NCBI GenBank assembly: GCA_004321845.1
Contig: SHBL01000002.1
Coordinates: forward strand, 1-45,083
Source: SAR86 cluster bacterium
GTDB lineage: Bacteria; Pseudomonadota; Gammaproteobacteria; Magnimaribacterales; TMED112
Length of the DNA stretch: 45,083 nt
Reading direction: 5' to 3'
Shown here: in pieces, positions 1-45,083 of the stretch
Numbering within the stretch: position 1 is the stretch's first letter
Layout of the letters: every line of letters starts with the position of its first letter
Translations under genes and position numbers: made by a program
Notes under the pieces: generated by a model
Databases searched by the model: none
What the model was told of the DNA's origin: nothing
The model's input: the letters and a program-made list of their open reading frames with translations, nothing else

Positions 1-1035
1 GATATCTTTCAATAAATTAGGTAGTGGATATGCGCCTTTATGTGAAATAGATTTTTCCTCTATATCGCTTGGTAACTCATTCTTTGCAAACTTTTTAAAA
101 AAATTTTCCTTGGCATTCGCAGCCTGGTCTTTTGATGTAAATCTTTCGGTAAGCTCTAAAGCGAGTACGATTTTTACATCCCTGGGATTACCGCCATCTT
201 CAAGTGATGCTTTAAGTTTTTTTATCTCAGTTGTAGATTTCAAGCTCAATAGATCAAACCATTTGAACATAATTTCATCTGGAATAGACATAGTTTTTCC
301 GAAGACATCGTCAGCTGTTTCTGTTATCCCAATATAATTGTCTTCACTTTTAGACATTTTTTTAATGCCATCAAGCCCTTCAAGCAATGGCAAAGTAATA
401 ATTGTTTGCGGGGACATGCCTGCATTTTTTTGCAGATCTCTGCCAACTAGTAAATTAAATTTTTGATCTGTTCCACCTAATTCAACATCTGCCTTCAACT
501 CAACTGAATCAAGACCTTGCATCAATGGATATAAAAATTCATGTATGGATATTGGCTGATTGTTTTTATATCTTTTTGAAAAGTCGTCCCTTTCTATCAT
601 TCTTGCGACAGTAGATTGTGCAGCAAGTTTTATCATATCTGCACCAGATAACTTATCTCCCCATCGAGAATTGAAATCAACTTTGGTCTTTTTATTGTCT
701 AAAACTTTGAAAACTTGTTCTTCATAAGTTTTTGCATTTTGTTTTATATCCTCATCAGTTAATGGTGGTCTTGTTTTGTTTTTACCGCTTGGATCTCCAA
801 TCTTGCCTGTGAAATCACCAATGAGAAATATCACAGTATGCCCTAAATCCTGAAACTGTCTCATTTTCCTTAAAATTACGGTGTGACCAAGGTGCAGATC
901 AGGTGCTGTAGGGTCAAAACCAACTTTAACTACAAGTTTTTTTCCCGCCTCTAATTTTTTAAATAAATCATCTTCACCGATGATCTCATCGATTCCTTGT
1001 TTTATAATCTCAATCTGTTTTTTAGGATCATTCAT
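1..1035 (-). CDS. tyrS: Tyrosyl-tRNA synthetase (type 2, TyrZ-like), C-terminus cut by window edge
   Basis: Absent from the ORF track because it is open at the window edge. My minus-strand translation from the ATG at 1035 gives [85 protein letters not shown]. It has the class I HLGH motif and an in-frame KKMSKS at about 346-363, followed by NYIGITE...[10 protein letters not shown]. Confidence 0.9.
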
Positions 1036-1060
1036 AAAGCTTTATATATAATATCAGAAC

Positions 1061-2299
1061 ATGTACACAGGCTCTCATTTAAAATTAATTCTAGCTATCT
1101 TATTAATACCCTCGGTATTTATATTTTTAATTGCTGCTGATTCAGAAAATAGAAATTTTAATAGCGATTCAGAATCTACTGTTGAGAAAATATCTCTAGC
1201 TCCGGTAGATAAAGATATAAGCTTGCCAACTGAAGATAAAATTCTGATTAAGTCTGGTGATACTTTTTATTCAACTCTTACAAAATTTGATGTTAGCCCA
1301 GCAACAATTAATAAGATTGGCCAGGATAGAAAGCTTAGGGATTTTATAAGCCTCCAAGTTAATGATCAAATTTACATTACTTCAAAAAATGACCTTGTCT
1401 TTGTAAAAAGGTTTGATGATGATTTTTACCTTGATGTTCTTACCATAAATGGCAGCAACTACACTTTTGAAAAGAATAGGGACAATCTTGAAAGGATTGC
1501 TCAATTTAGAGAATTTGTAATAAAAGATTCTTTATATGCATCGGGGAAAAAGGCTGGTGTACCAGAATCGGTGCTTGGAGATCTAATCTATATTTTTGGC
1601 TGGGATATTGATTATGCGTACGATATTAGAAATGGAGATAAAGTAAAAATCCTTTATGAAGATATTTTCTCAAATGGAAGATTGGTCTCAAATGGCGATA
1701 TTCTTGCAGCAGAATTTACGAATAAAGGTACAAAAATTAATGTGATACGTTTTACGCAAAAAGGAAGAAAAGATTATTACACCACAGACAGCAACAATGT
1801 TAGAAAAGCTTTTTTAAGAACTCCAATTGAGCTTGCAAGAATTAGTTCTCATTACAACCCAAATAGAAAACATCCCGTCCTAAATACAATAAGAGCACAC
1901 AAAGGAACAGACTACGCAGCAAAAACCGGTACTCCAGTTAAAGCTACTGGAGATGGGGTGATAAAAAATGCTCAATACTCAAACTCTTATGGGAATTACA
2001 TAGATGTTATGCATTACAACAAATACATGACTAGATATGCACACTTACAAGGTTTTGCAAAAGGTATTAGAAAAGGGGCAAAGGTTACACAAGGTGAAAC
2101 AATTGGCTATGTAGGGTCTACAGGCTTAGCAACGGGCCCCCATTTGCATTACGAATTTCATATTAATGGAAAGCACACAGATCCTGTAAAAGTTGAGCCT
2201 CCGAACGCTCAATCTATTAACTCTTACAATAAAAAATACTTCGATAAATTAGTTGATGAGAGAACAGAGATAATTTCTAACATCTCAAGCATTCAATGA
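1061..2299 (+). CDS. Membrane-anchored M23 family zinc metallopeptidase (murein endopeptidase, MepM/YebA-like)
   Basis: Hydrophobic N-terminal anchor. M23 motifs are HKGTDYAAKTGTPV (HxxxD) and GSTGLATGPHLHYEF (HxH). Lies between tyrS and anmK as in Pseudomonas. Confidence 0.85.
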   Translation: MYTGSHLKLILAILLIPSVFIFLIAADSENRNFNSDSESTVEKISLAPVDKDISLPTEDKILIKSGDTFYSTLTKFDVSPATINKIGQDRKLRDFISLQVNDQIYITSKNDLVFVKRFDDDFYLDVLTINGSNYTFEKNRDNLERIAQFREFVIKDSLYASGKKAGVPESVLGDLIYIFGWDIDYAYDIRNGDKVKILYEDIFSNGRLVSNGDILAAEFTNKGTKINVIRFTQKGRKDYYTTDSNNVRKAFLRTPIELARISSHYNPNRKHPVLNTIRAHKGTDYAAKTGTPVKATGDGVIKNAQYSNSYGNYIDVMHYNKYMTRYAHLQGFAKGIRKGAKVTQGETIGYVGSTGLATGPHLHYEFHINGKHTDPVKVEPPNAQSINSYNKKYFDKLVDERTEIISNISSIQ

Positions 2300-3267
2300 G
2301 TAATCTTTACATTGGTCTAATGTCAGGAACTAGCAGGGATAGTTTAGATGCATGTCTAGTAAGTTTTGATGATGGGTTAGAAATTCAAAAGCTTGAAACA
2401 TTATCCTTCTCTAAGGATTACCAATCATCAAATGATCAAAACTTCATTGCAAAAGAAATTACTAGAAAAAGCATAACTCTAGTCGAGCGGTTAATTTCTA
2501 ATAGCAATAAAGAAAATATTATTGGCATTGCTTTTCCTGGCCAAACAATTTCGCATTCAGATGAATTCAGCCTGCAAGCTGGCTCACCAGAAGCTATTGC
2601 TAAACAATTTGGAATTCCTGTTTATGCAGATTTTAGAAATTTCGATATAGCACGTGGAGGAAAGGGAGCTCCTTTAATTCCATTATTTCACCAATTTTTA
2701 CTTTGTGATGAGTCAAAAAATAAATTAATTTTCAATATTGGAGGTATAGCCAATGGAACTTATTTAAAAAGGATGGAAATGGAGCTTGCTTCTGACGTTG
2801 GTCCGGGGAACTGCCTTATGGATGAAGCAATGAGAAATTTTGGATTAGGATTGTTCGATAAAGATGGTGCATTGGCTAGATCAGGAGAGATTAATGATGC
2901 AATGCTTAAATTATTAATAAAAGATTTAGAGAACCTAACATATCCAAGAGCAGATGATATAAGCATTTATATGGATGTCTTTAAAAAATACGAAAATGAA
3001 ATTCTTAAGCTTGATCCTGCAGATGCTCTCTGTACATTAACAGAATTAACTGCAATTAAAATAATAGAATTTATAAAAGCTTGTGATCCAACCGACGAAT
3101 TAATCTTCCATGGCGGCGGTACAGAAAATAAATATCTCATGAATAGAATTGCTGAATCGGTATCAATACAAGTTAAGTTAATTGATGATATTGCACCCTC
3201 AAAATATATCGAAGCTATAGCTTTTGCATATTTAGCTTATAAAGAAAGGGCTGTTTTATTTAGATAG
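2296..3267 (+). CDS. anmK: Anhydro-N-acetylmuramic acid kinase
   Basis: N-terminus IGLMSGTSRDSLDA matches the AnmK GxMSGTSxDGxD signature. ATGA overlap with the upstream peptidase gene. At 323 aa it is shorter than the enterobacterial protein. Confidence 0.8.
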   Translation: MSNLYIGLMSGTSRDSLDACLVSFDDGLEIQKLETLSFSKDYQSSNDQNFIAKEITRKSITLVERLISNSNKENIIGIAFPGQTISHSDEFSLQAGSPEAIAKQFGIPVYADFRNFDIARGGKGAPLIPLFHQFLLCDESKNKLIFNIGGIANGTYLKRMEMELASDVGPGNCLMDEAMRNFGLGLFDKDGALARSGEINDAMLKLLIKDLENLTYPRADDISIYMDVFKKYENEILKLDPADALCTLTELTAIKIIEFIKACDPTDELIFHGGGTENKYLMNRIAESVSIQVKLIDDIAPSKYIEAIAFAYLAYKERAVLFR

Positions 3268-3607
3268 AAAAAGAAGCCCCGCAGCCACATGTTGAGGAGG
3301 CATTAGGATTTTCAACTATAAACTTCGAACCCATAAGATTTTCAACGTAATCAATCTTAGATCCTAAAATATATGGATAAGACATATGATCTAAAACAAC
3401 TGAAACACCATTGCCAAAATCTAATTTTGCATCTTCTTCATGATCAAAATCATCAAATTTAAAACCATATTGAAAACCAGAACAACCTCCTCCAGTCACA
3501 TATACTCTAAAAAATTTATTTGCTTTAGATTCTTTTAGCAGAGAAATTTTTGTAATAGCACTGTCAGATAAATCAAAAGGTGATGCTTTTTTTGTTTTTA
3601 TATCCAT
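3260..3607 (-). CDS. erpA: Iron-sulfur cluster insertion protein ErpA (A-type carrier)
   Basis: HesB/IscA family, 115 aa, with VTGGGCSGFQY and C-terminal CGCGASFSI cysteine ligands. Adjacent to anmK as in Pseudomonas. Confidence 0.9.
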   Translation of the reverse strand: MDIKTKKASPFDLSDSAITKISLLKESKANKFFRVYVTGGGCSGFQYGFKFDDFDHEEDAKLDFGNGVSVVLDHMSYPYILGSKIDYVENLMGSKFIVENPNASSTCGCGASFSI

Positions 3608-3660
3608 ATTTATGCTGTAATTCTATCAAAATTTATTAATGACTTATAATTCTGTTGATT

Positions 3661-4197
3661 ATGAAAAAAACATTAATCGTTTATTCGAGTACAGATGGGC
3701 ATACTTTACGCATCTGTGAGCATATTAAGAATATTATTGAAAAGCAGACTAGTGTTTTCATTATAAGTGTGGAAGAAACCTCAAATTTTGATCTAGATAA
3801 GTTTGATTGTGTGGTTTTAGGTGCAAGCATTAGATACGGTAATCACAAACCAAGTTTATACAGCTTTGTGGAGAAAAATGAGGGCTTACTTGCTACAAAA
3901 AGAACAGCTTTCTTTAATGTAAATGCTGTTGCACGCAAAGAAGATAAAAACTCAATTGAAACTAACCCTTATTTAAACAAATTTTTAAAGCGAGTTACTT
4001 GGCAACCAGACATACTCGCTGTGTTTGCAGGGAAGATATCCTACCCTGAATATAACTTCTTTGATAAACATATGATTAGATTTATTATGTGGATGTCAAA
4101 AGGACCAACAGACCAAACAAAAGTTTTTGAGTTTACTGATTGGGATAAAGTTGAGGCATTTGGCAAGAAAATTTTAAAAGAACTTTTACCGCATTAA
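3661..4197 (+). CDS. hemG: Flavodoxin-like protoporphyrinogen IX dehydrogenase (HemG type)
   Basis: About 178 aa long-chain flavodoxin-like protein with N-terminal TLIVYSSTDGHT. Next to hemL. I prefer the ATG at 3661 over the TTG at 3655 used by the ORF track. Confidence 0.7.
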   Translation: MKKTLIVYSSTDGHTLRICEHIKNIIEKQTSVFIISVEETSNFDLDKFDCVVLGASIRYGNHKPSLYSFVEKNEGLLATKRTAFFNVNAVARKEDKNSIETNPYLNKFLKRVTWQPDILAVFAGKISYPEYNFFDKHMIRFIMWMSKGPTDQTKVFEFTDWDKVEAFGKKILKELLPH

Positions 4198-4310
4198 ATA
4201 TCAATATTCTGCATGTTGCTATTAGCTTAATTAGACATATAAAACTATCATTACAGTTACAGAGAATTATTTACGATCCTTTGATATAAAAGATAATCAA
4301 AAATATCCAA

Positions 4311-5606
4311 ATGAAAACCAAAAACTCGCAAGAATTATTTGAGAAATCAAAAAAACATATCGCAGGTGGAGTTAATTCTCCAGTTAGAGCATTTAAAAGT
4401 GTTGGAGGTTCTCCAATATTTTTTAAAAAATCTAGAGGATGTTATTTATACGATGAAGATGGAAATAAGTACTTAGATTTTGTTGGCTCATGGGGACCTA
4501 TGGTACTAGGCCACTCAAATAAGAATATTATTAACGCAATAAAAAATCAGGCCAGTAAAGGGATAAGCTTTGGAGCTCCCACAAAAAATGAATTAGAAAT
4601 AGCAAAGATTATTAAATCTTATTTACCAAGTATAGAAAAACTTAGGATGGTTAATTCTGGTACTGAAGCCACCATGAGCTGCATTAGATTAGCTCGAGGA
4701 ACAACAAATAGAAAAAAGATTATTAAATTTATTGGTTGTTATCACGGCCATGTAGATTCACTCTTAGTAAAAGCAGGTTCTGGTTTAGCTACTTTAGGTG
4801 TTCCTGACTCTCCTGGCATACCTGAAGAATTATCAGAGCTAACAATAACACTTCCATACAATGACATTGATAGCTTAAAGGACGCTTTTTCAAAGTTTAG
4901 CAATGATATTGCAGCTGTAATCATAGAACCAATAGCAGGAAATATGGGATTTATTGAACCTGAAAAAAAATTCTTAGAACATCTAAGAGATATCTGTTCT
5001 AAAAATGAAACAATACTCATCTTTGATGAAGTTATGACTGGTTTTAGGGTTGCTAGAGGTGGCGTGCAAGAACTTTTTGATATAACTCCAGACTTAACAG
5101 CCTTAGGAAAAATAGTCGGTGGTGGTTTACCAGTAGGTGTCTACGGAGGAAAAGCAGAGATCATGAATAATATATCTCCTGATGGGCCAGTTTATCAGGC
5201 AGGTACCTTATCAGGCAATCCAATTGCTGTAAGTGCAGGAACTGCATTACTTAAACAACTATCTAATAAAAATATTTATGCAAATATGGAAAATAATGCA
5301 AAAATATTTCTTGAAACAGTAAACCAAGCTGCAAAAAGATTGGATATTCCTTTTTCTTACAATGCTAGAGGGGGTATGTTTGGATTTTTCTTTTCTGATG
5401 AATTACCAAGAAATTTTGATGATGTACAAAATTCAAACATAGAATTTTTCTCAAAGTTTTTTAGAAAAATGTTAGATAAAAATATATATCTTCCACCTTC
5501 AGCCTACGAAAGTTGTTTTATCTCAACAGAACATGACGAAGAAAAAATGCTAAAAGCTGCTAGAATTGCAGAACTATCATTAGAAGAAATAAAAAATGAA
5601 ATTTGA
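4311..5606 (+). CDS. hemL: Glutamate-1-semialdehyde 2,1-aminomutase
   Basis: 431 aa class III aminotransferase with GGVNSPVRAF, IFDEVMTGFRVA and the PLP-lysine region ALGKIVGGGLPVG. Confidence 0.95.
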   Translation: MKTKNSQELFEKSKKHIAGGVNSPVRAFKSVGGSPIFFKKSRGCYLYDEDGNKYLDFVGSWGPMVLGHSNKNIINAIKNQASKGISFGAPTKNELEIAKIIKSYLPSIEKLRMVNSGTEATMSCIRLARGTTNRKKIIKFIGCYHGHVDSLLVKAGSGLATLGVPDSPGIPEELSELTITLPYNDIDSLKDAFSKFSNDIAAVIIEPIAGNMGFIEPEKKFLEHLRDICSKNETILIFDEVMTGFRVARGGVQELFDITPDLTALGKIVGGGLPVGVYGGKAEIMNNISPDGPVYQAGTLSGNPIAVSAGTALLKQLSNKNIYANMENNAKIFLETVNQAAKRLDIPFSYNARGGMFGFFFSDELPRNFDDVQNSNIEFFSKFFRKMLDKNIYLPPSAYESCFISTEHDEEKMLKAARIAELSLEEIKNEI

Positions 5607-6579
5607 TGTATTAGGTGTTGGTAATGCACTTGTTGATGAAACCTTTTATGTTGATAAAAGCTTCGTCGATAATACTGACTTATTTTTTAACCAATTCAAG
5701 CCCATTTCTTATCAAGAACAAGAAGGAATTTTATCTAATTTACCAAAAGATGTGCGGCCAGATGTGGTCTGTGGTGGCTCCACAACAAATAGTCTAGCTG
5801 CAACCTCAAATTTTGGTACTAAATGTGCACATATTTGTCAGCTTGCTAATGATGAAAGAGGAAAGTTATATGAAGAGAACTTATCTCAGAATGGCATCTC
5901 ATCGATTAATGATTTTTATCATGATCAAGTAAGAACTGGGAGATGTTTAGTTTTCATTACACCAAATAGTGAGAGAACGATGGGTACTTATCTGGGGGCA
6001 TCTGAAAAGCTAGCCTTTAATCCAGAGTTTATTAATGTTGCAAACGACTCAAAAATTTTATTTTCTGAAGGATACCAGTTTACTTCTGAAGAAAACTATT
6101 CAGCTTTTTTAAAAATCCTAAAAGGAACTAATCTAACAACTAAAGTAGCACTTAGCCTTTCAGATCCGGGAGTTGTGAGTGGTTTCAAAGAAAGATTTAT
6201 GGAAGTTCTTAGTGTCAGAAAAATTGATTATCTTTTTTGCAATAAAGAGGAGGCAACTGCATTAGTTGGGAGCAATTTTGTAGAGTCTCTTAAAGAAATA
6301 GCAAATAATTACGTTGTTACTAACGGTGCTGAATCATCTTATGTAATGCAAGGTAATGAGTATGCAGAGATTGAAGCCAGAAAAGTTAAAGCTATAGACT
6401 CCAATGGAGCGGGTGATATCTTTGCAGGTGCTGTGCTACATAAAGTTATAGAAAAGCATAGCTTTATTGAAGCATGTAAATTTGGGAATTATGCCTCCTC
6501 AATAATTGTTCAAGAGAAAAGCCCAAGACTTTCAGTTGAGTTATATAAGAGACTCAAGTCTGATTATTCCAGAAGCTAA
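5596..6579 (+). CDS. PfkB-family carbohydrate/nucleoside kinase (adenosine kinase-like)
   Basis: GGSTTNS near the N-terminus and PfkB signature DSNGAGDIFAGAVL near the C-terminus. 11-nt overlap with hemL. Confidence 0.75.
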   Translation: MKFDVLGVGNALVDETFYVDKSFVDNTDLFFNQFKPISYQEQEGILSNLPKDVRPDVVCGGSTTNSLAATSNFGTKCAHICQLANDERGKLYEENLSQNGISSINDFYHDQVRTGRCLVFITPNSERTMGTYLGASEKLAFNPEFINVANDSKILFSEGYQFTSEENYSAFLKILKGTNLTTKVALSLSDPGVVSGFKERFMEVLSVRKIDYLFCNKEEATALVGSNFVESLKEIANNYVVTNGAESSYVMQGNEYAEIEARKVKAIDSNGAGDIFAGAVLHKVIEKHSFIEACKFGNYASSIIVQEKSPRLSVELYKRLKSDYSRS

Positions 6580-6581
6580 AA

Positions 6582-7814
6582 GTGACGCCTGATATTTACA
6601 ACGATAAAAGGTTTGGAATAAATCATAAAAATATCTCTCCCAATGCTTTAAATATTATTGCAAAACTTCATAAGTCAGGTTTTAAAGCATATATAGTTGG
6701 TGGAGGTATAAGAGATATGATCAAAGGACTACTTCCCAAAGACTTTGATATTGTTACTGATTGTGAGCCAGAAGAGATAAGAAGAATTTTTCGTAACTCA
6801 AGGATAATTGGACGAAGATTCAAACTTGTTCATATAGCTTTTCCAGATGAAGTTCTTGAAACAACAACTTTTCGATCTGGTGGTACAAAATCATCTGAAT
6901 CAATAGAAGTAAATGATAAGGGCCGTATCGTACGAGATAATCAATGGGGCACACAAGAAGAAGATGTATTACGAAGAGACCTAACAATAAATTCTATTTA
7001 CTATGATCCGTTCTCTCATGAAGTTATTGATTACACTAATGGCATAAAGGATCTCAAAGATAAGAAAATTAAATTTATTGGCAATTCAAGTGAAAGAATT
7101 CTCGAAGACCCAGTAAGAATTCTTAGGGCAATTAGGTTTGCAGCAAAATTAAATTTTACGATAGATAAAGAAATTGCAGTGGGCATAAAAGAACATCGTC
7201 ATCAATTGCTTGAAATGCCATCATCCAGATTATACGAAGAAATTTTAAAACTATTCGCGTCTGGTCATGCTGAAAACTCATATATACAACTTTCTCATCA
7301 TGGTGTGTTTGACATTTTATTCCCACACTACCCAGACAAAAATGGTTTATTTCATAAATTCTTTCTTAATGCATTTAGAGAAACTGATACAAGATTTAAA
7401 TCAGGCAAGAAGCTTAATATTGGTTTTATTTATGCCATTCTGCTATGGCCAAAAGTTTTTATTGAGTCTGAGATAAGTGAACAAATTAATTTCAAAAATT
7501 TTTATAGATCAATTGCTGCGGTAGTTAGAAAACAACAAATTATCACTTCAGTGCCCAAAAAGTTTTCAAGCTTTATAAAAGATGTTTGGATGAATCAAGT
7601 TAGATTTAAAAGAGTTGGTAAAAAGTCTTTAAATTTTACAAAAACTTTAAGATTTAGAGCTGCATATGATTTCTTATTACTAAGAGAAAAAATAGAACCA
7701 GACCTTAAGTTAACAATAGACTGGTGGACAGAATTCAAGACAGCAAACTATGATAAGAAGATAAGGCTTTTAAATACTTATAAGAAAAAGAATGCAAGAA
7801 GACATAATTCCTAA
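6582..7814 (+). CDS. pcnB: Poly(A) polymerase I
   Basis: Nucleotidyltransferase head GGGIRD...KDFDIVT, RRDLTINSIYYD, and a basic C-terminal tail. GTG start. Confidence 0.9.
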   Translation: MTPDIYNDKRFGINHKNISPNALNIIAKLHKSGFKAYIVGGGIRDMIKGLLPKDFDIVTDCEPEEIRRIFRNSRIIGRRFKLVHIAFPDEVLETTTFRSGGTKSSESIEVNDKGRIVRDNQWGTQEEDVLRRDLTINSIYYDPFSHEVIDYTNGIKDLKDKKIKFIGNSSERILEDPVRILRAIRFAAKLNFTIDKEIAVGIKEHRHQLLEMPSSRLYEEILKLFASGHAENSYIQLSHHGVFDILFPHYPDKNGLFHKFFLNAFRETDTRFKSGKKLNIGFIYAILLWPKVFIESEISEQINFKNFYRSIAAVVRKQQIITSVPKKFSSFIKDVWMNQVRFKRVGKKSLNFTKTLRFRAAYDFLLLREKIEPDLKLTIDWWTEFKTANYDKKIRLLNTYKKKNARRHNS

Positions 7815-8445
7815 TTACATAGCTATTGAAGGACCAATTGGGGTAGGCAAGACCTCTTTATCAAGAAAGATTGCAATGGATTTTGGTCATGAGTTGTGTC
7901 TTGAAGAATCAGATGATAATCCGTTCTTAAAATCTTTTTATAAAGATAAGCAAAATTATGCATTTGCATCGCAATTACATTTTGTCATGCAAAGAGCACA
8001 TCAAATCAATATATATTTTTCAGACAACCTAATTCAACGAAAAATTGTTGCGGATTTTATGTTCCAAAAAGAAGATCTATTTGCTGAATTAAATCTAACC
8101 CAAGATGAATTAAAAATTTTTAAAGAAGTAAAATCAAAATTTTACCAAACTCATCCAAAACCAGATCTATTAATATATTTACAGGCATCTCCTGAAAGAG
8201 TTTTAGAAAGAGTTAATAAAAGAGCGAGATCATATGAGGATCATGTAGCTTTAGAGTATTTAGAGAGACTATGTGAGGCATACACAGAGTTTTTCTTTGA
8301 TTATTCTGAAACCCCTCTTTTAGTCTTAGATGTGAATGATGTAGATTTTGTTTCAAGTGATACAGATTACAAAAAAGTTGTCGATTGCTTAAAGCGAGAA
8401 ATCACAGGCAGAGAATTTGTAAACCTAACTCCAAGCTTTTTTTAA
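7792..8445 (+). CDS. Deoxynucleoside kinase family protein (dGK/dAK-like)
   Basis: P-loop IAIEGPIGVGKTS at the N-terminus and an arginine-rich LID-like segment RVNKRARSYED. About 217 aa, typical for the family. 23-nt overlap with pcnB. Confidence 0.75.
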   Translation: MQEDIIPNYIAIEGPIGVGKTSLSRKIAMDFGHELCLEESDDNPFLKSFYKDKQNYAFASQLHFVMQRAHQINIYFSDNLIQRKIVADFMFQKEDLFAELNLTQDELKIFKEVKSKFYQTHPKPDLLIYLQASPERVLERVNKRARSYEDHVALEYLERLCEAYTEFFFDYSETPLLVLDVNDVDFVSSDTDYKKVVDCLKREITGREFVNLTPSFF

Positions 8446-8918
8446 TGAGAATCAATATTACCGAGTTATCTAAAACTGAAATGTTGGGTAGAGTAATTGC
8501 AGATTATCTTACTAAATTTCAAGGTTTAGCAATCTTTTACCTTGATGGTGATCTAGGAACAGGAAAAACCACCTTAGTTAGAGAGATACTTAAATCTCTC
8601 GGTTGGAGTGGAGCTGTAAAGAGTCCAACCTTCAGTATAATTGAGGAATATAAGCTTAATGATATTGATATATTTCATTCAGATTTATACAGACTTAATG
8701 GTGAAAATGATTTTGAAATGTTGGGTCTTGAAATAAATGAACAAACTAAAGGTATTCTCTTTATTGAATGGCCAGAGAAAATTTCTAAATTTAATTTTGG
8801 GAATGAATTTTTTTTAAAACTCAGCATCGTAAATAAACAGAGATTTATTGAATTTAAATCAACTAGTCAAGAATTTCTAAATTGCATTAATCGGATCAAT
8901 ATCAAGGACCCAATTTGA
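8445..8918 (+). CDS. tsaE: tRNA t6A37 biosynthesis ATPase TsaE (YjeE)
   Basis: GDLGTGKTTLVR Walker A, SPTFSII and HSDLYRL motifs. I prefer the ATG at 8445 (TAATG junction with the upstream stop) over the 8385 ORF-track start. Confidence 0.85.
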   Translation: MRINITELSKTEMLGRVIADYLTKFQGLAIFYLDGDLGTGKTTLVREILKSLGWSGAVKSPTFSIIEEYKLNDIDIFHSDLYRLNGENDFEMLGLEINEQTKGILFIEWPEKISKFNFGNEFFLKLSIVNKQRFIEFKSTSQEFLNCINRINIKDPI

Positions 8919-10844
8919 TATCTCTTTTCTCTTAGTTCCTGATTCCATAGCGAACTGTGCTAAGACTTTAAGCATTCTATCTTTCTTGCTGCTCTGAATA
9001 ATACAAAACATTCTGTGTTTGTAGCCTACCTTTGTAATTGGTCCCTCAAAAGGTCCATAAACTTCTAGATCTTCTTGAGATAAACTTTTTTTCGACTCAA
9101 TGAGAAACTTTCTTAGTTTTGCTTGGTTAGAGTCTTCTGCTTTTAGATAAACTAAATTTATAAATGGAGCTAAATCTAATTTTTTTCTTTCTTCAAGCAG
9201 TTCTTGTGCAATTTCTTGATAATTACCGGTCTTTATTAAACTAAATAGTGGATGATCTGCCACTCTTGTCTGAAGAAAAACATTATTTTCCATTCCTGAT
9301 CTGCCAGCCCTGCCTGCAACTTGTACAATTAGTTGAGCTGTTTGTTCTTGCATATGAATATCAGCACCAAATAAGCCAAAATCTAAATTTAAAACAATCA
9401 CTAAACTTACATTTTTAAAATCATGGCCTTTCGCAAGTAATTGTGTACCTATGAAAATTTTTGGTGATGGATCCTGAAATATTGCAAAACTTTCTTCTCT
9501 CCTACCCTTACCAGAGACTGTATCTCTATCAATCCTCACTATATTTGAATTCGGCAATTTCTCAGAAAGCACTTCTTCAACTTGTTGAGTGCCAATTCCC
9601 TTATGAGTGAAATCAGAAGAGCCACATTCAGGGCAAACATTAGGTATACCCCAAACACTTTCACACCTATGGCACTTTAATCTTTTTACATTCTGGTGCA
9701 ATACAAGAGAAGTATCACAACATTTGCTTTTAGCAATCCATCCACAAGAATTACACATAAAAACTGGAGCATAGCCTCTTCTATTTAATAAAATTAGGGT
9801 CTGGTGACCGGCTGTTTCATTTGCAATAATTTTTTCAATTAGAAAGTTGGATATGCCGCTAGAAGTTGGTTTCTTATTAACATCATGTATTGTGATAATT
9901 GGCATTGGTGTATCAGATATTCTTTTTGTAAGTGAGCATTTTTCTAAATCACCATCATTAGCCTTCTTGATATTAATTAGAGAGGGTGTTGCTGATGCAT
10001 AAATAATTCTGGCAGTATCTTTATACAAGATTTTTGCAATTTCTTTAGCTTCATATCTAAAACTTTCTTGCTGTTTATACGATTGATCGTGCTCTTCATC
10101 AAATACTATTCCTCCTAAATTTCTGATTGGAAGAAAAACTGAAGACCTAGTGCCTATAATTATTTTTGGTGATTTATCCTGTGCAGCTAACCATACTTTT
10201 ATTCTTTGAATAGGGGTTAGTCCTGAATGATATAAAAATACCTTATCCCCAAAACTTGATTGAAAATCATGAAAGATTTGAGGGGTAAGAAAAATTTCTG
10301 GTACCAAGACTAGAGCACTTTTTCCTTTATTAATAAGCGAATTTATATAATGTTTATAGACCTCTGTTTTGCCCGAAGATGTTATGCCTGAAAATAAAAT
10401 TTCACCATTAGGTTTAGATTTAATTAGATCCAAGCAATTTACTTGATCTTTGGTTAATTTATGTAAATTTGTTGCAGAGGTAAGCCCTTGAGCAACTTGA
10501 AGATATTTATCTAAATCTCTCTGGTATTTAGCTTTTCTGAGGAAAGTTGGAATAAAAGATTCAATTACCACCCCTAATGGATGCATATAGTGTTCAGATA
10601 TATAAATAATTTTTTTTATTGCCTCTGTTGAAAACAAAGGAGTTTCATCTAAGACTTCAATAATATTTTTTAATTTATACTTTCCATCAGCAATATCAGT
10701 GTTGTCTGTCACAATGCCAACAAGCTTCCTTCGACCAAACTCTACTAAAACCCTTTTTCCTAAAAGGTCAGAACCAGAATTATTTATATAGGTGAAGGTT
10801 TGACGTAATGGAGATGGGATGGCTACTTGAACAAAATTCATCAA
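8877..10844 (-). CDS. priA: Primosomal replication restart helicase PriA
   Basis: Walker A GITSSGKTEVY, DEEH box (VFDEEHD), and a Cys-rich zinc module CNSCGW...CHRCES...CPECGS. Divergent from an L31 gene as in E. coli and Pseudomonas. Confidence 0.95.
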   Translation of the reverse strand: MMNFVQVAIPSPLRQTFTYINNSGSDLLGKRVLVEFGRRKLVGIVTDNTDIADGKYKLKNIIEVLDETPLFSTEAIKKIIYISEHYMHPLGVVIESFIPTFLRKAKYQRDLDKYLQVAQGLTSATNLHKLTKDQVNCLDLIKSKPNGEILFSGITSSGKTEVYKHYINSLINKGKSALVLVPEIFLTPQIFHDFQSSFGDKVFLYHSGLTPIQRIKVWLAAQDKSPKIIIGTRSSVFLPIRNLGGIVFDEEHDQSYKQQESFRYEAKEIAKILYKDTARIIYASATPSLINIKKANDGDLEKCSLTKRISDTPMPIITIHDVNKKPTSSGISNFLIEKIIANETAGHQTLILLNRRGYAPVFMCNSCGWIAKSKCCDTSLVLHQNVKRLKCHRCESVWGIPNVCPECGSSDFTHKGIGTQQVEEVLSEKLPNSNIVRIDRDTVSGKGRREESFAIFQDPSPKIFIGTQLLAKGHDFKNVSLVIVLNLDFGLFGADIHMQEQTAQLIVQVAGRAGRSGMENNVFLQTRVADHPLFSLIKTGNYQEIAQELLEERKKLDLAPFINLVYLKAEDSNQAKLRKFLIESKKSLSQEDLEVYGPFEGPITKVGYKHRMFCIIQSSKKDRMLKVLAQFAMESGTKRKEISNWVLDIDPINAI

Positions 10845-10897
10845 TTTATTGTAATAGAAAAATTATTTGATATTATTTCACATTCAAATTAGAAGTT

Positions 10898-11149
10898 ATG
10901 AAAAAAGAAATACATCCAGAATCTCGTTATGTTTTGTTTCACGATACAAGTGTGGATAAACATTTCTTAATTCGAACGACTTTAAATACTTCTCAAACCA
11001 AAGAATGGGAAGACGGGAAGACATATCCGTATTATCCCATTGAAACTTCATCTGCTTCTCATCCTTTCTATACTGGTCAACAAAAGATTCTTGATACTGG
11101 CGGAAGAGTACAAAGGTTTGAAAAGAAATTTGGTAAAACTGCTAAGTAA
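10898..11149 (+). CDS. rpmE2: 50S ribosomal protein L31, type B (cysteine-free, Zn-independent)
   Basis: [20 protein letters not shown]...[10 protein letters not shown] matches the type B (YkgM-like) pattern. The 83-aa product contains no cysteine. Confidence 0.85.
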
Positions 11150-11594
11150 TACCTGTACTGCCAAAGCCTTTTGACCCTCTATCTGTCTCGGTAAATTCAT
11201 CTACCTGTTCTAAATCTACTTGATCAACTCTTATAACCACAAGTTGAGCTACTCTTTCTCCAGCATTAATCGTTATTTCGTCATTGGATCTATTCCACAA
11301 AGATATGCTCAGTGGCCCCTGGTAATCTGAATCTATTAATCCGAGCAGATTTCCACACACAAGACCTTTCTTTGCTCCTAAGCCTGATCTTGGGATCACA
11401 ATGCCTGCAAATTTTGGATTTTCTATAAATATAGATATCCCTGATGAAATAATTGTAGACTCATTGGGTTTTAGCACTATTTTATTATCAATACACGCCA
11501 GTAAATCAAGCCCAGCTGAACCGGCTGTTTGATATTTAGGTGTTGCAAATTCATTGCCTATTCTTTGGTCAAGAATTTTAAATTTTAGTTTCAT
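11142..11594 (-). CDS. dut: dUTP diphosphatase
   Basis: Trimeric dUTPase motifs [20 protein letters not shown] and C-terminal [10 protein letters not shown]. Confidence 0.95.
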
Positions 11595-11651
11595 GAGTAG
11601 GGTATTAATTATTGCATAAAATCAATTACTATTTTATTATCATCCGTTCTT

Positions 11652-11888
11652 ATGAGTAACATATGTCAAGTAACAGGTAAAAAGGCAATGGTAGGCAATC
11701 ATGTCTCCCATGCTAAAAACCGTGTAAAAAGATTATTTAAACCAAATTTGCACAAGCATAAATTCTGGGTTGAATCTGAAAATAAATTTGTAACTTTAAC
11801 GCTCTCAGTAAAGGGTATGCGTATAATCGATAAAAATGGTATTGACGCTGTCTTAAAAGATATGAGATCTAAAGGCATCAAAGTTTAA
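11652..11888 (+). CDS. rpmB: 50S ribosomal protein L28
   Basis: 78 aa; [33 protein letters not shown] is the canonical L28 N-terminus. Confidence 0.95.
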
Positions 11889-11890
11889 TC

Positions 11891-12466
11891 TTGCTTCTAC
11901 TAGCTTCTGCATCCCAAAGACGAACAGAATTATTAGACCTTATGGGTGTAAACCATAAAGTTATAGAGCAAAATTTTGATGAAGATTCAATAATTGATAA
12001 AGATCCTATAAATTGTTCACAAGCTATTGTTATTGGTAAAAATAAAAGTGCTAGAAGTCTATTAGAAAGTTCGGAAGATTGTAAACTTCCTGTATTAACA
12101 GCTGATACGTTGGTTTTCACACCAGATCAAGAAATAGTAGGCAAACCCAATGATTATGAACACTCGAGGAAACTTTTAAGGGAATTCTCAGGTAAAACAC
12201 ATAGTGTCTTTTCAACGGTAATGGTAACTTATGGTGATAATTCTCTTATAGAAACTTGTGAAACCAAAGTTTCATTTAAACTGATGACCGAAGATGAGAT
12301 AGAAGAATATGTTTTATCAGAAGAAGGGGTTGGTAAAGCAGGTGCATATGGTATTCATGGACCAGCTGGTAAATATGTTTCAAATATTATTGGCAGTTAT
12401 ACCAATGTTGTTGGCCTGCCAGTGCATGAGACTTATGAAATATTAAGAAAACTTAAGATATCTTAA
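11891..12466 (+). CDS. maf: Maf-like nucleoside triphosphate pyrophosphatase
   Basis: N-terminal LLLASASQRRTELL (Maf LASxSPRR-like) and C-terminal GAYGIHG...VVGLP. TTG start 3 nt after the rpmB stop. Confidence 0.8.
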   Translation: MLLLASASQRRTELLDLMGVNHKVIEQNFDEDSIIDKDPINCSQAIVIGKNKSARSLLESSEDCKLPVLTADTLVFTPDQEIVGKPNDYEHSRKLLREFSGKTHSVFSTVMVTYGDNSLIETCETKVSFKLMTEDEIEEYVLSEEGVGKAGAYGIHGPAGKYVSNIIGSYTNVVGLPVHETYEILRKLKIS

Positions 12467-13551
12467 TTTTTATTTGCGTACTCTATAATTCTTTTTTTAA
12501 TGTCTGGAGCCTTATCTAAAAACTTCATGCCTGAATTAAGTATTTTTTCAGAAATGCCCTTAACGTTTCCAAAAGCTCCAAATAAGCTTTGAATGATCCA
12601 GGTCATTTGAAGATTTTTATTGTTTCGTTTCTTACTGTATGTATCTAATGCTTCCTTTTCATTTTTTAGAATAGCCATTAGGTTCTTCTCAATCTCCATA
12701 ACATCTCCAATGCCAAGATTTAACCCTTGTCCTGCCATTGGATGAAATGTATTAGCTGCATCTCCACATAACAAAATATTATCTGTATAAAGCTGCATCG
12801 CTCTTGAGTGTTTAAGTTCAAAACCGTTGCCTAATTCGACTTCAGAAAGATCTAGCCCAATATTGAAAGCCTTATTCATATTCTCTAAATCTTGCACTAT
12901 ATCGCCAGTTGAATTGGTACAGAAAATAATCGAATAAAACTCGACTTCATCATTCAAAGGCAACAAGGCTAAAGTGCCATTTTGGGTAAAATATTGTTTC
13001 GCGGTATTATTGTGTTCGGCCTTAATACAAGTCACATAAGCTTTTTGACCATAGAACCACTCTTCACTTTCAAAATCACACAATTCTCTAACTTTTGAGT
13101 TTGCTCCATCAGTTGCAAAAATATATTCTGTTTCAAAATCTTTATCAGGTGTTTTAACAATTACTTGATCGTTATTAATTATATTCAATATAGGAGAATT
13201 CCAAATAATTTCATTTTCCACTTTTTTTAGCAATTTCTTATGTAATTCTGATAAAAGGCCAATTGAAGTTACTTTTTCTTGAGTGTTTGAATCAAGGACT
13301 ATGCCTAGTTCATTTTTATGATAAAGCTCCATTTTAGTTACTGGAGTTGTCCATTTATTGAGATCTAAACTTTTATCAATTGAATTAAGAAAATGAATAG
13401 ATTCTTTTGTTAATGCAACTGTTCTATGTGGAATTTTTTTGAATTCAGTACTTTTTTCTAGAATTTTAAAAGGAATGTTGTATTTCTTTAAGACATGTCC
13501 TAACAGACATCCTATTATGCCTGCTCCAGCTATTATTACGGGTTTGGACAT
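12463..13551 (-). CDS. ubiH: FAD-dependent ubiquinone-biosynthesis hydroxylase (UbiH/UbiF/VisC family)
   Basis: N-terminal GAGIIG dinucleotide fold and family signature CGDAANTFHPMAGQGLNLGIGDV. Directly downstream of pepP as in E. coli and Pseudomonas. The exact paralog is not resolvable by eye. Confidence 0.8.
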   Translation of the reverse strand: MSKPVIIAGAGIIGCLLGHVLKKYNIPFKILEKSTEFKKIPHRTVALTKESIHFLNSIDKSLDLNKWTTPVTKMELYHKNELGIVLDSNTQEKVTSIGLLSELHKKLLKKVENEIIWNSPILNIINNDQVIVKTPDKDFETEYIFATDGANSKVRELCDFESEEWFYGQKAYVTCIKAEHNNTAKQYFTQNGTLALLPLNDEVEFYSIIFCTNSTGDIVQDLENMNKAFNIGLDLSEVELGNGFELKHSRAMQLYTDNILLCGDAANTFHPMAGQGLNLGIGDVMEIEKNLMAILKNEKEALDTYSKKRNNKNLQMTWIIQSLFGAFGNVKGISEKILNSGMKFLDKAPDIKKRIIEYANKN

Positions 13552-14849
13552 TATTCGCTCATTAATTGTTCAATCTCTTCAGCTTGAACGGGAACTTTGG
13601 CAGTTAAGTTTTCATATCCATCAGATTTCACCAGGATATCATTCTCAATTCTTACACCAATTCCTTTCCATCTTGCATCAACATCGGCTGTATCATTGAC
13701 GTAAATACCAGGCTCAATAGTCATTACCATGTCATCTTCAAATAAGATTTCTTTTCCATCTATTGAATAAGGACAATCATCATGAACATCTAGTCCCATC
13801 CAATGACCTATCTTGTGATAATAGAATTCTCTATAAAGGTTTTTCTCTAATATCTCATCAAGACTTCCTTTCAGAAGACCTATATCTTTAAGGCCTTGAG
13901 AAAGAGATTTTTCAGAGGTTTTTTGTGGATCTGTGCAAGGGTTGCCTACTTTTGCAGCATGGCAAGCAGCATTATGTGCTTCAAGCACAACGTCATATAT
14001 TGCCCTTTGCTCACCAGTAAACTTTCCATTAATTGGGTATGTTCTTGTAATATCAGATGCATACATCCCATACTCGCAACCAGCATCAACCAGAACTAAT
14101 TCACCATCTTTTATATTCTGATTATTATCTATGTAATGTAGGATACATGCCCTTTTACCACCAGCAATAATTGGGGTATAGGATGCTTCACGGGAACCAT
14201 TCATTTTAAATTCATTCAGATACATGGTCTCAAGATCGTATTCTGTCATGCCTACTTTAGCTTTTTGCATAACTGACCTATGAGAAATAGCTGCAATCTC
14301 ACAAGATTTTCTTATTAAATCGATTTCGTTTCTATCTTTAATCAATCTCATGCTGCCAAGCACATTAGAAAAGTTTTTGAGATCTATATTGCCTTGATGT
14401 CTCTCCATGCTATTTGCTTTATTGATCCAGCTTGTAACTTTTTGGTCAAATTCTAAGCTCTTACCAACTAAGGCATTAAGTGTTTTCTGTCCTCTTATTA
14501 GATTTGGCAAAATCTCATTAATTTCACTGATATCATGGGCTTCATCAAAACCAAAGTGATCTTTTGCAGCATCAGGACCCCACATAAAACCATCCCATTT
14601 TTCTAATTCAGAATTTTTCTTTCTACAAAACAATACTGATCTACCATCGCTCTGAACTGTTAATATTGAATCAGGCTCCTGAAACCCTGTTAGGTAGTAG
14701 AAGTTGCTGTCTTGTCTAAAAGGAAATGTAGTATCATTATTTCTTGATACTAGTTTTGATGAACTGAGTACTAGAATAGAATTATCTTCCATTCTTTTCG
14801 CTACTTCAGCTCTTCTGGCTTTAAATATATTTACGTTAAAATCTGACAT
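13551..14849 (-). CDS. pepP: Xaa-Pro aminopeptidase (M24B)
   Basis: 432 aa with VDAGCEYGMYASDITRT, HKIGHWMGLDVHD and TIEPGIY metal-ligand motifs. Confidence 0.9.
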   Translation of the reverse strand: MSDFNVNIFKARRAEVAKRMEDNSILVLSSSKLVSRNNDTTFPFRQDSNFYYLTGFQEPDSILTVQSDGRSVLFCRKKNSELEKWDGFMWGPDAAKDHFGFDEAHDISEINEILPNLIRGQKTLNALVGKSLEFDQKVTSWINKANSMERHQGNIDLKNFSNVLGSMRLIKDRNEIDLIRKSCEIAAISHRSVMQKAKVGMTEYDLETMYLNEFKMNGSREASYTPIIAGGKRACILHYIDNNQNIKDGELVLVDAGCEYGMYASDITRTYPINGKFTGEQRAIYDVVLEAHNAACHAAKVGNPCTDPQKTSEKSLSQGLKDIGLLKGSLDEILEKNLYREFYYHKIGHWMGLDVHDDCPYSIDGKEILFEDDMVMTIEPGIYVNDTADVDARWKGIGVRIENDILVKSDGYENLTAKVPVQAEEIEQLMSE

Positions 14850-14860
14850 AGACGGATATT

Positions 14861-15046
14861 ATGCACGAAAAAATAAAAAAATTATCAGCCTTAGTAGATA
14901 AACTTATCGAACAAAATTTTAAATTAAAAACAGAATCTAAGTCTATGAGAAATAAAATTGAAGAATTACATAGAAGAATAGAAATTCTTCAAACTGAAAA
15001 TCAATCACTAATCATTAAATCTACTGAAAATAAAAAAAATGAATAA
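14861..15046 (+). CDS. Small coiled-coil protein (ZapB/TIGR02449-like), function uncertain
   Basis: 61 aa with heptad-like Leu/Ile/Glu/Lys repeats (KLIEQNFKLKTESKSMRNKIEELHRRIEILQTENQSL). Divergent from pepP, where Pseudomonas carries small cell-division-associated genes. Coding status rests on position and periodicity only. Confidence 0.4.
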   Translation: MHEKIKKLSALVDKLIEQNFKLKTESKSMRNKIEELHRRIEILQTENQSLIIKSTENKKNE

Positions 15047-16073
15047 TCAATTCTCAGGCACGAAAGAAGTTGCTGATAACTTAGCCTTTGATTTAAATGC
15101 TCTAAATATTTTTTTGAGCAATCAAGATGCGGGCATTTCAGAAATCCACGATTATAAACAGTTTAAAGGCGGTCAATCCAATCCTACATACCTTCTTGAC
15201 TCAGAAAATAACCAGTATGTGCTTAGAAGAAAACCTCCAGGTAAATTACTTAAATCTGCACATGCTGTAGATAGAGAATATAAAGTTTTAACAGGATTAA
15301 ATAGCACTAATGTCCCAACACCAAAGACAATAGTATTATGCGAAGATGAAAGTGTAATTGGTACTGCTTTTTATCTAATGGAGTACTGTAGCGGCAATAT
15401 CTATTGGGATCCTGTTGCTTCGGAATTAGATATAACAAGAAGAAAAAAGATCTTTGATCAAATGAATCTAGGCATTTCTAGATTACATACTCAAGATTAC
15501 AAAGATATTGGATTGGAAGATTATGGAAAACCTGGCAATTATATTGAAAGACAGACCTCCAGGTGGACCAAACAATATTTTGACTCTGAAACAGAAGTTC
15601 TTAAATCAATGCATAACCTTATAGACTGGCTTCCAAAATACACTCCCGAGCAAAAATATACATCTATAGTTCATGGAGATTACAGACTTGATAATGTTGT
15701 GTTCCATGATAATGATGAAATTCAAGCAATGCTTGATTGGGAACTTTCTACTATAGGAGACCCTCTAGCAGATTTTGGTTATCACTGTATGCTTTGGCAT
15801 GTGGGTGAAATTTCTGATGACATAGCGAAAACTCTGGGCATACATAGTGAGAAAGAATATGTTGATTTATATCTTTCACGAACAAAGATGCAATTAGAAA
15901 GTGAGTGGGATTTTTATATAATTTTTTCATTATTTAAGGCTGCAGGCATATGCCAAGGAATACTTGGAAGAGTAAGAGATGGAACTGCAGCAAGTGATTT
16001 TGCTGTTGAGATGGGCAAAAGAGCAAAGATTTATGCAAATTTAGGCTGGGAGAAGGCAAAGAGAATCACATGA
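15039..16073 (+). CDS. Phosphotransferase (APH/choline-kinase-like) family protein
   Basis: Catalytic loop HGDYRLDNVVF and MLDWELSTIGDPLADF (Mg-binding D plus family motif). 344 aa. Confidence 0.75.
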   Translation: MNNQFSGTKEVADNLAFDLNALNIFLSNQDAGISEIHDYKQFKGGQSNPTYLLDSENNQYVLRRKPPGKLLKSAHAVDREYKVLTGLNSTNVPTPKTIVLCEDESVIGTAFYLMEYCSGNIYWDPVASELDITRRKKIFDQMNLGISRLHTQDYKDIGLEDYGKPGNYIERQTSRWTKQYFDSETEVLKSMHNLIDWLPKYTPEQKYTSIVHGDYRLDNVVFHDNDEIQAMLDWELSTIGDPLADFGYHCMLWHVGEISDDIAKTLGIHSEKEYVDLYLSRTKMQLESEWDFYIIFSLFKAAGICQGILGRVRDGTAASDFAVEMGKRAKIYANLGWEKAKRIT

Positions 16074-16846
16074 ATACAGAGCAATTCTTAAACAAGCTAT
16101 GGGAGAACTACATAAGCTATGCACCCTCTGCCGAAAAAATATCAAAGCTTTTTGGAGAAGAGGTTACCAATGATCATATTGCATTTAGAACACTCAATTT
16201 TGATAAATGCAGCATTGAAAAACAAGCAGACTATTTAAGCTCATATGGTTACAAAGTTTGTGGAGATTATTTCTTTGAACAAAAAAGGCTTGAGGCCATC
16301 CATCTTGAAAATGATAACCCTGTGCATCCTAAAATATTTCTTTCACAATTATTAAGTGAAGATTTTTCAGATGAACTACGCATAATAATGAAGGATGTCT
16401 TGAATGGCATGAGTGAAGAAGAGCCTGAAAAACTTTTTCTTGGTGGCAGGACTTGGAATATTGATTATAAAAAATATGAATTATTGGCCAGTGAATCTGA
16501 ATATGCTTCTTGGCTTTATGTATGGGGTTTTTGCCCCAATCACTTTACAGTATCAGTAAATCATCTAACAAGTTTTAATGAGTTAGATGCAGTTAATAAT
16601 CTTATCAAAACTAATGGATATAAATTGAATTCATCAGGTGGTGAGATTAAGGGGTCTATTGAAGAATTACTTGAACAATCCTCAACGATGGCAGATAAAG
16701 TGAGGGTGCAATTTACAGAGTTAGATACTGAAGTTCCAAGCTGTTACTACGAGTTTGCAAAAAGGTACCCAGATACAAATGGCAAACTTTATCAGGGATT
16801 TGTTTCTAAATCGGCTGACAAGATATTTGAGAGCACAAACAAATAA
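16070..16846 (+). CDS. DUF1338 (HglS/YdcJ-like metal-dependent dioxygenase superfamily) protein, short form
   Basis: NDHIAFRTLN motif near the N-terminus, typical of DUF1338. ATGA overlap with the upstream kinase gene. At 258 aa it is much shorter than HglS/YdcJ. Confidence 0.55.
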   Translation: MNTEQFLNKLWENYISYAPSAEKISKLFGEEVTNDHIAFRTLNFDKCSIEKQADYLSSYGYKVCGDYFFEQKRLEAIHLENDNPVHPKIFLSQLLSEDFSDELRIIMKDVLNGMSEEEPEKLFLGGRTWNIDYKKYELLASESEYASWLYVWGFCPNHFTVSVNHLTSFNELDAVNNLIKTNGYKLNSSGGEIKGSIEELLEQSSTMADKVRVQFTELDTEVPSCYYEFAKRYPDTNGKLYQGFVSKSADKIFESTNK

Positions 16847-16871
16847 GTTTCATCTTTGAACTATAGCTGAT

Positions 16872-17912
16872 ATGTTTGGTCTTAGTTATATGCGATATTT
16901 TTGTCTTTTCTTAATATTATTTCTTAGTGCTTGTGCACCTACTCCTGTAAAAAGAACTCCTGCGAACTCTATTTCAGAAGCTGAAGCAATAGCTAATAGA
17001 GATGACCTTACACCCATGGAACAGAGACAATTATTGCTATCTACCCCTTATGTTATTGAACTGCTGCCTAGCTTTGAAGGGGTTGTATTTTCTAATGAAC
17101 AGTCTGATATAGGCACAGATATTAAGGAATGTGTAGATTTTGGTTTGACTTATGACGTTAACCATAACCAATTTGTTCAGGAGTATATTGCCCAAAAAGA
17201 ATTAGAAGCTGGTGGTGCTGAAGAGGTTGTGGCAAGTAGTGCTGCAGCAGTTGGTGCAGGTGCTTTAGCTGCTGGTATTTTAGCAATAGCTATATTAGGG
17301 CCAATAGCTGGTTCTTTGGGAGCAGGGACAGGAACAATAGTTGGGCTTGGCACGACTGCTGCAGCTGGTGTTGCTAGCTCATTAGCAGCAACTATAGGCC
17401 CTGTAGTTTTACTCGGAGCTATAGCAGCAGAGAGTGAAAAAGCATCTATAGAAGAGAATGTTGCAGCAGATAGTAGTATCAAAGCTTTTGTTCTTAAATC
17501 CAGTGTTATTAAATGCTTAACTGAAAAGGGTTACTCATTTGATATCTATGCTTCTTTAGTCCTTTCCAACGGAGCTAATATAGGTTCGATTAATGATGAA
17601 CAAGCTGTTCAATTCTTTGAAATATATGGTGATTTAGCAGTAGCTGAATATGAAACAATAATTAATGATATAGATCCTTATACAACTCTTGAATCAGATT
17701 ATTACTACACTATGAGTGATTACGAAAAAACATCTTTAAAAGCATATTTAAAATACCTAAAAGAAAGCAAACAGCCTTTACGAGTGATGAATAAAGATGT
17801 CGCTATTGAAGCAAGCAAAATTACACAGCAAGAAGCTTTTGTTTTCTGGGATCCTTTAAGCCAAAGATTTATCTTTACAGAACAACAAAGAATAAGAGCC
17901 ACTTTAGATTGA
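16872..17912 (+). CDS. Hypothetical lipoprotein with a central Gly/Ala-rich hydrophobic (glycine-zipper-like) region
   Basis: Signal peptide plus lipobox (LFLSAC). An approximately 75-aa GxxxG/AxxxA-rich segment (AVGAGALAAGILAIAILGPIAGSLGAGTGTIVGLG...). I recognise no family. The start could instead be the Met at 16890. Confidence 0.5.
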   Translation: MFGLSYMRYFCLFLILFLSACAPTPVKRTPANSISEAEAIANRDDLTPMEQRQLLLSTPYVIELLPSFEGVVFSNEQSDIGTDIKECVDFGLTYDVNHNQFVQEYIAQKELEAGGAEEVVASSAAAVGAGALAAGILAIAILGPIAGSLGAGTGTIVGLGTTAAAGVASSLAATIGPVVLLGAIAAESEKASIEENVAADSSIKAFVLKSSVIKCLTEKGYSFDIYASLVLSNGANIGSINDEQAVQFFEIYGDLAVAEYETIINDIDPYTTLESDYYYTMSDYEKTSLKAYLKYLKESKQPLRVMNKDVAIEASKITQQEAFVFWDPLSQRFIFTEQQRIRATLD

Positions 17913-17913
17913 G

Positions 17914-18315
17914 CTAAATCATTATCTCTGAGAGAGGGCTTTTAATATAATCGTATTTTTCTATGTCAGGGTCTGGTAATTTATAGCCCTCGATAATACC
18001 AACAAAGTCATTCCAATGAATAATATCTAAATCTAGAGTTCTTGATGTGAATTTATTATCCGGGTCTCTTTTTCTACCACACAGTGCTTCCATATTTTTA
18101 AGAACACTGATTGTTTCCTTGAAATCCAATTTAGTATTGCATCGGAGTGCTTGGTTTAAAAAGTCATCGCCTTCCATGCCAACAGCTTTTGATAAAAACT
18201 CGCTACTAACTGCTTCCAATGAAATTTCGGCTGATTCGTTTATAAGGTCTAGTCCTTTTTTTACATTCTCATGAGGATTAATATTGGAGCCAATAAGAAT
18301 ATAAAACCTATTCAT
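17914..18315 (-). CDS. folK: 2-amino-4-hydroxy-6-hydroxymethyldihydropteridine pyrophosphokinase
   Basis: MNRFYILIGSNI start and RTLDLDIIHW motif. I prefer the internal Met at 18315 to the ORF-track start at 18336. Overlaps the folB stop. Confidence 0.8.
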   Translation of the reverse strand: MNRFYILIGSNINPHENVKKGLDLINESAEISLEAVSSEFLSKAVGMEGDDFLNQALRCNTKLDFKETISVLKNMEALCGRKRDPDNKFTSRTLDLDIIHWNDFVGIIEGYKLPDPDIEKYDYIKSPLSEIMI

Positions 18316-18679
18316 AATCTGTTGCTGAACGTTCAATTATGACTCCAACATCTTTTGAAAATCTGAGGGCGCCAGGCTTTGAAACTCTAAGCTTTATCCA
18401 ATTAACATCAAAATCTTTGATTACCATTTCAGCAATTTTTTCAGCGAAAGTCTCAACCAACTCAAATTTATTTTCCTCAATGAATGAGATGATTTTTTTT
18501 GTAATTGTCTTGTAGTCAGTAGTAGCATCAATTTTATCTTCTTTAGATGCTGATAAATTATCGTGGTCTATTTCATAAGAAAGGCTAATTTCCTGTTTAA
18601 TCTTTTTTTCCCAATCAAATATCCCAATAGTTCCTTTTACTCTGAGATCCTCAACGTATATTCTGTCTTTTTTAATCAT
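18308..18679 (-). CDS. folB: Dihydroneopterin aldolase
   Basis: 123 aa with N-terminal IYVEDLRVKGTIGIFDWEK (FolB pattern). Located upstream of folK and downstream of tsaD. Confidence 0.8.
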   Translation of the reverse strand: MIKKDRIYVEDLRVKGTIGIFDWEKKIKQEISLSYEIDHDNLSASKEDKIDATTDYKTITKKIISFIEENKFELVETFAEKIAEMVIKDFDVNWIKLRVSKPGALRFSKDVGVIIERSATDYE

Positions 18680-19676
18680 ATAGCTCTCCTAAAGGCCATC
18701 TTGGTCTTGCAAAATTAGTTGGATAAATTGGTAGTTTAAATTTTTTTCTAATGAAACCAGCATATGCAATCATTGCAGCATTATCAGTACAAAATTCCAT
18801 TCTTGGATAACTCACTTCTAGGTTATTGTTTGCTGCCATTTGTTTTAATCTCTCTCTTAATAGTTTATTAGAAGCTACGCCTCCTGAGCAAACAAGTTTA
18901 TGAATTTTTGTATCTTGAACAGCCCACATAAGTTTTGTTGTTAGAGCATCAATGACAGCTTCTTGGAAAGATGCTGCAACATCAGCATGATCTTCCTCAT
19001 TTAAATCTTCTAGTGCATACAAGACAGAAGTTTTGAGGCCGCTAAAACTAAAATTTAGATTTTTATCTTTCATCATTGCCCTTGGAAATTTAAAACGTTT
19101 GCTGTCACCATTTTCAGCAAGCTTTGAAACTTTTGGCCCACCTGGGTACTCAAGCTTAAGAAGCTTCCCCACTTTATCAAACGCTTCACCGCAAGCATCA
19201 TCGATTGTTTCACCAATAATCTTGTACTCACCATAGCCATCACATCTAATTATTTGCGTATGGCCGCCAGAAACAAGCAAGCATAAATAAGGTGGTTCAA
19301 GGCCATCTTCTTCTAAGCCCGGAGCTAATATGTGTCCTTCTAGATGGTTGATAGGTAGTAGCTCTATATTTAAGACATTAGCTATTGTTTTTGCTACTGT
19401 TTCTCCAATCATTAAAGAACCAATTAAACCAGGACCTGCTGTATATGCTATAAGATTGATATCTTCCAGATTGTGATCTGTTTGTTTCAAAAGCTGTTTT
19501 AATATACCGATAATTTTTGCACTATGATCTCTCGCAGCAATTTCTGGTATCACACCACCGTATTCTGTGAATAAATCTATTTGTGAATTTACTAAGTGTG
19601 CAATAAGCCCAAGGTCTTCTGAATAAAGGGCTAAGCCGGTTTCATCGCAAGAACTTTCTATTCCTAAAATTAACAT
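18672..19676 (-). CDS. tsaD: tRNA N6-adenosine threonylcarbamoyltransferase TsaD
   Basis: MLILGIESSCDETG N-terminus, LEGH and SGGHT motifs. Divergent from rpsU as in most Proteobacteria. Start taken at the internal Met (19676), not 19712. Confidence 0.95.
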   Translation of the reverse strand: MLILGIESSCDETGLALYSEDLGLIAHLVNSQIDLFTEYGGVIPEIAARDHSAKIIGILKQLLKQTDHNLEDINLIAYTAGPGLIGSLMIGETVAKTIANVLNIELLPINHLEGHILAPGLEEDGLEPPYLCLLVSGGHTQIIRCDGYGEYKIIGETIDDACGEAFDKVGKLLKLEYPGGPKVSKLAENGDSKRFKFPRAMMKDKNLNFSFSGLKTSVLYALEDLNEEDHADVAASFQEAVIDALTTKLMWAVQDTKIHKLVCSGGVASNKLLRERLKQMAANNNLEVSYPRMEFCTDNAAMIAYAGFIRKKFKLPIYPTNFARPRWPLGELYD

Positions 19677-19718
19677 TGTTGATTCTTTTATATTTATCCT
19701 TAAAATACACACTACATT

Positions 19719-19928
19719 ATGCCAAGTATAAAAATTAAAGAAACTGAATCCTTTGATGTAGGTTTAAGAAAATTTAGACGCGCTTGCGAAAGAGCAGGTG
19801 TTGTTACAGAAGTACGTAAGAGAGAATTTTTTGAAAAACCGACAGAAGAGAGAAAAAGAAAAGCTGCTGCTGCAGTAAAAAGAAACTACAAGAGAGTCAT
19901 GAAAGACTCTTTCTCAAAACTTAAGTAA
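19719..19928 (+). CDS. rpsU: 30S ribosomal protein S21
   Basis: [28 protein letters not shown]...; 69 aa, basic. Confidence 0.95.
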
Positions 19929-19929
19929 G

Positions 19930-20373
19930 TTGTCTTCTTTAAGAGATCAAATCAATTCTGAATTAAAGCAAGCTATGCTTGATAAAAATGTATTTGTTCG
20001 AGATACGTTAAGACTTGTCACATCTGAAATCAAAAGATTTGAAGTTGATACTAGGCAGGAACCTTCTGATGATGAGATCATCTCTATTCTTAAAAGAATG
20101 GCTAAACAAAGAAAAGATTCTATCAATCAATTTAAAGAAGGCGGAAGACCAGATCTTGAAGAGATTGAACAAAATGAACTTAATTTACTAGATAAATACT
20201 TACCCCAGGCACTAAATGGTGAGGCTCTTAAAACAGTACTAGAAGAAATTATCTTAAACAATAACTTTAGCGGTATGCAAGATATGGGCAATGCTATGAA
20301 AGAACTTAGGTCAAAACATCCAAATGCTGAAATGTCAGAAGCTAGCTCTATAGTAAAAACTTTACTCTCTTGA
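19930..20373 (+). CDS. yqeY: GatB/YqeY domain protein
   Basis: 147 aa; LKQAMLDKN...LRLVTSEIK...YLP pattern of YqeY. TTG start 2 nt after the rpsU stop. Confidence 0.8.
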   Translation: MSSLRDQINSELKQAMLDKNVFVRDTLRLVTSEIKRFEVDTRQEPSDDEIISILKRMAKQRKDSINQFKEGGRPDLEEIEQNELNLLDKYLPQALNGEALKTVLEEIILNNNFSGMQDMGNAMKELRSKHPNAEMSEASSIVKTLLS

Positions 20374-21621
20374 TCTATAAGAATTAGGCTTATCTAGCTC
20401 TTTTGTATAGCGATCCGTTAACTCTTTATATCGATTAGAAAGGTCTTGCTTTTCACCATCAATCATTACCATTTCAACTGATGACATAAGCTCTAGTGGA
20501 TCATTATCCCAAACCACTAAGTCGGCGTCATACCCTGGCAGAATATAGCCAACATTAATCAAACCAAAAATATCTGCAGGGTTTGATGTAATAGAACTAA
20601 TAGCTTCATTGTAATCAAGTCCCATTGCAACGGAATTACCCGCTGACTGAGTTGCTAAATAAGCATTATGTGCTCCTGCTCCTTGCTCATAATAAAAAGC
20701 CATTACAACTCCTGCATCATTAAGTCTTGTGACATTCTCATATGTAGCATTAAGCGAATCAAATGTACTTGGGATATTGTTTAAGGGATCGAGAATTACC
20801 GGCACTCCTGCCTGTGCAATTTCATTTGCTACCATATGTCCTTCATTTGCTTCCCACAGAATTAAATCTACCTCTTGTGCTTCAGCAAACTTAATAACAT
20901 TCAATATGTCAGTAGCTTTATTCACTTTAACCACTAATGGCATCTCATTATCAAGTACTTTTTTTATGGCTTTAAAGTCTCTGCTTGTAAATTTATATTC
21001 ATTCGTTGTGCCCAACATGAATTGAGTCATATCAGCATAATTATCATCATGGTTTGTTCTTACATAACTAAAAAGATCTTCCATATACATTAAGTTTGCT
21101 GCTCTTGAATCGTTGTATGACTGGCCATAGCTTGTAACAAGACCTAGAGGACCTTGCTTTTTCTGTTTCATGCCGCCATTAATTTTTGTATATGTAAGCA
21201 TGCCAGAAAAATAGCCAGAGGCTCCTGGAATATTTACTGTTGAAGTTACTCCCTTAGATCTATTTAACCTTACTGCCTGAGAAAAAGGGTTGTACGCTCT
21301 GCTAGGATCAAAACCAGCATTATAAATATCTGATCCAGTATCATTGGTCTCAGGCAATGCCCCAATCTCGAGAAGCCCAAGGCTTGAGAAAACTAATAAT
21401 CCTGGGGTAATAAACTTACCCTGCACATCAATAACATCTCCAGTTTCAATATTCTCAATAAAGTCATCAACCAAGATAATTTTTCCATCGTCAACCAAGA
21501 TATCTTTTGCAACAAACCCTTCATCAGCAATAAATACTTTTGCACCCTTAAGTAGATACAAGTCATCTCCATCTGCTAGGACTAAAAATGGTAAGAGCAA
21601 TAATAATCGTAAAATTTTCAT
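20362..21621 (-). CDS. Secreted amidohydrolase-superfamily paralog lacking the HxH metal motif
   Basis: Signal peptide MKILRLLLLLPFLVLA. Aligns by eye to the upstream paralog (GKFITPG.., GYDADLVVWDNDPL), but the HxH position reads VFSSL. TAATG junction with the upstream gene if the start is 21621. Confidence 0.7.
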   Translation of the reverse strand: MKILRLLLLLPFLVLADGDDLYLLKGAKVFIADEGFVAKDILVDDGKIILVDDFIENIETGDVIDVQGKFITPGLLVFSSLGLLEIGALPETNDTGSDIYNAGFDPSRAYNPFSQAVRLNRSKGVTSTVNIPGASGYFSGMLTYTKINGGMKQKKQGPLGLVTSYGQSYNDSRAANLMYMEDLFSYVRTNHDDNYADMTQFMLGTTNEYKFTSRDFKAIKKVLDNEMPLVVKVNKATDILNVIKFAEAQEVDLILWEANEGHMVANEIAQAGVPVILDPLNNIPSTFDSLNATYENVTRLNDAGVVMAFYYEQGAGAHNAYLATQSAGNSVAMGLDYNEAISSITSNPADIFGLINVGYILPGYDADLVVWDNDPLELMSSVEMVMIDGEKQDLSNRYKELTDRYTKELDKPNSYRSRE

Positions 21622-23003
21622 TATTTGCCCTCCCACTCTTTCACACCAAGATCAAAATCAGTATGAGGCATAAAATTTGTAGCCTTATCAAATGCTAAAG
21701 CTCCATCAATATAAACTTGTTCTGCCTTTGAATAGACACTAAATGGGTTGCCACTCCAAATTACGATGTCGGCATCTTTACCATTCTCTAATGTTCCTGT
21801 TTTCTCCAGAATACCCAAAGACTTGGCAGGATTCTTTGTAATCCATGTCATTGCTCTCTGTTCTGAAATGTCAAAACCTGCTTCTCTGCCTGCAGCAAGA
21901 GCTTTTGCAGCCTCTTGATTCAGTCTTTGGATACCACTTGCACTATCAGAATGAACAATTGCACAACCTGTTCCTCCTCGAGCTTGATCTACGATAGCTA
22001 TATTAGCAATAGTCATATCATATGCTTCATGTTTAAAGCCCCACCAATCTGCCCATAGAGCTGCACAAATTCCTTCATCTGCAAGAAGATTTGCTATTTT
22101 ATAAGCTTCAACTCCATGATGGAAAGTAGAGACTTTATATCCGAACTCTTGGCTGATATTTATCATCGTAGCCATTTCATCAGCTCTATAGCAGTGATTG
22201 TGCACTAAGATTTCTCCATCTAATACACCAACTAGTGTTTCATTCTTAATATCTCTATGGCTTGGGTCTTTTTCAAGACGATCTCTATGATTCTCTGCTC
22301 CTATCCATGCATTTCTATAACCAGCAACATTTCCCATTCTTGTTGAAGGTCCTCTTGAGCTATAAACTCTTTTTGGATTTTCCCCACATGCCATTTTTAA
22401 TGAATGTGGAACATCTGGAAATTTCATATCTGGAACTGTATTTCCAGAAACATTTTTTAAAGTTACTCCTCTGCCTCCAAAAAGATTTGCTGATCCAGGC
22501 AGAACGTGAAAAGTAGTTATTCCACCTGCTAAAGCAAGCTTGTATTGTGGGTCTTGCGACCAAACACTATGTTCAGCCCAAACCTCAGCTGTATTTGGGC
22601 TAGTAGCTTCATTACCATCACTACTTGTTCGTACACCAGGTGCAGGATAAACACCCATGTGAGAATGATTATCTATGATCCCTGGAGTTACATATTTTCC
22701 AGTGCCATCTATTTCTTTTGCGCTTTCAACAACTAAATCTCTTCCCATTGCTGAAATTTTTCCATCTGAAAAGTAAATATCATAATTTATGAATTTATTT
22801 CCATCACCATCAAAGACCGTTGCATTTCTTATAACAGTATTTTCTGAAGGCAAAGGAACATATGTAGAGGCATAAGTGCCGTGGGTATCGTTTTCGTAAT
22901 TAGTTACAGAACCTTCTGCTTCACCCACAAAAAGTGTGGATGTTTGTTCTGTGCAACCAAAAAGTATGAGGGCCGTAAATATGGCCAATAATTTCTTTAT
23001 CAT
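21621..23003 (-). CDS. Lipoprotein amidohydrolase (COG1228-like, dipeptidase/imidazolonepropionase-related)
   Basis: Lipobox ILFGC. Canonical GIIDNHSHMG (HxH), later FHHG, VHSD and GKDADIVIW motifs of the amidohydrolase superfamily. Confidence 0.8.
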   Translation of the reverse strand: MIKKLLAIFTALILFGCTEQTSTLFVGEAEGSVTNYENDTHGTYASTYVPLPSENTVIRNATVFDGDGNKFINYDIYFSDGKISAMGRDLVVESAKEIDGTGKYVTPGIIDNHSHMGVYPAPGVRTSSDGNEATSPNTAEVWAEHSVWSQDPQYKLALAGGITTFHVLPGSANLFGGRGVTLKNVSGNTVPDMKFPDVPHSLKMACGENPKRVYSSRGPSTRMGNVAGYRNAWIGAENHRDRLEKDPSHRDIKNETLVGVLDGEILVHNHCYRADEMATMINISQEFGYKVSTFHHGVEAYKIANLLADEGICAALWADWWGFKHEAYDMTIANIAIVDQARGGTGCAIVHSDSASGIQRLNQEAAKALAAGREAGFDISEQRAMTWITKNPAKSLGILEKTGTLENGKDADIVIWSGNPFSVYSKAEQVYIDGALAFDKATNFMPHTDFDLGVKEWEGK

Positions 23004-23047
23004 CTATTTAATCCTTGACTGTATAATAGTAAACAACAAATTCAGCT

Positions 23048-23755
23048 ATGCAAAGATTAGATAACCGTAAAAACGACCAATTGAGAGAAGTGAGCATAAT
23101 CCCAGATTTCAATATACATGCTGAAGGCTCTGCTCTAATTAAATTTGGCAATACACATGTTATTTGTAATGCCAGCATTGATAAAGCAGTACCCAGATGG
23201 ATGCAAGATAAAAAAACGGGCTGGATTACTGCTGAATATGGAATGCTGCCAAGGTCTACTAATGAAAGAATGAATCGTGAAGCCCAAAGAGGAAAACAAT
23301 CTGGCAGAACAATGGAAATACAAAGACTCATTGGCAGGTCACTAAGACAAGTTGTCGATCTAAATAAACTAACTGGATACACCATAACAATAGATTGCGA
23401 TGTCATACAGGCTGATGGGGGCACAAGAACTGCATCAATAACAGGAGGCACAATTGCACTTTGTAAGGCTTTGCAGAAAATAGGCAAAGCAGATGCGATT
23501 AATAATTTAGTAGCTGCAGTTAGTGTTGGAATATTTAAAGATGAGCTGATACTAGATCTTAACTATCAAGAAGATAGTAATGCTCAATGTGATGTAAATA
23601 TTGTTATGAATGACAATATGGACTTTATCGAAGTACAAGGAACTGGAGAAGAAACAGCCTTCAGCAAAGAGCAATTCAATGGTCTGATGGAGATAGCTGA
23701 ACAAGGCATATCTGATTTATTTAAACTACAAAACCAAATCATCAATCATAAGTGA
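23048..23755 (+). CDS. rph: Ribonuclease PH
   Basis: 235 aa; RKNDQLREVSI..HAEGSALIKFGNTHVICNAS and GRTMEIQRLIGRSLR motifs. Followed by pyrE as in E. coli. Confidence 0.95.
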   Translation: MQRLDNRKNDQLREVSIIPDFNIHAEGSALIKFGNTHVICNASIDKAVPRWMQDKKTGWITAEYGMLPRSTNERMNREAQRGKQSGRTMEIQRLIGRSLRQVVDLNKLTGYTITIDCDVIQADGGTRTASITGGTIALCKALQKIGKADAINNLVAAVSVGIFKDELILDLNYQEDSNAQCDVNIVMNDNMDFIEVQGTGEETAFSKEQFNGLMEIAEQGISDLFKLQNQIINHK

Positions 23756-24390
23756 AAGACTATCAAAGAAAATTTTTAAAACTTGCTCTAGATTCCGGTG
23801 CTTTTAAACTAGGAAATTTTACACTTAAATCTGGCAGACAAAGCCCATATTTTTTTAATGCATCTGCACTTATTGAGCATGGATCTCTAGATGAATTAGC
23901 AGAGATATTAGTTAATAAGATAGAAGACTCTGGCTTAAAGTTTGATATGATTTTTGGCCCAGCATATAAGGGGATCTTCTTAGGGTCAATTCTTGCTACT
24001 AAAATGAGTAAAGAAATGAATATGCCTGTTTGTTTTAACAGAAAGGAAGTTAAAGATCATGGTGAAGGTGGTTCGCTTATCGGTGCAAAGCCAAAAGGAA
24101 AAGTTCTGGTCGTTGATGATGTAATTTCTTCAGGGTTAGCAATTAGAGAGAGTTTAGATTTTCTAAAACCATTTGATATAGAGCTTGTAGGAGCATTGGT
24201 GACTCTTGATAGACAAGAAATTGGGCAAAATTCTGATCTTAGTGCTTCAGCTGAACTTCAAAAAGATGGTTTGAATGTTTTTTCAGTTATATCTCTTGAT
24301 GATTTATTGGATGCTAATGAATTAATAGATAGTTCTTCAATCGAAGCTATCAGAGACTATAGGAATACATATCAGGGCAAAAATGTTTAG
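23752..24390 (+). CDS. pyrE: Orotate phosphoribosyltransferase
   Basis: YQRKFLKLALDSGAFKLGNFTLKSGRQSPYFFN and PRPP loop VLVVDDVISSG. GTG start overlapping the rph stop. Confidence 0.95.
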   Translation: MKDYQRKFLKLALDSGAFKLGNFTLKSGRQSPYFFNASALIEHGSLDELAEILVNKIEDSGLKFDMIFGPAYKGIFLGSILATKMSKEMNMPVCFNRKEVKDHGEGGSLIGAKPKGKVLVVDDVISSGLAIRESLDFLKPFDIELVGALVTLDRQEIGQNSDLSASAELQKDGLNVFSVISLDDLLDANELIDSSSIEAIRDYRNTYQGKNV

Positions 24391-24991
24391 TGGCATTGTT
24401 CAAGAAAAAGGATCTATAGCAAATCTGCAAAAGCAAAATGAAGTTCTTTCTATAGAGATAAGTTGTAGTGAAAATTTTGTAAAAGATATCTCAGTTGGTG
24501 ATAGTGTCTCTGTCGACGGTGTTTGTCTAACTGTTACCTCAAAATCCTCAAACTCTATTAATTTTGATGCAGTAAATGAAACACTTAATAGAACAATAAT
24601 TAATAATTATATTGTTGGCACAAAGATAAATTTAGAATCATCTTTAAAATTTGGTGGCTCTATAGGTGGTCACCTAATGTCAGGACATATTCATCAAACA
24701 GCAATAATAAAAGAAGTTCTCATAATCGGAGATACAAAAGATTTAGTAATTGAAGTTGATGCTGAATGGTCTAAATACCTATTTGAAAAAGGATACGTAG
24801 GTCTCAATGGCTGCAGCATTACTATTGGGCAAATTAATGAGAGAAGATTTAAAGTACATATAATTCCCGAAACGCTACGATCTACTAATTTAGATGACTT
24901 AGTTTTTGGGGATCAAGTAAATCTAGAGTTAGACCAGAACACAATAACAATTACTGATACTACTGAGAGATTATTACGCGATAAGGCTTAA
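24383..24991 (+). CDS. ribE: Riboflavin synthase (alpha chain)
   Basis: MFSGIVQEKG N-terminus, duplicated lumazine-binding repeats (GDSVSVDGVCLTV / GLNGCSITIG). Confidence 0.9.
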   Translation: MFSGIVQEKGSIANLQKQNEVLSIEISCSENFVKDISVGDSVSVDGVCLTVTSKSSNSINFDAVNETLNRTIINNYIVGTKINLESSLKFGGSIGGHLMSGHIHQTAIIKEVLIIGDTKDLVIEVDAEWSKYLFEKGYVGLNGCSITIGQINERRFKVHIIPETLRSTNLDDLVFGDQVNLELDQNTITITDTTERLLRDKA

Positions 24992-25864
24992 TAAAGCTGC
25001 TCTTAGGTAAAGGCCATTTTCAACCTGTCTAAGCACTAATGAATTATCACTATTTGCAACCTCATTGGTTATTTCTGCATTGATATTCATTGGTCCAGGA
25101 TGCATTATGAAACCATTAAAACCTGTCCTAGTTAAAAAATTATTATTAACTTGAAATTCATTAATAAAATCAGATTCATTAAGATTGTCTGTATTTTTAA
25201 ATCTTTCTTTTTGAATTCTTAAGATGAAAAGAATATCTCTTTCAGCTAGACAGTTTTCTGAAGTGCTTGAAAAAGATGGAGAAAATTTATTTGATATTAG
25301 AGAATCAGGTCCAAGATAATTTATATCAAGACAGGAATAAATTTTTAAAAGCTCTATCTGTGAAGGAATTACCCTTGAATGATTAACATCGCCAAGAATT
25401 GTAATTTTAAGATTATTTAAATTATGAAATTTTTCTTTCATTGTAAAAACATCAAGCATAGCCTGTGTTGGGTGAGCATAATTGCCATCTCCTGCATTGA
25501 TATAGAAGGTATTAGCTGGCAATAGTTCTTTAATTTTTGTTGAGATCTTATCTTCTGGATGCCTGATGACAAAACCATCAACTTTCATTGCAAGTAATGT
25601 TTTAATCGTGTCTTCAAATGACTCTCCTTTCTTAAGAGAGGAATGTTCAGGTGAAAAATCTAGAACATTGAATCCCAACATCTTAGCTGCATGCTCAAAA
25701 GAAAGTTTTGTTCTGGTGCTTGGCTCCCAAAATAATAAACATATCGTTTTGCCATTTCCAACTTTTTCTATCTTTGGCCAATTTGCACTAATTTCAGTCG
25801 TTAGTTCAAAAACTTGATCAATAAAATTTTTCTTTAAATCTGAAATTGCCGCTATCTTATTCAT
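24974..25864 (-). CDS. pyrB: Aspartate carbamoyltransferase catalytic chain
   Basis: STRT (EPSTRTKLSFE), HPTQ (AHPTQAMLD) and HPGP (MHPGPMN) motifs. 296 aa. ATGA-type overlap with the spoT stop. Confidence 0.9.
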   Translation of the reverse strand: MNKIAAISDLKKNFIDQVFELTTEISANWPKIEKVGNGKTICLLFWEPSTRTKLSFEHAAKMLGFNVLDFSPEHSSLKKGESFEDTIKTLLAMKVDGFVIRHPEDKISTKIKELLPANTFYINAGDGNYAHPTQAMLDVFTMKEKFHNLNNLKITILGDVNHSRVIPSQIELLKIYSCLDINYLGPDSLISNKFSPSFSSTSENCLAERDILFILRIQKERFKNTDNLNESDFINEFQVNNNFLTRTGFNGFIMHPGPMNINAEITNEVANSDNSLVLRQVENGLYLRAALLSLIA

Positions 25865-28008
25865 GTCATTTTTCTTTCAATGGTAGTGACTGTTTTATTT
25901 TTCATTAATTTTAAGTTTATTAATTCTAAGTGCTTAATATCTTTAACTAAAATTTTTGCTGTCAACTCTATGAAATTTTCATCTAGATTCCTTGTTAAAA
26001 CACTCTGTATATTTGAGCCATTATTTGAAATAATTTTAGATACATCTGCTAAAGCTCCTGGTTCATTCACTAAGTTCATGGTTAGTGCGGCCAAATATTC
26101 CGCATCTTCATTTTTTTCCCAAATAATATTTGAACATCTGCCTGGTGTATTAAGAAAACCTCTCAAATTTTCACATTTATCTCTATGTATAGTTATGCCA
26201 AGTTCATTATGGACAGCTAAACAAGGATCTCCATGAACTGGAAAGCAACATTCTGGAAATTTGATTGCGCCATATTTTTTTGAAGAACCAATTTTTAGCT
26301 CTGAAGCAACTTCTTTAGATTTTACTGATCCTCTCAAGCCTTCAGCAAAACTTTGAGCAACCATATTACTTCTCTTTCTACCTGAGCCAATATCTACAAG
26401 CAACTGATTAAGAGAACGAACACCAAGAAGACTAAAGACCCCCTTTAATTGTTCATTAGGATACTCACTTAGTTCCATGCCGTCATCATGCAAACTATCT
26501 TCAAGCAGATCTTTCCCTAAAATTCGAGCATCACTAATTTTTATGTCCCTAAGTTCCTTTTTTATTTCGGTAATAGCTTTTGAAGAAATAACAAAATTTA
26601 ACCAAGCTGGATTAACTGTTTTCTTCTTACTTTTTATTATTTCTATTGTTTGACCACTCTTTAAAACTGTCGACAAAGGAGAAAGTTTTTTGTCAATTTC
26701 ACAAGATAAACAATAATTTCCAAGTGAACTATGAACTGCATAAGCAAAATCAATACTTGTAGACCCTTGCTTTAGTGAAAAAATTCTTCCATTAGGTGAA
26801 AAAACATAAACCTCTTTGCCTTTCATATCAGTCTTAATACTTTCAAGGAATTCCATTGAGGAGCTGCTTCTATTACTCATGTCTGTAAGCCTTTGAACAA
26901 GCTGTCTTGATTTAGCTTGAACTTGATCATCATTAACTTTAGTTTTGTAAAGCCCATGTGAAGCGATACCATAATTTGCAAATGTTTCCATTGCAGAAGT
27001 TTGTATTTGAACTTCCATTGGTACACCATCAAATGTCATCACAACTGTATGAAGTGCTTGGTAACCATTCATTTTTGGCACAGCAATATAATCTTTAAAT
27101 TTGCCAGATATGGGTGAAAAAATATTATGAATAGTTCCTAAAGCCCTATAACAGTCTTCACCCTTTTCGACTATCACTCTAAATGCAAAGACATCATAAA
27201 TATCAGAAAACGATTTATGTTTGGTTTTCATTTTTTGATAGATGCTATAGATTCTTTTTTCTCTACCAGTGATTTTGGCTTCAATTTTATTTTTTTTGAA
27301 TTTTGTATTTAATGTTTTTTTGACTTTTGATATTAAGGTTTTTCTATTTAGATCATTTTTCTTAAGTGCTTCAATTATTAATCTATGTCTAATGGGGTGG
27401 ATTGTTTTAAAAGAATAATCTTCTAAATCAGTCGCCATTTTATGCATTCCTATTTGATGGGCTAAAGGAGCATATAGATCGAGAGTTTCTTTGGCCTTTT
27501 TAATCTGTTTTTCTCTTGGCAAATGTTCAATTGTCTTCAGGTTATGCAAACGGTCTGCTAGTTTAATTATTACAACTCTGACATCTGATGCTGTAGCCAA
27601 TGCCATTTTTTGGAAATACTCAGCTTGGCTCTGATCTTTGATTTTATCATCAAGCTTCAAGAGCTTTGTCATACCATCAACTAATGCAGCTACATTTTTT
27701 CCAAATTCTTTCTTAACTGTAGGTAAGGATATTTCACAGTCTTCAACAACATCATGTAATAATCCAGCAATAATGGTATCAGCATCCATTTTTAATGCTG
27801 CAAGTGTCATGCCAACATTTATTGGATGTATGAGGAATGGTTCACCACTTTTTCTGAATTGGCCTTCATGAGCTTTGTCTGCAAATTCAACCGCTTTTCT
27901 TATCTTTTTACTGGAAAGAGGATTTAAATAGATTTTAGATAATTGATTTAGCTCTCCACTAAGACGTGAAGTTTTCGGTTTCTTAAAGAGACTTAATGAT
28001 TCGAACAA
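25861..28008 (-). CDS. spoT: Bifunctional (p)ppGpp synthetase/hydrolase, SpoT type
   Basis: HD hydrolase motifs (LLHDVVED, DRLHN), synthetase region (GYQALHT), and TGS and ACT-like C-terminal regions. Follows rpoZ. Confidence 0.9.
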   Translation of the reverse strand: MFESLSLFKKPKTSRLSGELNQLSKIYLNPLSSKKIRKAVEFADKAHEGQFRKSGEPFLIHPINVGMTLAALKMDADTIIAGLLHDVVEDCEISLPTVKKEFGKNVAALVDGMTKLLKLDDKIKDQSQAEYFQKMALATASDVRVVIIKLADRLHNLKTIEHLPREKQIKKAKETLDLYAPLAHQIGMHKMATDLEDYSFKTIHPIRHRLIIEALKKNDLNRKTLISKVKKTLNTKFKKNKIEAKITGREKRIYSIYQKMKTKHKSFSDIYDVFAFRVIVEKGEDCYRALGTIHNIFSPISGKFKDYIAVPKMNGYQALHTVVMTFDGVPMEVQIQTSAMETFANYGIASHGLYKTKVNDDQVQAKSRQLVQRLTDMSNRSSSSMEFLESIKTDMKGKEVYVFSPNGRIFSLKQGSTSIDFAYAVHSSLGNYCLSCEIDKKLSPLSTVLKSGQTIEIIKSKKKTVNPAWLNFVISSKAITEIKKELRDIKISDARILGKDLLEDSLHDDGMELSEYPNEQLKGVFSLLGVRSLNQLLVDIGSGRKRSNMVAQSFAEGLRGSVKSKEVASELKIGSSKKYGAIKFPECCFPVHGDPCLAVHNELGITIHRDKCENLRGFLNTPGRCSNIIWEKNEDAEYLAALTMNLVNEPGALADVSKIISNNGSNIQSVLTRNLDENFIELTAKILVKDIKHLELINLKLMKNKTVTTIERKMT

Positions 28009-28017
28009 TGATTTTAT

Positions 28018-28260
28018 CTACTCCTCATCATCATTATCAAGAAAAACTTCTTCAGTGTCACTAGGTGAAGTGTAGTCTTCGTCTAATGCACCTGCAGCTA
28101 TTTCACGTAATGCGATGATTGTAGGCTTATCATTTTCAGGTTCAACTAAGGGCTCAGCACTAGTTGAGATTAAATCTCTTGCTCTTTTTGATGCCTTTAA
28201 AACAAGGTCGAATCTACTTTCGACCTTTTCAAGACAATCTTCTACTGTAATTCTAGCCAT
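28018..28260 (-). CDS. rpoZ: RNA polymerase omega subunit
   Basis: [30 protein letters not shown] is the canonical omega N-terminus. Confidence 0.95.
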
Positions 28261-28825
28261 GGGTTTCTCTGAACATGATATTTAAAAGGTTTTTCGTTGC
28301 TATGTCTAGTGAAATATTGCTTATTTGATGCCTAAAGTTCTTAGATTGATCTAATTCAGTCTGTGCACCTTTGATTCTTCTTTCTATGACTTCTTCTGAG
28401 TCTAGGCCCCTATCGGTAAGTCTTTTTCGCAACTCATCAACTGAGGGAGGAGAGATAAAAATACTTTCTGCATCAGGATAATGCTTCATTATTTGTAAGG
28501 CTCCTTGCCAATCAATTTCTAATAAGATCTTGTTTCCGTCTTTAAGTTTATTCTCAATTTCACTTTTAGGCGTTCCATACAGATTGCCGTGGACTAAGGC
28601 ATATTCTAGATACTCATCTTGAGCAATATTTTTTTTAAACTCATCTTCATTTATGAATAAGTAGTCTTTGCCATCTTCCTCTCCTGCTCTTGGATTTCTT
28701 GTAGTATGAGAAACTGCTAGATAAACTTTCTCACTAATTTCTTTTGCATGATCAATAGCTCTTTTTATTAATGTTGTTTTACCAGCTCCAGACGGTGCTG
28801 TAATGATGAAAAGGTTATTCGACAT
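28253..28825 (-). CDS. gmk: Guanylate kinase
   Basis: P-loop [12 protein letters not shown] and [17 protein letters not shown] motifs. Start taken at the internal Met (28825). Confidence 0.95.
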
Positions 28826-29660
28826 TCTGAGCATGTTCCTTCATTTTTTCTATCAAGCTTTTGAGTTCTACTGCTTCATTTTTAATTTCTGCTATCAGCG
28901 CTTTTGAGCTTAAAGTGTTTGTTTCTCTCAACATTTCCTGCGTATAAAAATCTAACTTTTTGCCAATAAGATCTTTAGATTTCATAAGTTTACTAACCAA
29001 ATCTAAGTGAGATTGAAACCTTACTACCTCTTCGTTAATGTCAGCTTTATTAAAAGATGAAAATACTTCATTCATATTGATTTCTTTATTGCTGAGTTTG
29101 AGTTCTGACTTAATTCTTTTGAATTTTTTCTGCATATGCTGAGTATTATGCTTTTCCATTCTTTTAATTTTATTGATCGACTTCTGCATCTTAGATGACA
29201 GTTTTTTCATATCAGCACTTATGGTCTTACCTTCTGCTTCTCTTGTTTTAGCCAGCTTAGCCAGAGATTTTTTAATTAAAGTCTTTAACGCTATTTCACT
29301 CAGCACATAATCACTTTGAATCGAGTCTCTGAGCCTAACTAAATCCAAATAAGAAGCACCAACTAGATCCAATCCTTTTGATTTTGCATTTTTTTCGTTT
29401 TGTTTAACTAATTTTATGAAGCTATCTGAAACCTTAAGGTGTTCTTTTGGAGGTGATGTGTAGTGCAAATCCATATCAATCTTGCCTCTACCAAAACTTT
29501 TTTTAATTAGATCTCTTATCCAGCCTTCATGTTTCTTCAGGTTATTGGGTAGTTTGATATTTACCTCAATAAATCTGCTATTTAGAGATTTAACAAAGCA
29601 TTTAAATTGAATGCCGTCTTTGTTTAAGCTTGCTTCACTGAAGCCTGTCATGCTTTTCAT
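28815..29660 (-). CDS. yicC: YicC family stress-induced protein
   Basis: MKSMTGFSEAS N-terminus and C-terminal EMLRETNTLSSK / EHAQNVE pattern characteristic of YicC. 281 aa. Confidence 0.85.
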   Translation of the reverse strand: MKSMTGFSEASLNKDGIQFKCFVKSLNSRFIEVNIKLPNNLKKHEGWIRDLIKKSFGRGKIDMDLHYTSPPKEHLKVSDSFIKLVKQNEKNAKSKGLDLVGASYLDLVRLRDSIQSDYVLSEIALKTLIKKSLAKLAKTREAEGKTISADMKKLSSKMQKSINKIKRMEKHNTQHMQKKFKRIKSELKLSNKEINMNEVFSSFNKADINEEVVRFQSHLDLVSKLMKSKDLIGKKLDFYTQEMLRETNTLSSKALIAEIKNEAVELKSLIEKMKEHAQNVE

Positions 29661-30388
29661 TTTATTTGCTCAATACTTTTATATTTAAATCGCGAGATAT
29701 CATTGTAGTGTATAGATTTTACCGCAGCGTTTACAGGTTCGCCCTCAAAAGCAGGATCAAAATCAGAGTATTTCATATATATAGGCATTACTACGTTCAC
29801 AAGTCTTTGGCTTATATCTCCTTTTAAGATATTGAGCATAAGATTCAGAACATCACTGATGAAAATTCCATTTATATATTTGTTGCTTGTAAATAGTCTC
29901 TTTTGAAGTACAAGTTGTACAAAATTTGATTTGCTAGTAATCAATCCACCAAGCCTAAGAACTATGGTGCTTTCATGGCTCATAACCTCTTGCTCATATT
30001 CATTAATGATCTTGCCCTGTTCATCTCCAGGTTTTGAAGGAGTATCCTCATTAACAATAATATTGGAATACCCTGAAAAAACTCTTGTTGAAGAAATAAA
30101 AATTCTTTTAGCAGAAGAAAAGTTATCTTTTATGGTTTTAAGCTGGGAAAGATATCCATTTCTGTAAGCATCTGCATCATTGCCATCTGTTTTTGGAAAG
30201 AAAATAATCCAATCAAAAATATGATTCATAATTTGGTTGGGCAAGCCCAGCGTATAATCGCAGTTAATTATTTCAACATTCGATAAATTAGATGAGCCTG
30301 ATCTTCTTATGCCTATAAATTCAAAATCTTTATTTAATTTTGCAAATTCCTCTGCAATTTCACCAAAACCAATAATTAAAATTTTCAT
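29657..30388 (-). CDS. NAD(P)-binding Rossmann-fold protein (atypical short SDR/epimerase-like)
   Basis: N-terminal MKILIIGFGEIAEE beta-alpha-beta and ISSTRVF segment. I cannot see a clear YxxxK catalytic motif. Confidence 0.45.
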   Translation of the reverse strand: MKILIIGFGEIAEEFAKLNKDFEFIGIRRSGSSNLSNVEIINCDYTLGLPNQIMNHIFDWIIFFPKTDGNDADAYRNGYLSQLKTIKDNFSSAKRIFISSTRVFSGYSNIIVNEDTPSKPGDEQGKIINEYEQEVMSHESTIVLRLGGLITSKSNFVQLVLQKRLFTSNKYINGIFISDVLNLMLNILKGDISQRLVNVVMPIYMKYSDFDPAFEGEPVNAAVKSIHYNDISRFKYKSIEQIK

Positions 30389-30419
30389 TTTTTTCTCTAA
30401 AACATAATAATAAATATAT

Positions 30420-32477
30420 ATGTCATCAGATCAAAAGATAAAAGCATCTTCATTGTTAGTTTCAACGATTAAAGGTGTAGGTGAAAAATTATCATCTACA
30501 TTATCTAAACTAGGGATCAAAACTATTGAGAATCTGCTTTTTCACTTTCCTATTGGTTATCAAGATAGAACAACACTTAAAAAAATTGCTGAACTTGAGC
30601 CAAACCAAGATTTTGTTGTACAGGGTGTTATAGAAAAGGTTTCGCAAACATTTGTCCCACGAAAAATGCTTTTGGTCAAAATTAAAGATAATACTGGCCA
30701 TTTATATCTAAGATTCTTTTACTATTTTCCCGGATTACGGAATATCTTTAAAGAAGGGGTATTAATACAAGTCTCTGGCTCATCTCGTTTAGGAAGGTTT
30801 GGTCTTGAAACTATTCACCCTGAATATGAAATCGTAAAAGGCAATGAATTTAAACCACAAATTCTTGCAAAATATCCACTAACCAAAGGTATTTCTCATC
30901 AGAAGATGAGAAAACTAATTTCTGAAGCTGTTGAATTAATAAAGCAAGAAAAAATTGAAGTCACAGATCTTATGCCTGCACATAATTTTTCAAATCTGAA
31001 TGAGTCTATTATTAATGTTCATTCCCCAGATCCAAAAAGCAATATTGAAGATTTTCTAGTTGGCGGCAACTCAGAAGCTAGAAAGAGAATAGGTCTTGAA
31101 GAAATGGTTGCAAATAAAATTAGCTATTTATCAATTAGGGAACAAAATAAAAATAGAATAACCAGCTCATTTCAAAACGATAATTTAGCCAAAGAGATTA
31201 ATGCAGGTTTAGCTTTCAAATTAACGGATGACCAGGTATCAGCTTATGAGGAAATAAGAGCAGATATAGCCACTCAAACTCCAATGTTACGACTGCTTCA
31301 GGGTGATGTAGGATCAGGCAAGACCATTGTTGCGGGTTTAGTTGCAGCACATGTTGTAGAAGACAAAAGGCAGGTCGCTATTCTTGCACCAACAACGATT
31401 TTAGCGAATCAGCATTATCAGAATTTTGTGGAGTGGTTTGGCGCAGAAGAAGTTCAATTACTTACTTCTAAAATTCCCGCAAAAGAAAAAAGGTTAATTT
31501 ATGAAAATATCGCTGAAGGTAAAACAAAAATAATTATTGGCACGCATGCGGTCTTCCAAGAAGGTGTCTCTTACAAAAATTTATCTCTTGTCATATACGA
31601 TGAGCAACATAGGTTTGGGGTCAGCCAAAGATTGAAACTAAAAGAAAAAGCAGAGGACTATCCACATCAATTACTGTTATCTGCAACTCCTATACCAAGA
31701 ACTATGGCTATGGGTGTCTTGTCAGGATTAGACATATCAACGATTAAGTCACTGCCACCAAACAGAACACCGATAGTTACTACAACATTGTCTAACAACA
31801 GAAGAGATGCCCTGATCAATAGAATTAGAAGTGCTATCAGCAAAGATTCACAAGTTTATTGGGTCTGTCCTCTCATAGATGAGAGTGAAAGCGAACTTAT
31901 TGGCATTGAAGATTTAGAGAAAATACTAAAGAAGGAGTTTGATTCTCAAGACTATGAGATTATTCACGGCAAAATGAAAGATGCAGATAAGCAACAAATC
32001 CTTCAAGATTTTAAAGACAAGAAAACAAAGATTTTGTTGGCGACAACTGTTATTGAAGTTGGAATAGATGTGCCAGATGCAAATATCATGGTGATTGAAA
32101 ACTCAGAGCGCTTTGGGCTAGCCCAGCTGCACCAACTAAGAGGCAGAGTTGGCAGAGGAGAGAAAGAAAGCTTCTGTATTTTGATGCATAGCGACTCACT
32201 CACTGAATTATCTGAAAAGCGTCTTGAGATCATCACTGAAACAAACGATGGTTTTGTCATCGCTGAAGAAGATCTTAAATTGAGAGGTCCTGGCGATATT
32301 CTCGGACTATCGCAAACAGGTCAACCAAGCTTCACTTTTTTTGACTTACTAGCAAATGAGGAACTACAGATTGAAGCAGAACGACTTGCTCAAGAAGTTA
32401 TCAAACTGCCTGCTGAGCAACAAAGAAGAATAGTTGAGAGATGGTTCCCAGCACATCTAGAATTATCTGATGTTTAA
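30420..32477 (+). CDS. recG: ATP-dependent DNA helicase RecG
   Basis: GDVGSGKT, DEQHRFG, SATPIPRT and QLHQLRGRVGRG helicase motifs. 685 aa with an N-terminal wedge region. Confidence 0.95.
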   Translation: MSSDQKIKASSLLVSTIKGVGEKLSSTLSKLGIKTIENLLFHFPIGYQDRTTLKKIAELEPNQDFVVQGVIEKVSQTFVPRKMLLVKIKDNTGHLYLRFFYYFPGLRNIFKEGVLIQVSGSSRLGRFGLETIHPEYEIVKGNEFKPQILAKYPLTKGISHQKMRKLISEAVELIKQEKIEVTDLMPAHNFSNLNESIINVHSPDPKSNIEDFLVGGNSEARKRIGLEEMVANKISYLSIREQNKNRITSSFQNDNLAKEINAGLAFKLTDDQVSAYEEIRADIATQTPMLRLLQGDVGSGKTIVAGLVAAHVVEDKRQVAILAPTTILANQHYQNFVEWFGAEEVQLLTSKIPAKEKRLIYENIAEGKTKIIIGTHAVFQEGVSYKNLSLVIYDEQHRFGVSQRLKLKEKAEDYPHQLLLSATPIPRTMAMGVLSGLDISTIKSLPPNRTPIVTTTLSNNRRDALINRIRSAISKDSQVYWVCPLIDESESELIGIEDLEKILKKEFDSQDYEIIHGKMKDADKQQILQDFKDKKTKILLATTVIEVGIDVPDANIMVIENSERFGLAQLHQLRGRVGRGEKESFCILMHSDSLTELSEKRLEIITETNDGFVIAEEDLKLRGPGDILGLSQTGQPSFTFFDLLANEELQIEAERLAQEVIKLPAEQQRRIVERWFPAHLELSDV

Positions 32478-32493
32478 ATTCTCTTTTTCTTAA

Positions 32494-32799
32494 CTATTTC
32501 TTTTCTGGATTCTTTATTATTGGTGTGTTGTCTTCTAGCTCTCCGATAATTTCTTTATCGGATATATAACCTTCTTTAATAAAATAATCATCTTGACCAG
32601 ACCAATGGTCTTTATGCTCTGATTTATATGCATATTTTCTAAAATTAAGTTTATTCTTCGCCTCAAGAAGTTGTCTTATTCTTTTTAGATTTCTTCCAAT
32701 TCCAAAGAAAACAACTAAAACAATAATTACTAGTATTAGATCGAGGAATGCACCAAAATAAAAAAGTTGTGGGTCGTTATCAAAAAGTATAATGAACAT
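32494..32799 (-). CDS. Small single-pass membrane protein, unknown function
   Basis: 101 aa; one hydrophobic helix (FGAFLDLILVIIVLVVFFGIG) followed by a charged tail. Starts 9 nt after the hppA stop. No family recognised. Confidence 0.4.
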   Translation of the reverse strand: MFIILFDNDPQLFYFGAFLDLILVIIVLVVFFGIGRNLKRIRQLLEAKNKLNFRKYAYKSEHKDHWSGQDDYFIKEGYISDKEIIGELEDNTPIIKNPEKK

Positions 32800-32808
32800 A
32801 GTTTATCT

Positions 32809-34821
32809 CTACAAAAGTGGAGCTATCACCAAGCTAACAATAGCCATTACATTTATTAAGATATTCATAGCAGGTCCAGAGGTGTCCTTGAATGGATCTC
32901 CAACCGTATCACCAACAACTGTTGCTGAATGAGTGTCTGTACCTTTGCCACCGAAGTTTCCTTTTTCAACAAACTTCTTAGCGTTATCCCATGCGCCACC
33001 TGCGTTAGCCATCATTAATGCCATTAAGACACAACCTAATAGTGCTCCTGCTAGCATGCCACCAAGATGAACAGGCCCTAAAGCGAACCCAATTACGACT
33101 GGTGAGCCTATAGCAATTGCTCCTGGTAGAAGCATCTTGTTTAGCGCTGCTTTAGTTGCAATATCAACACACTTAGCATTATCCGGTTCAGCCTTGCCCT
33201 CAAGCAAACCTGGTATTTCTCTAAATTGTCTTCTGATTTCTTCAATCATTTCAAACGCTGCATCTCCAACTGCTGTCATTGTGATAGATGAAACTAAGAA
33301 TGGAATTGTGCCCCCAATGAACATACCCATTAGTACTCTTGGGTCATTTAGGGAAAGTGATTCTAATCCTGTAGCTATCATATAAGCTGCAATAATTGCC
33401 AGAGCAGCTAAAGCTGCTGCACCGATGGCAAAACCTTTACCTATTGCGGCTGTTGTATTGCCAAGCTCATCTAGAGAGTCTGTAATCTCTCTAACTTCTG
33501 GTTTCATGCCACTCATTTCTGCAATACCGCCAGCGTTATCAGCAATTGGACCATATGCGTCAATAGCCATAGTTATGCCTACTGTGGCAAGCATGCCTAC
33601 TGCAGCTATACCTACGCCATAAAGCCCTGTGAAATAAGTTGAAACCCCAATGATGCCTGCAATTATAAATAACGGCAGAACAACAGACTGCATACCAACA
33701 CTAAGACCAGTTATCATGACAGTTGCTGGTCCAGTCTCGCCAGACTTAGCAATTTTACCTACTGGTGAATCTTCAGTGTCACCGCCTGTGTAATACTCTG
33801 TGATAAGACCAATCATGATTCCACCAACTGCTCCGGTCACAACAGAATAGAAAACTTCAATCTCAATATTAGGTGAATAATAAATACTTAAACCTGCAAA
33901 AATTAAAAATATAATCGGGGAAAAGAATGTACCAAATCTCAAGGCTACAGCTGGTGACTTGGATACTTGTGTTCTAACGATAAGAATTCCTAGCAGAGAA
34001 CAGAACAAGCCTGCTGCTGCAAGCCATAAAGGCAAGAACATTAGATCTGTGTTTCCATAAGAAGCTGCAATAGCCATTGATGCGATCATTGCACCACAAT
34101 AAGACTCAAATATATCAGAGCCCATGCCAGCTATATCACCAACATTATCTCCAACATTGTCTGCAATCACACCTGGGTTTCTTGGATCATCTTCAGGGAT
34201 GCCTGCTTCAATTTTTCCGACTAAATCTGCACCTACATCAGCACTTTTAGTAAAGATGCCGCCGCCAACTCTTGAGAACAGAGCCACTGCTGACGCACCG
34301 ACACCGAAACCTTCTAATGATTTTGCTATTTTATCTGGATCTTCTATAGCGCCACTAAAATAAACATACAGACCACCAAGACCGACTAAGCCCATTGAAG
34401 CTACACATAAGCCCATGATTGATCCGCCAAAAAATGAAATAGATAGAGCTTGTTCTTGACCTGAACTTTCTGCAGCCGTAGCTGTTCTAACATTTGCTTG
34501 GGTAGCAGAATACATACCAATAAAACCAGCGATTGCTGAAGATAAAGCACCAACTGCAATTGCTGTTGCTGTGTACCATCCTAGTGGCGAAAGACCGCAT
34601 GCTATGACAAGTGCAATGACTACTGGTGTAAGAATCTTATACTCAGTAATCATGAAGACTTTAGCGCCTAGGTGTATTTGATCACCTATTTTTACAACTG
34701 AACCTTTTCCTGCTGGATACTTCATAATCAATCCATACAGAACAAAGGCACAAACTAATCCAATGATTCCTGTTGCAACAGGTCCCCAAGGAGTCATCGG
34801 TCCAATAATAAAATTTTCCAT
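32809..34821 (-). CDS. hppA: Membrane-integral ion-translocating pyrophosphatase (K+-dependent-type signature)
   Basis: GGIFTKSADVGADLVGK, DNVGDNVGD, GNTTAAIGKGFAIG and GDTVGDPFKDT motifs. 670 aa, polytopic. Confidence 0.95.
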   Translation of the reverse strand: MENFIIGPMTPWGPVATGIIGLVCAFVLYGLIMKYPAGKGSVVKIGDQIHLGAKVFMITEYKILTPVVIALVIACGLSPLGWYTATAIAVGALSSAIAGFIGMYSATQANVRTATAAESSGQEQALSISFFGGSIMGLCVASMGLVGLGGLYVYFSGAIEDPDKIAKSLEGFGVGASAVALFSRVGGGIFTKSADVGADLVGKIEAGIPEDDPRNPGVIADNVGDNVGDIAGMGSDIFESYCGAMIASMAIAASYGNTDLMFLPLWLAAAGLFCSLLGILIVRTQVSKSPAVALRFGTFFSPIIFLIFAGLSIYYSPNIEIEVFYSVVTGAVGGIMIGLITEYYTGGDTEDSPVGKIAKSGETGPATVMITGLSVGMQSVVLPLFIIAGIIGVSTYFTGLYGVGIAAVGMLATVGITMAIDAYGPIADNAGGIAEMSGMKPEVREITDSLDELGNTTAAIGKGFAIGAAALAALAIIAAYMIATGLESLSLNDPRVLMGMFIGGTIPFLVSSITMTAVGDAAFEMIEEIRRQFREIPGLLEGKAEPDNAKCVDIATKAALNKMLLPGAIAIGSPVVIGFALGPVHLGGMLAGALLGCVLMALMMANAGGAWDNAKKFVEKGNFGGKGTDTHSATVVGDTVGDPFKDTSGPAMNILINVMAIVSLVIAPLL

Positions 34822-34826
34822 AATTT

Positions 34827-36077
34827 CTATCCGTTATATATTTGTTCGTCTAATTCATTTTCAGATTTAGCTACTATACATGACACAGCTGCATCTCCGC
34901 AAACATTTACAGCTGTTCTAATCATGTCGAGAATCCTATCTACAGCAAGTATTAAGCCAATCGCATCAAGAGGCAATCCTACAGAACCTAAGATTAATGC
35001 CAGAGTAACTGTGCCGGCAGATGGCACTGCTGCAGTGCCAATAGATGTGATGATGGCAAGCAAAACTATCTGAGCATACTGCACCAGACTTAAATCCACA
35101 CCAACTGTGCTTGCTATAAACATGGTTGCTAAACCCTGCATAATAGCTGTACCGTCCATATTTATTGTTGCTCCAACTGGCACAACAAAAGACGAAACAT
35201 CTTTTTTTACACCCAAGTCATCGCTTACAGTTTTAAGTGTTACTGGTATTGTCGCTGCCGATGAAGAAGTTGAAAAAGCAAATAAAGCTACATTCCTCAT
35301 CTTTCTGAAGAATATAAGTGGATTCAAATTCGCAAGGAGCTTAAGGAGCAAAGAATAAGTTACGGTCAAATGAAATAGCAATACAAAGATTAAGAGAACT
35401 ACATATTGAACCAAATCACCAAAAATATTTAAACCCTTGGCCATAACGTAACTGCCCATTAAACAAAAGACACCAACCGGTGCAAAACTCATGATTAATA
35501 GAACTATTTTTAAGAAGACAATATTAAAGCGTTCAAAAGCTTTAGATAGACCGCCAGTTAATTCATCAGTAAGGTTTAACGCTATTCCAAACAAAATACT
35601 TATGAAAACTATGCCAAGCATATTATTTTCAACAAACGCACCAAACATATTATTTGGAAAAATTCTGAGCACGGTATTGTATAGGCTTGCTTCGCCTCCT
35701 GCCGGAGTGAAACTTTCTACTTGACCTTCATAGCCTGACAGATTAAATATCCATCCAAATATCAATGCTGTAGAAACGGCTATACCAGTGGTAAATAGGT
35801 ATAGGCCAATAGTTTTACTTGCGATTGAACCTAATTTGACCATGTTAGATAAAGAAGAAATGCCCGCAACCAACGAAAAGAAGACTAAAGGCACAACAAC
35901 CAGCATTAATAAATTTTTAAATATTTGTCCGCCTAAGTTAAAGACATACTTCTCAACGAAATCAAATAGCATTGTAGAGTTCTGGTAGTAATGAAAAAAT
36001 GCAGCTACTAGCACGCCTAATGCCATGCCAATAAGAACATTTCTGGTTAAATTTTTTGGTGCAGAAAGAATGCTCAT
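34827..36077 (-). CDS. Dicarboxylate/amino acid:cation symporter (DAACS/SDF family)
   Basis: TSSSAATIPVTL, VGATINMDGTA, AAVPSAG and DRILDMIRTAVNVCGDA family motifs. 416 aa. Confidence 0.9.
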   Translation of the reverse strand: MSILSAPKNLTRNVLIGMALGVLVAAFFHYYQNSTMLFDFVEKYVFNLGGQIFKNLLMLVVVPLVFFSLVAGISSLSNMVKLGSIASKTIGLYLFTTGIAVSTALIFGWIFNLSGYEGQVESFTPAGGEASLYNTVLRIFPNNMFGAFVENNMLGIVFISILFGIALNLTDELTGGLSKAFERFNIVFLKIVLLIMSFAPVGVFCLMGSYVMAKGLNIFGDLVQYVVLLIFVLLFHLTVTYSLLLKLLANLNPLIFFRKMRNVALFAFSTSSSAATIPVTLKTVSDDLGVKKDVSSFVVPVGATINMDGTAIMQGLATMFIASTVGVDLSLVQYAQIVLLAIITSIGTAAVPSAGTVTLALILGSVGLPLDAIGLILAVDRILDMIRTAVNVCGDAAVSCIVAKSENELDEQIYNG

Positions 36078-36244
36078 ATTTCCATCATATCAAAATCTTC
36101 TTTACCCACACCACATTCAGGACAAACCCAATCGTCTGGGACATCTTCCCATTTTGTGCCAGGCTCTATGCCTTCTTCAGGATTTCCTTTTTCTTCATCG
36201 TAGATCCAACCACAGACGATGCATTCCCATTTTTTAAATTCCAT
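36074..36244 (-). CDS. rubA: Rubredoxin
   Basis: 56 aa from the internal Met: MEFKKWECIVCGWIYDEE...DDWVCPECGVGKEDF, with the two CxxCG knuckles. ATGA overlap with the transporter gene. Confidence 0.9.
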   Translation of the reverse strand: MEFKKWECIVCGWIYDEEKGNPEEGIEPGTKWEDVPDDWVCPECGVGKEDFDMMEI

Positions 36245-36292
36245 TTTTATGTCTTTCTTAACTGAAGTATTATAATCAATCCTCATTAAGAT

Positions 36293-36769
36293 ATGACACC
36301 GAAACAACAAACAAATTGGCAACTTTATAAATCTCATGAAGATTTAATTAACCCCCATATGGCTAGCTGGGTTGAAGAAGACAACTCATTGATGAAGCGG
36401 CTTAATGATGAAAAACAAAAAATTTCTCTTAGAGTGATATTTGAAAAAATTTGCCTGCATGATGAGAGCGAACTGAACTATGTAAATGTAGAAGGTAATC
36501 TGCGAAGAATTTTTCTCACTGGTAGTTCTGATATTGTATTCGCCGAATCTTTCTTTAGTAATGAGGTTATTAAGAAATTTAAAAAATTTGGAAGACTTGA
36601 AATTGAGCCTTTAGGAAAGTTTTTATTTTCAGATACGAATATTACTAAACATGAGACATACGTAGCAACCTTCATCAATGGCGATCAGAACTTCCAAGGG
36701 CGTAAGTGTATTTACGATTATGCTGGTTCAAAGTTCTCTGTGATAGAAGTATTCTTATTTAATGACTAA
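36293..36769 (+). CDS. ubiC: Chorismate pyruvate-lyase
   Basis: About 158 aa; NSLMKRL, RRIFL...AESF, EPLGKFLF and VIEVFL segments fit the UbiC pattern. Directly upstream of and overlapping ubiA. Confidence 0.65.
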   Translation: MTPKQQTNWQLYKSHEDLINPHMASWVEEDNSLMKRLNDEKQKISLRVIFEKICLHDESELNYVNVEGNLRRIFLTGSSDIVFAESFFSNEVIKKFKKFGRLEIEPLGKFLFSDTNITKHETYVATFINGDQNFQGRKCIYDYAGSKFSVIEVFLFND

Positions 36770-37610
36770 ATTAAATTCCTATCTTGAACTCATAAGATTT
36801 TATAATCCAATTGGTTTTTGGTTATTGCTCTGGCCAGGATTGTGGGGCTTATTCTTATCGGATAATTTCAATATTTCTAATTTTACAATTGTGATCTTAG
36901 GTTCTTTTCTGACAAGATCTTTGGGTTGCGCCATAAATGATCTTACTGATAGAAAATTTGATAAAAACGTTGAGAGAACGAAAGATAGACCTCTTGCAAA
37001 TAATAGCCTATCAGTCCTTGAAGCATTATTCTTTATCATTCTACTAAGTATTTGCAGCTTACTTCTTTTATCCCTGACTAATATTTTCACTATTAAGTTT
37101 GTTGGCTTAATTGCAGTACCAATGATCATTATTTATCCATTAATGAAAAGGTTTATTGCCTTACCCCAAATATTCTTAGGAGCTACATTTGGTTTATCCT
37201 TGCCAATCTCTTATTCAATTGCTGAAGGCACAATTAGTCTTGAAGTGTGGTTTTTATATTTTGGTTGTGTGTTTTGGATCATTGCTTATGACACCTATTA
37301 CGCTTTGTGTGATTTAGATGACGATAGAAAATTAAACCTTAATTCTGCCGCAATATTTTTTGGTGATGACACTAGAAAAGCAGCAATAGTTTTTTCATCA
37401 CTTTTTGTTTTAAGCATTTTTGTCCTTGCCTATAAGAATGTCTCAAGTATTATTGCAATCGGAGTTTTATTTCTTCTATATCAAATCTATTTTCAAAACC
37501 AACTATCAAATAAGGATAAAAACTTAGAAGCTTTTAAAGCCAATAGCCAAGTTGGTTTAGTGGTGGCAGTTTTATTATTTATCGAGAAGCAAAGTGAATT
37601 TTTTAGTTGA
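36762..37610 (+). CDS. ubiA: 4-hydroxybenzoate polyprenyltransferase
   Basis: UbiA prenyltransferase Asp-rich motifs NDLTDRKFD and YALCDLDDD. Polytopic, 282 aa. Confidence 0.9.
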   Translation: MTKLNSYLELIRFYNPIGFWLLLWPGLWGLFLSDNFNISNFTIVILGSFLTRSLGCAINDLTDRKFDKNVERTKDRPLANNSLSVLEALFFIILLSICSLLLLSLTNIFTIKFVGLIAVPMIIIYPLMKRFIALPQIFLGATFGLSLPISYSIAEGTISLEVWFLYFGCVFWIIAYDTYYALCDLDDDRKLNLNSAAIFFGDDTRKAAIVFSSLFVLSIFVLAYKNVSSIIAIGVLFLLYQIYFQNQLSNKDKNLEAFKANSQVGLVVAVLLFIEKQSEFFS

Positions 37611-38682
37611 GAATAATTTAAATAATTCAAAAAAAACTTTTTCTGAATATCATTCTGGTGATCCCTTTTCTTCTTATAATTTTTTAAATGCTCTGCAAGA
37701 GACAAATTGCCTAGATTCAGACTCTGGTTGGATAGCTAAATGTTTAAATCATACTAATGGTACAACTATCCCGTTTTTTGAAAAGCTAAATAGCCAAGGA
37801 GAATTCGTATTTGATTATGCATGGGCTAACACTTTTCATCAGTATGGTCAGGCATATTACCCAAAGCTAGTGATGAGTGTTCCTTTTACTCCTGTTGATG
37901 GTAAAAGAATTATTGGACCAGACGATGAATCAAGATCAGAAGCTTTAGCAGGCCTCATAAACCATACAGAGCAAAATGAATATTCTTCTCTTCATGCCTT
38001 ATTTGTTGAAGAGTCACAAAAAGATATCTTTAGAAAACTAAATTTTATAGAAAGACTGGACTGTAATTATAAATGGCAGAATAAGTCTTATCGTTCTTTT
38101 GATGATTTTCTTAATCAACTAACTTCGCGACATAGAAAAAATATGAAAAAGGAAAGAGATTATATAAAAAACCTCAATATAGAATTTGAACAAATAGAAG
38201 ATATTAAAGAACAAGATTGGAAGGATTTTTATTTATTTTACTCAATAACATATGCAGTACGAGGGCAAAGACCTTACCTTACATCTTCTTTCTTTCAGAG
38301 CATTGCCGAACTCAATCCAATTTTAGTTTTCGCTCATAAAAATGGCCAAAGAATTGCTGCGGCGCTTTTTTTTCAATATGAAAATAAGCTTTATGGTAGA
38401 TACTGGGGAACTAGAGAACCAATAAATTATCTTCACTTTGAATGTTGTTATTATCAAGGGATTGAGATGGCAATAAAAATGAATTGCACAGAATTTGATC
38501 CAGGAATTCAGGGTCACCATAAGCTTAAAAGAGGCTTTGAGCCCGCCATAAACTCTTCATTTCATTGGATAGTTGATGAGCGCTTTAGAGAAGCAATAAG
38601 AAATTATTGTGAAACAGAATCAAAACAAATTAGGCAATATTTTGAGCAATCAAAAGATTATTTACCGTTTAAGAATGTCTGA
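37594..38682 (+). CDS. DUF482/COG3146-like (FemAB/GNAT-fold) protein of unknown function
   Basis: 362 aa; PFSSYNFLNALQET...GW N-terminus and YYPKLVMSVPFTPV segment as I recall for this family. GTG start overlapping the ubiA end, so start uncertain. Confidence 0.55.
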   Translation: MNFLVENNLNNSKKTFSEYHSGDPFSSYNFLNALQETNCLDSDSGWIAKCLNHTNGTTIPFFEKLNSQGEFVFDYAWANTFHQYGQAYYPKLVMSVPFTPVDGKRIIGPDDESRSEALAGLINHTEQNEYSSLHALFVEESQKDIFRKLNFIERLDCNYKWQNKSYRSFDDFLNQLTSRHRKNMKKERDYIKNLNIEFEQIEDIKEQDWKDFYLFYSITYAVRGQRPYLTSSFFQSIAELNPILVFAHKNGQRIAAALFFQYENKLYGRYWGTREPINYLHFECCYYQGIEMAIKMNCTEFDPGIQGHHKLKRGFEPAINSSFHWIVDERFREAIRNYCETESKQIRQYFEQSKDYLPFKNV

Positions 38683-39085
38683 ATATAAAAAAACCAATCA
38701 TCACCTTGCTGTTTGCTCTGCTAATTACTTGAGAATAAAAAAACTATTGGCCGCTTTTTCAAAGAACTCGCTTAAATTAAGAAATAATGATGAGAAAAAA
38801 TATTTTAGGGCAGAAATAAAGTACTGTTCAGTTTCAAAACATACAGCAGAATTTAATCTTCATTTTTCTAACTTAGAATCGAAGCTATTACATACATTCT
38901 ATTTTGATTGCAATATATATCATGATGTTGAGTTAGTAGAGGTAGCGGCTTTCAATGGTTATGCGCCCAATAAATTTCCATTTCAATTTGAAAAATACCC
39001 AAAATCGTCTGATGAAAAATCTCAGCAAAACAGATTTTTTACTGAAGTTCTTGATATGATTCTCACAGGCGATTTTTATGAGTAA
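38675..39085 (+). CDS. yqiB: DUF1249 protein (YqiB-like)
   Basis: About 136 aa from the internal Met (ATGTCTGA overlap with the upstream stop). Sits immediately upstream of a yqiA homolog as in E. coli. The call rests mainly on size and synteny. Confidence 0.5.
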   Translation: MSEYKKTNHHLAVCSANYLRIKKLLAAFSKNSLKLRNNDEKKYFRAEIKYCSVSKHTAEFNLHFSNLESKLLHTFYFDCNIYHDVELVEVAAFNGYAPNKFPFQFEKYPKSSDEKSQQNRFFTEVLDMILTGDFYE

Positions 39086-39653
39086 AAAAAACTTAATAGT
39101 TTATGTGCACGGGTGGAATTCTCATGCAAAGGCACGTAAAGCACAATTACTTGAAAGCGAACTTGCTAATCATGGGTTCTTTTCGTGCACATCACTAACA
39201 CTTAAGAATCACCCCAAAGAAGCTATTGAACAACTAATAGAATTTATAGAATCTAAGCAAACTGATTTTACTGTGCATCTTATAGGAAGTTCTCTTGGCG
39301 GTTACTATGCAACCTATGTAGCAGAAAAATTGAATCTCAAAGCTGCAATGATCAACCCAGCAGTATGGGCATATAAGATTTTTGAAAATGATCGAGGACA
39401 AAACGTTAACCCAAATACAGGCGATGAATATTTTATAGATCAGTCATGGATAGATAGCTTAGAAGATATCCACATTGAGAATCCAACAACTAAAAGATAT
39501 TTAGTACTACTCCAAACAGGCGATGAAACCCTGAACTATAAATATGCTGAAAAATATTTCAATGGAGCAAACATAGTTATTGATGAGGGAGGAAATCATA
39601 GTTTTGAAAATTTAGAAATTAAAATTCCTCAGATTCTTTTACATTTTTCTTAG
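39078..39653 (+). CDS. yqiA: Esterase YqiA (alpha/beta hydrolase, UPF0227)
   Basis: LIVYVHGWNS start, GSSLGG nucleophile elbow and C-terminal GGNHSF. 191 aa. Confidence 0.8.
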   Translation: MSKKNLIVYVHGWNSHAKARKAQLLESELANHGFFSCTSLTLKNHPKEAIEQLIEFIESKQTDFTVHLIGSSLGGYYATYVAEKLNLKAAMINPAVWAYKIFENDRGQNVNPNTGDEYFIDQSWIDSLEDIHIENPTTKRYLVLLQTGDETLNYKYAEKYFNGANIVIDEGGNHSFENLEIKIPQILLHFS

Positions 39654-39765
39654 TTTTTTTTGAAACTAATTGCCAATCCTTTTTAAAAATACTAAATTAG
39701 AACTGCATTGCATTTGCACCATACCCCATGGTTAAAAAGGGGTCCTTTTTAGGATATTAGTTAAA

Positions 39766-39822
39766 ATCGTTCATCTTTATGAAAGTGAAGACGGAAGTAG
39801 ACGAAAGTTGAAGGAACGCGAC
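39766..39822 (+). promoter_or_regulatory. Glutamine riboswitch aptamer (glnA RNA motif)
   Basis: RNA AUCGUUCAUCUUUAUGAAAGUGAAGACGGAAGUAGACGAAAGUUGAAGGAACGCGAC. Closing helix CGUUC (39768-39772) pairs with GAACG (39814-39818). Conserved GACGGAAGUAG (39790-39800) and GAAGGAACGCG (39810-39820). GAAA-capped mini-stem at 39800-39809. Lies 86 nt upstream of a glutamine synthetase start codon. Confidence 0.8.
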
Positions 39823-39907
39823 CGTTAAACCCAGTCGAGTTTAACTTCTATAGTGCTGCAATATAAATGCAAATATATTTTATTTATTTTTCTATAGGAG
39901 AAAAGAT

Positions 39908-40918
39908 ATGAGTGATATAAAAACTTATGAATACGTCTGGTTAGACGGTTTTAAGCCTGAGCCTTCTCTCAGGAGCAAAGTAAAAGCAACAGATCTTAGA
40001 GGTACTGATAAAGGTGAAATGAATGATAGCATGCCGCCAAAATGGTCCTTTGATGGATCTTCTACACAACAAGCTGAAGGTGGTAGTTCGGATTGTCTTT
40101 TGATACCTGTTCAAAAGTATGACAACCCTACTAATCCAGATCACTTAGTGATGTGTGAGGTATTGGCTGCAGATAGTAGCGTTCATCCATCTAATACTAG
40201 AGTTGCTGCAGCAGAAGTAGCTACAGATGAATGGTGGTTTGGTTTTGAGCAAGAGTACTTTTTTACTAATCCGGATGGCTCTCCCCTTGGATGGGAAGAC
40301 GGTGAACCAAGAGCTCAGGGTGATTACTACTGTGGTGTTGGTGCAGATAATGTAGCAGGGCGTGAAATATCAGAAATGCACTTGCAAGCGTGTCTTGATG
40401 CAGGCATAAATCTCACAGGAACAAATGCAGAAGTAGCTTTAGGCCAATGGGAATATCAGTGTTTTGGTAAAGGAGTAAAGGCTGGTGATGATCTCTGGAT
40501 GAGCAGGTACTTATTGTACAAAATAGCTGAAGAATATGGTGTTGGTGTAAACATTCACCCAAAACCAAAAAAAGGCGATTGGAATGGCTCAGGGATGCAT
40601 GCAAATTTTTCTAATGAAGAAATGAGAACTGCTGGTTCTAAAGAACTTTTTCATTCAATGTGCGATAAATTAGGTGCAGTTCATGAAGAAGGTATTGCAT
40701 CATATGGTTCAGACAATGACCAACGATTAACAGGCTTACATGAAACTCAAAAGATTACTGAGTTCTCATATGGTGTTAGTGACAGAGGGGCTAGTATCAG
40801 AATACCTGTATATACAGTTGAGCATGACTGGAATGGTTATTTGGAAGATAGAAGGCCAGCATCTAATGCGGATCCTTATAAAATCATTGCCCACATTGTA
40901 GGCACACTAACTAAATAA
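39908..40918 (+). CDS. glnII: Glutamine synthetase type II (eukaryote-like GSII)
   Basis: 336 aa; YVWLDG, WSFDGSSTQQAEGGSSDC, WFGFEQEYFF, NAEVALGQWEYQ, DWNGSGMHANFS, SYGVSDRGASIRIP and GYLEDRRPASNADPY match rhizobial/streptomycete GlnII throughout. Good RBS (AGGAGA) upstream. Confidence 0.92.
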   Translation: MSDIKTYEYVWLDGFKPEPSLRSKVKATDLRGTDKGEMNDSMPPKWSFDGSSTQQAEGGSSDCLLIPVQKYDNPTNPDHLVMCEVLAADSSVHPSNTRVAAAEVATDEWWFGFEQEYFFTNPDGSPLGWEDGEPRAQGDYYCGVGADNVAGREISEMHLQACLDAGINLTGTNAEVALGQWEYQCFGKGVKAGDDLWMSRYLLYKIAEEYGVGVNIHPKPKKGDWNGSGMHANFSNEEMRTAGSKELFHSMCDKLGAVHEEGIASYGSDNDQRLTGLHETQKITEFSYGVSDRGASIRIPVYTVEHDWNGYLEDRRPASNADPYKIIAHIVGTLTK

Positions 40919-40925
40919 CTTATTT

Positions 40926-40960
40926 AGCCTCTCACTTTACTAGTGGGAGGCTTTCTTCTT
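40926..40960 (+). terminator. Candidate intrinsic terminator for glnII (embedded in the 3' end of the convergent yibN-like gene)
   Basis: Stem AGCCTCTC (40926-40933) pairs with GGGAGGCT (40945-40952): 7 Watson-Crick pairs plus 1 G-U. 11-nt loop, followed by TTCTTCTT. Begins 8 nt after the glnII stop. Confidence 0.5.
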
Positions 40961-41336
40961 GCCAAGATATAAGGCCATCCTTTAATAGATAAACTTCTTC
41001 TATTCCAAGCTTCAAGAGCTCTACTCCTGCTCCACCTGCATCTAAGCCATTTTCTGTGATTACCACAACAGCTTTGCCTTTATTTAGAAGGTGTTCCTGT
41101 TGCCCAAAAGAGTCTTTTTGAACATTAATTGAGCCGTGAATATGACCAGATTCAAAAGAGTCTTTTTGTCTTATGTCGACAAAAATTGCATCGTTATTAT
41201 TAATTAAGTCTACAGCTTGGGAAGGAGTTATTCTTTTTCCGCCTTTACTTGTCTCGTACATGTACCATAAAACAAAGGTAATAAACAATGGTACAGATAA
41301 GTACCACCTAGAAATTAAAAAATCGAAGAAATCCAT
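40932..41336 (-). CDS. yibN: Membrane-anchored rhodanese-domain protein (YibN-like)
   Basis: N-terminal TM helix, then ITPSQAVDLINNNDAIFVDIRQKDSFESGHIHGSINV, closely resembling E. coli YibN. The usual active-site Cys loop position reads VVVITENGLDAG. Confidence 0.75.
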   Translation of the reverse strand: MDFFDFLISRWYLSVPLFITFVLWYMYETSKGGKRITPSQAVDLINNNDAIFVDIRQKDSFESGHIHGSINVQKDSFGQQEHLLNKGKAVVVITENGLDAGGAGVELLKLGIEEVYLLKDGLISWQEESLPLVK

Positions 41337-41388
41337 ATCAAAAAATTGTTTTAAGCTTATACAATATAGAGATTATTTAAAAGAAAAA

Positions 41389-41994
41389 ATGAATTCAAAT
41401 TATTTAGTTTTAGTTAGGCATGGTCAAAGTACGTGGAATGAAAAAAACTTGTTCACTGGTTGGCGAGATCCTGGTCTAACACAAAAAGGAATTGAAGAAG
41501 CTCATAAGGCTGGAATTCTGCTTAGAGACAAGGGTCTAGTATTTGACCTAATGTTTACTTCTGAGCTAGAAAGGGCTCAATTGACCGGTCAAATAATGTT
41601 AGATGAAATGGATTGTTCTGACTTGCAGACAATCAGAAATCAAAAATTAAATGAAAGAGCATATGGTGACCTCACCGGTATGAATAAAGATGAAGCAAGG
41701 GCAAAATTTGGTGAAGAGCAAATACATGTATGGCGAAGATCATACGATATTCCTCCTCCTGGGGGCGAAAGTCTTAAAGATACTTATAATCGTGCCGTGC
41801 CATATTTTGAAGAAGCTATTCTTCCAGAGTTACAAGCATCAAAAAATGTATTAGTAGCAGCTCATGGAAATTCCTTAAGAGCAATCGTTAAGCACTTGGA
41901 GAATATTTCAGAAACAGATATAGTCAAACTAGAAATAGCCACAGGCGATCCAATAATTTATACATACTCTGATGGAAGTTACACAAGAAGTTAA
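41389..41994 (+). CDS. gpmA: 2,3-bisphosphoglycerate-dependent phosphoglycerate mutase (short form)
   Basis: LVLVRHGQSTWN (RHGxxxWN) and later AAHGNSLRA histidine-phosphatase motifs. Start taken at 41389; the ORF-track start at 41173 would overlap yibN. Confidence 0.85.
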   Translation: MNSNYLVLVRHGQSTWNEKNLFTGWRDPGLTQKGIEEAHKAGILLRDKGLVFDLMFTSELERAQLTGQIMLDEMDCSDLQTIRNQKLNERAYGDLTGMNKDEARAKFGEEQIHVWRRSYDIPPPGGESLKDTYNRAVPYFEEAILPELQASKNVLVAAHGNSLRAIVKHLENISETDIVKLEIATGDPIIYTYSDGSYTRS

Positions 41995-42931
41995 TATCGG
42001 TTCAAAAATTTCAAACTGGTACACAGAGAATGGAAGGCAGAATTTACCTTGGCGAGAAAATGTAACGCCTTATCGGATCTGGATATCCGAAATTATGCTT
42101 CAACAGACACAAGTAAATACAGCTATAGATTATTTCAATCGCTTCATGGCCAAATATCCTGATTTAGAGACAATAAAAGATGCAAATGAGGATGATATCT
42201 ATAGTTTATGGAGTGGTCTTGGTTATTACCGTAGAGCTAGCTATATATATCGCGCTAAAGAGGCCATTCATGCAAATTTTTCTGGCAGAATGCCAGAACA
42301 GTATAAGGATATTATATCTTTACCGGGTATTGGGAGATCAACAGCAGGCGCAATTTTATCAATTGCTTTTAACAAACCCTATCCAATCTTAGATGCAAAC
42401 GTCAAAAAAGTTATAAGCAGAATTTTTTATAAAAACTCTTATGAAGAAAAGTCTTTCTGGGAATTATCAGAACAAATGCTCGATAAAAAAAACCTTTTTA
42501 AATTTCAACAAGGAGTAATGGATCTTGGTTCACAGCTTTGTTTGCCAAAGAATCCTAAATGCCTAGTTTGTCCTGTAAGTAAAAATTGCTTAGCCAATAT
42601 TAAGGGGGAATATCCAGTGCTCGCGAAAAAGAAAGTTCAAAGAAAAAAAGAATTCCTCAAATTTAATCTAATAAGATTTAATGAAAAATATTTCTTAACT
42701 AAGGATAATACTTTGGGCTATTGGAAGAACTTATGGATTCCGCCTGTTGAAAAGAATAAATTAAAGGCTTTTGATATAATCCATAACCTTTCACACAGGG
42801 AACTAAATATTTCATTTACCGAATCATCAGAAAAGCACCCAAAATTATCTGGGAAATGGTTTTCTGCAGAAGAAATAAAAAAAATTGCTGTGCCCAAGCC
42901 TATTTTTGATAAATTAGTAAGTAATGAATAA
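41972..42931 (+). CDS. mutY: A/G-specific adenine DNA glycosylase
   Basis: HhH-GPD LPGIGRSTAGAILSIAF, DANVKKVISR and 4Fe-4S loop CLPKNPKCLVCPVSKNC. Followed by yggX as in E. coli. Confidence 0.9.
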   Translation: MEVTQEVNIGSKISNWYTENGRQNLPWRENVTPYRIWISEIMLQQTQVNTAIDYFNRFMAKYPDLETIKDANEDDIYSLWSGLGYYRRASYIYRAKEAIHANFSGRMPEQYKDIISLPGIGRSTAGAILSIAFNKPYPILDANVKKVISRIFYKNSYEEKSFWELSEQMLDKKNLFKFQQGVMDLGSQLCLPKNPKCLVCPVSKNCLANIKGEYPVLAKKKVQRKKEFLKFNLIRFNEKYFLTKDNTLGYWKNLWIPPVEKNKLKAFDIIHNLSHRELNISFTESSEKHPKLSGKWFSAEEIKKIAVPKPIFDKLVSNE

Positions 42932-43190
42932 AGTTTTTTGTAAAAAGTATAAGAAAGAGCTTGATGCTTTGATTCAGGCACCCATTCCTGGGCCTAAGGG
43001 GGAAGAAATTCAACTAAACTTTTCTCAGAAAGCATGGAATGAATGGATTTCACTTCAAACTATGCTCATAAATGAAAAACACTTAGATCTATCCTTAAAA
43101 GAAAATAGAAAATGGCTAAATGAACAAATGAGCTTGTTCTTAAACAATGAGGATTACGAAAAACCCTCTGGTTTTATCCCTCAACAATAA
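42924..43190 (+). CDS. yggX: Fe(2+)-trafficking / oxidative damage protection protein YggX
   Basis: 88 aa; VFCKKYKKEL...AWNEWISLQTMLINEKHL matches YggX. Confidence 0.85.
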   Translation: MNKVFCKKYKKELDALIQAPIPGPKGEEIQLNFSQKAWNEWISLQTMLINEKHLDLSLKENRKWLNEQMSLFLNNEDYEKPSGFIPQQ

Positions 43191-44300
43191 TTATTCTTCT
43201 GAATTTTCTTGTCTGATGCTTGATGAGGAGATATCTTCTCTGAAAATATTTTCACCAAAGCCTTTAAAAAGACTACTAATTGAATCTGGCAACTGCACAT
43301 CTTTAAGCTCAATAAATTTATCTTGATATTTGCGCCCAAATACCAAAAATTTATTATTGTTTTTGTTAAAGATGTCGAACTGAGCAAGCATGTCACTTCT
43401 GCTTGCATAAAATCTTTCATCAAAGATTCTGACCAAAGTGTCTGCACCAATAATGAAAGTACTGTTTGGAAATAATTTTGCTTTATCAGAAAATTTACCT
43501 GCTTTTGTGAGCACCCAATCCTGTGTACTGTTAAATTGATTGATTGTTTTAGAAATCTGATGGTAGCTTAGAGGTGGCTTATCTACATTTTGAATACAAA
43601 GCTCAAAAAATGTTTTAGCGCCTGTTTCTTTTTCAGCTAACTTGCTCATAGCTTCATGGCCGTCATGTAAAGGATTAAATGCACCTGGAAATATAAGTTT
43701 GGGTTGAGTATCAGATGAGGCAACATATTCTATCTTTTCAGACATTAGATCAGCCCAGCCTTTATCTGCCTTTATAGATATATATTCAGGCGTCTCTTTA
43801 GTGTTTGGATACTCATAATTAAATTCGCAACACTCAGATACTAGTGCGATCACAAATCCAGTGACCAACTCTTCTTCTTGTTCTCTGGTTCTTTTGCCTT
43901 TTTCCAATATGCATGAGATAGATTTAGAAAAATCTCTAGTTTGAACTGCAATATGAAATCTGTGATCACCTCTCTTTTCGTAATTAGTGCTTAGTGATGC
44001 TGTAATTGCCACGCCAAATAGATTTTTAATATCTGACTTATCGTCTATTTTTTTCGCTGCACTGTATGCTCTTGCAGCCATTCTAGTTGTAGTATCAAGT
44101 GAACAATAAGACTCTGGTTTTCTCATAAGATAAAAATCTAACGACTCTTTTGCGTATGGAATATAGGCTTCCAAGATGGAATTACTTGCTCCGGGGACTT
44201 TTAATAGAGTTCCAATGGCGTTGCTGCCTCCTCCGCTTGATACAATTACAAACTTGAATTTGGATGCATGTAAATCTTTTATTTTTTGAGCTAAATTCAT
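43191..44300 (-). CDS. Two-domain protein: N-terminal CinA-C/PncC-like domain fused to a C-terminal NMN/NaMN adenylyltransferase-like nucleotidyltransferase domain
   Basis: aa 15-160 resemble the CinA C-terminal (NMN deamidase) fold (SSGGGSNAIGTLLKVPGASNSILEAYIPY...TTTRMAARAYSAAKK...FGVAITASLS). aa 200-365 carry GAFNPLHDGH (HxGH) and a terminal ISSSSIR (ISSTxxR-like) signature of the NadD/NMNAT class. Confidence 0.6.
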   Translation of the reverse strand: MNLAQKIKDLHASKFKFVIVSSGGGSNAIGTLLKVPGASNSILEAYIPYAKESLDFYLMRKPESYCSLDTTTRMAARAYSAAKKIDDKSDIKNLFGVAITASLSTNYEKRGDHRFHIAVQTRDFSKSISCILEKGKRTREQEEELVTGFVIALVSECCEFNYEYPNTKETPEYISIKADKGWADLMSEKIEYVASSDTQPKLIFPGAFNPLHDGHEAMSKLAEKETGAKTFFELCIQNVDKPPLSYHQISKTINQFNSTQDWVLTKAGKFSDKAKLFPNSTFIIGADTLVRIFDERFYASRSDMLAQFDIFNKNNNKFLVFGRKYQDKFIELKDVQLPDSISSLFKGFGENIFREDISSSSIRQENSEE

Positions 44301-44375
44301 TAATATGAGTTACTAGTTAAAAATAGAAAATACTGCATTTATGAAGTTTCTTCAATGTAGTTCTAGGAGAGAAAT

Positions 44376-45083
44376 ATGAGATATTTACTAATACTTTTTT
44401 TACTAACGTCCTGCTCAGCTGATTCAGGTAGTCCTGAGTCCTTTAATTACCCTGAATCAAAGAGAGAACGCACAAACTACAATCTGCATGGCACTACTGT
44501 TATGGACCCATATTTTTATATGGAAGATTTTGAATCGCCATATGTTGTGGAATGGTCTAACCAACAGAATGCTTTTGTTGAGTCTTATTTAGAAGGGTCT
44601 GAAATTAGTACGATCCAAGATATCCTAAGTGAAGCTTACAGTTCTGAATATTTCTCAATGTCTTATTTCAATCCTGAGAGCGAATACTATTTTTATAACT
44701 CTGGTTCTGAGCAACACCATCTTTATATGAAAAAGGGTGATGCTGTCATTCTCGATCCAAATTTGTGGTCAGATGACCAAACATTAAATCTTGATAAGGT
44801 TTCTGTTTCTCCAAATAAGAAATACTTAGCCTATTCCGTGAGCAACGGTGGTGTTGATTGGAGAACAATTAAAATCATGGATCTTGAGACTAATAGCAAT
44901 CTAGATTTTGAAATTACCGAAGTTAAGTTTTCAGATATTAGCTGGAAATCTGATTCAAGCGGCGTTTACTACAATAAATATCCAAAACCACTACCAGAGA
45001 ATCGTTTAAGCCAGCAAAGTTACGATGCCGCTATCTATTTCACAGATATTTCTACCGGCCAGGAAGAACTATTTTATGGAGAA
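44376..45083 (+). CDS. Prolyl oligopeptidase (S9A) family lipoprotein, N-terminal part (runs off window)
   Basis: Absent from the ORF track (open-ended). My translation gives MRYLLILFLLTSCSADSG... (lipobox), then YPESKRERTNYNLHGTTVMDPYFYMED...VVEWSNQQNAFVESYL, the typical prolyl endopeptidase N-terminus. AGGAGA RBS upstream. Confidence 0.8.
   Translation, partial: MRYLLILFLLTSCSADSGSPESFNYPESKRERTNYNLHGTTVMDPYFYMEDFESPYVVEWSNQQNAFVESYLEGSEISTIQDILSEAYSSEYFSMSYFNPESEYYFYNSGSEQHHLYMKKGDAVILDPNLWSDDQTLNLDKVSVSPNKKYLAYSVSNGGVDWRTIKIMDLETNSNLDFEITEVKFSDISWKSDSSGVYYNKYPKPLPENRLSQQSYDAAIYFTDISTGQEELFYGE

Follow-up and report, generated by a model that had tools for sequence, protein, structure and literature searches.

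The glnA RNA motif was reported in 2010 from 'Cyanobacteria, marine', upstream of glutamine synthetase (GS), PII and ammonium transporter genes (PMC2864571). Klahn et al. (2018) placed it upstream of glnA in marine metagenomes, its effect and the taxon carrying it being unknown (PMC6212724), while Sherlock et al. (2022) counted 157 doublets and 4 triplets of tandem glutamine riboswitches and listed glutamine under 'multiple expression platforms' (PMC9481103). Moreover, the family (RF01739) has been listed in SAR86 MAGs in a 2025 paper (PMC12379486). The class, its association with glnA in marine metagenomes and its tandem forms are already published. In enterobacteria, glnALG is the paradigm of the control of glnA by NtrB-NtrC and sigma-54, a system that activates at low glutamine.

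The locus described here lies in a stretch of 45,083 nt, hereafter the window, and is almost certainly one of the published 'marine metagenome glnA' cases, with which it shares the family, the gene associations (GS, amt, PII) and the marine origin (PMC2864571, PMC6212724); it goes beyond those reports in assigning the host to SAR86, in describing the leader and platform in full and in showing mutual exclusivity with ntrBC/sigma-54. The 80 closest GS loci are nearly all from SAR86 cluster SAGs or MAGs, in agreement with the gammaproteobacterial genome proposed by a first-pass annotation made from the sequence alone. That annotation had also placed the class outside cyanobacteria: the host stands, but such an occurrence had been published before (PMC2864571, PMC6212724, PMC12379486).

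A close known system is the 5' UTR of Synechocystis gifB (Klahn et al. 2018, PMC6212724), with which the window shares the aptamer class and a glutamine-responsive control of GS with negative feedback at the level of the system. However, the gifB switch turns ON the GS-inactivating factor IF17, whereas the window switch lies on the GS mRNA itself, so that OFF wiring is needed for the same feedback; the host, too, is different, a gammaproteobacterium that lives heterotrophically and has a GS of type II. The platform elements named X1, X2, Y1 and P0 below are undescribed in PMC2864571, PMC6212724 and PMC9481103. For the marine glnA riboswitches, Klahn et al. (2018) left open the carrier organisms and the effect of glutamine on glnA expression. 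The window locus settles the first point for one large group, SAR86, and opens the second to tests on a defined RNA (39750-39915) with specific mutations, leaving knowledge of the aptamer class itself unchanged. In the surface ocean, few heterotrophic clades are more abundant than SAR86.

The aptamer and its leader

As the first-pass annotation had noticed, the window has a single long non-coding stretch: 39654-39907 (254 nt) is the sole gap of at least 120 nt without an ORF of at least 30 aa. Other gaps contain small genes, which from their N-terminal sequences look like L31, L28, S21, RpoZ and a rubredoxin; no tRNA genes were found in the window. When the whole 45 kb was scanned against 4227 Rfam families (cmscan), RF01739 (Glutamine, glnA motif) was the only match above gathering score, at 39766-39822 (+) with 62.8 bits (gathering score 35 bits) and E 1.1e-11, covering model positions 1-53 of 53 untruncated. 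It was still the top match under a permissive local search, and the PreQ1 (20.5 bits), freshwater-2 (18.1 bits) and Glutamine-II (11.9 bits) matches in the leader lay far under their cut-offs and were taken as chance. All the upper-case consensus positions of the family are matched by the window (AUCGUUCA, GACGGAAGUA, GAAGGAACGC), and the near-invariant junction nucleotides CGGAAGUA and GAAGGAACGC are present in it and invariant across 26 SAR86-type copies. The features of the locus, in order, are:

39670-39698, + strand: predicted sigma-70-type promoter, TTGCCA (39670-75), 17-nt spacer, TAAATT (39693-98); consensus scan, 9 of 12 matches
39704-39722, + strand: P0 5' strand (UGCAUU..UUGCA.CAU; alternative register UUGCAUUU, 39708-15); inverted repeats
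39724-39742, + strand: hairpin H1, CCCC (39724-27) with GGGG (39739-42), loop AUGGUUAAAAA; compensatory changes
39743-39754, + strand: small hairpin H2 (UCC/GGA), weakly indicated by the alignment
39754-39769, + strand: X1, the 5' flank AGUUAAAAUCG (39759-69), invariant in 16 leaders, with a lineage-specific extension AUAUU
39766-39822, + strand: aptamer (glnA motif, RF01739), scored as above
39768-72/39814-18, + strand: aptamer stem P1
39774-80/39785-91, + strand: aptamer stem P2
39800-02/39807-09, + strand: aptamer stem P3
39823-39845, + strand: platform hairpin A, with X2 (C-GUUAAAC, 39823-30), loop CCAGUCGA and the start of Y1 (GUUUAAC, 39839-45)
39836-39848, + strand: Y1 switching strand CGAGUUUAACUUC, in alternative helices A, B and C
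39845-39853, + strand: candidate anti-Shine-Dalgarno (anti-SD) CUUCUAUAG, complement of CUAUAGGAG
39853-39874, + strand: P0 3' strand (GUG.UGCAA....AAUGCAA); inverted repeats, as for the 5' strand
39892-39900, + strand: Shine-Dalgarno (SD) region CUAUAGGAG (AGGAG 39896-39900), 7 nt before the ATG
39908-40918, + strand: type II glutamine synthetase, the regulated gene, 336 aa, monocistronic; Pfam, NCBIfam and PDB matches

Among 26 distinct SAR86-type aptamer copies, the pairs are kept in 99.7% of cells and compensatory changes occur in 6 of 13 pairs, all of them in P2 and P3, P1 being invariant and thus uninformative for covariation. None of 500 shuffles equalled the observed pairing score and slid controls paired in 32-52%, in a secondary-structure model that leaves the aptamer pseudoknot outside. 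The aptamer lies in the 5' UTR, on the same strand as the GSII gene, 85 nt upstream of its start and downstream of the predicted promoter. Very probably, then, a SAR86 gammaproteobacterium has at 39766-39822, in its glnII 5' UTR, a glutamine riboswitch aptamer of type 1 that is functional. The glnA-motif assignment of the first-pass annotation is borne out by the full-length covariance-model score well above the gathering threshold and by the compensatory changes in P2 and P3.

The regulated gene has been assigned by several comparisons. Both Gln-synt_C and Gln-synt_N Pfam domains are found in the ORF, and GlnII is its best NCBIfam family (365.8 bits, E 2e-109, full length, a score below the equivalog cut-off of 500 bits), against 45 bits for GlnA type I and 38 bits for type III. 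The closest solved structure is 4bax (E 5e-92, annotated 'glutamine synthetase'), presumably the Streptomyces coelicolor GSII, and the best 16 PDB matches (E 5e-92 to 4e-79), with chain lengths of 344-423 aa, we take to be GSII-type enzymes of bacteria, plants and animals; longer chains, taken as GSI, match at only ~1e-8. The earlier type II assignment is upheld by the best family and by the GSII-length chains among the best matches. A convergent rhodanese gene comes next after GS, and for the flanking genes named in the first-pass annotation Pfam identified chorismate lyase, UbiA, DUF1249, UPF0227, rhodanese, HhH-GPD/NUDIX_4 and Iron_traffic.

As read from the compared sequences, the aptamer would be the sensor within a conserved leader of ~200 nt, arranged in the order promoter, P0 5' strand, H1, H2, X1, aptamer, X2-Y1 hairpin, anti-SD, P0 3' strand and SD. 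The comparisons span ~9-10 lineages, with a multiple alignment of 16 leaders, and the window leader recurs without a single difference in 6 contigs that come from different samples, one of them a 580-kb NCBI contig. By inspection, a -35 box TTGC(C/T/A)N, a spacer of 16-18 nt and a TAAANT-like -10 box are co-located in L006, L007, L012, L024/L229, L183 and L265, and transcription is predicted to start at ~39705. A sigma-54 promoter reading of TGCATTGCATTTGCAC (39704-19) was rejected, since TG stands in place of GG and lineages differ in their spacing (11 to 13).

The leader is closed by the long-range helix P0, whose 5' strand recurs in perfectly inverted form at 39865-72 (8 nt) and 39868-74 (7 nt). 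P0 is predicted in the MFE of both free and aptamer-constrained folds and in the RNAalifold consensus, and 92-99% of its cells are paired across 16 leaders, with changes of the wobble type only; read by eye, L116 retains the pairing via UUGUGAUUU/AGAUUGCAA. A test of cognate against non-cognate P0 duplexes did not discriminate, only L116 and L183 favouring their own partner, because the GCAU/AUGC core is conserved. H1 is 100% paired with compensatory changes in 2 of 4 pairs, such as CCCC/GGGG in the window against CUCC/GGAG in its near-identical relative L264, and these changes favour an RNA hairpin over the NtrC-site reading of GCACCAT..ATGGTT, which was discarded. H2 occurs as CCC/GGG or CUCAA/UUGAG in most lineages, being 64% paired in the alignment as drawn.

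Around the aptamer, X1, X2 and Y1 stay invariant, in contrast to its variable stems. Hairpin A is a perfect 7-bp inverted repeat GTTAAAC/GTTTAAC (39824-39830/39839-39845), exactly as first proposed, and invariant except for two independent A-to-G changes that retain U-G wobbles (L007, L183). Y1 has three possible partners, namely X2 (hairpin A), X1 (helix C) and the aptamer 3' strand GAAGGAAC (helix B). X1, whose last bases form the first two pairs of P1, is complementary to Y1, as an inverted repeat of 16 nt (81% complementary) in which RNAalifold pairs 10 bp; in the window X1 also has a weak match (72% complementary) proximal to the SD. Within the SD, the GG at 39897-98 is invariant and the next AG nearly so in the aligned leaders (GGGG in L116). 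The first-pass annotation had sought the platform in 86 nt between aptamer and ATG. This spacer is 85 nt long (39823-39907), and its hairpin at 39824-39845 does prove to be invariant, but the platform is larger, the invariant 5' flank and the leader-closing long-range helix also being part of it.

Tandem forms, other genes and the NtrB-NtrC slot

In close relatives of the window, GS and a TonB receptor are preceded by doublets and porin-amt by triplets, which likens the group to the tandem ('pseudo-cooperative') glutamine riboswitches, from which the window differs in being a singlet derived from a doublet. Compared with the tandem locus L264, it shows one clean gap of 72 nt between direct repeats together with the compensatory change in H1, and its aptamer combines P2 and P3 of aptamer 1 with the tail of aptamer 2; from this alignment, the singlet is read as a one-unit deletion of 72 nt from the tandem form of its nearest relatives. 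Furthermore, SAR86-type tandem aptamers share a single bracketing X1...Y1 platform instead of having one each. Glycine riboswitches (PMC5066625) likewise form a natural series, in which a tandem collapses to a singlet with its flanking helices kept; ligand and fold are different, and the analogy is confined to the relation between singlet and tandem.

Other genes, too, are preceded by this module, its X1 and X2 being identical there and its Y1 nearly so (a single A-to-G in L183/L191): GS-amt in L001, L002 and L055, a TonB-dependent receptor in L116 (tandem aptamers), and, in L191 (triple aptamers), a Gcw_chp porin with amt after it. L183 has triple aptamers too, before a porin ORF that looks truncated, and in L099, a contig truncated at its 5' end, PII and then amt lie downstream of the same leader. 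Further searches yielded few additional cases: a metagenome scan with the loose pattern GGAACGC-N2-3-CGTTAAAC gave 7 real stretches out of 120, a platform scan of viral contigs gave 1 real hit out of 49 (L229, of the same type as L024), and the GS cluster representatives were mostly ntrB-type loci, with new aptamer leaders only in L264 and L265.

The relation between the aptamer and ntrBC was studied in 80 species-level GS loci. All the aptamer loci with downstream sequence lack ntrB/ntrC downstream of GS (16/16), and all the loci with ntrB/ntrC lack the aptamer (56/56), the identity of the two proteins being confirmed by Pfam (HisKA/HATPase_c; Response_reg, Sigma54_activat and HTH_8). Many leaders of the ntrBC type have TGGCAT-N5-TTGCA (sigma-54) promoters and TGCAC..GTGCA (NtrC-like) sites. 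The RNA module sits in the syntenic slot that in other SAR86 is occupied by NtrC sites, a sigma-54 promoter and glnII-ntrB-ntrC, and this shared slot makes it likely that the module replaces the Ntr two-component system at the window's locus. In sister SAR86, the NtrB-NtrC/sigma-54 control serves the same gene and the same signal (glutamine status) from the same slot; it is, however, a protein-based transcriptional activation at low nitrogen, whereas in the window RNA would exert the control, as a repression, probably of translation, when glutamine is high.

Aptamer loci occupy at least 3-4 places on the GS tree, so that several separate events, or else lateral transfer, may lie behind the 'replacement', and the patchy distribution suggests lateral spread of the module. 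A broader reading is possible, to which we give slightly less than even weight: a portable module (1-3 aptamers, the X1/X2/Y1 platform and P0) may have displaced NtrB-NtrC/sigma-54 in several SAR86 sublineages over an Ntr-like regulon, which in this reading would comprise glnII, the TonB receptor and the amt operon together with the porin and PII genes belonging to it. If true, the module would stand as the first glutamine riboswitch of the OFF type and as a clear natural case of a riboswitch replacing a two-component system during genome streamlining. The either/or relation with ntrBC at one slot offers a natural experiment on RNA sensors standing in for protein regulators in streamlined genomes; as to nitrogen-status signals in marine metatranscriptomes, the control of GS would here be post-transcriptional and keyed to glutamine.

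The switching model and its rivals

Taken as a whole, the account of a singlet aptamer in a conserved leader, acting as a translational OFF switch and probably replacing Ntr, appears to us somewhat better than an even proposition. Its OFF logic is probable: in enterobacteria, nitrogen limitation induces GS, amt and PII as part of the Ntr regulon, so that repression by glutamine is implied for the same genes. Both this logic, proposed in the first-pass annotation, and its placing of the hairpin 39824-39845 in the expression platform fit the leaders compared, the hairpin being invariant and its 3' arm having alternative partners that include the aptamer 3' strand.

In the proposed mechanism, without glutamine P1 would be unlocked and Y1 held by X1 (helix C, enclosing the aptamer) or by GAAGGAAC (helix B); with Y1 held, the CUUC(UAU) anti-SD would be tied up, the SD free and GS made. 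With glutamine, P1 would form and take the UCG of X1 and the GAAGGAACG strand out of the competition. Once P1 is locked, Y1 would pair with X2, and hairpin A so formed would release CUUCUAUAG, which would pair with CUAUAGGAG and block initiation. This particular anti-SD masking is a tentative proposal, to which we assign clearly less than an even chance.

Several computed results bear on it. Helix B is present in the MFE structure, and helix C in the RNAalifold consensus, where the P1 3' strand is also captured through AACG:CGUU pairing. The explicit alternative structures of Y1 are nearly iso-energetic (-13.2, -13.9 and -13.9 kcal/mol), alternatives within ~1 kcal/mol also exist in L007, L012 and L015, and holo and apo structures differ by ~1 kcal/mol or less in four single-aptamer lineages. 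Helices A, B and C are built of invariant bases and so give no covariation to discriminate among them; both Y1 substitutions keep pairing in A and C. The anti-SD CUUCUAUAG is a 9-nt complement of CUAUAGGAG at 39892-39900 with one G-U (duplex -10.5 kcal/mol), and cognate anti-SD:SD pairs beat non-cognate ones over 9 lineages (permutation p 0.007, arising mostly from the window's lineage). The pairing would be a pseudoknot relative to P0, and it has a competitor in a local hairpin of U-rich and A-rich arms around the SD (-6.7 kcal/mol).

Against this masking, a glutamine-OFF riboswitch with a read-out other than the pairing of CUUCUAUAG with the SD has to be weighed, and we consider it unlikely though a serious contender. 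Strong anti-SD complementarity is confined to the window's lineage and a few others, while lineages e, g and h have just 4 bp of it (CUUC:GGAG), and in ViennaRNA partition functions of 21 leaders the accessibility of the SD did not change consistently between unconstrained and aptamer-enforced folds, so that thermodynamics alone neither supports nor refutes the OFF model. Moreover, in the porin-amt leaders the real SD is ~130 nt away from the platform, and a different read-out must therefore act there. Three candidates can be named. The opening and closing of P0 might alter mRNA decay, P0 being the one extra feature common to all lineages and gene contexts. Released X1 might pair with the U-rich segment upstream of the SD, as lineages b, d, e and i have X1-complementary 'UUAACUU' repeats immediately 5' of their SD (with nominal fractions of shuffles that range over 0.02-0.07 for the single lineages, d = 0.07, uncorrected for 12 tests); in the window, however, the X1:SD-proximal pairing is worse than that of shuffles (-2.2 kcal/mol). 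Considered as a universal read-out, pairing of X1 with such an SD-proximal repeat (Y2) was found in four lineages but is absent in the window, and it was rejected as the window's mechanism. Rho-dependent premature termination, finally, is unlikely in a leader that is AU-rich and C-poor, since such RNA disfavours Rho loading. As for intrinsic termination, no terminator-like sites were found in 39500-40000, hairpin A is AU-rich and followed by UUCUAUAG, not a GC-rich hairpin with a U-run, and A-rich spacers part the U-runs from the P0 helix.

Opposite polarity, in which glutamine would open the ribosome binding site and raise GS synthesis as in cyanobacterial gifB, appears improbable. The only experimentally characterised members of the class do activate expression (PMC6212724), Weinberg et al. 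infer that cyanobacterial genes with the glnA motif fall on nitrogen depletion (PMC2864571), and the computed energies are compatible with either polarity; but an ON switch would result in positive feedback on glutamine synthesis, sister SAR86 lineages run the same gene in the same slot under NtrC/sigma-54, and among the genes under the module there are also those for amt, PII, porin and TonB receptor, all with roles in nitrogen scavenging. The CUUC anti-SD is, besides, sequestered in both apo models and freed in the holo model, as the OFF reading would have it. A chance match or a decaying relic with no regulatory role has the lowest probability of all and is effectively refuted. One of two aptamers has indeed been lost in the window, and deletions containing RF01739 segregate in SAR86 populations according to the 2025 study (PMC12379486). 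Nevertheless, the full model length is matched, the stems are maintained by compensatory changes and the leader is identical in independent contigs; the flanking switch elements are invariant although the GS proteins are 78-92% identical to the window's, and the deletion is a precise one that spares X1, X2 and Y1.

Identity of the element and of its locus

A scan of the window against 4227 Rfam families gave a single match above gathering, the glutamine riboswitch aptamer (glnA leader, RF01739) at 39766-39822 on the + strand, which scores 62.8 bits (E 1.1e-11; cut-off 35 bits) and spans all 53 model positions without truncation. The first-pass annotation had recognised the glnA motif at exactly these coordinates. 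When the Rfam-type structure was scored on an alignment of 26 distinct SAR86-type aptamer copies, 99.7% of the cells were paired and six P2/P3 pairs were changed on both sides. The pairing score was reached by none of 500 shuffles, slid controls gave only 32-52% pairing, and P1 and the junction bases were invariant. The element has every membership feature of RF01739 that sequence can test, and is a well-supported addition to a known class; the kind of element itself is not new.

The motif, its association with glutamine synthetase (GS), PII and amt and its 'Cyanobacteria, marine' range have been known since 2010 (PMC2864571), tandem doublets and triplets have been catalogued (PMC9481103), and a 2025 paper records RF01739 for SAR86 MAGs (PMC12379486); its occurrence outside cyanobacteria is therefore not new. 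A literature search found no paper tying RF01739 to SAR86 glnII control or to NtrBC loss. The aptamer here is accompanied by a probably OFF-wired platform and by the evolutionary context of a choice between riboswitch and NtrBC.

The aptamer sits in a 254-nt gap (39654-39907), the sole one of the window's gaps of at least 120 nt to lack ORFs of 30 aa or longer, which bears out its description as the only long non-coding stretch; the remaining gaps contain small genes resembling ribosomal proteins, RpoZ and a rubredoxin, and the window holds no tRNA genes. The spacer between aptamer and ATG is 85 nt long, not 86. The GS ORF (39908-40918, 336 aa) carries both GS Pfam domains. Its best NCBIfam family is GlnII, at 365.8 bits and thus below the 500-bit equivalog cut-off, and its top solved relative is 4bax (5e-92), which, like the other best solved relatives, we take to be a type II (GSII) enzyme, in agreement with the type II synthetase first proposed. 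The flanking genes, checked with Pfam, are those already named. Two of the ORFs downstream are:

40932-41336, - strand: rhodanese gene
41173-41994, + strand: phosphoglycerate-mutase-like gene, longest ORF

The overlap of about 160 nt between them is a longest-ORF artefact, since gene calls on identical contigs begin the phosphoglycerate-mutase-like gene at about 41389.

G+C makes up about 33% of the window. Among one-genome-per-species contigs, nearly all of the 80 closest GS loci (75-92% identity) belong to SAR86 cluster SAGs or MAGs; according to the lineage record SAR86 is a clade within Gammaproteobacteria, and the gammaproteobacterial host is thereby supported. Six or more contigs, assembled from different samples, carry the exact GS protein together with a 100% identical leader; one of them is a 580-kb NCBI contig (GCA_045560165.1). 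The locus is therefore genuine and not an assembly artefact. SAGs labelled Pelagibacteraceae (L036, L038, L052, L062) encode a GSII that shares 77-78% identity with that of SAR86, with a PII gene directly 5' and neither aptamer nor ntrBC; this could be due to co-sorting, mislabelling or a GSII common to SAR11 and SAR86. Further, positions 1-70 of L256 (ENA metagenome contig ERZ2438728 NODE_4284) join Illumina P5/Nextera adapter-like AATGATACGGCGACCACCGAGATCTACAC...AGATGTGTATAAGAGACAG to the GS gene, which looks like adapter contamination within a public assembly.

Leader anatomy and origin of the single aptamer

In a leader alignment of about nine lineages, the leader blocks exceed the aptamer stems in conservation. 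The features are:

5'-most leader block, + strand: predicted sigma-70-like promoter (consensus scan)
39704-22 with 39853-74, + strand: P0, long-range helix, predicted from pairing of the 5'-terminal strand
between the P0 5' strand and X1, + strand: H1 hairpin, with compensatory changes
39759-69, + strand: X1, invariant flank AGUUAAAAUCG (leader alignment)
39823-30, + strand: X2, CGUUAAAC, 3' of the aptamer (leader alignment)
39836-48, + strand: Y1, CGAGUUUAACUUC (leader alignment)
last leader block, after Y1, + strand: Shine-Dalgarno sequence, SD (leader alignment)

The hairpin GTTAAAC/GTTTAAC noticed at 39824-39845 is indeed a perfect 7-bp inverted repeat, and would form one (hairpin A, Y1:X2) of three mutually exclusive pairings of Y1. 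The others are helix B, with the aptamer 3' strand GAAGGAAC, present in the MFE structure, and helix C, with X1, found in the RNAalifold consensus, where the P1 3' strand AACG also pairs with CGUU of X2. As explicit structures of the window, P1 plus A has -13.2 kcal/mol, and B and C -13.9 kcal/mol each; in the related loci L007, L012 and L015 the holo (glutamine-bound) and apo-C forms differ by about 1 kcal/mol or less. The sole two Y1 substitutions retain U-G wobbles in A and C. In this Y1 bears the signature of a switching sequence, but its invariant bases offer no covariation in favour of any one helix.

Other sequences of the leader deserve mention. CCAU (39719-22) can form with AUGG (39728-31) a hairpin incompatible with H1. 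Of the two hairpins, L002 and L005 (lineage b) possess CCAU/AUGG alone, and L006 (lineage c) H1 alone; a second switching point may thus lie towards the 5' end of the leader. Moreover, an exact 8-nt direct repeat, TTCTATAG (39846-39853 and 39890-39897; AACTTCTATT in lineage b), makes the platform tail recur beside the SD; because CTATAG is a palindrome, the repeat bases also give anti-SD complementarity.

According to Rfam, related loci bear one, two or three aptamers 5' of GS or other genes, and the nearest relatives (L055, L001, L002, L005, L003, L264 and L265) have two each. In its long P2 and its GACGAAAGUU P3 the window aptamer matches tandem aptamer 1, but its tail GCGAC-CGUUAAAC is that of aptamer 2. 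The leaders of the window and L264 are almost identical apart from a single clean gap of 72 nt between direct repeats, and H1 differs compensatorily (CCCC/GGGG and CUCC/GGAG, respectively). The mixed features and the clean gap therefore indicate a one-unit deletion, which fits the report that deletions containing RF01739 segregate in SAR86 populations (PMC12379486).

Riboswitch and NtrBC at the GS locus

Riboswitch and NtrBC are mutually exclusive at the GS locus, never occurring together in the window or in any of the 80 loci: ntrB/ntrC are found in none of the 16 aptamer-bearing loci with downstream sequence, where the convergent rhodanese gene, or amt in L001, L002 and L055, comes directly after GS, and the aptamer in none of 56 loci with ntrB-ntrC directly 3' of GS (Rfam check). 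Further metagenome loci show the same split. By Pfam, the ntrB product is a HisKA/HATPase_c kinase and that of ntrC a Response_reg, Sigma54_activat and HTH_8 activator. Many ntrBC-type leaders contain TGGCAT-N5-TTGCA and TGCAC-N7-GTGCA, which are the sigma-54 promoter and NtrC-site consensus sequences. Since aptamer loci are scattered over at least three to four places on the GS neighbour-joining tree, their history involves several events or lateral transfer.

L004, L011, L016, L017, L258 and some 50 other loci without riboswitch have glnII-ntrB-ntrC operons, with sigma-54-like TGGCAT-N5-TTGCA promoters and repeated NtrC-like TGCAC..GTGCA sites about 250 nt 5' of GS. The layout is similar to enterobacterial glnALG, but the SAR86 GS is type II.

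The same invariant SAR86-type platform occurs in metagenome contigs of 34-36% G+C that may come from SAR86; the Amt of L099 and a SAR86 Amt share 55% identity. In L116 (85-187) a pair of aptamers stands before a TonB-dependent receptor gene, and three consecutive RF01739 aptamers lie before a Gcw_chp porin gene in L183 (306-480; porin ORF truncated) and L191 (8080-8254; followed by amt), while the partial contig L099 has PII and amt downstream. Together, the genes under the module (GS-amt, TonB receptor, porin, PII and amt) are an Ntr-like regulon.

Probable logic and proposed mechanism of the switch

NtrC activates such nitrogen genes at low glutamine, and for this reason an RNA replacing it should repress at high glutamine. 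The wiring of the switch is probably OFF, a logic that we consider likely, in contrast to the glutamine riboswitch on gifB, which is an ON switch (Klahn et al. 2018, PMC6212724); the same authors noted that in marine metagenomes the type-1 riboswitch also precedes glnA, though neither its effect nor its taxon was known to them.

As to the mechanism, once P1 forms, neither UCG of X1 nor the GAAGGAACG strand would be available to Y1, which would then pair with X2 and free the anti-SD CUUCUAUAG (39845-53); in the apo form, CUUC(UAU) would be tied up by GAAG (helix B) or AUAUUAG (extended helix C). The anti-SD can form 9 bp, one of them G-U, with CUAUAGGAG at 39892-39900, a stretch that includes the SD; the duplex energy is -10.5 kcal/mol, and this helix is 81% paired in the leader alignment. 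Cognate anti-SD/SD pairs beat non-cognate ones (permutation p 0.007, nine lineages), most of the signal coming from the lineage of the window and from a small number of others. Nevertheless, a local hairpin competes with this pairing, which is a pseudoknot relative to P0; SD accessibility showed no change under constraint folding, and no intrinsic terminator was found in the leader. Repression by release of CUUCUAUAG onto the SD is thus proposed tentatively, with somewhat less than an even chance. Its main rival is a different OFF read-out, through P0-dependent stability or X1 pairing beside the SD, the latter being seen in four other lineages.

The porin-amt leaders need a read-out other than anti-SD masking. 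In these leaders (L183, about 500-640; L191, about 8274-8395) the true SD lies some 130 nt from the platform, and the interval contains a Y1-like UUAACUU(G)GAG, a possible upstream ORF of 6-12 codons and a long, imperfectly paired hairpin (CUGCAGAAAAAAAAUGC / GCAUUUUUUGUUUGCAG) with a U-rich stretch after it, which suggests a different, possibly attenuation-type, read-out.

Finally, L183 carries a full-length IMES-1 RNA motif (RF02034; 976-1164, - strand; 198 bits, cut-off 81) and L099 a 5'-cut copy (1-97, + strand; 96.7 bits), both contigs having the triple glutamine riboswitch before porin-(PII)-amt genes. To our knowledge, IMES-1 has been described from marine metagenomes and has no known host; these contigs might help to assign one.
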